This document shows positions 1-64,000 of a stretch of 64,000 nucleotides of DNA, piece by piece. A program made the translations under genes and the position numbers. The stretch's first letter is position 1. Every line of letters starts with the position of its first letter. The stretch comes from Rhizodiscina lignyota (Eukaryota): assembly GCA_010015805.1 (NCBI GenBank), contig ML978125.1, forward strand, positions 1,116,001 through 1,180,000, given 5' to 3'. The notes under the pieces are model-generated. The model searched no databases, was not told the origin of the DNA, and saw only the letters and a program-made list of their open reading frames with translations.

Positions 1-750
1 GCCTTATCTGGTACTGCTCAAGCTCTGCTAGCACGTACCTCTTTGGATGTCGATTTGAAGAAGTACTATGCTGGGCTATGGGAATTTCAACTTGTGGATC
101 AATTGCTCTGGGCCGCTAGCGCCGACGGCCACCCAAAGTCCAAAGTGGTCCCCTATAGAGCGCCGACCTGGTCTTGGGCGGCAATTGATACCCCTGTTGC
201 CTTTGACAACCGTGTTTGGGGGCTGCTCGAACTAGGTTACAGGCTGTTACATGAAGCCCGGGTGCTGTCAGTGCACTATGAACTAGCAACGGCGGACCAA
301 TATGGACAAGTATCCAACAGTCATCTTGAGATGTCCACCACAGTATTCCCAGCATATGTCGAACTTTCAGACAACAATTCCTCTCTGCAGGAGCGTCCGG
401 AGCTCAGATTCCCACGTACTTTCAAAGGCCCAAGCGAGCAGTATCAGAGCTTTCTGAATCTCAGATGGTTCATCAGTATAACATTGGACTATCCTTACGA
501 AGAGGCTTTTCCGACACTCAATACGGTTACCTGTGCAATTCTGCGATGCGAAGTTGAAATCGTCGCTAAGACACCTTCGGGTCAAAGGGATTGTCTCTTG
601 GATGTTCTGCTTTTGAAGTCAACTTCCTCAAGTCCTGAGACCTTTGAAAGAGTAGGGGTTGGCCTCGTGCATAATTCGGTTTCGCCTCAAGACTTCGAGA
701 TTCTGCAATCGACACTCCAACAATCTCAAACCGTCTTAAAAGTTATCTGA
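1..750 (+). CDS. HET-domain (heterokaryon incompatibility-like) protein, C-terminal part; gene begins upstream of the window
   Basis: Frame is open from base 1 (ALSGTAQ...). It contains the motifs typical of the C-terminal half of fungal HET proteins: ALSG.A, Y.AGLW...L..QLLW, YRAPTWSWAA and FERVG. Confidence 0.8.
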   Translation, partial: ALSGTAQALLARTSLDVDLKKYYAGLWEFQLVDQLLWAASADGHPKSKVVPYRAPTWSWAAIDTPVAFDNRVWGLLELGYRLLHEARVLSVHYELATADQYGQVSNSHLEMSTTVFPAYVELSDNNSSLQERPELRFPRTFKGPSEQYQSFLNLRWFISITLDYPYEEAFPTLNTVTCAILRCEVEIVAKTPSGQRDCLLDVLLLKSTSSSPETFERVGVGLVHNSVSPQDFEILQSTLQQSQTVLKVI

Positions 751-969
751 GGGCGCCAGCGCCGCAGCATCTCACCTTTGGGCATCTATATTAGCCGGCC
801 TTAATCGAGCATGCGTATCTCAGAAGCTGTAGTGGAAAGTTGCGATGTTGATCGCCGCTCGTCCTTCGCGTAAGTGTTCTAGCCGGATTACTGCGCGAAG
901 TCTGCGAAGTCTCTCGGATCCTAGGCTAGCGAGCCACCTAATCAAACGGGCTTGGGACATTCACCAGCG

Positions 970-1500
970 CTTTGAGATATCGAAGTTAGTCAGGTTACCA
1001 AGCTTGCATTATTCGCTCCATCGCGTACTGTGTTCAGAGCTTCACTATCTTAATTCGGTTCACCTTCTTCAAGTGAGCTGTACTATATGCGGAGGCTAGC
1101 GTATTCACTCGGTGACCATTCTTCTACCAACTTCACACCAGCGTCAAGCTTTAGTTGCTCATCCTGCATGCCTCTTTGGATCAGTCTTGCACTGCAAGTG
1201 GAGGGACGCTGCATGACTGGGGCGCTCTTCTTCCATTGACTTTACACTACATGCGGGGGTTGGCTAAGCTGCTCGGCTCACCATCTTCTCTCCACTTCAT
1301 ATTGTATGCGGAGCTTCGCCAACTTGCTCGGTCTACCCCCCTCGAGCGAGATTGTACAATGCGCAGAGGTTAGCTTATGTGCTCGGCGGCCTTTCTTCCA
1401 CCAATCTCATACAGTATGTTAAGCTTTACCAACTTACCCTACTTTCTTTCTTCCATTGGACTTCCACTGTACGTTGAGGGTCGTATGGCCCTACGCACAT
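970..1500. repeat. Degenerate ~55-bp tandem repeat (about 9 monomers) with a ~274-bp higher-order period
   Basis: Monomers beginning with TCTTC-like words start at about 1010, 1066, 1120, 1173, 1229, 1284, 1339, 1394 and 1449. Monomer n resembles monomer n+5 most, e.g. 1010 tattcgctccatcgcgtactgtgttcagagcttcactatctt vs 1284 tcttctctccacttcatattgtatgcggagcttcgccaactt. Confidence 0.75.
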
Positions 1501-2059
1501 ATCGATACTAATCCTAAACTTCATGTTTCGGGTCTTGTCATCCTGCTGTACACCAGGATATAGGGCACCGTTTGCTCCTTTGTGAGTGCCTCCAATTGAA
1601 GTTGAAGAGCAGACTTGAGTTATTTATACTCCGTATGGCGGTAATCACCGAGGCGTTGCGATCCTGGCGTGGGAAGCTGAAGCTGGAGATCTAGAAGAGC
1701 AAGGAGTTTACTTTCACCTTCGTCCACTGGGCTCGAACGAATCGTCATCATCACGTTATAAAGTAATCACATGTTCTTCAATGCAATTGGCACGTGTGCA
1801 ATCAACTGCCTCCAGTCTATTATTTCACTCGCCTATCCTACCATCGCCGATGTTTTTAATTAGGTATTCCAGTATCAGTGGAGGGGAATCCTTCGAGAAA
1901 ACCACATTTGCCCATGAAATGACTATGCAAAGAACGCCAAAGCAAATGCACACAAACCTCTTTCGTCATGCATAAAACGCTATGCACAAGAACCATCAAA
2001 AAGGTATTTCGATCTTGTTGTTCCCAACTGTTCACAACCATTATTATCATCCTCGCTCT

Positions 2060-4224
2060 TTAGCTCGTCAACTTCGACCACAGCCCCTTCTTCTGTGTCG
2101 TTGGCGTCTCCACCTTGTTGGCCACGATGCCGCCGGCCGCTGCGTCGCGGATGATCGCGAGGCGCTGCTTCGCCTTCTCGTCGCCCTGGTCCGCGGCGCG
2201 GACGTACCACACGTTCGCCTCGAGGGGGTCGCGGCGGCAGCCAATGCCCATTTCGGTGAAGTAGCCGACAGCATACTGTGCCTTGGCATAGCCTGCTCTG
2301 TATTAGCGTGAAACTATGTTACCCTTTGGAGCCGCAGTGATGTGAAAAGCTTACCGCAATCTGCCGCCCTCTTCGCCCACTCGTATGCCTCGTTCTCGTC
2401 CTTCTCCAACACCGGGATCGCGCCGACGAAGTACCACGCGCAGAGCGCCATCATCGCCTCGGGGATACCCGCCTGGGCCGCGCCATTGTAAAAGTGCACG
2501 CTCAGCGCCGGATCCTTCGGGCACGACAGCTGCCCATGCTCGTACGCCTGTCCCATGCGCAGGCACGCCTCCGGGTGGCCCAGATCCGCTGACTGCGTGT
2601 ACAGCTGCGCGGCATACGCCTCGTCCTTGAAGATGTCGTCGCCGTATCCGTGCTCGTGAAGCACGCCGAGCTCGTATGGCGCCGAGTTGTACTGAAAGTC
2701 CGCGCTCTCGGCCGCGCGCTTCAGCCACCTCATGCCCTCGCGCGTGCGGTTGCCCAGCCCCATGTCTCCTGTCAGGCAGGCGCGTCCCAGGCGCGTTGCG
2801 GCGCCGGGGTGGTTCTTGGCGGCGGCCTGGCGGTAGAACTGCACGGCTTTGGCGTAGTCCTTGCGGCAGCCCCAGCCGAATTCGTAGCAGAGTGCTGCGC
2901 GGTATCCGGCTTCGGCGTGGCCGTGCTTGCTCGCTGCCATGAAGAGGGGGAAGGCGCGCTCCCAGTCTTCCTTGCCCTTGTTGAACAGACCTGACGCGTA
3001 GCCGTCGCCCAGGTAGTATTGAGCGAATGGGTAGCTGCGGTCCGCCAGCTTCTGAAGTATCTGACGCGCTTCTCTCAACAGATCGACACGCGTCTCCGCA
3101 GTGTCCGACTCGCGGGAGGCTTGGACCATAAAGATGGCAAACTCGTACTGGATGCCGGGGTCGTTGGTCTTCTTGACGTTGGCGCGGTACATGTCGAGCG
3201 TCTTGCGGGTGTCGAGGAGGGATGCGTTGTTGCCGACGGCGCTGCGGAGAAATGTGTTGTCCATGCTCGGGGCTGGGGCAACTTGCTGTGGGTAGGGGAC
3301 GTTGAGCAAGTCGACATAAGACTGCGGTCTGCTGTCCGGTGTCTTGCGCGCTGCTGAGAGAGGACGGCCATAGCTGACTGGTGAGCCGCCGGGAGAGCCG
3401 GATCCACCGACTGAGAGATGAGGAGAGTGAGTCCGTCCTCTGGGCAGGCCGTCGGAGCCTAGGGTCAGGACGGAGTTGGGTCTTGGAAGGTCTGAACGCG
3501 GGACCTGGAGCTCGTTCACAGATGATCGATGGCCCATGTCTCCGTGAGAGGATGTAGAGTGCGAGTGAGAACTTGAAGATGCCACTGTTGCATGTGAGGC
3601 CCTTCCATGAGTCGGTGTGTCATCGAAAGGTTGGTGGTGATACTGCAGTGGCTGGTAGGCTTCCTCTGGTTCCGGTTCCGCTTCGGGCTCAGGTTCATAC
3701 TCTTGCTCTTGAACCGTTTCCTGAAATCTGTTCCCATTGTTTCTCGGACTGTACTTGCTGCTCTGATATTGTGCTCCATCGTCCACCACCGATATTTCGC
3801 CAACCTCAGACTGTGGGATTCCGTCCGAGACTTGCCTTACGTCTCGTTGTCGCAGCGCCAGCGTTTGTGTCGGTGGGATGGAAGCCTCGGAATCGCGAAT
3901 TGATAGGTTTTCGAAGCCACCAATCTCGTATGACGGCGTCCTGGAGAGGCCGCTGGAGCCATTTGTGCGAAAGGCTCGCTGGTTGTCGATAGGTGCAATC
4001 ACGCGTGGTGGAGGGAGACTGCCATGTCTGGGAGGATGTGGAGCAGGGGCAGCACGAGGAGGAGAGTCCTGGTTCCCAGGGAGCGGCTTGCGTGAGACAC
4101 TTGTGCGTGCCGTTAATGGAGCTTTCCGGTCTTCGGGGTTGTCGAATGGCGTTGGAGGCAATGCATGTGCGCTCGCGGGGTATGGAGGAGACTGCTGCAG
4201 TGCGGCGGATTCACCTGGGCCCAT
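2060..4224 (-). CDS. CHS4: Chitin synthase activator, Chs4/Skt5 family (Sel1-like repeats); exons 4224-2355 and 2292-2060
   Basis: Long Pro/Ser-rich N-terminus followed by Sel1 repeats (YPFAQYYLGDGY, HAEAGYRAALCYEFGWG, AMMALCAWY). A GT-AG intron at 2293-2354 gives GYAKAQYAVGYFTEMGIGC. First ATG is at 4224. Confidence 0.9.
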
Positions 4225-6704
4225 GGTAGCTCTGCGTCTTATATTACACTGGCCTCGCTCACCGCGGGCGCCGCTCGGGTGTGTATGTCTTTTTTCGCGA
4301 GGGGTCCAGCGCGTTGTTGTTTCGACTGTCGTGGAAGTTCCGGGTTCGAGAATGCAAGGGGTCCTCGGCACAGCTCGCAGGCGTTAGGAGAATGGCATAA
4401 GCAATTCTTTGTTCTCGCGGTCCTTCAGCCCGGAAGAATTCGAGGTTGCTCACGCCAGCCCGGTGTTGTGGATGAGGAGAGTTCTGCAACAAAGATGAGC
4501 GATTTCCAGGCCCACATTGGCGCGGACACTACGCTTAGGCTGCGGCTTCAGTGAATGCAGGGCACATACGCAATGAGCGGAGCAAGGCCACGATTCACGA
4601 TGACCTCGCAGAATTAGGTGGATAGACGAGCAAGTATTTGGAAGGCAGCCGAAAGAGTGAGGTTGAGGAAGAGGCAGGCTCAAATTGGTGATGGAGAGGT
4701 GGAGAGGTGCTCGATCAAGCTAACACTCCGTACTGTACAGGCGAAATGAAACCCCAGTTTGTGGCTTTACGCCATCCGACGCCCCGAGCAATTGGCGGAT
4801 GCAAAGCTTTCTGACGGCGCAGGCTATGCAGGCAGCCTAGCGCGGAGCGCCTTCACGCAAAACCGAGAACCTGAGCGGCTTCAATGGCACGCTGCTCAGC
4901 GCGCGCAGCACGGCGATACCCAGACGGCGTCTCACGACGATCAAAAGGGGCCTCCCTGTCGGCTCCAGCGCAGGGCAAACGCAAGTCATGACAGCTGCAC
5001 GATGCGGCAAGCGTGGGAGTCCCTAAGCGGAACATGGCGTAGCGGCTCGTCGAATAGGAAAGGCCCGCAAGACGAGACACACGGCTATTGCGTAAGAACG
5101 CGCTGCTTTGTGCTGCTACAAATAAGTCGACCGCTCTTGGCCCCCCTCCCATAGACGAAGATTTGAGCACAAGGCGAGAGCGCGGGCACTGCCAGCTGAC
5201 AGCAGTCGCTGTAGGTGGGCTCGACGACGAGCTGTGAGTGGACTGAATAGGCACTTGGTAGCGGGCTGCTCTGTCAATAGACACGCGCTTCTAGAATCGG
5301 CGGTATGAGATGAGCGCTAGCCTCACCCATCTCCCAACTCTCCGCCAAGCCGTCTCAGAGTGCGTCCCATCGACAGAGGCCAGCGTGCAGATGTTTCGAG
5401 TTTCTGCATCTGCCCAACCTGCGGGCGTGGATGACGTCTGACGCAGGCCGCATCGCATCAAGAGCCACGACAGAGTTCAGATGTGCCAGACTACGCTCGG
5501 ATTGAAGAGACATTGCTCCTTTCTGAGCACACCCAGTGGATCGCTGGGTGGATCAAAACGGGCACCATGCGCGGATGCTGTGGCAACATCGTATTCGGAC
5601 TCAAAGCGGACAGACAGGTGTTTCATTGCTCGACTGTTCCGCCGTCTTGCTAAGCTGCCAGGCACCGGCAATAATTCTGGCCCGTCTCCAGATGTTTCTC
5701 CGATGTTTAGGGAGGAAACCGCGTAAACAAACATTCAGCAATACAAAGCGGGCAGCAGACAACGTGTGAGTGGCTTCCGCAGCTGCCGCTTTGGTGTTTC
5801 GCCTACGCACCGGCGCAAGCCACGGCGAAAAGCATGGCTCGCTGAGTCGTAGGTAATTTAGGAACAGCAGAAGCAAAGGAATGGACATGCAGCCTCTCTT
5901 TATACCTACCTCAGCAGCATAAGATGAAACGCGAGTGCGTCGGCGAATTGAAGACGCACGTCATCGTGGTTCGAGAGATATTTGTAGCGTGAGAACGAGG
6001 CTGCGGTCGCCAGCGGCCCCGTCGCCCTGGCGATAGGCCGCACCGCGCAGGCCGTATGTATTTGTGCGCATGCAGAGTTTATTTGGGCTAGCCCCGAACG
6101 AGGCTGAGTGGTGTGGAGAAGACAGCCAAAGGGGCTCAACCTACCGCATCCACTGAACGCCTTTCAACCCTCCTTCTGCAGCCTGACAACCGCACACTCT
6201 GCCTTTCCTTACAACAATCGCTACAGCGAGGCCGGGAGCTGAGCGTCGTTCGCTTGCCAATTTCCTACCTTCGCTCGTTGACGGCCCCCGTTCGCTCAAC
6301 GCCGCAAGCTCTCTCGTTGCCCGGCGGACGCATCTCACACTGCCTTGCTCCCTGTCAACCCTCAACTGCCATCCTCCATATCCAACAACCCCACTGCGTC
6401 TGGCCACTCTCGCTCGTCTTCGCCGCCGGTCCGCTTTCGATACAAGCGCCGTTGTTCAATTATAGAGCCTGCACATTTCTGGAAGCCGTGAAGCTGCAGT
6501 ATCCCCTCCCGCTCGAGAGTGCGACTGTCGAGCCTCGTATCTGAAAGGAGGCCTTTGCAAGGCTCTGCAGCCTTGCTGCGACAGCAATTCTTTGAGAAAT
6601 CAGAGAGAAGAGGTTTGTTGCCAATTCTTTGTCGCTGGCACCACGCGCCTTATCTACGCTTGTGTGGAATGTAGCTAAGCTTTACATTCCGTAGACTCTT
6701 CGCC
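4225..6704. promoter_or_regulatory. Shared divergent promoter/5'UTR region between the chitin synthase activator and the chitin synthase
   Basis: 2.5 kb with no convincing ORF between two head-to-head ATGs. A pyrimidine-rich tract at about 6140-6430 resembles a fungal core promoter/5'UTR. Confidence 0.6.
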
Positions 6705-9700
6705 ATGTCGCATCAACGAGGGCAGCAGCCCTCCTCGCCGAGGCGCGAGAATCGTCACACTCCTGCGCGAGACTCTCCACGCCGTCGCCGACCATCTGAT
6801 CTCGAATCACGGAACTACGAGAGCAGTCCTGGCACGCCGTCACGCCAGAGAGTAAGCATTCCAGCATACAGCAGCCCCGCTGCCGCCTCACCAAGCACAC
6901 CAACAGGCGAACAACCAGATTTGATCATGACAAATGCGAAGGGAGCAGGAGGAGCGGACTTCTCGAGAAAGCGGAGCTTGATCAGGCCCGAGCGAAACAG
7001 GATTGACCCCAGTCATCCAAACTATTACTACCGCAAGCATGCCCAAGGCATGGCCGTTCAGCCATCCACGACGGGCAATGACCCCATCGTTGAAGAGCAT
7101 ACCATGACACTCGATTCTCAGAGCACAGATATGAAGAGCCTGAATCGCTCTTTTCCTAATCCCGCTGGTGGGGACGAGGATAACAATAATGAGAAGGGTG
7201 CACTTGCTCAAGAGACAGACCTGGACAACAACAGCAAGCTCAGACGTGGAGCTGGCGGTGGCACGCGCAAGTTGCAGCGGAAGCCGACTCGGAAAGAGCT
7301 AGTAGAAGAGAAGAAGAGAATGCAGGAACAAGATGCCGTCCGACCGCCAAGTCTCTGGAATGTCTACTGTGCAATCATCACTTTCTGGTGCCCAGATGCC
7401 ATCTTACGGTGCTTTGGCAAGCCACAAAAGGCTCAGCAACGAGCGTGGCGGGAGAAGATGGGCTTGATTAGCATCATTCTCCAGATATGTGCCTTCGTGG
7501 GTTACTTGACCTTCGGTTTCACGCAAACCGTGTGTCCGTCTGGAGGCCCAACAAGACTGCGAGTCAACCATGTCGATTCTGGTTTCCTGATCGTTAATGG
7601 CCAGGCATATGACTTGTCTAGGTCTCACCATCCATTGGCGCGTGGCATCCCAGACGGTGCGAACGTGTTGTTCGACTTGCCGGAGAAACATGGTGGCCAA
7701 GATGCAAGCTTCCTGTTCCAGAATGTGAACGGTAACTGCAAGGACCTGATTACTCTCGCCGACAAGTCCGATGTCCCAACAAACGACCAAAAGGATCTGG
7801 CTTGGTATTTCCCCTGCCGCACCTTCAATCAGGACGGCTCCACCAAGCCAAATATCTCTGCGGACCCATACTACCTTGGTTATGCGTGCCACACGTCGGA
7901 TACGGCACGTGATGCGTTCTATGCTCTGAGGAACTCTGGGGACGTCTACTTCACCTGGGACGATGTCAAGAATTCCAGTCGAAATCTCATGGTCTGGGGA
8001 GGGAATGTGCTCGATCTGAATCTCCTCGAATGGTTCAATAAAAGTCAGGTCTCGTACCCTGCGAAGTTTGACGAATTGCGCAACGATCCCTTTGTGCGTG
8101 GCGTTGATATGACCCGAGCATTGTCAACCAGCGAGGAGAAGAAGATCGGCCGATGTCTCTCGGAGATCGTCAAAGTTGGCTCAATTGACACGGCAACAAT
8201 TGGATGCATTGCGTCTGAAGTTGTGTTGTACGTATCGTTGGTCTTCATCTTGTCCATCGTCGTGGCCAAGTTCTTGCTGGCGCTCATCTTCCAATGGTTC
8301 TTGGCCCGTAAATTTGCAGCCAAGTCAGCGTTGGGAAAGGCAGACTCGAAGCAGCGCAAGCAGCAGATTGAAGATTGGAGTGACGATATCTACCGGCCCG
8401 CTCCAAAGCTTCTCGACCAACCAGCAAATGGCCCTGATCGCATCAGCAAACGTGGAAGTTTCCTCCCGACGACCTCTCGCTTCACGAGCCCTTATGCCAT
8501 TGACCGTACTACCAAGAACCGACCTGCGCCTACGACGATGGCAAGCCAGTCATCAACTTCTCGCCTTCTTCCTCCTAGCGGTAACGTGTACAGGGGTAGC
8601 AATTACAGCCAAACCACTCTCCAGCCCGGTACTGACCGATCAAGCATGCTCATGTCTGACCAGAGATACTCGAGCGTTATTGAGTCTGACGGTCCAGGAC
8701 CTGCAGGATTCATTCACGAAGCAGTTGTACCGCAGCCACCGCCAGACTATGAACCCTTTGGCTACCCTCTTGCTCATGCTATTTGCTTGGTTACCGCATA
8801 TTCGGAAGGAGCCGATGGTCTGCGTACAACGCTGGATTCCATTGCTACAACCGAGTACCCCAACAGCCACAAGCTCATTCTCTGTATCTGCGACGGTCTT
8901 ATCAAGGGCAAGGGCGAGGCAATGTCCACACCTGACATTGCACTTGCAATGATGAAGGATCATGCTGTGCTACCCGATGAAGTGGAAGCTTTCTCGTACG
9001 TCGCAGTTGCAAGTGGTTCGAAGCGTCACAACATGGCCAAGGTGTACTCTGGCTTCTACGACTATGGCGAAGACTCGGCAATCCCCATGGAAAAGCAACA
9101 GCGCGTCCCTATGATAGTCATCGTCAAGTGCGGAACTCCAGACGAGGCGACAAAGTCGAAGCCTGGTAACCGTGGCAAGCGTGACAGCCAGATCATCCTC
9201 ATGTCCTTCTTGCAGAAAGTGATGTTCGACGAGCGCATGACTGAGCTGGAATTCGAAATGTTCAACGGTATCTGGAAGATCACTGGCATCTCTCCCGACT
9301 TTTACGAGGTCGTGCTCATGGTCGATGCCGATACGAAGGTTTTCCCCGACAGCGTGACCCACATGATCTCCGCCATGGTCAAGGACCCTGAAATCATGGG
9401 TCTCTGCGGTGAAACGAAGATCGCGAATAAGCGCGCCAGTTGGGTTTCGATGATCCAGGTCTTTGAATACTTCATCTCGCATCACCTGTCCAAGTCCTTC
9501 GAGTCGGTATTCGGTGGTGTCACCTGTCTTCCCGGTTGCTTCTGCATGTACCGTGTCAAGGCACCAAAGGGTGGCCAGAACTACTGGGTTCCCATTCTCG
9601 CCAATCCCGACGTTGTCGAGCACTATTCGGAAAATGTTGTCGATACTCTCCACAAGAAGAATCTTCTGCTTTTGGGTGAGGATCGTTATCTCTCGACACT

Positions 9701-10497
9701 GATGCTGAAGACCTTCCCGAAGCGAAAGCAAGTGTTCGTTCCACAAGCTGTCTGCAAGACTACCGTGCCCGAAGAATTCAGTGTGTTGCTCTCACAACGT
9801 CGCAGATGGATCAACAGTACCGTCCATAACCTCATGGAGCTCGTCCTGGTCCGAGATCTCTGCGGAACTTTCTGCTTCAGTATGCAGTTTGTCGTCTTTA
9901 TCGAATTGGTTGGTACTTTGGTGCTACCTGCTGCCATCTCCTTCACCATCTACCTCAGTAAGTTCAAACAATCGCGCCCCCTATCAAGCTTTACTAATCT
10001 AGTCCTAGTTGCCATTTCCATCAAAGCCGGAATCACGCATACCGCAGCACCCGTGATTCCTCTGGTGCTTTTGGCGTTGATCCTCGGTCTTCCCGCTGTT
10101 CTGATCGTCATGACTGCCCAACGCTGGTCATACGTGGGATGGATGCTCATCTACCTGATGTCTCTTCCAATCTGGAACTTTGTGCTACCCACGTACGCGT
10201 ACTGGAAGTTTGACGACTTCAGCTGGGGCGAGACTCGGAAGACGGCCGGGGAGAAGACAAAGAAGGGAGGCATCGAATACGAGGGTGAATTTGATAGCAG
10301 CAAAATCACAATGAAGAGATGGGGTGACTTTGAGCAAGGTTCGTCTTTTTCTGCTGGTCACGTTGCACACAGCATGCTGACAAGGTTTCCCAGAACGTCG
10401 TCTCAAAACCCCGACTGCAGGCTGGTCGCAGCAATCAACTTCTGCGCCGGGCTGGCAGCAGCAGCAGCAGGGTTTCGACCCGTACTACGATAACTAA
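6705..10497 (+). CDS. CHS3: Class IV chitin synthase (Chs3 type); introns 9958-10008 and 10339-10393
   Basis: AWREKMGL motif, a cytochrome b5-like region, and catalytic motifs [26 protein letters not shown] and WKFDDFSWG. No myosin motor domain. Splicing gives a C-terminus ...FDPYYDN* ending at 10497. Confidence 0.93.
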
Positions 10498-11843
10498 TGC
10501 GGCCAGAATTTGTGGGGGAATCCGGGGGTGAAATGTTCCCGTCAAGCAGATTGGCCGTTTCGAGGTGAAATTTCAATAGAGACGATGCATTGGCGGAAGC
10601 GTCTTGGTTGTTTTACTTTTACTGCATCATGGGCGTTGCACACGGACGATGGATAATCCAGGGTTTTTGGTCATTTGCTGTTTGCCTGTAAATTCGTGAA
10701 ACGTAGTAGTCACTTTCTCTCGACTCGCAAAAAGGGTCTTGAGCCAATGCATGTTACAGTAGTGTCTACTGTCCTGCGCACTCTGTCACTTTATCCAGCG
10801 ATCCGCACTCCTTCCAAATTTCGCGCTGTCATCTCGCGAGTCACTATCGGAGGCGGCACTCGCCCGCCCTGAATCAGTGCTGTGGATTCGCTGGCAGACC
10901 CCAGAGCTGGATATTGTTGCGTGTGTTGCACAGCGTGGATGAAATGGCATTTGGACCGAATTCGGCGGGCCGCAGGCGCCCCTAATGCACTCTGTATGCA
11001 CGTTGCGCGCAATTCCAGCTGCGTGCCATTCTTCTCGCTGACAAGCGAAGTGCAAGGCAGAGGCACGCTGCAAAGAATCGAGGCCGCCTGTAATTGATCG
11101 CCTTTGCCGGCCTGCCTATCCTGCCCTGCGCCGGGCGCTTCGACCTTCTCGTCTGATTTCCTTCGATTTTGCCGTGAACAACTAGTCTCCCATCCGCTCC
11201 ACCGCCAGCGCGACCGTTGCGACAAGGAATCCCCCCATCCCACGCTCTCGGGCGGAAGCAGCTTCACGAGAGCAGAGGCAACTCCACCTGCGCGTGCGAG
11301 AAGGGAACCCGGCGCCGTTCCATCCATGCTCTTGCTTCCCTATTCCCGTGTGCTAACTCGTGGGAGGCGACGGTAACGCACCCCGGTTCTCTCACCTTGG
11401 CCCATCCATGCAGGCGCCCTTTATCGGCGCCATCTGAGCTGGCGCTGCTGCTGGCTGCTCGTACGTTCCTGGTGGCCCATGGGCAATGTGATCAGTTTTC
11501 TTACCATCCCCCCATCCTTCCGTCTGCTGCTCTGTCAGGCTCACTCATTCCTTTTTCCTGCTCTGCTCTGCTCTTCTCTTCTCTTCTAATTGCCGCTGGC
11601 CCGTTTCCATTCTTTTCGTGCTGCTCTCGCTTTCCCGCTCTGCCTGGCGCATTCGATATATTCCTCTCGTTTTTCCCTTTGCTGCCCGTGGATGAGGAAC
11701 AGTGACGGTAGTTCGGGACCGGGAAGGTGCTTGACAGCTTGGTTAGCTGCGTTGAACAAGAGCTCCCTTCAAGCTTCGAGTTGCGCCGCAGTCGAATATA
11801 TCCAGGAGATCCAGGAGGGCCGAACGCACTTTGTACATTAATG

Positions 11844-12142
11844 GGCAATCTGTTTGAAGGTGAATTTTAGCTGTACTCTTTGTAGAAGTGGCGCTCATAA
11901 CCTTGCTGCAGACATCGTCATCGATATCGACATCGCCATCACGCTTACCGTCGCATATATCTACTGCTTCAAAGTCTCTGTTAAATGCTCTTCGAAGAGC
12001 TGGCAATCTGCGTGAAGGTAATTTCAAACCGCCTTTTTGTAGAGGTGGCGCTCGGCAATTCGCTGTGGACACCGACATCGCGCTTACCATCGCGTAGACT
12101 TACTACCTCAACATTCTCTATTGAGCACGCTTGGAAGAAACC
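11844..12142. repeat. Degenerate tandem duplication (158-bp and ~141-bp copies)
   Basis: Copy 1 (11844): ggcaatctg..tgaaggt...ttttgtagaagtggcgctc...cgcttaccgtcgcata...gaaga. Copy 2 (12002): ggcaatctg..tgaaggt...ttttgtagaggtggcgctc...cgcttaccatcgcgta...gaaga. Confidence 0.8.
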
Positions 12143-12511
12143 AGCTCACGTATTTATTGTCTTGCCGACTGCTCACTACCGTCTTTATCGGCGCGGGAAA
12201 GTCTAAAGGGCCCAACGAGACGCTATTCACAGTATTTGCAGTGCCTCGGCGATCCATTGGTAATCTGCTCAACGCAAGGCCGAAACCAGCATCCTTTAGG
12301 CAGCACAGCTATTCACAAGTAGCGTGCTATTGATGCCGAGAATTAGGTTGCTTTGGAATCAGCGATTTGCGTTGCTATTGTGCTCATTACAATGCGGAAC
12401 CTCTCCTGGTGTTTAAAACCACACAACCTCCAGGTTTCCTAAACTGCGTTTCTATCCACCCTCCCACTTCTCAACATTGATATTGGTACGCCGCTTTCAC
12501 TCGAGCCTCTA

Positions 12512-14257
12512 ATGTCAACGGTTGTGGGAGCTCAGACTCAAATTCAAGATGAAATCACGCAAGTCGAAGAAGCACTGAGCGAGATGCATGATACGCCAGT
12601 ATCGGCACCAACAGGACTCAGTAATCCTGGCCACTTGAACTATACATCTCAGGGACAGGAGTCTAGAGAAGAAATCGAACTGAGGAGTTCACTCGTTTCG
12701 GACCTGTTCTCGGCAAACCCTTCACACAGCAGTGTCAACATGGGCTCATGGTATGAAGGCACTTTGAACGCTTTCCAGTTTGAGGAACCTAGTGTTACTG
12801 TCAATCCAGTCTTCCGGATTTTGACTCAGTCGAATGAGGCCTCACGTGCGGTGGACCCACATCTTGGATCACAGCCCGGTGCCACAGATAGCTCCCCGAC
12901 ATATCGAGATCTTTTGGAGGAATCACGCTTGCAGAACTATGAGGTAGACGTCTGCAAGTTCATCGACAACTGGACTTTTGTCACTAAGCTCCGCCTCGCG
13001 TCACAGAGGATGTTCACCGAGGTTCCCGGCTCTGACGTCTTGACGTCTTCCAGGCCATCTCATGTTCGAGCTGAGGAGGTGAATGAGGACACATACGACA
13101 TGCAGGGCATCGACTGGACGCGAATTGGTACGAGTGGGATGCAAGCGCGCAAGGCGCGTGATTGCTATTGTGAAGCTGTCAGTGGAGACTGTTTTACAGA
13201 GTTGGAGAGAAAGAGCTTCAGCAGCGAAGGAATCGAAAATTGTGACAGTCTCTTCCGGTTTCGACGCATGAACACCAAGCATCGAGCCTGGATCCAACAT
13301 TTCCAACTCCGCAACCTCATGGCCGTCACGTCTCACAACGACATCTTCTACGCGGCACGCTCGAAAGTGCACTGTACCGACGCGGTCGGAGGCGTCAACG
13401 CAACAGTGATGGACCTCTCCGGACCTGCTTCCAGTCTCTCTGGCGAGAGCTCCTTCCGCATCACAACACTCGCCGCCGCAAGCAATCTCGTCGTTAGCGG
13501 ATCTTACACCGGCGAATACGCGATGGCCTCGCTGGACTCGATGTCCAGCTCACCCCCCACCATCGGCCTCATCACGCCAGACCACGAAGGCATCATCTGC
13601 CACGTCGACCTCTTTGCGCGCCGCGGCATCGGCCAGCCCACCTCAGCCGCCTTCTCCAGCAACGACCAGCACGTCCGCGTGCTCGACTGCGCCACGAACA
13701 CGTTCGTCAGCAGCTTCAAGTACCCCTACTCGGTGAACTGCAGCGTCGCAGACCCGCACGCGCAGATGCGCCTCGTCGTCGGCGACAGCAACACCGCGCT
13801 GCTCACCAACGCAGATGACGGCCAGGTGCTGACGGAGATCGCACACCATACCGGGAACATCTTCGCTGCGAGCTGGTGCGGGGATGGCGTGCATGTCGCG
13901 ACGGGCGCGGAGGACGGCCGCGTGCTGGTTTACGATATGCGGAAGTGGAGCGCGCCGGTGGCTGATATCGCCTGCGTGAAGGCTTGTCCGCGATCGCTTC
14001 GCTTCTCCTCTCGTGGCCCATCGATGCTGTTGGTTGCGGAGGCGGAGGATGCTGTAGAGGTTGTCGAGGCAGGCGGCGGCATGTTCCAGAAGCGGCAAGT
14101 GGTGGAGTTTTTCGGATCTGTTGGAGGTGCTGAGTGGCGGCCGGACGGAAAAGGTTTCTGGGTGGCGAATGGAGACGCGAAGTTTGGTGGACTGATGCAG
14201 TTCGACATGATGGGCGCTAGGTTGGCGCCATCGGCTCAATCAAAGCTCTACTTTTGA
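12512..14257 (+). CDS. WD40-repeat protein, probably of the DUF2415-containing family (possibly Gid11-like)
   Basis: 581-aa single ORF. DMQGIDW and HFQLRNL motifs, then beta-propeller repeats (SSNDQHVRVLD, HTGNIFAASW...VATGAEDGRVLVYDMRKW). Upstream exons cannot be excluded. Confidence 0.75.
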   Translation: MSTVVGAQTQIQDEITQVEEALSEMHDTPVSAPTGLSNPGHLNYTSQGQESREEIELRSSLVSDLFSANPSHSSVNMGSWYEGTLNAFQFEEPSVTVNPVFRILTQSNEASRAVDPHLGSQPGATDSSPTYRDLLEESRLQNYEVDVCKFIDNWTFVTKLRLASQRMFTEVPGSDVLTSSRPSHVRAEEVNEDTYDMQGIDWTRIGTSGMQARKARDCYCEAVSGDCFTELERKSFSSEGIENCDSLFRFRRMNTKHRAWIQHFQLRNLMAVTSHNDIFYAARSKVHCTDAVGGVNATVMDLSGPASSLSGESSFRITTLAAASNLVVSGSYTGEYAMASLDSMSSSPPTIGLITPDHEGIICHVDLFARRGIGQPTSAAFSSNDQHVRVLDCATNTFVSSFKYPYSVNCSVADPHAQMRLVVGDSNTALLTNADDGQVLTEIAHHTGNIFAASWCGDGVHVATGAEDGRVLVYDMRKWSAPVADIACVKACPRSLRFSSRGPSMLLVAEAEDAVEVVEAGGGMFQKRQVVEFFGSVGGAEWRPDGKGFWVANGDAKFGGLMQFDMMGARLAPSAQSKLYF

Positions 14258-14805
14258 GCAGGTGCGAATTAGCAACGCTGGGTTGATGCCGGACAAAAGA
14301 GACGGATAGAACGGGATGTATATGATGGGATTGGATATAACATATGTCCCGGCTGGGAAACGAGCAACACTTTAAACCGCTACATCTAGGACGACCCCAA
14401 AGGAAATTCGACATTTCAACCTTCGCGTCCACTTCACGCTTTCTTCTCGAACACGCCGAATATAGCTGGACGAACCATTGGACGATTTGCTGGACGACGA
14501 ACACGAAATACGAACGTTGGCACTCTCATCCTCTGAGAGTGGCTGCCAATTGGCAAAAGCATTTTCGGTTTGCGGCGTTTCTGTACATGATGCATTTGGA
14601 AAGGGTTGGGATCTCGCATTCACAGCGTGCATACTTCCAGCATTGCAGGCGAAACATGGTGTTATTTGCTTTTATATACCTTTGCTGCTTTTGAGGCGTG
14701 ATTTACGACTGCACATCACATGTACTGTAAGGAGGGGAGCTGGATACAACTTCATAGCACATTTGACCGACATCATTTCCCTGTATCGTGCCTTGCTGCT
14801 ATCCT

Positions 14806-17378
14806 TCACATCATCGGGTGACTCCAGAAACGAGGCATCCCGTAGCCCATCCCCAGATCTGTAAACACTCTCTTGACTTCCTCATGGGCGGCGGCGGCGT
14901 CGGCGTACTCTTGCGCAATGGCGTTGGAGACGCTCTCGATGTTCTGGCCCGGCATTGGGGTGTTGAATGGGAATTGCACGACGGGGCAGGTCGTCCCCGG
15001 CTCGGGCAGTGTTCCGTTGTGGAAGTAGGCTCTGATCGCGGCGGTCGTGCAGTGCGAATACGCGGCTAACGTACAGTGCTATTGACAGTTAGTATCAATA
15101 CTTGTAGACATTACCAAGTTTCCGCCGAGCTGGACGAGAGCTGCAATGGCGTCCATTTTCCGTGATATCGAGACGCAAATCTTCTGAGGCAGGCTGGGCA
15201 AGATACTCCCCGATAACCTCGAATGTAACTTCACCAACGCGAGGAAGATTTTTAGGAGTACCCGGGTGACTTTGATAGCGTGGCTCTCAGACCGCTCGCT
15301 CGCTGGAAACTAGCTCCCTCGCATGTGGGCAGTGATGACTTACGCCTGCGGTGTCGTGCGTGAGTACGACGGAGCCGGGGAATCTCGCTGCTTGATTGTG
15401 CGCGCTGTTTGAGAGTCAGTCCATGTACGAGAAAAGTCTTTGAACAGGGAGACTTGCCTCTTGATAGGACATATCGGGTCCGCCGTGTTGCCAATCCACA
15501 AAATCGGCGTGCTAGTATTCCCACCCCATGGGCCACTGAAGCGGATATTCCGCGCCTTCCATCCAGCACAGCGCATGTGAAGGGCCGTCATTAGCCCTCC
15601 ACCAACGGGGCTCACACCATCCAGTTCGCGCATGTGCTGCCTGAAGTACTCGACATCGAAAGCGTCGAAAGGGTCCGCATCTGCGCACTCAATGGCACGG
15701 CTGGCATCGCTGATGAGCGGAGTCGGAAATGAAGAGCCAGCACGTCTACCAAATGGGATCGGAGAGTACTTCTCCATGAATTGAGCCACCATGCTCAGGT
15801 CTCCGATCTCAAGATGGCGGAATAGCGTTGCGAGGGTTGGGAACAAGATGACAGGGGAGTAGAGCGTCTGGAAAACGAAGCCCTTGACTGCGCTGTATGA
15901 GAGGACGTCCGGGCCCCAGGTCGCTTGGACGGGAAGCGGATTATGGTACAACTCCCACAGAATCGACTGGAACGACTCGCGGACTTCGGCGGGCGTAGAG
16001 TTGTTTTGGGCCAATTCGCAGTGCTCCGGTCCTGCCGCGGCACAGTGCTCGTAGAATGTGTCCATGGCCTTCTCGGTGTCGGTTACGCTTCCCACCCAGT
16101 GTCCTCCAGTGAAGTCCTCGGGCTCGAGCACACCATCGAGGATCATACGGCCGACGTTGTCGGGGAACATGGCGGCGAAAGTAGCGCCGAGATAGGTCCC
16201 GTATGAAAAGCCCCAGTACTGGAGTTTGGCCTTGTATTTCTTCCCGCCGTCCCAGCGGCCTTTGGATTCGGCGTTGGATCCTGCGTTGGATTCTGGCTCG
16301 GCTTCTTCAGTCCGGAAACGAGATATGCGAGACTGAGAAGTCGGTAATAGCTTGGCCACCTCCTTTTCGCGCCACTGCTCATGCTTCTCTGCGAGCTCGA
16401 GCATGTCTCGCGCGACATGTGCCGTGCTGACATAGTTCAGGATATTACCAGGTTGAGAGGCTTTAACATTGCAAGACTCGGTATAAGCCTTGTTCATAGA
16501 GAGCAGTCGACCAAGAGCTGCATTCGAGCTCCCAGGTAGCCCTTCCTCTACACTTCGAAGCATCCAAATCCATCGGTACTCATTATCATCAAAGCAGTAC
16601 GCAGATGGTGTTGTCTCGCCAATTCCACGGGGATCGAAGCCGATGATATCGTGGAACTTCTCTGTTGAATTCGCGGAAGCTTCAAGAACGGGGTTGCCAG
16701 AATCGACATATCTCTGCAGACCTTCGCCGCCGAATTGAGCGAATAAGGTCCCTGGGCCCCCTGGCCCGCCCGGGTTGATAAAGATGGGGCCATTGTATCG
16801 CGGATCAGTGACTGGAACCTTGGCCGGTACTCTCAATACTCCAAGGCTAACAGGCTCGCCGTCCTTCGTCCCATTCCAGTAATCAAGTGGAAGTAGTAAT
16901 CGAGCACATTGCAGATGCCCAAAGCACTTGTGATACACCAGCTCCTCGGAGGCTGTTATCTGCGTTATGAATAGTTAGTAAATTGGAAGGTTTTATGGCC
17001 ATCATCGCCTCCAACCCCCGACTCGGGCATGCCAATACGCCTCAAGGTGTACAACGCAAAGTGGCCCCAGCCAATCCAGCCATGCCACAAATGAATCCTA
17101 CATCAGGAGCCTGAGTGCTTGCTTACATTTGGCCACTCAAATGGGTTCGCAGCAGACGTCGTCTGTGAAGTTGAATGTGGCCAGGAAGCATATTTCGAAG
17201 AAACAGCTTCGATATTGATAATGATAACAGGGTGGACGAAGCGACGAAAGAGAAATATTGAAAGTCCGACAGCGAAGACCAGACGCATCAGCCACCACTT
17301 GCGGCGCCGGTACGGTTTACCACATTGCACGCCGCGATAAACTTGAACATTCCCCTTCTCGTTCATATCGTCATACAT
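14806..17378 (-). CDS. Membrane-anchored TAP-like alpha/beta hydrolase (peptidase S33-like); exons 17378-17127, 16959-15458, 15404-15344 and 15078-14806
   Basis: N-terminal TM segment (WWLMRLVFAVGLSIFLF), NPGGPGG, FDPRGIG, nucleophile motif GFSYG, acid in ADPICP, and catalytic His in TAG|HCT, which is reached only after splicing. Confidence 0.85.
15405..15457 (-). other. GC-AG intron (53 nt) in the hydrolase gene
   Basis: AG|GCAAGT donor, ACTGAC branch, CAG acceptor. Splicing restores PIKSAHNQAARFPGSVVL...GHC. Confidence 0.8.
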
Positions 17379-18370
17379 GCTTCATGAAAGCCGCAGGTAT
17401 CAGTGGAAGTGGAGAAGCACACGGGATGTTGATATAAGAGGAAGGTCAGGCAGCAGCTTTCCAGCGCGAGTAAGGGGAGGAGCCTCGAAGGATTGATTCC
17501 CTTGGAGGATGCGGAGCAGCGCCGCATCCGTTCGGCGGGACGCCGATCACTTGCGGACACATAAATACGAGGGCAGAGCTGCAGCGTGCCGTGGCATTGA
17601 ATTGTGTTTCAGATCCACTTTGGGCGGAGCATGACCCCTCAGTGCTTTGCATGGGAGAAGTCGATATAAGAACGGAGGGATGGGGAGCAAATTTAAGGAC
17701 GACGTGGAGAGCGCTTTGACGCTCTGCGTGCCCCATCCGGCACTTCGGCTCCACACTATTTTGGGTTGGAAGCACAAACCAACATACTTCCGATGTACCT
17801 CTTCTCTTGTGCGTCATTCCGCCTCTCTCACCTTCCTCTGTCAGTTTCTGTTCGATACGTGAGCTGGACGGAGCTATTGTGGCGTCACAAGCGAAAGGCT
17901 CGCTGTGCGTGAAGGTCACGCGAGCAGCGAATTTATGAGAACGCAATTTTCCATTTTGCCCGGCCTACTATCGATGCAAGAGACAAACTAGGCTGTGTGG
18001 TTTCTGAGCAAGAGCAAAAGTATCATTTCAACCCGGCGGGTATCTCTTTCGGCCAGTCAATCAGTCCTACTTGAACGACATGCAAGAAGCCATATGTTCG
18101 GTCCGATGCTGTTTATTACCTCCCGAGCGGAAGTAGGAAACGAGGAAGAAGAAGAAAACCACAGCCGTGTACCTTGGTGCCGGGGCTTGTGAGCATATGA
18201 AAACCTCCGGGGTGATGTGAAGCAACCATTTTGTCGTCCGTTTTGAGAAAAGCAATCCGTCCCGCGAAACATATCGTGTCAGTCTTTTGGCAGTGTCCGT
18301 TGCCTTTGCCCTTCTACCGTCGAGTCGTGTATGCAATGTTGGCGATCGAGGCGAACGTATCGGAAGTCAG

Positions 18371-19303
18371 TTACCATTGGCCACCACCACCTTGCTGGGT
18401 GTTCTGGTCTTGCTGACCCCAGCCGCCGCCGCCGCCGCTACCACCTTGGTTGTAGCCGCCGCCTTGCTGGCCGCCTTGCTGACCGCCGTACTGGCCTCCG
18501 CCACCTCCGCCGTACTGCTGGTTGGAGGAGCCCCACTGTCCAGCACCACTGCTACCATAACCTTATTATCAAATTAGCATCGCCTAGAGCTAACGCGTGG
18601 AACAGAACTCACCTTGCTGACGTTGACCGTAGCCGCCGCCCCCGCCTGAGACGGCTGAGTTAGCCCCCATTACGACCGAGACTTAACCAACGGCACGAAT
18701 GAACTCACCATAGCTACCACCACCTTGGCCCCAGCTGCCGCCTTCACCACCGCCAGTTCCAGGAGCATTGTAACCACCGCGACCCTGGCCGAATCCACCT
18801 CCTCCACCGGAGCGCGATCGATCCGAGGCCTTGTCAACGCGGATGGTACGCCCATCGAACCTGAGTGTCAGTTAGCTGGGAGCTCCCATCCCATCGCAAA
18901 GTAGCGAGTCGAGAGAGACACGGCGTGCGATTCAGTCGACGGAGCGCAACGAAATCCGGCGTCGTAAGAAATGGCGCTAGCACTCACTCGACGTTGTTCA
19001 TCGCATTGATCGCGGCTTCCGCATCAGCATCCTGAGCGAATCTCACAAAGCCAAAGCCACGGCTGCGGCCAGTGTCGCGGTCCTTGACGACAATCTTGAG
19101 TGAAGTGTTAGAGCCTGCCGACCAGAAAAAACCTTTCCCAGGGACATACCGCTTCGTCGACCTGGCCAAACTCCTCGAACTTGGAGCGCAGAGTCTGGTC
19201 ATCTGTGTGCCATGCTAGGCCACTGTTTGGTGCATCAGTAGAGGTGTCTTGAGGTCACTCGAGCGTGGTGGGAGAATTCTCACCCGATAAACAGCTTTGA
19301 CAT
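18371..19303 (-). CDS. Glycine-rich RNA-binding protein (one RRM plus Gly/Gln/Tyr-rich tail), 6 exons
   Basis: Spliced product [26 protein letters not shown]...[18 protein letters not shown]...[11 protein letters not shown], with RNP2 LFIGGL and RNP1 RGFGFVRF, followed by GGY/GGQQ repeats. Confidence 0.92.
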
Positions 19304-21335
19304 GATACGTCACTGCAACTTGAATGATGCGTCTGCTTGACGTCTGCGATGGTTCAGTTAACGACAGTCCGAATGAAAGAGGGTTGAGAGCGACTCGAGC
19401 GTCGGATAAAGGAGCGGGTAAAAGTTGCAATGGGCAGAGGTATGGTGAATGCGCCGTATCAAGCCGCCGGCCAGGCAGCAGATTTGAGGGCAGGAGGACC
19501 AACTGTATTTGCGCGCGGGCACTTGCGCAGAGGTGAGGATGGCGCGCGATTCTGGCGCGACGGCGGACGAGGGTGTGCGGCCTTGCTCTCGGGGTGACAG
19601 AGCGTTGCGGAAGATTTCTGGTGGAGGGTCAAGGAGATTGAGTCGATTGTAGAAGAGTGAGACCGCAGAAGGAATGGCGGGGCAAAAGCAAATTCGAAAC
19701 TGGGATAGAGTGGAAGCGCACCCCGCCCTCGAGCGCTAATCAGGACGCTCTAATCGTCCAGACGCGTATTTAGCTGGACTGAGCGAGCAGCGTGTGTGGC
19801 TGTGGCGGAGAAATGCGTGGTGAGGGCTGAAAGCGGGAGAGCAGCAGGCGCTACCACTCGCCGCGGGCATGGGAGCGCATCCGCCATTGGAGGAGCAGGG
19901 CGGCGAGAGAGCAGTGGGCAGAGTGGACAGCGCGAATTGGCCGCCGGGCCTAGCCATGCACTGCTCGCTCGCCAGCGGCGGAGCCAATGGGCGGAGGCTC
20001 AGGAGGCTCAATGGGAGAGGAGGCCTCTGCTGTCCCGTGTTCGCTGCCTCATGCGAGCCAGTCGGCAGCGCGACGGCCGGTCAGGAATAGGGCAGCACTC
20101 GGGCGACGTTAGCACTCTACTGCCACTGCCGGGCGTGCCTTATGCAATGCAGGGCCGGTCATCATTGTATGGGGGCAGGATCAAGGGTGGAGCAGTGGGC
20201 ATGATCTCGAGCTAGCTGTACGTATCTCCGCAAACGCGCATGGCCCAAAATGTGGTAGCGAGCTGCTGGGAATGCAGCGCGACAGGGAAGACTCTGAATG
20301 GGAAAGCAGGTTTGCCCGCTTGGCCTGAGGCGACAGACAATCCTTCCGGCCTGGGTCGCGCGCTGCTGCTTAAGAGGCAGTTGATATACGGCGGCATCAT
20401 CATCGTGCTTGCAGCCCAACGCTCAGCATGACACGGGCAGCACAGGTGAAAGAAGCTTATCACCATTTATCGCTTGAACGGGGCGTCGTGCGATCCTTGC
20501 GCTTCCTTCCTCCTCTGCTCTCAACTCGCAGCAGCTTAGTCAAGGCGTGCTATTGCCTCGCTATCGCATGCGAACAGCTCGCCATCCAGCGCGCAAGCCA
20601 ACCACGGCGCGCCCAGGCCTGCGCTGCCTGCAGCTAACGCCCGCTCCAGCCAGCGCTTTTGTCCGTGCCCGCGTAAATCAACGTCGAAGCCGATCCGCAA
20701 GGCCACTTCTACAAATTGTCGCAGATTGTCGCTGTCCGCGGCGTGCAGCGATCGCTTTCTGTAGTGTGTACGCCGCACCATGTACCATACTCTGACTCTA
20801 TGTGCGTGCTTCGAATTGGGGAGGCACGATGCGCTGCACGTGCTTTCCGACGTAGGCCATGAGGCTCCATGCCGCCGACTTGCCTTTTCTTCTTCCTCTC
20901 AGCATGTCACTGATGTCACTTCAATGCCGTCGCTCTCCTTACTTTCCAGTCGCACTGCATCTGCCATCCGCGCCTCTTGTACCTGCTTCGCCTCAGCTCG
21001 CTGCACGTCTCACCACTACTGACCCTCGAATCGCGCCACACCAAGCACGATGCCAAAACTTCCACTGTCCATCCCACCGTTCTGGCGCTTGAGGTCTTGA
21101 CTTCATTACACCGCAGACGAATCTTTCCGCCGGAACTTTGACCCCACGCCATTGGCCCCGCATACGCTGTGCGACAGACCAGCAGCGGGCGGTGGAGATC
21201 GCCCAACCTTGAATCTCTCACAGCGGTGAGTGGAGTTCCAACTCCGGGGACCGACTTTCCCCAAGCTGACCAGGCTATGACTCGAGATCTCAGGGCCCCT
21301 GTCGTCCTGAGTATACCACTTCGCCCATCTGCTGA

Positions 21336-23460
21336 ATGGATATCGACAAGTGGCTTGAAAATACCGCTGCTCGAGATCCTTCACCTCCGATCCCTCTGCA
21401 ACCCCATAAGCGCCCACGCAAGACGATAGACAACCAGAGAAAACAAAGTCGCAGACGAAAGGCCTCCCCGGCAAGTTCCTTGTTGGAACCTGCTTTGTTA
21501 CACAAATCTGTGGACGGAGATTCCCCTGTGCCTGCCAAACGCAAGAAAATCGCTGCACGCTCGTCATCTGGTGCTGCGAAACCGGCTTCAGACACAGACC
21601 AAGAATTGCTGCCACCGGCGCAGAGCTATGAGCGGCGACCACGTCGCAAGACTAGACCAGACTTGTACGAGCCCAAGGCAGACAAGCCTGTGCAGGAGAA
21701 GCGACGCAAGAGGGAGCATCGAGATGATTCTCCTGAGAGACAGCATCGCAGGAAGAAGAAGGGAAGGCATGAGAGGGTAAAGCCAAATCTGGCCGAGAAC
21801 TTTCAAGCGCAGAACGTTCCAGCGGAAAGACTCACAGTCAGTCACGTCATTGAGACTGCTGTGTAGTGGAGGTGATCATATTACTGACTCTGATATAGCT
21901 GAAGCCCAAATCGAACATTGGGCTATTCCAAAAAGGCAGAGCTTCCAACCCGGTCAGGGGTAGAGGATGTATGTCTCCTTCGCCATATCAATGACGTTTG
22001 CATTATGCACCGTGCTGACGAGAACAGTGCCAGATCTGACATTTTCGGAGATGAAGTTTTTGCACAAGCGAAACTTGTCCGAGAATGAGCAGGCAGCAAA
22101 CGACAATCTGAAGACATCGCGCGCAAAGGACAGGAATGAGATCAGCAACGAAGAATTTTCAGCCTACTTTGCATCAGAAAGACCCCCACTCGCCGAAAAG
22201 AGCACCAACATCCCTTCAAAGCCGGCCAAGACCAATCGTGATAAGATTCCTTTCTCAAATGCCGGGCGTCGAAGGAAGCCCTCTTCAACTGCAGACTCCA
22301 CTCTCCAAACCATTGAGCTTCCTGAAAAGCCCTTTCTAGGATTCGGCAGTAGGGGTGGACGGCAGTCCAGTGCCAGTTGCTTCACGCGGTCGGAATCAGG
22401 AAAAGCTCCTGGTCAGCTGCGGGACCGTGAGCGAATGAGCTCTGCTGCCAACGCCACAAATCTGCACCAACCTGACCTAGAACCGAAGAGGCCGCGATCC
22501 AGAGGAAAGGCACCGAATGAGCAGGACGATAACATGTTGCCAAGTGATGATACGGCAGAGCTGCAACGTCGACTTCGGCGACAGGCGGCCAAGCACTTGC
22601 CTCTAAGGGATTCGGAGCCGAGACACCCTATTGGTGAAAGGCGGCCGTCGTCTTTTTCATCTATGCCGCCCTCATCAAAGCTTGCTGAGTATGGATTGAG
22701 GCTGAAAAACGCTGTTTCAGGGCAGAGTGGTGCTACCGCAGCGTTCCAGGCCAATGTTGAGCCTGCCAACCATTCATCGCACAGCCACCATAATGCGCCT
22801 GAGCCTTTCCAGATGCATCAAGACCGTCAGCAAGATCTTCGGATGCCAGGAGATCAATTGGGACAATCAGACTTGGACAATGAGCAGCGGCGGAATTCTA
22901 TATTGCATAATGTGAGGCAACGGGGCCATCCAGACCAATTCAACCCTGCTCCTCCCAGTGCAGAGGCCTTCCGATATGCTACCGGAGAAGTTCGGCAAAG
23001 GCGATTTCTCGGAGCAACAGAGCCTGTCCACCCATCAACTAGAGATTTGCCTACTCGTGGAAGGACATCGAATTTCTCAGAGCACTTTGCGTTGCCAACA
23101 AATCTCGTGGGCCAGGAATATATCCCAACCTACATGGGCCAGCCGCTGGAAGGCTTCCAATCTACATACCAGGCTTATGATATCGAAGCGGTCCCAAACC
23201 ATTTAGCGGATGTATACCAGATCGACGAACTTGATGAGGAGGAGGAGGATGCTGAGGATAAGGCTGCCGGCGACTATGACTATGACTATCGGGAGTCAAT
23301 CTACGGCGAGACTGCCATGCTAACGGACGAGGAATCTGATGCTGCGAGTCAGACACGATTGCACTGGCAGAGTGCACGCCCTGAGGCTGCCATGGACAAT
23401 GGCGATGGTGATGATCAAGACATGTTTGAAGGTTTCTGGCAACCGAACGTTTTGTGTTGA
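21336..23460 (+). CDS. Uncharacterised basic, low-complexity protein; introns 21837-21898 and 21969-22027
   Basis: Two canonical introns join the ORFs into ...ERLTLKPKSNIGLFQKGRASNPVRGRGLPDLTFSEMKFL.... Many K/R clusters (NLS-like) and an acidic C-terminus ending FWQPNVLC. Confidence 0.65.
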
Positions 23461-23786
23461 GGGCCGAATTGTCAGTGTATGAAGCACGATGCAGAATCTT
23501 AACGGGGTCCTAGCAACGAGCAAATATACAGCCCTAGTTCACCATTACAGTATCCATTTCTCTTTATTCCAAGAGACAATCCATACCACGTCTTGAATTG
23601 AAGCCACTTTGTCCATCCACCCTCATCTCAGTGCGCAGGGGGTCCATATAATGTTGCGCGCTAGGAAAAAGCACGGCGAAGCGCTTCATCCGCAGTTCAG
23701 CAGGCCCCTTGCAACATGACCCGAGGTAGATTACTACATAGAAGACTCTGCACTTGCACGACATTGATAAAGAGCCGCCCGACTGA

Positions 23787-25166
23787 ATGTTCGAATCTCT
23801 TAGCCGCAGCTGTGCACGTCTCCCTTCAGCCGATCTCCTCCCCACGATCTCACGGAGCAAGGTTGTCTCATGCAGACAGCCTTCCTCCGCCGCCGTGACG
23901 TTTGCGACGCTGGCTCGTCATAAGGCCATAACTGCGTCCCGCCCGCCCGCGAGCTCCGCCGCCGAATCTCTGCAGAGCTACCCCTCCACCACAAACACCC
24001 GCTCCACCGCCGCAAACAAAAATTTCGTCAACATTCACGCCCGAACCGCTCAGCTTGCTGGACACCTGTTCAGCACCTCTGCATCGTCCGCAATGCCTCC
24101 CCCATCTGCTTATACCGTAAGGAAGATTGCTTCGGCCAACACGCTCGAGCACCGCATCTACATCGAGAAGGATGGCGTCCCGATCAGTCCTTTTCACGAC
24201 ATTCCGCTCTACGCCAATGACCAGCAGACCGTCCTCAACATGATCGTCGAGGTGCCGCGATGGACCAATGCGAAGTTGGAGGTGAGTTTGATCTTTGTTA
24301 CTTGTCCTGCGAAGCTGTTGCAAGTCGTGATTTGTGATCGGGGCTGACGGTGTGCTTGTTTTTGCAGATCTCGAAGGAGGAGACTCTCAACCCCATCAAG
24401 CAGGACATCAAGAAGGGCAAGCTCCGCTACGTGAGGAACTGCTTCCCGCACAAGGGCTACCTCTGGAACTACGGCGCCTTCCCCCAGGCAAGTCCAACCA
24501 CTTTCACACCGCTATTTACCCATACTAAACTCTCACCCACAGACGTGGGAAGACCCCAACGTCGTGCACCCCGAGACCAAGGCCAAGGGCGACAACGACC
24601 CGCTCGACGTGTGCGAGATCGGCGAGCTGGTCGGCAAGCCGGGCGAGGTGAAGCAGGTCAAGGTGCTGGGCGTGATGGCGCTGCTGGACGAGGAGGAGAC
24701 GGACTGGAAGATCATCGTCATCGACGTCAACGACCCGCTCGCGCCCAAGCTCAATGACATCGAGGACGTGGAGCGCCACCTGCCCGGCCTGCTGCGCGCC
24801 ACCAACGAGTGGTTCCGCATCTACAAGATCCCCGACGGCAAGCCCGAGAACCAGTTCGCGTTCAGCGGCGAGTGCAAGAACAAGAAGTACGCCACCGACA
24901 TTGTGCGGGAGTGCGCCGAGGCGTGGGAGAAGCTGATCACCGGCAAGACGCAGAGGGGCGGCATCAGCCTGTGAGTTGCAACCTTTGCTACACTTTTACC
25001 TAAGTGCATATTAACTGGGTGCAGCACGAACATCACCGTCCCCCAGTCCCCGGATCGCGTTGACCCAAGCTCCGTCAACGTCCCCAGGGGCGAGGACAAG
25101 GCGCCGGGCCCGATCGATCCCAGCATCGACAAGTGGTTCTTCATCTCCGGCGCTCCTTCCGCATAA
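23787..25166 (+). CDS. IPP1: Family I inorganic pyrophosphatase; in-frame ATGs at 23787 and 24093; introns 24282-24367, 24488-24542 and 24971-25024
   Basis: [37 protein letters not shown], the GDNDPLDV signature, and IDKWFFIS at the C-terminus. Confidence 0.95.
24488..24542 (+). other. GC-AG intron (55 nt) in IPP1
   Basis: CAG|GCAAGT...ACTAAA...CACAG|ACG joins the conserved AFPQ|TWEDP. Confidence 0.9.
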
Positions 25167-25446
25167 GCGCGCAAAATCGCGTTCGCAAGATTCCAATTAC
25201 GCAAAGTGTTGGAACGATGTTTCGGGCGGGGGCAGCATTCACATAACATGGTGGAAGAGGTCACATGGGCATCAGCGCTGTGGTCAGGCTCTCTCTCATT
25301 CTCCGTGTTCCATCACTCAGGATAGATAAAAGTACATACCATACCACCACACGAGAAATGCAAAATTGGATTGCACATCCTATACATTGAACTTGTATCC
25401 GAGAAACTCCACGCCATGCGTTGAATAATGAATTGAGAGAGGCAGA

Positions 25447-25797
25447 TTACCCATTCGTCAACTCCTCCTGCCGCCCCAGTATCCTCGAGTGCCTGTTCAC
25501 CTCCTCTGTGACCTCCTTGATCTTCAACTTCTCCATGTCCAGATCCATCTGCTTGCCGTCTTCTACAAACGCTCCTGTCAGTATGTGGTTCCACAAGTTT
25601 GCCCAGAGATATCACGCACTGAACTTCAGAGCCAGCTTCGTCTTCTCCGGGCTTGCGCGCGGGAGTATATGTATGTTTATCTTCATGTTCTGCCGCGCAT
25701 TCGGAGGAAGGAGGGCGAGAAAGCTGCGTGCCGTCTTTGCGGTCGGGGAGAAGGGGTTGAAGCGCGTGGAGACTTCGGTGAGGAATTTTGTCATCAT
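25447..25797 (-). CDS. MRPL44: Mitochondrial large ribosomal subunit protein mL53 (yeast MrpL44); intron 25563-25619
   Basis: M(M)TKFLTEVSTRFNPFSPTAKTARSFL...LKFKDGKQM...EEVNRHSRILGRQEEL matches the fungal mL53 pattern. Confidence 0.88.
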
Positions 25798-26561
25798 TTT
25801 GGCGGTAGTCCGGAGGTGTGGTTATGGTTCGGTCAAGGTCTGGATCGTCTGTCCATTAGCGCGAGGTTGAAACTAAGTTGGAGCTGGCGTAACTGACAAT
25901 GGCTACCAGAGCATTTTGAGAAAGTCCTGGGAGCGATCTGATATCTTGAACTGAGCCTGGAGCTCGGCTATTCTGTAATCGCTGCTCCCTTTGGAGCAAT
26001 TTACCGGCAGGCGGTTAATCAGCGGACGCAAGTTGAGAACCAACTCGTCAAAATCAATGCGCTTGCGTAGGCCGGTGTCGAAATTTGGTGTCTGCAACTT
26101 TGGTACTTTCTATGAGAAGACGATTTCTCGGCGGGAGCAAGACACGTGATTTGTCCGGGTTCTGAGGCCAACGTCCAATCTGCACTCACCACGGCTCTCC
26201 CCCAAGCTCGCAACCTCCACATGCTGGAATCTGTATGCGTCGACTCACAGGCGAGTGGCTCTCCACTCACAAGGCTGGGGCACACTCGAAGCCTCAGGAT
26301 TACAAATGCTGTCGTGCGAGAGGCAGTGATTACAGATTGCAGGTGTTGTCAATACATTTCTTTGCAACGTTCTTCTGTTTCATCTCTACATGTTTCTTGA
26401 TGCTTTATTTCCTGTCCGATACTTTCCACTGAAGAACTTTCAGCAAGTGCTTCCTTCTCCTTGAAAGCATTTACCTCTTGCAAGGTTGAATACTAATCTC
26501 GGTCTTTCGCCCGCTTTCTCTACAAGTTCTGTTACCGGTTACCAATCCTCAATTTGAAGTT

Positions 26562-28697
26562 ATGGATCTACCATCGACAACCGGCGCTGAAGAAACCGAA
26601 CTTCAGGACTCCACAGATGATCTCTGTGCAGTTTGCGCTTCTTTAGATTTCGAGTCCTTGTATGACATGGAAATTGATCCGGACAGCTTCTATCATGTCC
26701 AGGACCTAGGCTTTTGGGATGAAAGTTGGAGGGAGCGAACATGTCCTTTGTGCCAATTTTTCCGTGCAGTTTTGGGGAAATCCTCAGCCTCATCATGTTA
26801 CCTATATGGTCCCTCTATCGGGTTGATGTCGACTTGCCAGCTGCGCCGATATTCTCACACAAAAGATGTTATTGTGTTGCCAGTTGAAACAGACGATGTG
26901 GCCGATAGATCGAACGATTGGCGAAAACGGTGCAGTCTGGAGCTTAACCGCACCCACCGCTCTGTTTTATTCTTGTACCCTTCCGGCGCCAAACCACATA
27001 AGGATACCGAGTGGTCCTCTGCATTTGGAGCCATTTTTCCTTGAGCGCCTGGACAATATTCGAGAAGAGGTCGTGAAGGGCGCAAAAGTTCGAGCGGAGT
27101 GGGACTTCTCACGCATTAAGGGGTGGCTAGATCACTGTGATCTACATCACGGCACGGCTTGTAAAGAAACTGAAAATGGGAACATCCCTAAGTTTCAATT
27201 GTTGAATTGCGCGACCGGAAAACCGGTCCTCGGCCAGCTCGACCAACCGTATGCCGCACTGAGCTATGTTTGGGGTCCCAGTCATGGGATACCTTCTGAA
27301 GAAAGCGGGCCAGAAATAACACAAACAATCAAGGACGCTATGCTTGTAACAAGCCAACTTGGTCTACAATATCTCTGGGTTGATCGTTGTTGCATTCCTC
27401 GAAACGACAAACGGGCAGAGCAGATACAATTGGGCAAAATGGATCTAATCTATATGCGCGCTGCTGTCACTATTGTTGATGCATATGGCGAAAATGCCTC
27501 ATCTGGCCTCTGCGGGGTCAGCGTACCTCGATCTCCCCAACCAAGGATGCGAATAGGAAACTTTACGCTGACTTCGTCATTCGGAATGCCACCTATAACC
27601 ATAAAGGGCTCGCCATGGAATTATCGGGGATGGACATATCAAGAAGGGATACTATCTCCACGATGTCTCTACTTCACTAAACATGAGGTCTATTTGGAGT
27701 GTCGGAGAAATACATTTCAAGAAAGCATCGATGATCCGGAAACTTTGATGCTTGCCCGGGCTTTATATGACATGAAAGATGATTTTGCCACCCTCGAAGC
27801 CTCAGTGGGGCATACAACCCGTGTATTTCCTTCCGACTGTTTAAACGAGCTTAAGCATAATCCCGATCGGATTTCAATAAGGATGCATGAGTATGGACGA
27901 AGAGATCTGTCATATCCGGCAGACGCGCTCAATGCATTTTCCGGCATTCTGTCCAGGTTCAATCATCCTCGTTTCGAGATCTCCTCGATATTCGGCGTAC
28001 CCATTCTTTGGACCTCCAGAGATTGGACATTTGAAGAAGGCTTTGCTGCGGGTCTCTCCTGGCGAACCATGACGCTACATCCAATAACAGGATCGTCATT
28101 CCCAACATGGTCGTGGTGCGCGTCGGGTGGGTGTTTACGCCAAGTTCAACATTACTACTTTACTGGTATCAAATGTCCTCCAGGACTGAGTTTCAGATTC
28201 GAAACAACGGCTGGGAATCTCGTATCATGGAGCGACATGAGAGAAAACTTTGACCGAAGCGATTTACCTTTTTCATGCGAGTTGAATCATATGTCATTTC
28301 TTGTACTCTCATGTATGAGGAGAATCCCGATGACAACTGGTGGGCAAAGTTAGGGACTCGGAGTGATCGTAGCTCCATTCTTGCTGTAGCTTTTCTCCGT
28401 TCTCCTGATGTTGCAGATGAGGCCTTTGATAAAGGCACTAACGAGATGCGCTGTGAAGTCTTGATACTTGGCGATCTAAGTCCTACGCGGTGTAAAGACC
28501 GTGAAGCTCTTAGTAGAGCTGTTGCCACGCGGCCTTTTCTGATGGTTATCGAAAATAAAGGTGACCATTACGAACGCATTGGAAATATAGAGCTCGGTTG
28601 GGCTGTGAAAAATTCGGACGGCGAACGACTCCCAAGTGGTACGGACATTTCCTGGGTCCTTGAGGACGCGCAGTGGCGAAGCATTAGGCTGGGTTAA
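26562..28697 (+). pseudogene. HET-domain gene split across three ORFs by two apparent frameshifts (about 27035 and 28310)
   Basis: N-terminal LC..C...CPLC..F (frame A), HET core YAALSYVWG/QTIKDAM/YLWVDRCCI/MDLIY/RGWTYQE/PTWSW (frame B), and C-terminal YERIG (frame A). I see no convincing intron at either junction. Confidence 0.65.
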
Positions 28698-29197
28698 TAT
28701 GCTCCCGATTTCCTTTTTCTCTCTTACTGTTCTGCAATCCTAAAGAGGGTTCAAGTGTGTCTTTATATCTGCAGGTCTTGCCGTAGAATAGGAATCTGTC
28801 AGAGATAAGCACTAGATAAGCTCACTCCTGTGTATAAGCACTACCAACCAACCTCTTCTCCTTCGACAGAAGGATATACACACTCTCACAGAATCTGATT
28901 GATGGCCAAGGTCTACCGGGTAAAGTTCCGCAAATGAGCCATTCCATGCACGTTGATTGTGTGAATAGATATGGTGAATTGTATCCGCCAATTGAACCGT
29001 TACTGGACACATATCTTCTTCTGAATTAAGCTCTAGGACCATAGAACATGTAAAGGTAGAATCCCGGGCCGTACAGTCTTGGGGTTGTCGAAAATTCAAT
29101 ATCACGTGAATATATAGAGGGCCCGTGCGCATCTCATTATGACATCTTTCTTTGTCAGAGCGTTGCTTGTCTGTCCTCCACCTCGCAACTTCTACCG

Positions 29198-30512
29198 ATG
29201 GCAATGGGCGCGCAAGCGCAGTCAATCTTCGCACGTCTGACCACGGTATCAGAGAACAACAAATCTACGATACAACTCATTCATAAGCTTGGGAAGACAG
29301 ACGAAGGCGACCTCCGCGAGGAGCTTAGTTCCGAAATTCACGACAGCTTGAACCAACAGGAAGACGAGCTTGAGTTGTTGAGGCAGGACGCTGAGGACGC
29401 GACTGCCGGTGCTACTCCGACGTCTGCTAGGCACAGGAATAGTGAAAGAGACCGGGAAAAGACACGGCTTAACATTCAGGTCGCGAGATTGGGAGAGGAC
29501 TTGAGGCAGTACGACCCCCGCAATCTATGTTCGTTTGGCTCTTATGATTCTTACGTTGCGAAATCACAGGTCTCGAATCCAATTCCGAAAAGCACAGATT
29601 CAAGCAAAACGCAACGCCCAGCTCGCGAAGCAGCAAGAACGCCACCTTCGTCTTGTCAGTATTCAAGAGGGCAGCAAGAGCGGAAACACCACACCAGTAC
29701 CGGGACGCAAACGTGGGCAAGAGAAGCTTACACAGGACGAACTAGTCGCCAGCGCGTCGACCGACGTCACAGCCGCCCTTAGACGGACCCAGCAGTTGAT
29801 GCAAACGGAGCTTTCGAGGTCTCAATTTGCTCAGGAAACATTAGATCAGAGTACTCAGGCTTTGGGGGACCTGTCAGAGCGTTACACCGACCTCGATACA
29901 TTGCTCTCCAGCTCGAAGACTCTTCTGTCGACGCTTGTGAGGAGTCAGAAGAGCGATACTTGGTATCTCGAAACCACATTCTACATCCTACTTGCTACGA
30001 TCAGTTGGCTTGTATTCAGGCGCTTCCTTTACGGCCCTCTCTGGTGGCTGCTGTGGTTGCCATTGAAGCTCGTCTATAAATCTCTGGTACTTATCTTTGT
30101 TGGTGCAGGCGCAGGCGTCGCCGGAAGCTCTGCCTCTGTCTCACCATCTACGAGCTTGATCGTGAAGCCCAGCGCGAAAGGGAGATCGCCGGAGAGGCCA
30201 GTAGGTGCTCAGTTCCAGCAGCCATATATACCAGTTGGACGAGGAGGTTACGGAGCCGGACAGGTACCAGATCCGAGTGTGCTGGGAAGCATTTCGCAGC
30301 AAGTTGGACAGATGGCTGAAGAAACTCGCAAGTCAGAGCAGCCGAAGCCGGATAAGAAGGACGAGGAGAAGAAGGACGAGCCGGTGCGTCGAGGTGATGG
30401 CACAATCTTAGAAGAGTCGGACGCTCCTAGAAACCCAAAGAAGAGGATGTTCGATGCGAAGGTCGAGCAAGAAAAGTACGAGGCGGAACAACGAAAGAAG
30501 GACGAGTTATGA
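29198..30512 (+). CDS. SEC20: ER SNARE Sec20; intron 29509-29569
   Basis: FRKAQIQAK, ASTDVTAALRRTQQLMQTELSRSQFA coiled coil, SQKSDTWYL, and a TM segment ending VFRRFLYGP. Confidence 0.88.
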
Positions 30513-30823
30513 TTCCTCTGGCTCTTCTTCATAGTGTGTACATGATTGCTACGACCTACGAACCTCATTGATATTCGATCCAATTGGGATATTAAGAGAG
30601 CAAATGAGAACATGCGTTGAACCGACCAAAATAAAGCTCTATATTGTACAATACGTACAGGTAATGCGACACATGTGCTTTGTGAGCAGTCGTCTCTTGT
30701 GACTGCTTCTTGAATACCGTGAGTCCATCCCTAGGAAACCAGAGTGGCTCTTCGCGAAATTCAGTCGTCCAGCCCGTGCCTTCAACGTTCCACTCTCTTC
30801 CATCCCATAGCCATTGATGTCGA

Positions 30824-31271
30824 TCATTTCGTCGCTGTCTCTTGCTGCTTCACGAGCGCTTCCAAGTCGAATTTGGGATCTGACGGATCTGTTATGATAC
30901 CTGCAATGACCAGATCAGCAATGCGAACAAAAGCATTGGGAGGCGACACTACTCACCAGAGGTAGATGCTGCTGCTGGTGGCGCATTCTTCTTCGCAAAC
31001 TCAGCCTTCGCTTGCGATATTAACTCCTCCTTGTGCTTGTACTCCTTGTTGATCGCGGCAAGCTTGTCCTTTGCCGTTATTGAGGCTTGGTGTGAGATGC
31101 CGTAGAAGATACCGAAGCCCAGAGCTGACCAGCGGAGTACCTGTATAGCTCAATGTTAGCCATATCTGCTCATGCGGATGTGAAATAGGCCTCAATGTAG
31201 CCAATTGAGCTGGAAAGAGAGCAGGTTGGGAGAATTCGGAGACGCACGTTGACACCCGCTGAGACGGACAT
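30824..31271 (-). CDS. TIM11: Mitochondrial ATP synthase subunit e (94 aa); exons 31271-31248, 31140-30957 and 30900-30824
   Basis: Spliced product MSVSAGVNVLRWSALGFGIFYGISHQ...LISQAKAEFAKK...ITDPSDPKFDLEAL, with a GxxxG-type TM helix. Not present as a single ORF in the supplied track. Confidence 0.9.
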
Positions 31272-31716
31272 TGTGCGCGCGACGCGGAGGCGCGAGCTGA
31301 TCCTCCTGTACCGTTTGAAGCGGGTCAATCGACCGGAGCAGGAGCGATCGTATGCGGTCGGCACGGAGGGGGGTTGGGCGGGTGGAGGAGGAATTGGTGG
31401 TGGTGATATGCTTCGGGGGTCGTTGCGGCTCGAAGTTTGCTGGAGCTCCAACTTTTCCCGCCGCTTCGCCGAGCCAGGGTTTGGACGCCAAGCCTGCTTT
31501 AGTCGCGTCCTCAAAGCTCTGGAGAGGCATCAAGGGCATCGGTTTATATTCAGCTTCAAAGTTATATCTGCGCGTCGACAAATGTGAACTGGTGCAGAGA
31601 GCCTTGCGCATACATGTACAACTATCCCGTATCCTAAGAGTGCGCGTCGACTGGATCATCGCGACCTTGTTAACAGCAATTCACCAAACGCGGATTTATT
31701 CTCCTCTATTCTCACC

Positions 31717-34107
31717 ATGGACGCCTCTTCCTCCTCCATGCAGGCTCGCCGAGATGAGATTCTAGCGAAGAAAGCAAAGTTAGCAGAGCTGAAAAGGCAA
31801 AGGGAACTGCGACAGAAGGAATTCTCAGTCGCAAGACAGAGCATCGGCGACGCATCAGAGGTAAGTTTCAACTATTTACACTGCATTCTGCGCGTTGTCC
31901 ATATTGTATAGCTGACGGGAGCCTCCTCTCAGCTAGTGTCGCCAGTTCCAAGTCGCGCTGACAATCGCAAAGAGCTAGACTCCCTCATCTCCAGTCTCGT
32001 TGGAGACAGCAGGCCAGGCTCTACCGGTCCCGCCAGCGTCTCTGCTTCTCCTGCGCGAAGGAGCCGGCCGACTTCAGTTGCGAATGTCAGCCAGCTGAGC
32101 GGGGAGAGCTTGGGAGATGTCGGTACTTCTGCGTCTACATCGGCGGTGCCAGTGTCACCTCCTGCTCCTCAGAGACTCTCCGTTGCGCCCATCATAACGG
32201 TTATTGAAACGCCTTCAGATCCAAAACCGGCGCCTGAATATGTTACATACAGCAAGGCAGTTCAAACAGATGACTCTTGGGCCTTGCCGAGAGATCAAGG
32301 GGTTGGAGCTGACGAAGGAGAGGACGATGAATGGGCTCCAGAATACAAGTCCTCCCGATCCAGCAAACGTATGAGTCGTCGGGATAGGGAAAGGGAAGAA
32401 GAGCTCCGGGAGAATATCCGACGAGAGATTGAGGATGAGCTCAAGGCGCTGCAGCAGTCGGGGACAGATGCAATAGCTGCGAATGGAACAGGCACACAAA
32501 CAGCCAACTTCCCGGCCCGGGCGTTGACGAACGAGGAGCTCAACGCTGTCACATCCCAACGGGACTTCTTAGACTTTGTGGAACGGTCAAGTAAGGTCAT
32601 AGAGCGCGCGTTAGACAATGAATATGATATCCTTGCCGACTACGCATTCCGTGCGGAGCGGGAAGTGGACGAAGATGAAGATGGATACGGTTGGAGAGGA
32701 AAAGGGGGCAGGAGGGTCAAGGAAATTGCACAGTTCTGGGACGAGCGATGGAGCAAGAGGCGCATGATCACTGATCTGGGCTTCTCACCAAAGGTATAGA
32801 AGTGCTGGATAACGGTGAAATGCAAAAATTACTAACGAACGACCTAGTTCCCGGAACTCGTCCTAGCAGCGTACACAAAATCTCCCATTGCTCCGCATGA
32901 TCCTCCCGGCCTCGTCCAGATTTGGAATATGCACATGCCATCCAGACCCGAATATATCCTCCACGGCAGCTCCGACATTCTTTGCGCCAAGTTCTCTCCA
33001 TTCCACCCATCAATTATCGTCGCCGGTACTTACTCTGGCCAAGTGCTTCTCTGGGATACTCGCAAGAATAGCCACACACCCACACAAAGAACACCCTTAA
33101 CGGGAGCGGGAGCGGGACATGGCCATTCCCATCCCGTCTACGGTATCGACATTGTGGGTACCCAGAATGCCAACAATATCATCTCTTGCTCTACGGATGG
33201 CGTCGTCTGTGGCTGGAGCATTGACATGCTTACCCAACCAGCCGAGTATCTGGAGCTGTCGGTACCCGCGGCACTTTCAAAGATTGAGGACATAGCGCCC
33301 ACCTGCATAGCTTTCCCTACCACTGATCCGACTTATTTCCTCGCAGGTACGGAGGAGGGCACGATCTACTCATGTCACCGCTATGACCGCGCCGGTGCAA
33401 AGGCTGGTGTCGATGCAAAGGTCGCGTATCGAGGCCACGCAGCGTCTGTCATGAGTCTGGATTTCCATCCTGCTCGAGGCGCCGTCGACCTCGGCGATCT
33501 CGTCATCTCGTCATCTATAGACTGGAGCGTCAAGATCTGGCGCGTAAGGCCGCCGGCAGCTGCAGTCACAGGACTAGATTCAAACCCCCAAACTGCTGGT
33601 GCTGGCCTCACTCCTGGTCTAAGCGGAACATCAGGCCTAGGCGCTGCATCTGCAACTGCTGGAGGTGTCAATTTAGGCGCTGGCGGTGTAGGCCCTCTGC
33701 TCGAAATCACGCGCGAGGATCTCGTCTACGACGCGCGGTGGTCGCCCGTTCGCCCAGGCGTCTTCGCGTGCGTTGACGGCGCAGGAAGCTTGGAGGTGTG
33801 GGACGTCAATGCCGATGTAGAAGTGCCAGTGCAAAAAGTCCAGCCGTCAGATGATTGGAAAGAGAAGCATCCCGGTGCGAGCTCTCGCTCGGCGCAGCCG
33901 GGAAGTTTGAGCAAGTGCGCCTGGGAGCCGAACGAGGGGAAGAGGATTGTGACGGGGGGTCTTGATGGCGTTGTGAGTGTGTTCGAGGTCGGAGGGATGT
34001 TGGGTGGTGTGGAGGGCGTAAGGGTGGAGGAATGGGCAGGCGTAAAGAAGAGAGTTGGTGCATGGGAGAGAGGATTGGGTGGGAATGCATTTGCGAATGG
34101 ACGATAG
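31717..34107 (+). CDS. nudI: Cytoplasmic dynein intermediate chain; introns 31861-31932 and 32794-32847
   Basis: N-terminal coiled coil (RRDEILAKKAKLAELKRQRELR), YSKAVQT light-chain site, DFLDFVERSSKVIERAL, and WD40 repeats (GTYSGQVLLWD, SSSIDWSVKIW). Confidence 0.9.
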
Positions 34108-34269
34108 GAAAATTGAATTCGGCCGAAGTGCGAAATTGACCTTTAAGCGTTCAAAGCATGGAGCATTGGCGGTGGAGTATCTGCGCATTTTGCATAGAAG
34201 GACATATTGTACAAGTGGCTCCACAGCCAATTTGGATCTAAAGAGAAAATGCATCCCTTGCCCACCAGT

Positions 34270-35464
34270 CTATGTTGTTTGGGTATCATTTCCTTCTTCC
34301 CACTCCAGCAAAGCTCCCATTACTCTTTCATAAGTCCACACTGTCACTGCACCGGCGGGAGCGGCTTTGACTAAGGCAACTCCAAGCCCACGATAGAGAC
34401 CACGGACTCCTTCCCTCGCAACAATCGTCCGCGCTGTCCGCACGACGCCACCCTGGTATTCTGGAATATTTCTGTGCACATACCGAGAACGCATTGGCCC
34501 CTGCACTTGCAGCCGCTTCCTGACCGTATCTAGCGGAAAGACCGCTGTCTTGCTGAAAACGCTGGCCAAAATGCCCGCTGCCGCGTCTGAAGCACCGGTA
34601 CCTTTGTTCCAGGGGAGAATTGCTGGAAGTCTACTCGACATTATGGAAAGCGGAGGCTTCAGCCCTTCGTAGAATGCAAAGAAGAGTCCCATATACGGCA
34701 CGATCTGCCCAACGCCTGCGCTCAGACCGCGAAAGAAGCCTTTGAAACCTTCATGGCGGCCGATGTCGCGCACTGATGCTATGAGGGAGGAGTATATTCG
34801 TTCACTGCCTTGCGCCGCGAAGCGTGTGCGGAGGAGGTCGAGTGGGTAGGTGGCGCTTGTTGCGAGTGTGCCCGCTGTAGCTCCGGCGAGGAAGTTTATC
34901 AGGGTCTGAGGAAGGAGCGGTTTGGGATTCGGAGTTGTCGAGAGACTGTTCGGCGCATGGATGGAATTGAGGGCTCGTGTCGTCGAGGTGTACGTAAGGA
35001 ATTGTATTGCGCCGTAGGTAAGATACAAAAGCTCCGCCGGGACATTGCCCTTCCAGAAAGCCTACTTTTTGTAAATGGAAGGCTACGATGCTAGAGAAGA
35101 TCCTGTACACACGGTTATGCCTTCCTCGCGGAGTATCGAGCGAAATGTCCTGTATGTCCCTTTGTAGACAGGACCGATGATGCCATTGTGGCTAAGAGGG
35201 TCCGATAATGAATGCGTCTGGAGCTGAAGCCGAATCTTGATCACGTCCAGGGGCGCGATGACGAATCTAGGGAAAAGTTAGGCATATAAAGATGCTAAGA
35301 AGGAGGTTGATGAATATGAAATACCTCGATACAAGCCCGGCGACGGCTCCGGCGACGACGATTTGTCGTTGATTGCCCTGATAATGTTAGATTCGGGCTA
35401 AAAGAATGTGTAGTAGGATTTTGAAATTTACCTCATTTTTCAAAGGCTTTACATCTCGAGACAT
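34270..35464 (-). CDS. TPC1: Mitochondrial thiamine pyrophosphate carrier (3 introns)
   Basis: Spliced N-terminus [62 protein letters not shown], and [15 protein letters not shown]. Confidence 0.88.
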
Positions 35465-35675
35465 CCACACATTCTCTTGGGCGCGCTGGCCGTCACTGTG
35501 AGAAGATTGGTGGTGTTGCACAGGATCCCTGGGTCGAGGTTGGGATGATGTTATCCAAAAATAATGTCGATGTCCGAGACGCTAGTCCAAAAGGGGCAGC
35601 GGAAGGTAAACTACAGACGCGAATGCACTTGTTGCAACATCATATCTACTGCGGGCAATGTGACGAGAAAGAAGG

Positions 35676-37088
35676 ATGATCAAATCGAGGGTCTGGAGAC
35701 CCTCTCCCGGAGTCTTCAGAGCACTCCAGTGCTCCAATGGCACTCCAATCAGGCGCTTCAGCGTCACGCCTCACGTGCCACAGCAAGAGCATGTGGGATC
35801 GAGCGAGGGACGACAGAGTTTCGACGATCCTAGAACCACAGAAAGTTCAACTTGGACGAAAAAGATCTGGACTATTCATGAAAAGCCAATTCATCACCAG
35901 TTCAACAATTACTTCCTGCGTGACTCATGCCGCTGTCCAAAGTGTGTCGATCCCTCGACGCAGCAAAAGCTTTTCCAAACATCAGATATCCCAATAAACA
36001 TTAGCGTCCGAGAAGAGCAGATCGTAGTAAATGATCAAGGCCGGGAGGTCATTCATCTAGCGTGGGATAAAGATGTCCCAGGCTATTCAGACCATATCAC
36101 CGAAATCCCTGTCGGGTTCTTGCGAGGTCTTGCTGCTGAGAATAGCAAATCCTCTGGGCGAGTGCAGTGGGATAAAGCGCGCATGGAGAATGAGATCCTC
36201 TGGATCGACTACGAAGACTACATGACATCGAACAGTGCTGTACTGAACGCTCTGCGCCAGCTTAGCAGCCACGGGCTTGTATTCCTGAGGAACGTGCCAG
36301 ACGACGAGAACTCTGTTATCCACATTGCAGAGAGGGTTGGTCCATTACGGGATAGCTTCTATGGCCGCACTTGGAACGTTAAGTCTGTTCCAGACGCCAA
36401 AAATATTGCGTATACCCACCAATATCTCGGCCTTCACATGGATCTGCTCTACATGACGAATCCACCGCACCTGCAGCTCCTCCACTCATTGCGCGCGAGA
36501 GCCTCAGGTGGCGAGTCAATGTTCTCAGACTCCTTCCGCGCGGCAGAGCTAATACGTAAAGAGGATGACAAGCTCTTCCGCAGCCTTGCTTTCACACCGG
36601 TGCACTATCATTACAAGAATGCCTCTCAGCACTATTCAACGCTGCGCACGACGATTGAACTCGACTTGGCAGGAATTGAAGGCGGCCACGGAGGTTTCCT
36701 TCCTCCCAAGGGGATTTCCGGAAGAGTGGACTGGAAATCCCCTAGAATCCCTAACGAGGAATCCCCCATAAAGCGTGTCAACTGGAGTCCTCCTTTCCAA
36801 GCACCTCTCAGAGGAATGAGGTTTCAGGGTAAGCATGGCAAAATCATGGAAATATATGTTGAAGCGGCAAGGCGCTTCAGTGAGGTTGTCAATGCGCCAA
36901 AGAACATTTTCGAGTATCGGCTCAAAGAGGGAGCCTGTGTCATCTTCGACAATAGACGAGTACTGCACGCGAGGAAAGCGTTCGACGTCAATGCCGGTGA
37001 AAGGTGGTTGAAGGGAGCATACTTAGATGACGATGTTTTCTACAGCCGACTTCGTGTTCTCGAAGATGAGGCGAAGTCAGAAGCTTAG
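35676..37088 (+). CDS. Mitochondrial gamma-butyrobetaine dioxygenase-like 2-oxoglutarate/Fe(II) oxygenase (Aim17/Fmp12-like)
   Basis: Arg-rich presequence-like N-terminus, LRDSCRCPKC Zn motif, HMD iron ligands, GGES.FSD, and FDNRRVLHAR. Confidence 0.88.
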   Translation: MIKSRVWRPSPGVFRALQCSNGTPIRRFSVTPHVPQQEHVGSSEGRQSFDDPRTTESSTWTKKIWTIHEKPIHHQFNNYFLRDSCRCPKCVDPSTQQKLFQTSDIPINISVREEQIVVNDQGREVIHLAWDKDVPGYSDHITEIPVGFLRGLAAENSKSSGRVQWDKARMENEILWIDYEDYMTSNSAVLNALRQLSSHGLVFLRNVPDDENSVIHIAERVGPLRDSFYGRTWNVKSVPDAKNIAYTHQYLGLHMDLLYMTNPPHLQLLHSLRARASGGESMFSDSFRAAELIRKEDDKLFRSLAFTPVHYHYKNASQHYSTLRTTIELDLAGIEGGHGGFLPPKGISGRVDWKSPRIPNEESPIKRVNWSPPFQAPLRGMRFQGKHGKIMEIYVEAARRFSEVVNAPKNIFEYRLKEGACVIFDNRRVLHARKAFDVNAGERWLKGAYLDDDVFYSRLRVLEDEAKSEA

Positions 37089-37514
37089 AGTGATCTGCCT
37101 GTACTTCATGTGCAGAGGCGTCATACTTTCGGTTTTCGAGTTTTGTGCATATTTACCAATCAGCAATTTGGTATGAAAGGTCACAGGAATGTCCTTTTAT
37201 TGCTGCAAGTCGATATTGGAGGTCGAGTGAACTGGGAGCTGCAATTGACCACCGAGCCGTTACCGAAGAATGCATTCGCCAACCGCGAAAGCTTCTTCAA
37301 AGAATTGAGCAATGGCACTTAGCGTATCTGCCCAGCTACCCCAGCCTAAGCTCTTTGGCCCAAGGAATGGACCATCGCTGGCGACCCTCCCTCTGCCTAG
37401 ACCTCATCTCCCTTTTCAGGAAACCTGCGCCCTCGGCGTGTATCCTCCTCAGACATACTCCGCGTCTCATGGCCCGCTCGATGTGCAGTGTTGAATATTG
37501 CGTTGCCTGAATAT

Positions 37515-39195
37515 TCACTTTCCACTAGGTGGAATAAGAGGACCAACTTCTCCAGTATACAGCTTTGCTAGATGCTCCACCGTGCGCGATGTGAATCTTG
37601 GCTTCTCCAGCATCCGATGCTCATCCATATCATTCAAAGCTCCCACTATCCACTCATTCATTGCCTCTGACTTTGCATGCATAAAGGCCATAGTCAGAGG
37701 AACGCTCATATATTGAACTCCAATGGGACGTCTTCTCCACGCGTAATCATGAGATTGGCATATACGATGGACAAGCGAGTCATTGTATTGGTCGATCGGG
37801 GCAGCGAAGTCCAAATTCGAATCATACATCAGCGATTGTCCAACCACACGAATCATGCGGTTTACGATTAGGGCAAAGCCTGCATGCATCATGAAGACTG
37901 TTGCTGTCCAGTGAAGATGGTAATGGATTGCATTCTTAAATGGCGAGTTTGGACGCGCAGCTTTGACCTGGGTGGTGTGTAAACCACTATCCAGCATACC
38001 TTGGACAACACTTTCCAGCCAATCTAGCTGTTTCTTGATGGCATAGAGTCGTTGGAGCAAAGATCGTGCCTCTGTATCCGGAAACCGATTCGAGCGGAGC
38101 TCTCGGATTTTGGAAGTGAGATCACTCCAGAACATCAGCTCATGCATCATTTTCTGGGCTAGCACTCCAGTTTGCGAGTCCGGTTTCAAGCCATCGAAAT
38201 AACCAAACCAAGGGTCCGATGTAAGGAAGCATGGAACTCCTAATTGCACGGCGCGTGCGATCTGCAGGCGTTAGATCAGGGAGCTATGATCAAATGCTCG
38301 AGTTGTTTTGTACCACAGGGCCTTGAAGATGGACGGCAAGTGCCATCTCGAGACCATCCCTGTGTTTGGATGGCCCACGGAGTTCCAGCAAGCGAGCCGC
38401 ACCTCCGGCGTGATATACACAGTTCCATTCATGAGGTGATCCGATTACAGCCTTTTAAGATCAGCGACAATCAGGACTTCTTCTCACGAGAGGGCCTAAG
38501 ACTTGCCTCGAGGTAGTACAAAATAAACGCAGCCGCAAGTGTCTCTCCAGAATACCCCTCTCCAGGATCCGCTATTGCTTCTCGAAGGCTTTTGACTGCT
38601 TGCAGATAGCCTTTCGCATCTATCCAAGTAGAGCAACCCCGGCCACGCATCATCGCGTTGTGCACAGAGGACATGAGCATAATGGCGTCATCCAGCGCCG
38701 CCGAGACGCCCATCCGTTGCGAGATCCATGTGAGCCATGTGCCTAAGAGATCCATATGGGTACCAATGTGACCCTCCCTGAAGCATGCGATCAGTTTCTG
38801 GGCCCGCATTTCCCCTGGGGAGAGCGTGGGTGTCGCCACTAGGTCTGGTACGGCATCGGTACGACGCCACTTTTGAAAGAGACTTCCACTTTCGGTGCGG
38901 CTCTCTGATGCAAGGAGCCAGACGCTGTTTTGCGGTGATTTTGAGACACGCTCGTCGCCTCCATCTGAGGGAGTATCTGACTTTTTCCGTTTGCTCGCTT
39001 CGTCGACGAAAGTAAACTTGTCTCTGTACGCGCATTCCCGACCAGAGTCTTGACAACGTTTACAGACTGGGAGAGTCTCGTCACACTAATGATACATTAA
39101 CTCTGCTACTCCTAGAAACATTTGAATAGACGGCTCACTTTGACCTTCTTTGCTCGACATGTTGTGCATCCATTGCTCCTTGGCACAGCGACCAT
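37515..39195 (-). CDS. Zn2Cys6 transcription factor (4 exons)
   Basis: Spliced MVAVPRSNGCTTCRAKKVK|CDETLPVCKRCQDSGRECAY gives the six-Cys cluster. The middle region has HAGGAARLLELRGP. Introns near 39088-39138, 38452-38506 and 38262-38313. Confidence 0.82.
38452..38506 (-). other. GC-AG intron (55 nt) in the Zn2Cys6 gene
   Basis: GAG|GCAAGT donor, GCTGAT branch, AAG acceptor. It keeps the frame into the HAGGAARLLELRGP exon. Confidence 0.75.
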
Positions 39196-41261
39196 TGCGT
39201 CAGTCAATCAAGCTTGTTTCGTTCGAGGTGGCAATGTAGAAGGTCTTCAGGATGCAGGAACATCTCCCAGAATGGATCCATCGCGCGTGCTATGAAATGA
39301 AGGCACAGAAGGTTCCTTACAGCCGTATCGCACTGGTAACTTGTCAAAGGACATGTGAATGCCCTATCGCACATTGTCGTTGATGCGGCTGAGGGGTTGA
39401 CGCCGATCATTTCCAAGGGTTGTGGCAAAGCACAAGGGTGTGCATCGCGGTATGCATCCATTTTGGGTAAAAGTGATGATTAGCACGGCCCTTCCCTCAC
39501 GCCAACATCTCCAGAATTATTTCTCCTAGCTTTAATCCACCTTAGCCGCAGCGCGTAGCTAATTGTACGGCATTCCCTTTCGCATGATCCCATCTGTCTT
39601 CGCGGCGACAGCACCCTTTCACGATCATACTTACGCTCGATACTCCGATATCAGGGAATAAAAATGGTGATGGGGGCTAAATATGGATTGGAAAGGACGA
39701 CAGCCCTGTCTCTCGGGGAGGAGAACGATACGAGAAGAGTTGATCAAGAAACATGATGCGATTTCTGGGGATATAAGGAAACTCGGAAAATCCGCAGAAC
39801 GACTTCTTTTAACCGCTGGTTCAATTGTCCGTTATGAAAAGGTGGAATGCGCATATCGCTTTTTCGTGGCTCTTCTTTCATGCTGGCTCGGTTGCTCTTT
39901 CACCTTGTGCCGCCAGCCTTTGCGGTAGGAACTTATACCACCAGTCGAAGCAGTCATCTCAGAACCATTGAACAGCCATTTCGACGTTGGCTCGACTCGG
40001 CGCCCAGCGCAATCCACCCTACTCAATGCCTGGCGGCCTCTTTCTCTACTTTCCGCTTCCAGAGGAACCCGACTGCTTCCGCATTCAGCAGAATGCCTTT
40101 CATGGCGTTGCTCGAAGTCTGCAAAACGAGCCCTCTCGTAGCATCACTTCGTCGCCGAAATCTCGTGGGTCGGACTGCGGAAGCGTCGCAGATGCTGCAT
40201 CTGATACATCAGGAAGAGATTCCACTGCATATGAACTTCGAAAGCTGGCATTGTGAGTTGCAGATGATGTCTAATGCCGTTCAAATTTTCGTACTGTCTG
40301 CTAATGCGGATTGTACCTGTTGCAGGATGCCGTCAGCGAAAAGACAATCATCTATTTCTTCTTCGTCGAGTCTGAGCTCATCAAGCTCTCGCTGTCCTCC
40401 ATCTTCTTCTTAGCTCATTAGTCGACGACGATGAGGTATTCTGAGTCAGAGTTCGGTGGATGAAGGAACGAGCTTCGAGCCGACTTGCTGACCCTTGGGT
40501 CAAGTCGGAAATATGCGGTGCATCATGGCATGGCGTTTGCGGTAATTGTCTTGTCGGGGCGGGATTGTGAACGCAGAACAGTAATGATCAAATTTAATGA
40601 GAGAAGAGAGAGGATTGTGGTCGCACCTTGCATGTCCAAACACAATGGCCCGAACATTGAGCGGAAGAAACCCTCATCGAACTTAGTGAGATTATGCAAT
40701 AAAGTCCCTTTAAACTTACCTAAAATGACATGTCGATCCCAGTCGAGGCCGAGAAAATGGAGGTGTATGACCGCTTTACAACCGAATTGAAAAAGCCTGT
40801 ATTACTGAATCTGAGGAACCGTGGCAACTTTTGATAGATGTATGAGTCTGAGGCCGGTTGAGGAATGCTCTGATTCTCCATTCAGCCGGGATCCATTTTG
40901 ATCGTCGCTCTTCTGGCTGCTCCCTAGCTACTGTGTCGACGACGAAGCGTTTTAAGTCGGGGATTAGTCTCTACACCTAAGACACAACCACTTAGCAAAC
41001 ACATAGATTTGACAGGCGAGGGTGACAATATAATCTACCATTTGGAAGCTTGAGCTTAAGGACAGCGCCAAAAGGCGGATATTCTTGGCGCGAGGAGCCG
41101 TTCTAGCAGAAGACGTGTGGCCAAGCTTTGTTTAGTCGCCAGTCTGCGAATTCCCCTGCCAGTTGCCTACGCGTAAGGTAGACGGGGAGAAGTGAAGATA
41201 GCTGAACGGTTCGCTACGACTGGTGATGCGTACAGCATTGACTAGCGCGACCGTTTCTTGT

Positions 41262-41269
41262 TGACGTCA
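41262..41269. promoter_or_regulatory. CRE (ATF/CREB bZIP) palindrome TGACGTCA, about 120 bp upstream of the DUF3140 ATG
   Basis: Exact 8-bp match at a promoter-proximal position. Confidence 0.4.
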
Positions 41270-41390
41270 TGAAGCAACGACCTTATTCAGACCACGCGGA
41301 ACGATATACAGGCCACTCAAGTTATCGTTGACTGCAAAAATTTCGTCCATCATAGCCCATATTGTACGTGATTCAATCGTAGAGCTCAAC

Positions 41391-41956
41391 ATGGCGAAAG
41401 ACAACGAAACAGTGATCCAGTGAGTTTCCATGAAAATACGTCGGCGTGAGAGAACACTGAATCGCTAAATATCGCGACAGAGAGTTCAATGAGCTTGTCA
41501 ATATGTCAGCGCAGGAATTGAAAGACTGGCTTGGCAAGGACGAGTCGACTGGCTCAGGTTGGGATAAAAACGATGGCTCCGGTGAAACTATTGGTCACGA
41601 AAGGTGGACAACACCGGGGTCTGTGCTTCTTCGTTGAGTGCTGAATATGCCAGTGGTCGGAAGATAGTCCAAATCCTGGAGAAGAACCCAAAGAAAGATC
41701 CGGATAAATATGCAGAGGATGATATCGAGCATATGAGAAGAGTAGTCGCGTACAACAAGAGGTGAGGAAGTCAGCATCGAAAATCGGAGCAAAGCCCTTG
41801 ACGATGAATCAACAGGCATCTCGCACAGGAAGAGAAAGCTAAGCAGGATACGAACAGTAAATCCTACAAGTCTTTGAAGAACTGATAAGTGCCCGCCTAC
41901 ATGGTGCAGAGCCTAAGCTGACCAATAAAACGGGGCATGATGCTCAAAAGACGTAG
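41391..41956 (+). CDS. DUF3140-family protein, 117 aa; exons 41391-41419, 41481-41603, 41654-41761, 41816-41884 and 41932-41956
   Basis: MAKDNETVIQEFNELVNMSAQELKDWL...GETIGHESGRKIVQIL...DDIEHMRRVVAYNKRHLAQE...SLKNWGHDAQKT. Missed by the ORF track because the exons are short. Confidence 0.85.
41885..41931 (+). other. AT-AC intron (47 nt) with U2-type signals
   Basis: TG|ATAAGT...GCTGAC CAATAAAAC|G. Removal converts an apparent TGA stop into TGG and restores NWGHD. Confidence 0.78.
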
Positions 41957-43182
41957 AAGAGTGTTTTGAGATCGGATAGTACTCATCCGTATGTGCAATA
42001 GCATGATTTGAGTTTGTGCATGTGACGGATGTGGGAGATGTTTCAAATTACAGTGATGTTGAGAGCAGCTTGAAAGGAATAGAGATCTGACTTCCGAGCC
42101 ACGGAGAGACCATGCTCTACAGTCATTATATATTTGGAATTTACAATGCAATCAGCATTTAAATCGTGTTTGATCTGCAGCTTCGCAGACGCGTCGGAGC
42201 TTGTTTAACGCAGATGTTTAAACTTCTGCTCTGCCATGGTGAATGCTCAACGTACTTGTATGCAACTCTTCAGATGCAGACCTGGCCCGAAGAGTTGCGT
42301 CAGTAGATGCAAGAAGGCTCGTGCTTAGTGAGGACCGAGGCGAATTGCACCAGACCATTATTCTGGGGGCAAGTTTTCACGGCTCAACGTACCGAGTACC
42401 AGGTTGGCAGTCTGGTAGGGAGAGGCTGGATAGGATGGTGTGGCATGAACGCTGAACGGCCGTCGATGACAAGCCCCGAAATGCACGTCCGGTCAGGCAG
42501 AAATCGGTTTCAGAGCTGCAGCTTACACGGCATGGGAGCCATTCGGAAGACACCTAGAGCTCTGCAGCGTTGGTGGCCGGCCGCTGGTGGAGGTGGACTT
42601 TTAAGGTGTGGCCGAAGCAAGGCAAAGCCACCGCCAACCTGATATGCTGCGTACAATCAAGCTTGCGAATTCATGTGCCAACAAGTCCAAGGCACCGCGG
42701 CGGTTCAGTTGAAGCATTTGCGGCTCGCATGGAGCTGAATTGAGATCGCAAAATGGACGCAAAAACCTTCAGCTAGCGACATCATGGGATGCCGACCTCG
42801 TACAATTCCTGGCCTGATGGCATGATCTACGGTACATTCGAAGGCACTCCATCCTGACGAGTCAGGCGTGTCGTTTTCGGCAATCCATCACGCGCGTTTG
42901 AAGGTGAGACTTCACCGGGGGCGGAGCACGTCTTCTTCAGAGACGGTTGTTGCAACTGCAAAGGCGAAAGACGGCCGACGGCTGATTGCTAATGAGGATT
43001 AACACTCAAAGGCGGTAGAATGATGGAGAGCTGCTTCTTCAGCGGAACAACAGTCGTCCGCTCTGACTTGCCCTCGCGGACGACGAGGCATCAAGGAGGC
43101 AAAGGAGGCGAATTAATGGCAATTGTGGGCGCACCACCTGCCCGTCTCGGGGCTTTTTGCTGTCGAAGTGCGCAGGTAAAGG

Positions 43183-43192
43183 CTATTAATAG
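43183..43192. promoter_or_regulatory. Rlm1/MEF2-type MADS-box site CTA(A/T)4TAG upstream of rlm1
   Basis: CTATTAATAG inside the 12-bp palindrome GCTATTAATAGC, about 435 bp before the ATG, in a GC-rich context. Confidence 0.6.
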
Positions 43193-43625
43193 CACCACTT
43201 AGGGTAAGGCTCGCCGCTGGCACTGCCTATAGGCGTGTAGATTGGCGAGGCGGGACGTGCGCAGCCAGTGACAGCCACCGAGCCACGTTCTGCCGCCGAT
43301 GAAACAGGCGACAAAAGACCCGTCGACCTGCGCGATCTCCCTCCGACTCGCAGTGCATGTCGTCCTTCTCTCCATAGTTCAAAAATAGCAACATCTCCAG
43401 ACCTCGCCTCAAGAGCCTCACGACCACACGAGAAGGCATCGCGAGCGCTGCAGCATATACATTACCCAGGCGCGCCAGCGGCTACCTTACCTGCCCGATT
43501 TCGACCCCCTTTCCCTGAATCCCCGCCGACCGTCAGAGTCTGCAACCGCGTTACCGACTGTCGACGCCTTTTGCGCGAGCCACCCACCAAACTCTCATGC
43601 AAAACAACGTTTGAGCCTCGTCACC

Positions 43626-45570
43626 ATGGGTCGCAGAAAGATTGAGATTAAGGCCATCAAGGACGACCGGAATCGCTCAGTGTACGTTATCCCTTGCTCA
43701 AGTGTGCTGGCCCACCTGTCGGTGAAGGCCAGAGTCTCAACGTTCAACGGCTAACGTCTTTGCAACTCACAGAACTTTCCTCAAGCGAAAAGGCGGCCTC
43801 TTCAAGAAGGCCCACGAATTATCCGTCCTCTGCTCTGTCGATGTCGCCGTCATTATCTTCGGTCACAACAAGAAACTTTACGAGTTCTCCTCAGGCGACA
43901 TCCACGAAACGATTGGAAGATACCAATATGTGAGTGGAGCTAGCACTTTAATCCCATTTTTCCATATACATATTTGCGCTCTGTCATAATAATTGCTGCA
44001 CTGTTTGCCTTGACACTGGAGTCGGCTATCGGATAGCATCGTGGGGGCGAATTGAACTTGTACTGACTCGTAACAGTATGGAGCTGCACACGAGCACAAA
44101 GGTCCAGAGGACTTTAACGGCAAGAGGGATGGTGACGATGAAGACGAAGACGAAGAGCATATCGGATCGCCGCACCCCGAGTCACACTCTCCGCCAGAGC
44201 ACGCCATGATCCCGCATCTTCACAACCAACCGCCGTATCAGCACATCCGCCATCAGACCCCCTCAGCTTCACCGCCCATGCCGAATGGCATGGCTTTTCA
44301 TCCTGTCCGCCACCAGTCTCCACAACCCGGTAACATCTCTCGACCATCTTCTAGAGCCCACATCCGCCGTACAAGCTCAAATCTAGCACCCCAGGCACAC
44401 ATGCAAGTCTCGCAGCCCGCTCCTCCCCAGAACAGCTACGCATACATGCCGAATCCTCCCATCTACAATCCACAGGCTGCTGCTGGTATGCCTGTGCGAG
44501 GACAGCCAGGACAGCCAGGCCAACCTGGACAACCGCAGCCGCCGCATTATCAGTACACGCACCCGCTCCCCAACCCACAAGTACAACAAACCTACCAAGA
44601 AGAGCAACGCCGACAATCGATGCCACCACAATTTCCTCCACAGCAAGAGCAGCGCCCACCCAATTCAGTTCCTGTCCCGTCTCCACCGCAACCACCGCCT
44701 CAGCCGCAACCACAATCCGAGCAAAATAACTTCACTAGCCCACCATTGCCACAGCCGAAGCCTCTTTCCGTAGCTGCAAAGTCTCACAGCATCTTCACTC
44801 CCATCGATGATAGTCGCTCTCTACTTGCCCAGCACTGGGGATCCTCAAACGACCCACCACGCACTGAACCTACCATTAAAATCGAGGGAGGACCAAGATC
44901 TCAGTCGATTGATACTGCATCCATGAGTCGAGAACAGGCCAATGGTAGACATCCTCAAGCGAGACCAGGACCACCAGCAAATGTCGCACCCCTACCGCAG
45001 CGAACAGCCTCTACCTCCTCCATGCCCATCATTCAACCACCCAGCAGGACGAACAGCATGCAGAGCGATCCAAAACGACCAAAATTGAAGGTCCAGATTC
45101 CAAGTGAGCACTCTGAGGGCGAAGACGCGACGGCAAACTCTTCTCCGAACGGCACTACCAATGCCACACCTATTCGTGGCGCTGGAGAAGGTGGCCATTC
45201 AGGAGTGGTTCTTCCGCCGCCCTCACCGAGTGCGAGTGCGCTTCTGAGCGCTGGCGCTTCAGGACCACCGAACCCCTTTGCAAGACCCGCACCTCCCTCG
45301 AACAGCTCTTTCGGTAACCGTAACGACAACATGGAGACTCCCATCTCTGCTTTGCCGAGCAGATTTGTGGCGGACCAACTCCTACCCTCTCCCTCGAGTT
45401 TCTATCAAGACTGGGGCTTTGGAAGAGATTCCAACATGCTTCCCAGTCCGTTGAACTTTCAAACACCCGTAGTATCGAATGGACCAAACTTCAGCCAGGA
45501 CGAGAATGACCGTAAAAGGAAGACTTCTGACGGATCTGAAGGAGGTATAGGAAAGCGGATCAAGACGTAG
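43626..45570 (+). CDS. RLM1: MEF2-type MADS-box transcription factor Rlm1/RlmA; introns 43682-43772 and 43930-44076
   Basis: [48 protein letters not shown], then Pro/Gln-rich region, RPKLKVQIP (MAPK docking-like), [11 protein letters not shown] and [10 protein letters not shown]. Confidence 0.93.
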
Positions 45571-46225
45571 ACGGCCAGCTTCATTTCATTGTTTCGAATG
45601 ACTTTTCTCTCGGTGAATCTTTTTGATATCCAATCTTTTCAGGCGTACAGTACCACATGAACAGTATCTGTTCCACAGTCACTCGTGCATAATGTCTTTT
45701 CTATGCGAGCTGGGAGGAAGCGTTTTCAGGCAGTTCGGGCTTAGTATGATTGTTAATGCGCTTCATAGCAATCATGAACAAAAAATATCAAATTGGAATT
45801 TTATCCCCAAAGCAGTTCGAACCGCGCAATTCACGCCAATGAGCATTTGAGGCTTGCGAGCGCCTAGAGCCCGCCAATTACACAGCCTGGAGGGTAAGGG
45901 GTTGGCAGAGCCGCAGCAGACTTGGCAGAAGGGCACCTGCGCAGGGCTGGGACACCCTTCTCTCCGGCGCGCGTCTGCGGGGCGTCGAGCATCCACGCTT
46001 TGCACGCTACACCAGCGAGGCTGAAAGCCCACCTCGACTTGAGGCGCATAGAGCTGTTCCACCTCGGGCAGCAACATCTCATGATCCTGACGTTACACGC
46101 CAACTCACCGACCGCTGAACAGAATCTCTCCGAGCAGGCGCAAAGGCTGCCGTCCGTGCTTTTATAGCTTGCGACAGCCCCGCGACTGAACTACAGCTCG
46201 TTCATGCTTCGTCAAAGTGCGAGAG

Positions 46226-47537
46226 ATGGCATATAACAAGCGCTACAATCCAGACGCGCTGCCAGCGCATGCTGAGCCAGATCAGGTCGGCTCCTAAACC
46301 AAATTGGCAGAACCGTACATTGACTTGGACTTTCAGGCCGCACAATTGCTCGCTGGCGGCGCGCCTTCTCAGCCTCCACCGAGAACATCTTCGCGCCAAG
46401 ACTCGAGCAGTTACAGACCGAATCCTTCTTCGCAATCTTCGAGTTATAACAAACCGCAGCCTCCACGTCCTGACGACCGTTATGGCCGTCATAGCCCATC
46501 TGGTACCTACGACACAGGTCGTCCAGCACCACAGGGCTCCTACAGCGACGCAGGTCGCCCACCACCAGCTAGTAACTACGACGCAGGCCGCCCACCGGCA
46601 CCCGGTTCATACAATGACGGTAGCTCGAGACAGTATAGCTCCCGGTACAGTAGTGGAGGTGGAGGCCAGGAACCCATGAGCCCTCGATACCAAGGCATTG
46701 GGTCTCCGCCTCCACAGAACTATGGCTACGGACAGCTAGGCCCACCACCGGCGAAGGATTACACCAGCAGGCCACCTGCCCAAGCACCGCCTCCAACCCC
46801 CGCTCCCCCAAAAGACGCCAGTGACAAAGATGCGCTGTGGCCGCTGTTCAGAGCAGTTGACAAGGATCAGAGTGGACAGCTCAGTGAGAAGGAATTAAAA
46901 GCCGCGCTCGTAAATGGCGATTGGTCGAGCTTCGATCCGCACACGGTGAAGATGATGATAAGAATGTTCGACACTGATCGCTCGGGCACAATCAATTTTG
47001 ACGAGTTCTGGTAAGCTACCCCTCGGCCCCTTTGGTTTTTCACGCGCAATTGCGCACTCCCGTACTGATGACCGCGTTCAGCGGCTTGTGGGGGTTCCTC
47101 GCCGCTTGGAGAACGCTATTCGATCGCTTCGACCTCGATCGCAGTGGCAACATTTCGTACAATGAGTTCAGTGACGCGCTTGTCGCGTTCGGATATCGTC
47201 TGTCTCCATCGTTCATTACACTGCTCTTCCGAACATATGACCGGAGAGGCGAGAATGCGATGAGCTTCGACCTCTTTGTTCAGGCTTGTATCAGTCTGAA
47301 GAGGATGACGGACGTGTTCAAGAAGTATGATGATGACAGGGATGGATACATCACGCTCTCCTTGTAAGTGACTCCGAATCTTACATACATTGCATATCCG
47401 AAAAAAGCAACACTAATGTAAATTGTTCTTAACAGCGAGGAGTTCTTAACAGGTGCGCAATCACTCTTCCTCATGAACAGCATCTCGTCGTCGACTGATA
47501 CGGGACTTTATTAGAAATTTTGCGGCAGCTTGGATGA
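46226..47537 (+). CDS. PEF1: Peflin (penta-EF-hand Ca2+-binding protein); introns 46286-46336, 47011-47081, 47364-47435 and 47453-47514
   Basis: Gly/Pro/Tyr-rich N-terminus, then EF hands DKDQSGQLSEKE, DTDRSGTINFDEF, DLDRSGNISYNEF and DDDRDGYITLSFEEF. Confidence 0.9.
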
Positions 47538-47820
47538 AGAGCAAGGACTGGCCTCTGGCCATGGCGTTGGACACTTGTCAAGTCTGATCCTAAGGTTTCA
47601 CGATGGAATCTTGAAGGCACATCCTTCAGGCTTTCAAAGCAGCATCTTTTGCGTTGCTATGAAATTTTCTGGCGAACTGTTTTTGGTACACGGCATTATG
47701 AGCAGTGGACCAGGCCAGTTACATATTAGATGCAACTATATTGCAGCCATAATCTAATCATGATTAACTAGCTAGCAAAGATGCTTAATCTCTCAATTTC
47801 GTCGTTTTTAAAGTCTACCT

Positions 47821-48734
47821 CTACCGCATATGGCTCGCCACGATCCCTGACAGTGTCTCGAACACTTCTCTCCTCTTGGGCACAATCTCCTTGAAAGGCT
47901 CAGCAACGCCTTTGCTACCTGGCGGACCGAGATCGCCGATGATGATCTGGTCGTCTCCGGATGCTAAGCCCTTCCATGCTAGTTCGGTGAACTGGTCGAC
48001 TGGCATGCCGAAATTACGTCCGCCGGGCATGTAGTCATGCAGCTCGCTCTGGACAGGCGGAGGGGACAACTCAATGATTTTGATGTTGCTGCCTGCATTG
48101 GCGAGTTCAAAACGCAAGCAGAGGGTGAAGGAGTTTAGCGCTGCTTTGGATGCGGAATAGCCGGAGAGCGTGATGGCGGGGACGATGGCAATATGTGTAC
48201 CTGTGCTAGAGCGCATTTGTCAGCTTGGAGACATAGGGTACTAGTATCAGATGGCTTACTAAACAATGCTCGTAGGGAACTGTTGCTTCTCAAGAAGAGG
48301 CAGGAAGGCATGCGTCAGCGCGACGAAGCTGGTGAAGTTGACGTGGAATTCGTTGTTGAACTCGGCGAGGTCGACGGAGGCTGGCTTGCCCCACATATGT
48401 CGTCGTTGGATACCGGCATTGAGGAAGACGCAGTCAATATCTGGAAACTTGGACATTGTTCTGCATCAGGTCAGCATGTGCCCGAAGACAGAGTATTGAG
48501 GGTGGTATCGACGGACTCTGCGGCAAACTTTGGCGCGTTCTGCGTATCGGCGATGTCGAAGGCTATCATGCTGGCCTTCTCCTCCCCATATTCTTTCACG
48601 AAGGCCTCTAGTCTGTCGTTACGTCTGCCGGTCACGGTGACTTTCAGTCCTTCTTTGATCATGCGGTCTGCCAGCGCTTTGCCGATGCCGGATGTTGCTC
48701 CAACCATGAGGACGTGCTTGTATGGGAAAGACAT
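47821..48734 (-). CDS. Short-chain dehydrogenase/reductase (DltE-like), 3 exons
   Basis: GATSGIG, NAG and YSASKAA (YxxxK) motifs. Two canonical introns join the three ORF pieces. Confidence 0.88.
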
Positions 48735-49248
48735 GATGACTGTTGGTAACGAAAAAAAGGAGAACTCCTGGCACTAAGAGGGCTTGAGAGTTCGGAAGGT
48801 TGGTATATGGGTAAGTTCTGCGCTGTGATTAGGAAATGGGGTGCTGATTCTAAAGTTGAAGCCTAACATTCCAGAAAAACGAGCAATATATCATTGAAGC
48901 GGAGCAAGTCCTGTGTCTCGGCGCCACGCAAACTCCAACGGCTTGACTATTAAATCCGAATGAGATTGAGCCAAACTTCATCATTTATTACGGAGTTAGC
49001 TCTTGAGGCTTTTTGTCTATTCCGACCTGACATCGCCATCATGCACGAAATGCATCCCGGATACAGTTTAGCGCCAGATCTTCCCGTAACCTTTACAGTG
49101 CCAAGTCCGATGCTTAGCTTCGTCATAGTACCCCTTCAAGTAACCTCTACGGCCTCTTCTCACATTCTCTGCAATCTCGCGAAATGGCGAATATAATGGC
49201 TTCAGAGCTAAACGACTAGTACGACAACCCTTGCTTGGAAGGGTCAGC

Positions 49249-50789
49249 ATGGCTTTCCGTGGGAAGCCTTCGAAAGCGTGCCATAGATGCAGGCAGCGGA
49301 AGTTAAGAGTAGGCTCCTTGATGCCATTGGATTCATTTCAATATAGTAACCTGGTCTGTAGTGCGATTTCAAGCCTGTCTCTTGCACCCCATGTTTGAGA
49401 GCCAAGGCAGTCTGCTTTGGTTATCGAAATACGGAAGAGCTACGAATCAGAAACGAGACCCAGGCAGTCCAGACGAAAGCGCTTGGCAAATACGGAAGTC
49501 CGCCGGATCCACACTCCCTCATTCTCTCGCTTGAACAGCAAGCAAGGAATGTCTTCATCAATCACTACGTTGACGGGGTTTCCAAGACTTGGCAATTCCT
49601 CCTGCCCTTCTTCGATAGCTTTCCTTCTGCGGATCATTTGACAGCGACGGTAGATGCGGTCAGCCTAGCATTTTTTGGACATCAGGTATTGTCCCCGATG
49701 GCTCTCAAGTCCGCTCGAGAGAAGTACGTTGTCGCACTGCACAAGACTGGAAAGGCTTTGCGAGACCCTAGCGTCGCTGCAACGGACTCGACGTTGCTGT
49801 CCACTCTGCTCCTCGATCTCTTTGAGAAGCTTTCAAATGCTTCGCCACACGATGCCAATTCGTACACAAGCCACGTTAGCGGAGCCCTCGCTCTCGTAAA
49901 GCTCCGAGGAGTAGACTCATTCCGAGACCCTTTTGCGGCACGCATGCTTATGCGTATTCATACGAATCTTCTTATTAGTTGCATCGCCAGCGGAACTCGA
50001 GTGCCTGAGGGCTTGAATGTTCTGCGGTCTCATGTAGCCCTGGTGCTGGATATCAAGGACATCGAGGATCCGAAATGGCAATTATCCAGTTTGACAGCGG
50101 ATTACGCCAACTTGCGTGCCGACGCAGCAGCTGGCCAAGCACCCATCGAAAATCTCGTAGACCGCACTGAAGCTCTTGATGCTCAGTTGTTGGCTCTTTA
50201 CGAAAGGATGCCTGACGAATGGCGATTTAAAACTACGATACTGGAAGCTCCGTCAAATCGGGTCTATCAAAAGCGCTTCGATGTTTATCGAGATCGGCAC
50301 ACAACACAAACATCGAACGTTGCCCGACTCATTCGAATTCTGCTCAATGAATCACTCATCGAATATTACGCATCTATTGCCAGCGACCAGAGTCACATCA
50401 ACCTAGTGGAGAAGACACATCGGCCCATAGATATAATCAAGACCTTAGCAGCCGAAATATGTTACTCAGCGCCACAATTCATGGACTGCCTCGCAATAGC
50501 AAAGGCCAAATTGACCTTGCGCTTAGACGCTCACCGAGAAAACTCGCTCAACCATTCGCCGGTGCAAGGTCTGGACTGCTATTCGTTGATCTTACCCTTC
50601 TACGTATCTGCCCGATCGCCATACGTCGCAGAGGATCTCAGGACGTGGGTCATCGACCAGCTCCACTACATGGCCGATCACTTTGGTATCCAAAACGCTC
50701 AGCTGGTCGGTCAGATAATTGAGCGACGGCAGGATGTTCCTCCTTGGACTCTTTACGCCATGCTCGGCAGTTATGCCTTTGCTGCGTAA
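49249..50789 (+). CDS. Zn2Cys6 transcription factor (1 intron)
   Basis: MAFRGKPSKACHRCRQRKLR|CDFKPVSCTPCLRAKAVCFGYR, plus the HVSGALALVKLRG middle-region motif. Confidence 0.87.
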
Positions 50790-50974
50790 TGCTATTGCAG
50801 CCAACCAGAATGCGCAAGCTGGGCCTGCTGGCTGAGACTGTATCGAGCAATGGATCGGGCTCCTGTGAACCTCCCATACGGATAGACCTCACGTGAATCA
50901 TGCTTCAAAGGCAATGAGTGCAAGATCACGTCTTGGGTGAGTAGGGTATCTATTTCATTACTATACACTCTCAA

Positions 50975-53011
50975 TCATACATCCTCCTTCCCTTCCTTGG
51001 GAGTGCCAGCCTTCTTGCGCGCCTTGTCTTCTTCAGTCATTCTTCTTCTCTCCTTTTCGGCTTCGAGGCCAGTCTTCGTCACCTCATGTGACTTCGTCAG
51101 CTTCTGCTTCGTGATCAATAGGCTGACGAGCAATCCAAACCCAGCAAAAGCACAATACATGATCCAATCCGGGCGAAGACTGCTCGCAAATGTCTCTTGT
51201 GCGATATTCTTCTGCGCTGGCGGCAGTCTGTTGACCACCGCAGTATTTGCGCCAGCGTTGTTGCCTCCCAGCTGCCGCGCCACCTCTGGGCCTAGCTCCT
51301 TGGCCAGGAAGTCCGCCTTCTTCAACATCTGGTTTTGGAAGACGACACCTCCGATGACAATTGAAATGGCGACCCCGAGGTTCCGAGTGAATTGAAATGT
51401 CGCTGTTGCCGAGCCAATATCGCGAGGCTGGACTAGCGATTGGAGAGCAATAAGTGGTGATTGGAAATTGGGCCCAACTCCGAGTCCCGCAACGATTTCG
51501 AACCATATTACTTTGACCCAGCTTGAATGTGCGTCGAGGTCAATGAACAAGCCAAAGCCAAGTGTTAATACGACCATACCGAACCAGATGGGGGGAAGGT
51601 ATTTGCCGGTTTTTCGGATGAAGATGCCAGTTGCGGCAGACGATAGCGATAGCGCGAGGACGAAACCGAGGAGGTCGACACCGGACATGAGAGGGCTCTG
51701 GCTTCGGCTCGCCTGGAAGTAGAGCGGCATAAAGTAGGATCCGGAGATGAAGACGTAGGCATGGATGAAGCACACTAAGAGCGCAGCGCAGTTGGAGCGG
51801 TACTTGAAAATATAAAGCGGCATGATGGGATACTTGGCGAACTTCCACTCGTTCAGGAAGAAAAGCCCCATGGTAACGATGCCGAAGACGATGAGGCAGA
51901 TGACCGTTGCGGAGTTCCAGGGGAAGGTAACACCACCGAATTCGAGGCCGAACAGTAGCATGAGAGTGCCGCCGACGATTGTTAGAGCACCGACCCAATC
52001 GATGACCTTGACGCCTTCCCAGAATGGAGTCGTCGGAGTTTGGAGGTTCAGCACGAATAGAATGATAAGGAATGCTATGCCGTCCAAAGGAAGGTTAATA
52101 TAGAAACACCTATTGATCGTTAGTGCTACGTTCCACTGCCTGAAGTTTAAGTAGACCGCTTACCATCTCCAAGAGACCTTGTCTGTGAATGCTCCACCGA
52201 TGATGGGACCAAGGGCGCTAGCAATTGCCCACACCATACCGATAATGCCGTAATAAGCTCCGCGAGATCTACAATATCGGAGTTAGCAAATGTCTGCTGT
52301 CTCAGTATGACCTTGTGAACCCACCTCATGCTGAACAAGTCTCCAATTGTGATGTTTACCAGCACCAGCAGCCCTCCACCTCCCCATCCTTGAATCGCTC
52401 GGCCCGCAATGAGCATGCCCATATTCACCGCTACAGCTGCGACCAACGAGCCGACAAAGAATATAAAGTTGGCGATCAGAAGTGTCGGCTTTCGTCCCCA
52501 GATATCTGATATCTTGCCCCAGAGCGGTGTAGAGGCGGAGGCCGCGAGTTGGTATGCCGCGCCGATCCATATGTAGCCCGACGCTGAGTGGAAGTGTTCT
52601 GTGATCGTTGGTAAGGCGGTGGTGATGATTGTCTGGATAGTCAGGTTAGCCCTAGCAATAGAACGACATCTTCGAGTTCGGGGCGCATACCATGTCGAGC
52701 GCAGCGAGGAAGACAGCCATTCCCAGCGCAAACATAATCAACGCTATTCTTCCTGTGCCACGCGATTTTTCCTCCTCTTCTGTTGGCCCATGGCCACGAG
52801 GTTTTTGTGCCTCTTGGGGCTCTGCCTTCACTGGCGCATTCTGCTCTTGGTCCTCTGTTGAGGATTCGTCGACGGCGGCCTCTTTGTCGAATACGCCATT
52901 TTCCAGGCCTTTCTGGGTAGAATCCTCAGTTGAATCCATATTTGTGTGAGGGTTGGTAGCTGTATGGTCATCAAGACCGGGGTCTTGAGCTGGCTTCTCT
53001 GTTGAAGTCAT
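50975..53011 (-). CDS. MFS drug:H+ antiporter, DHA2 (14-TMS) type, 4 exons
   Basis: [47 protein letters not shown] and IDWVGA motifs. Confidence 0.9.
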
Positions 53012-53740
53012 GACGAATTGATGTGCTTCTCTGTTGTGGCGTCAATTTTTCCAAAGGAGCAAAGCTCTTTGCAAGTGGAAGAGCAATTGAATTCGTGTTA
53101 GAGAGAAAGTTGGAGCAGCATTTGAGAAATATGTACGACCTAGCCTTGTCTACAGGCATATAAATTCATTACATGTTGACGTGCAGCTTTAAACAAATCC
53201 AAAGCATGCAAGAGCGGAAAACGGCACGGAATCTACAAATTGGAGCTGCTTGCGAACACAGATCGAACAAGCACTTGACGGGCTTGGCACTACAGAGGCT
53301 TAAACTTTAAATACACACATACAATACAGCCTCTCCAGGTCCATCATCGCCACTTTTGCTTCCATAGTTACATAGAAAGAATATCTCCTTGTTGAAAGAC
53401 CATTCTGTCATTCCCTTTAATACTCAAGTCGCTTTCGACTTTGGGTTTTCAACCACATCATATAGAATACTTCAGTCTACGTTCGTTGTCTTCAATCCCG
53501 TCTTCAGCATGGACGATGACTTGGCACGCTAATCCTTTTCAATACACGTTAATTGTGCCTTTTGTAACACGCTTAGATCTCCCTAATCCCCACCAACGTT
53601 CTCGGTCGAGGTTCTCGGGAGTAAGCTAGCGGGCCCATGGAGGGATTTCACAAAATTCCGTTTCCTGCTCGGCCGAGGCCAGCTGCATGTCGTCGTTGAC
53701 GATGAAAGCTTGCCTGCACACAAGCCGCTCTTTGATTCCT

Positions 53741-53774
53741 CTTTGGACTTTGGACTTCGGACTTCGGACTTCGG
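53741..53774. repeat. 7-bp tandem repeat (CTTYGGA) about x5
   Basis: ctttgga ctttgga cttcgga cttcgga cttcgg. Confidence 0.85.
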
Positions 53775-55515
53775 GCGCATGTGATGTCGTTCTCAGAGTT
53801 CAGTCAACGTTTGCACGTCAGAACTCTAACGTTTTGTACAGCTATAATCGACTGTCCTTGCTGTATCTGTTTCATCGGCCAGCCATGTCTCCACAAGCCC
53901 TCGGCCGGCCACTCTGCTCTCAAGCATCTTGCTTTACGCAACACCTTCCTCAGCTCTTCCACAGTGACTCACAATCAAGCAGCCTTCAATAATACGAGTA
54001 CGGAGACGTCTCCTTTCATCGGAATTGCACACCGGACACGAAGCACCTACGTTATGTCCGCGTCAAGACTTCCGTCTCTCGCATTAGTATCCGAACATGG
54101 CTGTGTTCAATTGCATGACAGAAGCCCTAAATTGCTCATAGGAATAATACGCAATACCAGTGGCTCTGCCTGCATTTGTATCAATTTTTGGTTGATTGGT
54201 TTACCTTGAAATGAAGATGTGAGAGCTGCCTTGGAAGTCGTCGTCCCCTCAATAGACCGGCGACGCCCAAAGTGACGAGCGCACTCCAATCGGATTTGAT
54301 TCCAAGCTTCAGTGCGCCACAATGTGCTCTCTCACGTCCATTCAATGAGATTGCGTAGCATGGTTGACTAGACACTGCGGTTTGGAAGAGCAACATCTAT
54401 CCTTAATGAGTATGTACAGTCTCTCGCTCGTTCTCACCGGTCCTAGAAAAACACCGTCATGTGTATCTCTCATCATATATTTGCCTCCACCTTATGAATT
54501 GCATAAGTTCAAGTCCACGTCTATGGAGTGGCGGATATAGAGCCGGCTGCGACAGTCATTTTGGACAGGCAGAGGATGGAGGCGTTCCGCTCGCAGATAT
54601 TTGCTAATGTCTACACCGTGAGGGGAAACGCAGAAAGCTTCACAGGGTCTCCCCGGATTCACAATGCCAACGGCCGTATATGGTGCAAAGGAATCCTAGG
54701 AGTTTCTCGAGCGGTCTTAGAACCGCCTAATTGCAGATCAGGAAGACGCATACTGAAATCAGTTTGCGACAGTATTCACAGTCGACCTGGACTATTGACC
54801 GGATCACTTCGTCATATAGCCGCGCTCGAGGTATAGTGCATGGTGGTGATACAACGGCTTGTTGTTGAGGCTCATCAAGTCAGAGGAGATTTTCTTTTGT
54901 GTGGAGCTGGATCGCGGCGATGCGTTTGACGGTGGTAGAAGCCACCTCAATTCCGTCTCTAGCAGCGAACTATCTATGTAATATCTATGCCAGATGCTCG
55001 CACCTCGGATTCCACTTAGCATGTGAAATATTTCCCAGAGTGACCAAGCTATGTTTGGGAACCAACTGAGTCTACTCGGACGATAGTCCCTCAAAGCTTC
55101 TTTGAGGCACAAGAAGAAGTCGTCGAATTATGACCTTATCGTGAGTTTACCGATCGGTCTACAGCACATGGCATGAAATCAAATTGTCGAGAGGCGGCAA
55201 AGATTATAAATCGCTTTCGCTGTTTACAACAGGTACGGAGCAGGGAGTAACAGATGCTATTGCAATTTCCAGTTAGCCTTGTTTTTAGGGCTGCGCAGTG
55301 AGGCCTTTGATTTGCTGGGCGCCGAAACTGCGGCTTCAGCCTCATCCGCTCCTAATTGCATCCACTCATTTTATTTTCTGGACAATAACATCTTCATTGT
55401 GCAAAGATATTGTGTTCGTGTTAAAGGCCATCGGACTCGGGATTCCAGCATCGAAGTGTATCTGGGCGAGCTCAGCCGACCGCAACTGGAATGCCCGCAA
55501 GAGTGCTGCCAAAGA

Positions 55516-57062
55516 ATGGAGAACTCCACCACCTTTGAAACCACGGAGACGGTGGCCAGTGACCCTACCGGAGTTTCTGAAGTGGCCGCTCCTTCTTCCA
55601 CTGCTGTTCGTCAATCTGAGGGAACATGTGACGATCCCTCTGAGCCTGATTCCATAACGAAGGAGCCTCTGGCCCCTGAGGACAAGCTCAACACGGTGCA
55701 GTCAAACCCCGAGCTTTATCACCGAGCCACAGGATCCTCAAGATCGCTCTACTTGGAGCCGCCACCTGTGGTTAGAAGGCCTCCCAAGATCAAGAGCGAG
55801 AGTGTTACCATTGCGGCCCTCTCCTGGTTTGCTTGGAACAAAACCGAGCAAGTAGAACTCCTATATTGTGCAAGATCCACGCACCGATCATACTATCATC
55901 AAACAAACTTTCGATTTCTCGGCTTCAACTTAATGAAGGATGTCACCTTCAAGACTTCCGAAAGTGGGATCGATACTGCTCTTCAGAGGGTTCGTTTGGT
56001 AAGTAAATCTTGTTATGCTCATTCGCGTCCGGTTCAGTAGCAACATGGGTATTTAGGTATTACAATGATTGCTGCGCTGTCAGACATACTTTTAATATAT
56101 TCACGCATACCCATACCCATAGAGCGTTTAAACTGCTACCGGAAGAACACTATGCCTTTCATCGGATATCACACATTGATATCTAGGATTTCGCTAACAT
56201 GTCTTTTTCAATTAGGGGTGGCTCGACTCTGAAATTAACTGGGTACGTGACAGACTTCCAAAAGCACGCGAAAAGCTTCGGAAGTACGCTGGAAGGCCAC
56301 CGGCCGACGAAGCGGGTACAGAAGATCAAGGGGCCGAAGGCCAAGAGCGGAAGAGTTCTGCGGATATCGAACGCCAGAATGCGCCGGCAAGGCACGTACC
56401 CAACATAGCTCACGCATGGCTTCACGACCATTATTATGTTGTTGTTGGCTTCATGGGGGATGAGAGCGTGCCAAAGGAGACTCTCCGCCGCGTCATGCAA
56501 AAAGATGGACTGTTCAAGCAAATTCGCAATGCGTACAGGCACTTGAGAAACCCACTTCGGAGAGCGCTTTCGCTGAAAGAGGTATCTGGCTTCGGCATCT
56601 ACGAGTGTGACTCCCACAAGGGCTACCACAGAGAAATAGAGCTGGACGGGGAAACGGAGAGAGCGCTCACAGAGCTCTGGCGGAACTACAGCGGTCACAA
56701 GCTCGACTATGAAGGCCGCTGGCTGATGTGGATCCACGAAAATTTCAACAACAGCTCGAAGAGCCCGGAGAAAGGTAGACTGACCCTTGAATTTAAGCTT
56801 CGCTGGTCGGTCTCCAAGGTCGTTTTCTGGGGGATTGTGCCCATCTTGCTTAGTCTGGCAATCGGTTTCTGGTACATGTATTCAGACCATGGAGATGTTG
56901 ATGACGTTGCAGTGGCGGAGGCAGCTTGGGTGATAGCAACTTACATTATCACTTCATCGGCTCGTAAGTAACTCCATCACCTGGTTGCTTCAGAATTAAG
57001 CTCACAGATAAACAGTTCTACTTGCTCTTTTGGCTGTCATCACGCAATTCGGTGATATTTGA
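55516..57062 (+). CDS. Hypothetical protein with two C-terminal transmembrane helices; introns 55999-56215 and 56964-57015
   Basis: Phase-compatible GT-AG introns with branch sites join the ORFs. TM segments VVFWGIVPILLSLAIGFWY and AAWVIATYIITSSALLLALLAVI. The start codon is uncertain. Confidence 0.6.
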
Positions 57063-57258
57063 GTCAAGACTGGACAATTTTGGATTTGCATATCCATCTT
57101 CGGCGTTGCGGATTGATGTAGAGCGGAGCGAGCGTTAATTACCTTCTTTTTGTTTGCGAAATACGAATTCTTCTACACAAAGATTAGACTATAACCCGTT
57201 CGATTCCCCTTTACGAGTGCGCTCAAAAACTTGCTGACGGAGACATTCAAGGACCTGA

Positions 57259-58430
57259 TTAAGCTTTCAACACACCCCGATATCTGATCGTGCCCGACAC
57301 CAACTTGTCAATCGCCTGCGCGGCTCCTTCTTCAGTCATAGGAAACTCCTCAACGATAGGCCTCACACCATGCTCCGATGCAAATGCCAGCATCTCGTCA
57401 ATCTGCTTGGGCTTCGAAGACAGAGAACCGTGAATGCTGATTTCCCTCAGCATGAGTGGGAAATATGGGATAACGAGATCTTCAGTGGTCAGTCCAAGCA
57501 GAATGACATCGCCGAAAGGATTCATAAGATCAAAGAACCTGCTCGTCATTAGTGTATGGCCTCAGAGGATACCAAAGAGACTTACGTGGCCCAGTCTGGA
57601 TGCTTAGTTGCGGTGATGAGGAGGTAATCCAAACCCTTCTCCGGCTTCTTGTTATCAGCAAGATCCTTTGTCACCCAGAACTCTTTGGCACCAAGATCCA
57701 TTGCCTCCTTGCGCTTGTTCTCGGAGCCGGAAAAGACGACTACCTCAGCTCCCAGCTTGGCCGCAAATTGGATAGCAATGTGACCGAGTCCGCCAATACC
57801 GATGATGCCCACGCGATGGCCGGGCTTGATACCGTAGTTTCGCATCGGCGTAAAGACAGTCATACCAGCGCACAGGAACGGGGGTGCTACAGCGCTGGGG
57901 ATGTTGTCGGGGATTTTGTGCAGATTGGTATCTGGCCAGGTAGCATAGTCTGCGAAGGATCCTTGGTCAAAGTCGGATACTCCGTACATTCGCGCACCCA
58001 TATCGCAGTAGTAGATGTCGCCCGCTTTGCAGTGGTCACATTCTCCACAGCCATCGCGAACGTAGCCGAAGCCAACACGATCGCCACTAAGCGTAGTCAG
58101 CAGTCTGAAGGGAGTTAAAAATCTGCGTAAGCGAGAACTCACAGCTGAAACTTCGTGACTTGCTCGCCCACCGCTTCGACGACACCAACACCCTCGTGCC
58201 CGAGTACGAGGTCATGGACCAAGTGATGTAAATCAGTGCCGCAAACCTTTAGCCATAGTTAGAATTACTGTAACCCCCAAGATGCATTGAGAATCTGAAC
58301 GTACACCACTGTGCGTGATTCTCATCGCGACTTCATTTGGCTTCAATTTTTTCCTTCCCTCGACTGTGGCCTCAACTAATTTGCCCTTCTCGGAACCCTT
58401 GATCACTTTGACCTGCGGCGGGAGACCCAT
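57259..58430 (-). CDS. Zn-dependent medium-chain alcohol dehydrogenase (cinnamyl-alcohol dehydrogenase/Adh6-like), 4 exons
   Basis: [20 protein letters not shown]...C structural Zn site, GIGGLGH and RYRGVL. Confidence 0.9.
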
Positions 58431-59615
58431 CCTTAATACTCTGACGGTAATTGTAACTCGAAAGAAATGAGAAGGCTTTGAAATCAGCGAGACAGCGCTC
58501 GTGTTTGGATATAAGGAAGTGAGGAGGTTGTTGAGGGAGAAATTGTGGTCGTTCTGCTGAACTGAGAGGAGAATCAAGTCGTGAAAAGGCATACTTATAC
58601 TCTACGCTTCAAATTGCTTCAGCTCTTCTGGTGTAACCCGACTACTCTACCAAATTCGACTGCTCGACCATGACTACTCGACCGAATTGGTAGTGACGAT
58701 AGCAACCCATGTCGATATGTTTATTAGTCAACCTACCGACCTGCAGCTCAATGGGTGCACTATGGTTGCTGAATAACATTTCGCATGCATTCAGTTCAGC
58801 TTCTGTTACACGACCAAACGAAGAGGCAAACATTGAACTGTTGAACTCGGTGTAGAATTAAAGTTAAGTCCGTCTGAAGGCTGAAGTTTTGTGAGACGTT
58901 CACCTGCTCGCTAGATTAGTGATCGTCACTCCTCGCACTCATCGGATTTAAACTGAGGGACGCCTCTTCAAACTTGCTAATATACACGACCGGTCGCAAT
59001 ACTCATCAATAGATCGGGTCCAGTTTACTTGGCGTCTCTAGAATCATATACGAATCGCGGTGGTCGGGCAAGGAATGAGGTCGAAGATGATTGATGAAAG
59101 TCCATGAAATTGGCTATCTTCGAGTTGCGGACAAACAGACTCTCGTTCTGCTCAGACCGTGCTTCACCAACGCCTCCAACTTCGAGGAGGCTATTTTTTT
59201 TTATACAAAGCGCGGCTACAGTTGAGCATCAGTCTTCCCGAGTCCCGACTTTCTGTCTTCTCTCCGAGCAGTGTTTAGAGCATCAACGTACACATGGCAG
59301 AAGTGTATTGAATTCCGGCGCATCGTCTGTCCGAGCATTAACCATCAAAACATTGGCAGATAGGTCTGCACTCAGTTCTGCTGGGAGCAGCATGCCTTCC
59401 ATTTCCGACGGAGCGTCCTCGGATTTCGTAGAAGGATGTCGCTGTCCGCTGATGAACTCAGGTCTGCCCGAAGAGCTAGGCGAATATCCGATCGTAGCAT
59501 CTTGTTTGTGACGGTCTCTTGGCCGCTATTGCTTCAATCTATCAATGAAGGGAGGTCCAATGCGAGTTTACACTAGCAATACAGAGTTACAGTCGTACAA
59601 CAGTACCGCTTGCAA

Positions 59616-61314
59616 CTAGACTTTCACCTCAGGCCCCTCCTCTTCTTCGCCGGTATCAACTTCAACCTTGCGGCTGATAAGCTCCTGCGCATGTTGGTGC
59701 GGTGTAACTGTTTTGCCACGGCTTGTAAACACGCCTCCGGTGATGCCACCTTTCGCGAATAGCAGTGGAATGTCTTCCAGTTCAAGGCCCTTTGTCTCCG
59801 GGTAGAAGCAGTAGATCATTGGAACGAAGGCTGCATTGAGAACGGCGAAGATGATGAAGGTACGCCATCCGATGTTCGCTAATGACGGGTCAGAAGTGAA
59901 GCATACGACTGCTTGCGAGGACTTACCAAAAGAGATGGGAGTAATCTTGACGACAGCGAACACCGCCATCCAGTTCCAGCCCGACGCAATCGCTTGCATC
60001 TTAGAACGCACCCGGGTGGTATTGATCTCTGAGGGGTAGAACCAAGGCACAGGTAGCCATCCAACTCCATACACCAACTGGAATATGAAGATAAAGGCAG
60101 TGGCACCGTAAGCGGGTCCTTTCGTTCCAAGTGACAGGAGAATTGCTACCACAATGAAGCATATGGAGAGTCCAGCGGAGCACCACATGAGCAGGTTTCG
60201 ACGGCCAAAGCGATCCATCACGAAGACGGGGATAGCAGACCCGACGAGATAAGTGCACTGCGCGGCGCCACCGAGAATGAGAGATAGATTTCGGGTAAGA
60301 CCCATGGAGTTCTCTAAAATCACTGGTAAATAGTAATTTATCATATTTGAGCCCGAAAACTGTTGCCCGAGTTCGATGGAAATCGTGATGAGCAGGCGGC
60401 GGAAGTTTTGCAGTTTACCCATCTCGAGCAATTCCCGGAAGTGGAAAGGGCCACCTTTATGTTCTTCTTGGATGACGCTCTGGATATCGAGGAGGATCGA
60501 GGTCACTTCGGGATCCTCGAGAGGTTTATCGAGAAGGTTAGCGACCGTCTCGCGAGCCTCTTCCTGACGGTCTTGTTGCATCAACCATCGAGGTGTCTCT
60601 GGCAGCCCGACGATCTGTATGATCAGAAGTATTGCGAAGACGGCTTGAAAGCCCAATGGAAACCTCCATTCAAACGAACCACTGTACTTGCTCGTGCCAT
60701 AGTCAGTCCAGTACGCGATGACCACTCCAAAGACTAGATCATGCATGCAGCATTAGTATGTATGCACAGTTGGGGACTTTGGATGACAGGTCTCCTTACT
60801 AGTGACCGTTCCTTGAGTGGTTAATAAAGCGCCACGGTAAGCCGCGGGTGCACATTCGGATAGATAGACTGGGCCTGTCGAGCTGTTCATACCATTACCA
60901 ACGCCAGTCACAATACGACCGACGATGAGTTGTGCCGTAGTGTACGAAGAAGCCAGGATGGTAGCCCCGATGATCATTATCGCTCCGCCGCCCATAAGCA
61001 TTGTTCGTCGTCCGAAGCGCTCGCCGACGAAATAGCAAAAGATCGAGCCAAGAACACAGCCAATATCGTAGAGTCCAGTGATATCGCCCTGGAGGTCTGC
61101 ATCAGGATTATTGAACTGTTTACCAAATGCGTTGTCGGTGCCGATGATCCCGGCCATCACTCCTTTAATGCTAGTTAGATACTGTCTTGATGTCTCTTAT
61201 TCTCAATAACTTCATACCTTGGTCATAACCCAGCAGGAGGAAAGCCTGACAAGAGGCTGCAGTGATCGCGAAGACCAGAGCATTGCCTCGAAAATTGTGC
61301 TTCCAGAGACGCAT
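59616..61314 (-). CDS. MFS sugar porter (Stl1-like subfamily), 4 exons
   Basis: LLGYDQGVM, ERFGRR, GRIVTGVG, EWRFPL, PETPRWL, QQFSGSNMINYY, DRFGRR and YPETKG. Confidence 0.9.
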
Positions 61315-62071
61315 CGTGAGATCGTGGTATGCATGCACATGAAGCTCCTGGCACTGGAACCGTCAATCCGAAGCAAGAGCATCATGGCACATAAATAATA
61401 AAAGAACTCCAGGAGCCTTCCCCTCGCCTCAACTTCAACCGAAAGATTCGGAGAGCCTGGAGAGGCCCAGTTTTACCCATGGGGATTTGCTGATCACGTT
61501 GACGGTGAGACATAATTTGAAGGCCCACAGTTGTTGATGGATGAAGCAATGTTGTGGAGAACGCGTGTCCGGAGCCCAGCGGCGAATGTGACGTCTGTAG
61601 ACCCGACGAACAAGCGAGTCATGTTTGACGGGCAAAAATCGCGGACTGTACTCGGTATATCCAAAGCGACGTCTCGGGCTATTGACAGTCCGAGAGTACT
61701 CTATAAGGAGTTATGTCCGCCTACAGAGGGCAGAGAGTGCGCAATGCAGAGAAGTAATACTTATCCAGCAAGCTTACCTTGGAGATCTAAACAGGGATGA
61801 TTGTCTGCTTCGATATTATGGTTTCCGCCATCTCGTCTTCTAATTCAACGACCGTGTATTCAGACGCTTAGATGCCCTTTCAGTGTTGAACAGTTAGCCT
61901 CTACTCTTCATCAGAAGTGTTGCAATGAAGATGGAGATTACGCAGGCACAAGCAATACCGTGCTAAATGGTGAGCAGACTGCTTACAGGCCATGGTTCCT
62001 GTGTGATCACAATTGATTCAATGTGATGTATTAGTCAATGAGCAAATGCAGCTTCAGCATATAGTGTAGCT

Positions 62072-63336
62072 TCAAGTTTTCTCCTCTTGTAGGTCTTCGA
62101 ATACGCACCCCTCATCAGTGATGGTGAAAGTGAATCTCCGCTTCTGTATGTCGTTTCCAGGCACCGCGACAAAGCGACCCTTCTCAACAATGTCTTGCCT
62201 CATCTTCCTCTCCGGCCAAGCCTCTTCAACACACATCCCATGAACAAATTGCACTGCATTTTCTCTCTCAAGGAAGAGAGTGAGCGCTGGGAAAGACGTC
62301 CAGGCGGGTGGGAGAAGCTGTCGAAGTACACGAGGAGGATCCGTCAGAACACGAAACCCTCCAACGTTGTTGTCGGATGTGACAGAAATTGGGGAACTCT
62401 GAGAAGTGTACACCACTGAACAATCAAAGATGTCTTGCGCTTTCTCTAGGGCTTTCAGCAACCGGCCGTAAACCGAAAGCTCACTTTTGCCCTTGGGAAC
62501 ACTTGATCCGCGTTCCGTTGCTCGAAAGCGTGCGGCTTCCTCGTCAGATCGATGTTGCCAATAAAATGCGCTAGCACTGTCTAGAATTATAGTGCCCAGT
62601 TGCTTTCGAGAAGAGAGATGTGCCGAGAAATCGAAAAGATACGATTCGAGAGACGTGACAGTGGCAACCAGAGAAGGAAGAGACTGCGGCCGGAAGATGT
62701 GGACGTGCTCTAGACTCCTTTGAATAACTTCATCTGGTGATTGATGTTCCTGTTGTGGACTATTCGGTGGTGAAGACCCATCTTTCGTCGACTCTTCACA
62801 AACGGAGCTTATATGAGCATTCATGAGCCGAGCGAATCGTTGGACGTCAAAACGATCATCCGTATCGATAATGACGATTGCCGTATCTTTGCCCCCGATG
62901 GTTGTACCTTGGAGGCCATGCGGTAAAACCGCTAAGGCAGCGATGAGGTAGAGCAGGTGTGTCGTTCCAGCACCAGTTCGAGAAGACGTCAGCTCGACAA
63001 TTGGTCTCCTCTTTCGGATATTCGTAGTTTGGGCCAATGCTGTGGGATGGCCTGGCGAAGAAGCAAACGCGTTCTCCGACGCGTGCTCAGCGACTGGTCG
63101 TGGATTGCTAGCTCTTTGATCCATCTCATTGAGGAGGTTATCAATGATCGGAATGTTGAAGTAATTTTGCCCATCATTGTCATGTAAATGGCGAATCTCG
63201 CGGAACAGCTTGAACTCAACCGTTAGCTGACGTTCTCGATGCCCTAATTTTCCATATCACGATGCCGACGAACCTCATCCAGGCCAACCTCTACCACCTC
63301 CCCCAACAATCTTTTCCCCAGCTCTTGCGCACTCAT
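62072..63336 (-). CDS. Rad51 paralog, XRCC2-like; exon 1 63336-63274, intron 63209-63273
   Basis: MSAQELGKRLLGEV...LDE|LFREI, then IVELTSSRTGAGTTHLLY (Walker A position), IIDTDDRFDV, LEHVHIFRPQS and IILDSASAFYW (Walker B). Confidence 0.75.
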
Positions 63337-63473
63337 TTAGAGCGGTTTCCTCCACCTTTCTCAGCCTCCTCTCCTCCGTCTTTTACTACTGTGCGCTGAT
63401 CCCAAGCGCCTTCTATTCATACTCGAAGCCAGTAGATCACGAGACGAACAATAGAACCAGAGCAAACTCTTTC

Positions 63474-63799
63474 ATGTCACCACCAGTCGAGCTCTTCCCG
63501 GCCTCGGAGCTTCCCACACGTGTTCAGTATGACGTGAATGGGAAGAAGCGCAAACCGTCTGTCGATTTGGAAAAATGCGCACTGAAAGAGATGATCCAGT
63601 ACAATTGTGATGTGGATGCGAGGGACCCGAGGGGTGCAGTGAGATGTTGGCCTTTGGTCAGGACATTCAGGCAGTATGTCCGCCCTCCCGCGAAAGCACC
63701 ACAAATCTATTGATTTTGTCACTAACAGTCTGCCACAGGTGTGCGCATGGTTTGACGGTCGAGACCACAGCTTGGGAGGGCGAATCAGGAAAAAGATGA
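63474..63799 (+). CDS. SOM1: Mitochondrial inner membrane peptidase subunit Som1; intron 63674-63738
   Basis: MSPPVELF...DLEKCALKEMIQYNC...CWPLVRTFRQCAHGLTVETTAWE. Confidence 0.8.
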
Positions 63800-64000
63800 C
63801 ATACCAGGGCATATGGATGGGGTTTGAAAGGGCGATCCAGGGCTTCATATCATGCAGTCACAGTAACATCTCATCTTTCTTGCATCCAATATGCAATGTT
63901 CATTGTGCAGAGAAAATGTATATACGTATGTTCGCTTAATCGCTGACGAGATCTGTACATGCGCCTTAAACAATGCGCGTCGCCGACACCGCTGCGAGTA

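Follow-up and report, generated by a model that had tools for sequence, protein, structure and literature searches.

Introns of the U12 type carry the donor /ATATCCTT and the branch TCCTTAAC, which lies 10-15 nt from the 3' end, and they are not the only introns that can begin with AT and end with AC. A U2-type AT-AC class has been defined as comprising AT-AC introns with a good U2-type donor except at position +1 (Sheth et al. 2006, PMC1557818), and its members are described as having a "very strong /ATAAGT consensus" (Gould et al. 2016, PMC5029451, citing Sheth 2006). The class is small, with 24 of 608,562 U2-type introns assigned to it across five species (PMC1557818). In U2-type introns of yeast and human, a G-to-A change at the first base is reported to be rescued, less efficiently than GT-AG, by a G-to-C change at the last base (PMC1557818), and an engineered AT-AC intron splices in yeast (PMC5029451).

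For filamentous fungi, xylanase genes have been hypothesized to hold AT-AC II introns (PMC1557818), and RNA-seq analysis of Fusarium graminearum reported AT-AC among the non-canonical junction types, with seven genes carrying non-canonical sites checked by Sanger sequencing (Zhao et al. 2013, PMC3577648). AT-AC introns are described as rare in fungal annotations (Frey and Pucker 2020, PMC7072748). According to a survey of >3000 genomes, Ascomycota and Basidiomycota lack convincing minor introns, and most or all minor snRNAs have been lost in Ascomycota (PMC10639083). Our literature search for AT-AC introns in Dothideomycetes found none, its matches being polyketide-synthase domain strings.

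Here, we followed up an initial annotation of a 64,000-nt stretch of DNA (hereafter the window) from Rhizodiscina lignyota (Pezizomycotina, Dothideomycetes, Aulographales), which had proposed that an AT-AC intron of the major spliceosome hides the end of a DUF3140 gene behind an apparent stop codon. Two of its premises are in line with the published record: the A...C terminal pair had been called mutually suppressing in the major spliceosome, as documented by the yeast and human rescue experiments (PMC1557818), and the minor spliceosome had been considered lost in Pezizomycotina, for which the genome survey reports no convincing minor introns in Ascomycota as a whole (PMC10639083). The degree of novelty is not supported. 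The mechanism class, U2-type AT-AC introns with /ATAAGT, is already described, and AT-AC introns have previously been proposed in filamentous fungi for xylanase genes (PMC1557818) and listed for F. graminearum (PMC3577648).

Results

A five-exon DUF3140 gene with AT...AC ends at its last proposed intron

The gene, which is small and highly conserved in fungi, spans 41391-41956 on the + strand of the window (Table 1). Re-reading the sequence reproduced the exon/intron layout and every letter that had been quoted for it. Exons 2 and 3 both scored above the cut-off (gathering score) of 25 bits for Pfam PF11338 (DUF3140). All four introns are in phase 2, introns 1-3 end in CAG, and joining the five exons by script gave 354 nt or 117 codons with 0 internal stops. 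The 3' end of exon 4 reads ...AAG AAC TG, and the unspliced frame continues into TGA and then directly into TAA. Downstream, GCTGAC lies at 41917-41922, intron 4 ends in AAAAC, and G GGG CAT GAT GCT CAA AAG ACG TAG follows (41932-41956). With 47 nt, intron 4 is slightly shorter than the other three introns of the gene (50-61 nt), in which branch-like sites read by eye as CTGAA, CTAAA or TTGAC occur at a similar distance from the 3' ends.

Table 1 Features of the DUF3140 gene in window coordinates, with intron 4 as proposed
Feature	Position	Strand	Description
Exon 1	41391-41419	+	29 nt; ATG ... ATC CA
Intron 1	41420-41480	+	61 nt; GTGAGT...CGACAG; phase 2
Exon 2	41481-41603	+	DUF3140 start; PF11338 E 1.2e-11, 45.2 bits, profile positions 1-38/92
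Intron 2	41604-41653	+	50 nt; GTGGAC...TGCCAG; phase 2
Exon 3	41654-41761	+	DUF3140 middle; PF11338 E 5.4e-09, 36.8 bits, profile positions 40-70/92
Intron 3	41762-41815	+	54 nt; GTGAGG...CAACAG; phase 2; in Arg codon before HLAQ
Exon 4	41816-41884	+	...HLAQEEKAKQDTNSKSYKSLKN + TG of Trp codon
In-frame TGA if intron 4 is retained	41883-41885	+	its A is the first intron base; TAA at 41886-41888
Intron 4 (proposed U2-type, type II, AT-AC)	41885-41931	+	47 nt; ATAAGT...TAAAAC; phase 2
Branch-site-like CTGAC	41918-41922	+	A at 41921, 10 nt before last intron base
Exon 5	41932-41956	+	G finishing Trp codon, then GHDAQKT, TAG

The donor of intron 4, ATAAGT, equals the U2-type consensus apart from position +1, and the ends of the intron are AT (41885-41886) and AC (41930-41931). 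CTGAC, 10 nt from the 3' end, occupies an ordinary branch-site position, as do the corresponding sites of the gene's other three introns. In agreement with the initial annotation, neither the U12-type donor /ATATCC nor the branch TCCTTAAC was present within 41885-41931, where the branch region reads CCTAAGCTGACC.

A single junction restores the conserved protein end

Combining every donor at 41830-41886 with every acceptor up to 41994 resulted in 6404 pairs that keep the frame, and only 41885/41931 led to ...SLKNWGHDAQKT (...SLKN-W-GHDAQKT), a junction whose position is fixed, since its two flanking bases are not the same. GT-AG and GC-AG pairs reaching the GHD frame all remove the conserved ten residues SKSYKSLKNW; the best-looking among these canonical pairs is 41857-41909 (53 nt), with the donor GTAAAT and with CTGAT (41882-41886) 24 nt before CAG (41907-41909). 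The enumeration thereby upholds the claim that AT...AC is the only solution. The pattern ATAAGT-N15-45-CTRAY-N4-20-AC had one match in the 64-kb window, namely intron 4, versus 1.55 expected, and at least one match in 76 of 100 shuffles. By itself, the set of ATAAGT, CTRAY and AC signals is within chance; what lies beyond chance is its exact placement between the TG of an invariant Trp codon and a conserved 7-codon exon.

A protein search with exon 2 against 1.84 billion representatives returned 180 proteins at E <= 0.001, and the full-length proteins among them end in ...SLKNWGHD plus four residues. A second search with exon 2 returned 115 proteins, including 100 new ones; Aulographum hederae, Patellaria atrata, Glonium stellatum and Mytilinidion resinicola are among the species represented. 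Exactly 117 aa were found in 47 of these 100 further relatives, and NWGH[DE] was present in 80 and followed by exactly four residues in 76 of the 80; the remaining 20 are either fragmentary or evidently wrong gene models. NWGHD, which had been named as the conserved C-terminal motif of DUF3140, is borne out by these counts. The spliced product of the window has the usual family length of 117 aa and four residues after NWGHD, and the window protein contains NWGHD plus about four residues only if 41885-41931 is removed. It is identical to a protein of Aulographum hederae at 97 of 117 positions, and its last eight residues match two named Dothideomycete proteins, P0183 and P0200, at 8/8 positions. 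In a 50-sequence alignment including the window protein, 42/42 invariant columns are intact in the latter. The 49 other full-length proteins of this alignment all have the W, G and H of the motif, and 48 of them have the D, which is replaced by N in P0225; the window's own 109-aa public model lacks the motif.

Coding constraint on the last two exons

A scan of metagenome contigs yielded 233 pattern matches and 132 confirmed relatives, of which the best 80 were kept. All of these 80 loci are distant: at most, 81 of 97 residues encoded by the exons are identical, and identities of the exon DNA range from 67 to 85%. The exon 4 peptide is 22/22 identical to four of them (L007, L010, L017 and L071), with exon 4 DNA identities of 81-85% and DNA matches that stop exactly at 41884. 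Because the peptide is fully identical at this level of DNA identity, the codons of exon 4 were clearly translated in the past. GHDAQKT of exon 5 is 7/7 identical to nine of the best 80 of 132 loci, from which the DNA differs at 3-7 of 21 nt; all these differences are synonymous, and the gene stops where the family does. Exon 5 has been under coding constraint in the past; with only 21 coding nt, the comparison has little power against recent loss. The rest of the DUF3140 gene shows no decay. A C-terminal pair was obtained for 79 loci (from the best 80 of 132), and 78 of these contain NWGHD, 12 of them after GT-AG removal, the exception being L040. No second DUF3140 copy was seen in R. lignyota, with one protein named from the species among the 115 matches.

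The top match, P0151, is 100% identical to exon 2 and is annotated as a hypothetical protein of R. lignyota with 109 aa. It corresponds to the first 109 aa of the spliced model and ends in ...KSLKN, i.e. at the TGA listed in Table 1. The public model is probably eight residues short, without the invariant WGHD end of the family, and an end at ...SLKN is what had been anticipated when the gene was predicted to be mis-annotated by gene finders.

The sequence at both intron ends

One public run (X1, 34 Mb of contigs), which may represent the assembly's own source data, was compared with the window. Its contigs are colinear with the genomic sequence, introns included, and the run therefore represents DNA. 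Over 41621-42000, a single 30,977-nt contig (depth 155.5) agrees with the window (0 differences), and neither a competing contig nor any joint was seen. A check of the bases at 41885 and 41931, as called for by the initial annotation, showed no variant at this depth of 155.5 in a run that may be the assembly's own data. Sequencing errors at exactly both intron ends at such depth are not credible.

Short alternative contigs with 1-3 differences were observed beside the main ones at 41503-41555 and 41572-41650 (exon 2/intron 2), none of them over the AT-AC intron. Their depths sum to the flanking depth (123.8 + 43.5 versus 169.7; others 7.1, 15.9 and 4.5). These contigs suggest two or more alleles in the sequenced material.

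Intron positions at the 3' end of the gene in relatives

The stretch from HLAQ to GHD was readable in 79 of the best 80 of 132 loci, with L078 as the exception. It was uninterrupted in 66 of the 79 (50 distinct sequences) and interrupted in 13 (10 distinct sequences). Of the 66 uninterrupted loci, five (L001-L004 and L075, which is of bacterial type) form a single open frame from the start to NWGHD; as possible transcripts or bacterial genes, these five are uninformative on introns. Among the 13 interrupted loci, 12 regain the family length by removal of exactly one GT-AG intron, and four intron positions are represented. The intron separates the codons for Lys and Asn in L029, L041, L061 and L064, lies inside the Ser codon as TC/G in L055, directly follows the Trp codon in L059, L060, L063, L072, L073 and L079, and splits the Gly codon behind its first G in L032.

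An intron after the TG of the Trp codon was present in 0 of the 79 loci drawn from the best 80 of 132, as were AT-AC ends, and no GT-AG ancestor at the site of intron 4 was seen among them. This outcome was unexpected, the initial annotation having looked to orthologues for an intron at the same position, and it means that the 79 loci provide no comparative proof of selection maintaining the AT-AC ends. The nearest intron in relatives, the one after TGG, lies one base downstream of the TG/G position in the window. Intron 4 is not derivable from it by a simple change, and no significant similarity was detected among the intron sequences. Intron 2, between exons 2 and 3, was present in 45 and absent in 28 of 73 measurable loci, and an intron between exons 3 and 4 was found in 0 of 66 measurable loci (both from the best 80 of 132). 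On these counts, introns 3 and 4 are both specific to the lineage of the window among the sampled relatives. When tested for introner-like behaviour, neither intron had similar copies in the 64-kb window or in the best 80 of 132 loci.

The TG/G position of the window is the fifth intron position in the last ten codons of the DUF3140 family. Two further positions are hinted at by read-through protein models, one by P0134 and P0142 (...SLKSEY / ...SLKSKF) and the other by P0154 and P0201 (...SKSYKYETPDY). From these sequences, intron gain or sliding seems to have a hot spot in the last ten codons of the gene. The remaining interrupted locus, L040 (positions 1432-1547), has 46 extra bases before ...SLKNWGHD and no GT-AG solution with the family length; two 49-nt solutions, one GT-AG and the other AT...AC (donor ATCCGA), both yield a product that is one residue short. 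L040 may contain another non-canonical or damaged intron.

Other readings of the interval

The interval could be a disabled intron, that is, a former GT-AG intron that lost both terminal Gs (+1 G to A, -1 G to C) and is rarely or never removed, leaving a 109-aa protein without WGHD or an incipient pseudogene. Such a loss would fit the public model of 109 aa ending in ...SLKN, the position and ends shared by 0 of 79 relatives (best 80 of 132) and the lower efficiency reported for AT-AC rescue (PMC1557818). However, it requires two changes at exactly both terminal bases, and to exactly the mutually suppressing pair, in a gene that has no other damage in its 354-nt coding sequence and keeps 42/42 invariant columns. 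Exon 5, moreover, is 7/7 identical to relatives with only synonymous differences, where a protein without a near-universal motif would be expected to lose constraint, and no spare copy was seen (1 protein from the species among 115 matches). We regard a disabled intron as unlikely, though as the main rival to a working one. Far less probable is a different splice, either GT-AG at 41857-41909 or AT-AC with the AC at 41921-41922, which would alter SKSYKSLKNW or W, respectively. Both pairs keep the frame into GHDAQKT, and the former has a GTAAAT donor, CTGAT 24 nt before CAG and a typical length of 53 nt, but the SKSYKSLKN region that it removes lies in the stretch that is 22/22 identical to four loci at 81-85% DNA identity and so was translated. 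In addition, no relative ends in this way, 76 of 80 motif-bearing proteins keep the same spacing, and the AC at 41922 falls within the one good branch site.

A U12-type AT-AC intron removed by the minor spliceosome would share the terminal dinucleotides, and a branch 10 nt from the 3' end would also suit that type. Its donor, however, would be ATATCC and not ATAAGT, no TCCTTAAC-like branch is present, and an Rfam scan of the 64-kb window gave 0 matches, hence no minor snRNA within those 64 kb. With no convincing minor introns reported in Ascomycota and minor snRNAs mostly or all lost there (PMC10639083), this reading is nearly refuted. Equally improbable is a sequence or assembly error at 41885 and 41931 with G and G as the true bases. 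Nothing specific speaks for it beyond the dependence on a single run that is possibly the assembly's own data; against it stand the 30,977-nt contig with depth 155.5 and 0 differences, minor variants elsewhere in the gene that were resolved as separate contigs, and the implausibility of two mistakes falling exactly on the intron ends.

Three candidates that dispense with splicing were rejected. Stop-codon read-through would meet a TAA directly after the TGA. A-to-I editing is known in some Sordariomycetes, and here a TGA-to-TGG change would add only W before the TAA. A frameshift into the GHD frame would insert 16 residues, and none are found there in 76 of 80 relatives.

The DUF3140 protein and the surrounding window

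No convincing sequence match to a solved structure was found for the DUF3140 protein, the best having an E-value of 0.0036, to a repeat protein. The AlphaFold2 model of a relative, P0161, is predicted to be all-helical (mean pLDDT 79.5), and a fold search with this model in the PDB gave no match at E <= 0.001. A literature search for 'DUF3140' found no paper in the collection covered, and the 'DNA-binding protein' label met among the matches is the source's name only. Two proteins, P0232 (986 aa) and P0249 (1050 aa), have an SPO22/ZIP4-like domain (PF08631) joined to DUF3140 and are probably fused models of neighbouring genes, from Seiridium and Apiospora.

Elsewhere in the window, at 2314-10493, a - strand Sel1-repeat ORF adjoins a + strand chitin synthase ORF that includes a CHS4-like domain, an ordinary divergent pair of a chitin synthase and an activator-like partner. 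The window also has a HET-domain ORF (26827-28353) and further genes of ordinary fungal kinds, fitting a filamentous ascomycete. Two 498-aa ORFs at 21964 and 44074 were considered as a duplication and dismissed, their sequences being unrelated.

Discussion

The reading that we favour, and consider probable though well short of certain, is that 41885-41931 is a working, lineage-specific AT-AC intron of the major spliceosome. From the sequence features described above, we infer both its excision and the major spliceosome as the agent. In this mechanism, U1 and U6 would recognise CTG/ATAAGT as an ordinary strong donor despite the A at the first base, and the branch would form at A 41921 of CTGAC. 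The second step would then join the first AC downstream of the branch, at 41930-41931, because an A as the first intron base is partnered by a C as the last, in place of a G at both ends. The resulting mRNA would encode ...SLKN-W-GHDAQKT-stop, the normal 117-aa DUF3140 protein.

The initial annotation had further suggested a switch between full-length and truncated protein via inefficient splicing. With the +1 A belonging to the TGA, such a switch is logically conceivable, though as pure inference. A second extension of the working-intron reading is that the intron is young, having been gained together with intron 3 in this fungal lineage or being confined to it. Neither intron 3 nor intron 4 occurs in any sampled relative, which would fit this view, and we hold it to be conceivable but somewhat unlikely. 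Were the intron young, major-spliceosome AT-AC introns could arise anew in fungi instead of being relics. Since the in-frame TGA is created by the A at +1, the proportion of complete and truncated protein would depend directly on the efficiency of splicing.

If the intron is real, a filamentous fungus without a minor spliceosome would provide a natural A(+1)/C(-1) compensating pair on which a protein depends, and the intron's lineage specificity would bear on the relic versus recent origin of AT-AC introns. No new type of mechanism is implied, and the new elements are modest: an intron that would be needed for a conserved protein end, a public model that is probably wrong, and a distribution that appears lineage-specific rather than ancient. 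For annotation practice, fungal gene finders should permit /ATAAGT...AC/ introns where a conserved end sits just past an apparent stop.

Among the known systems, U12-type AT-AC introns share with intron 4 only the terminal dinucleotides and the short distance from branch to 3' end. Their donor /ATATCCTT and branch TCCTTAAC are absent from intron 4, and their machinery is reported to be missing in Ascomycota (PMC10639083). A closer likeness is seen with the U2-type AT-AC II introns of animals, which are described in SCN4A, SCN5A, other sodium-channel genes and TAF2 (PMC1557818) and, like intron 4, have AT...AC ends on an ordinary major-spliceosome donor. Their published consensus /ATAAGT is identical to the donor of intron 4, and both lack U12-type signals. 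In contrast to intron 4, whose position and ends recur in 0 of 79 loci (best 80 of 132), the animal introns are reported as conserved across orthologues (human-fish, human-fly) and are read as relics. Intron 4 is also unlike them in being 47 nt long, with a fungal-type branch near the 3' end and without a pyrimidine tract.

Within the fungi, the AT-AC junctions of F. graminearum (PMC3577648) and the xylanase genes come from the same subphylum, Pezizomycotina, and have the same non-canonical ends as intron 4; the genes are different, and the likeness is by description only. The same mutually suppressing pair is present in the A(+1)/C(-1) introns engineered into pre-mRNAs of Saccharomyces cerevisiae and human (Parker and Siliciano 1993, cited by PMC5029451 and PMC1557818), of which those in S. 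cerevisiae are spliced by the major spliceosome of a fungus without a minor spliceosome. These introns are laboratory-made and less efficient, whereas intron 4 would be natural and located in a conserved gene. The nested AT-AC intron of RPL30 in S. cerevisiae (PMC5029451) is likewise endogenous to an ascomycete without a minor spliceosome. Its donor is unlike /ATAAGT, it is reported in about 1-2% of transcripts, and it is described as dispensable for the protein (PMC5029451). Compared with RPL30, intron 4 combines a perfect type II donor with a position at which its removal would be required for the conserved end of the protein.
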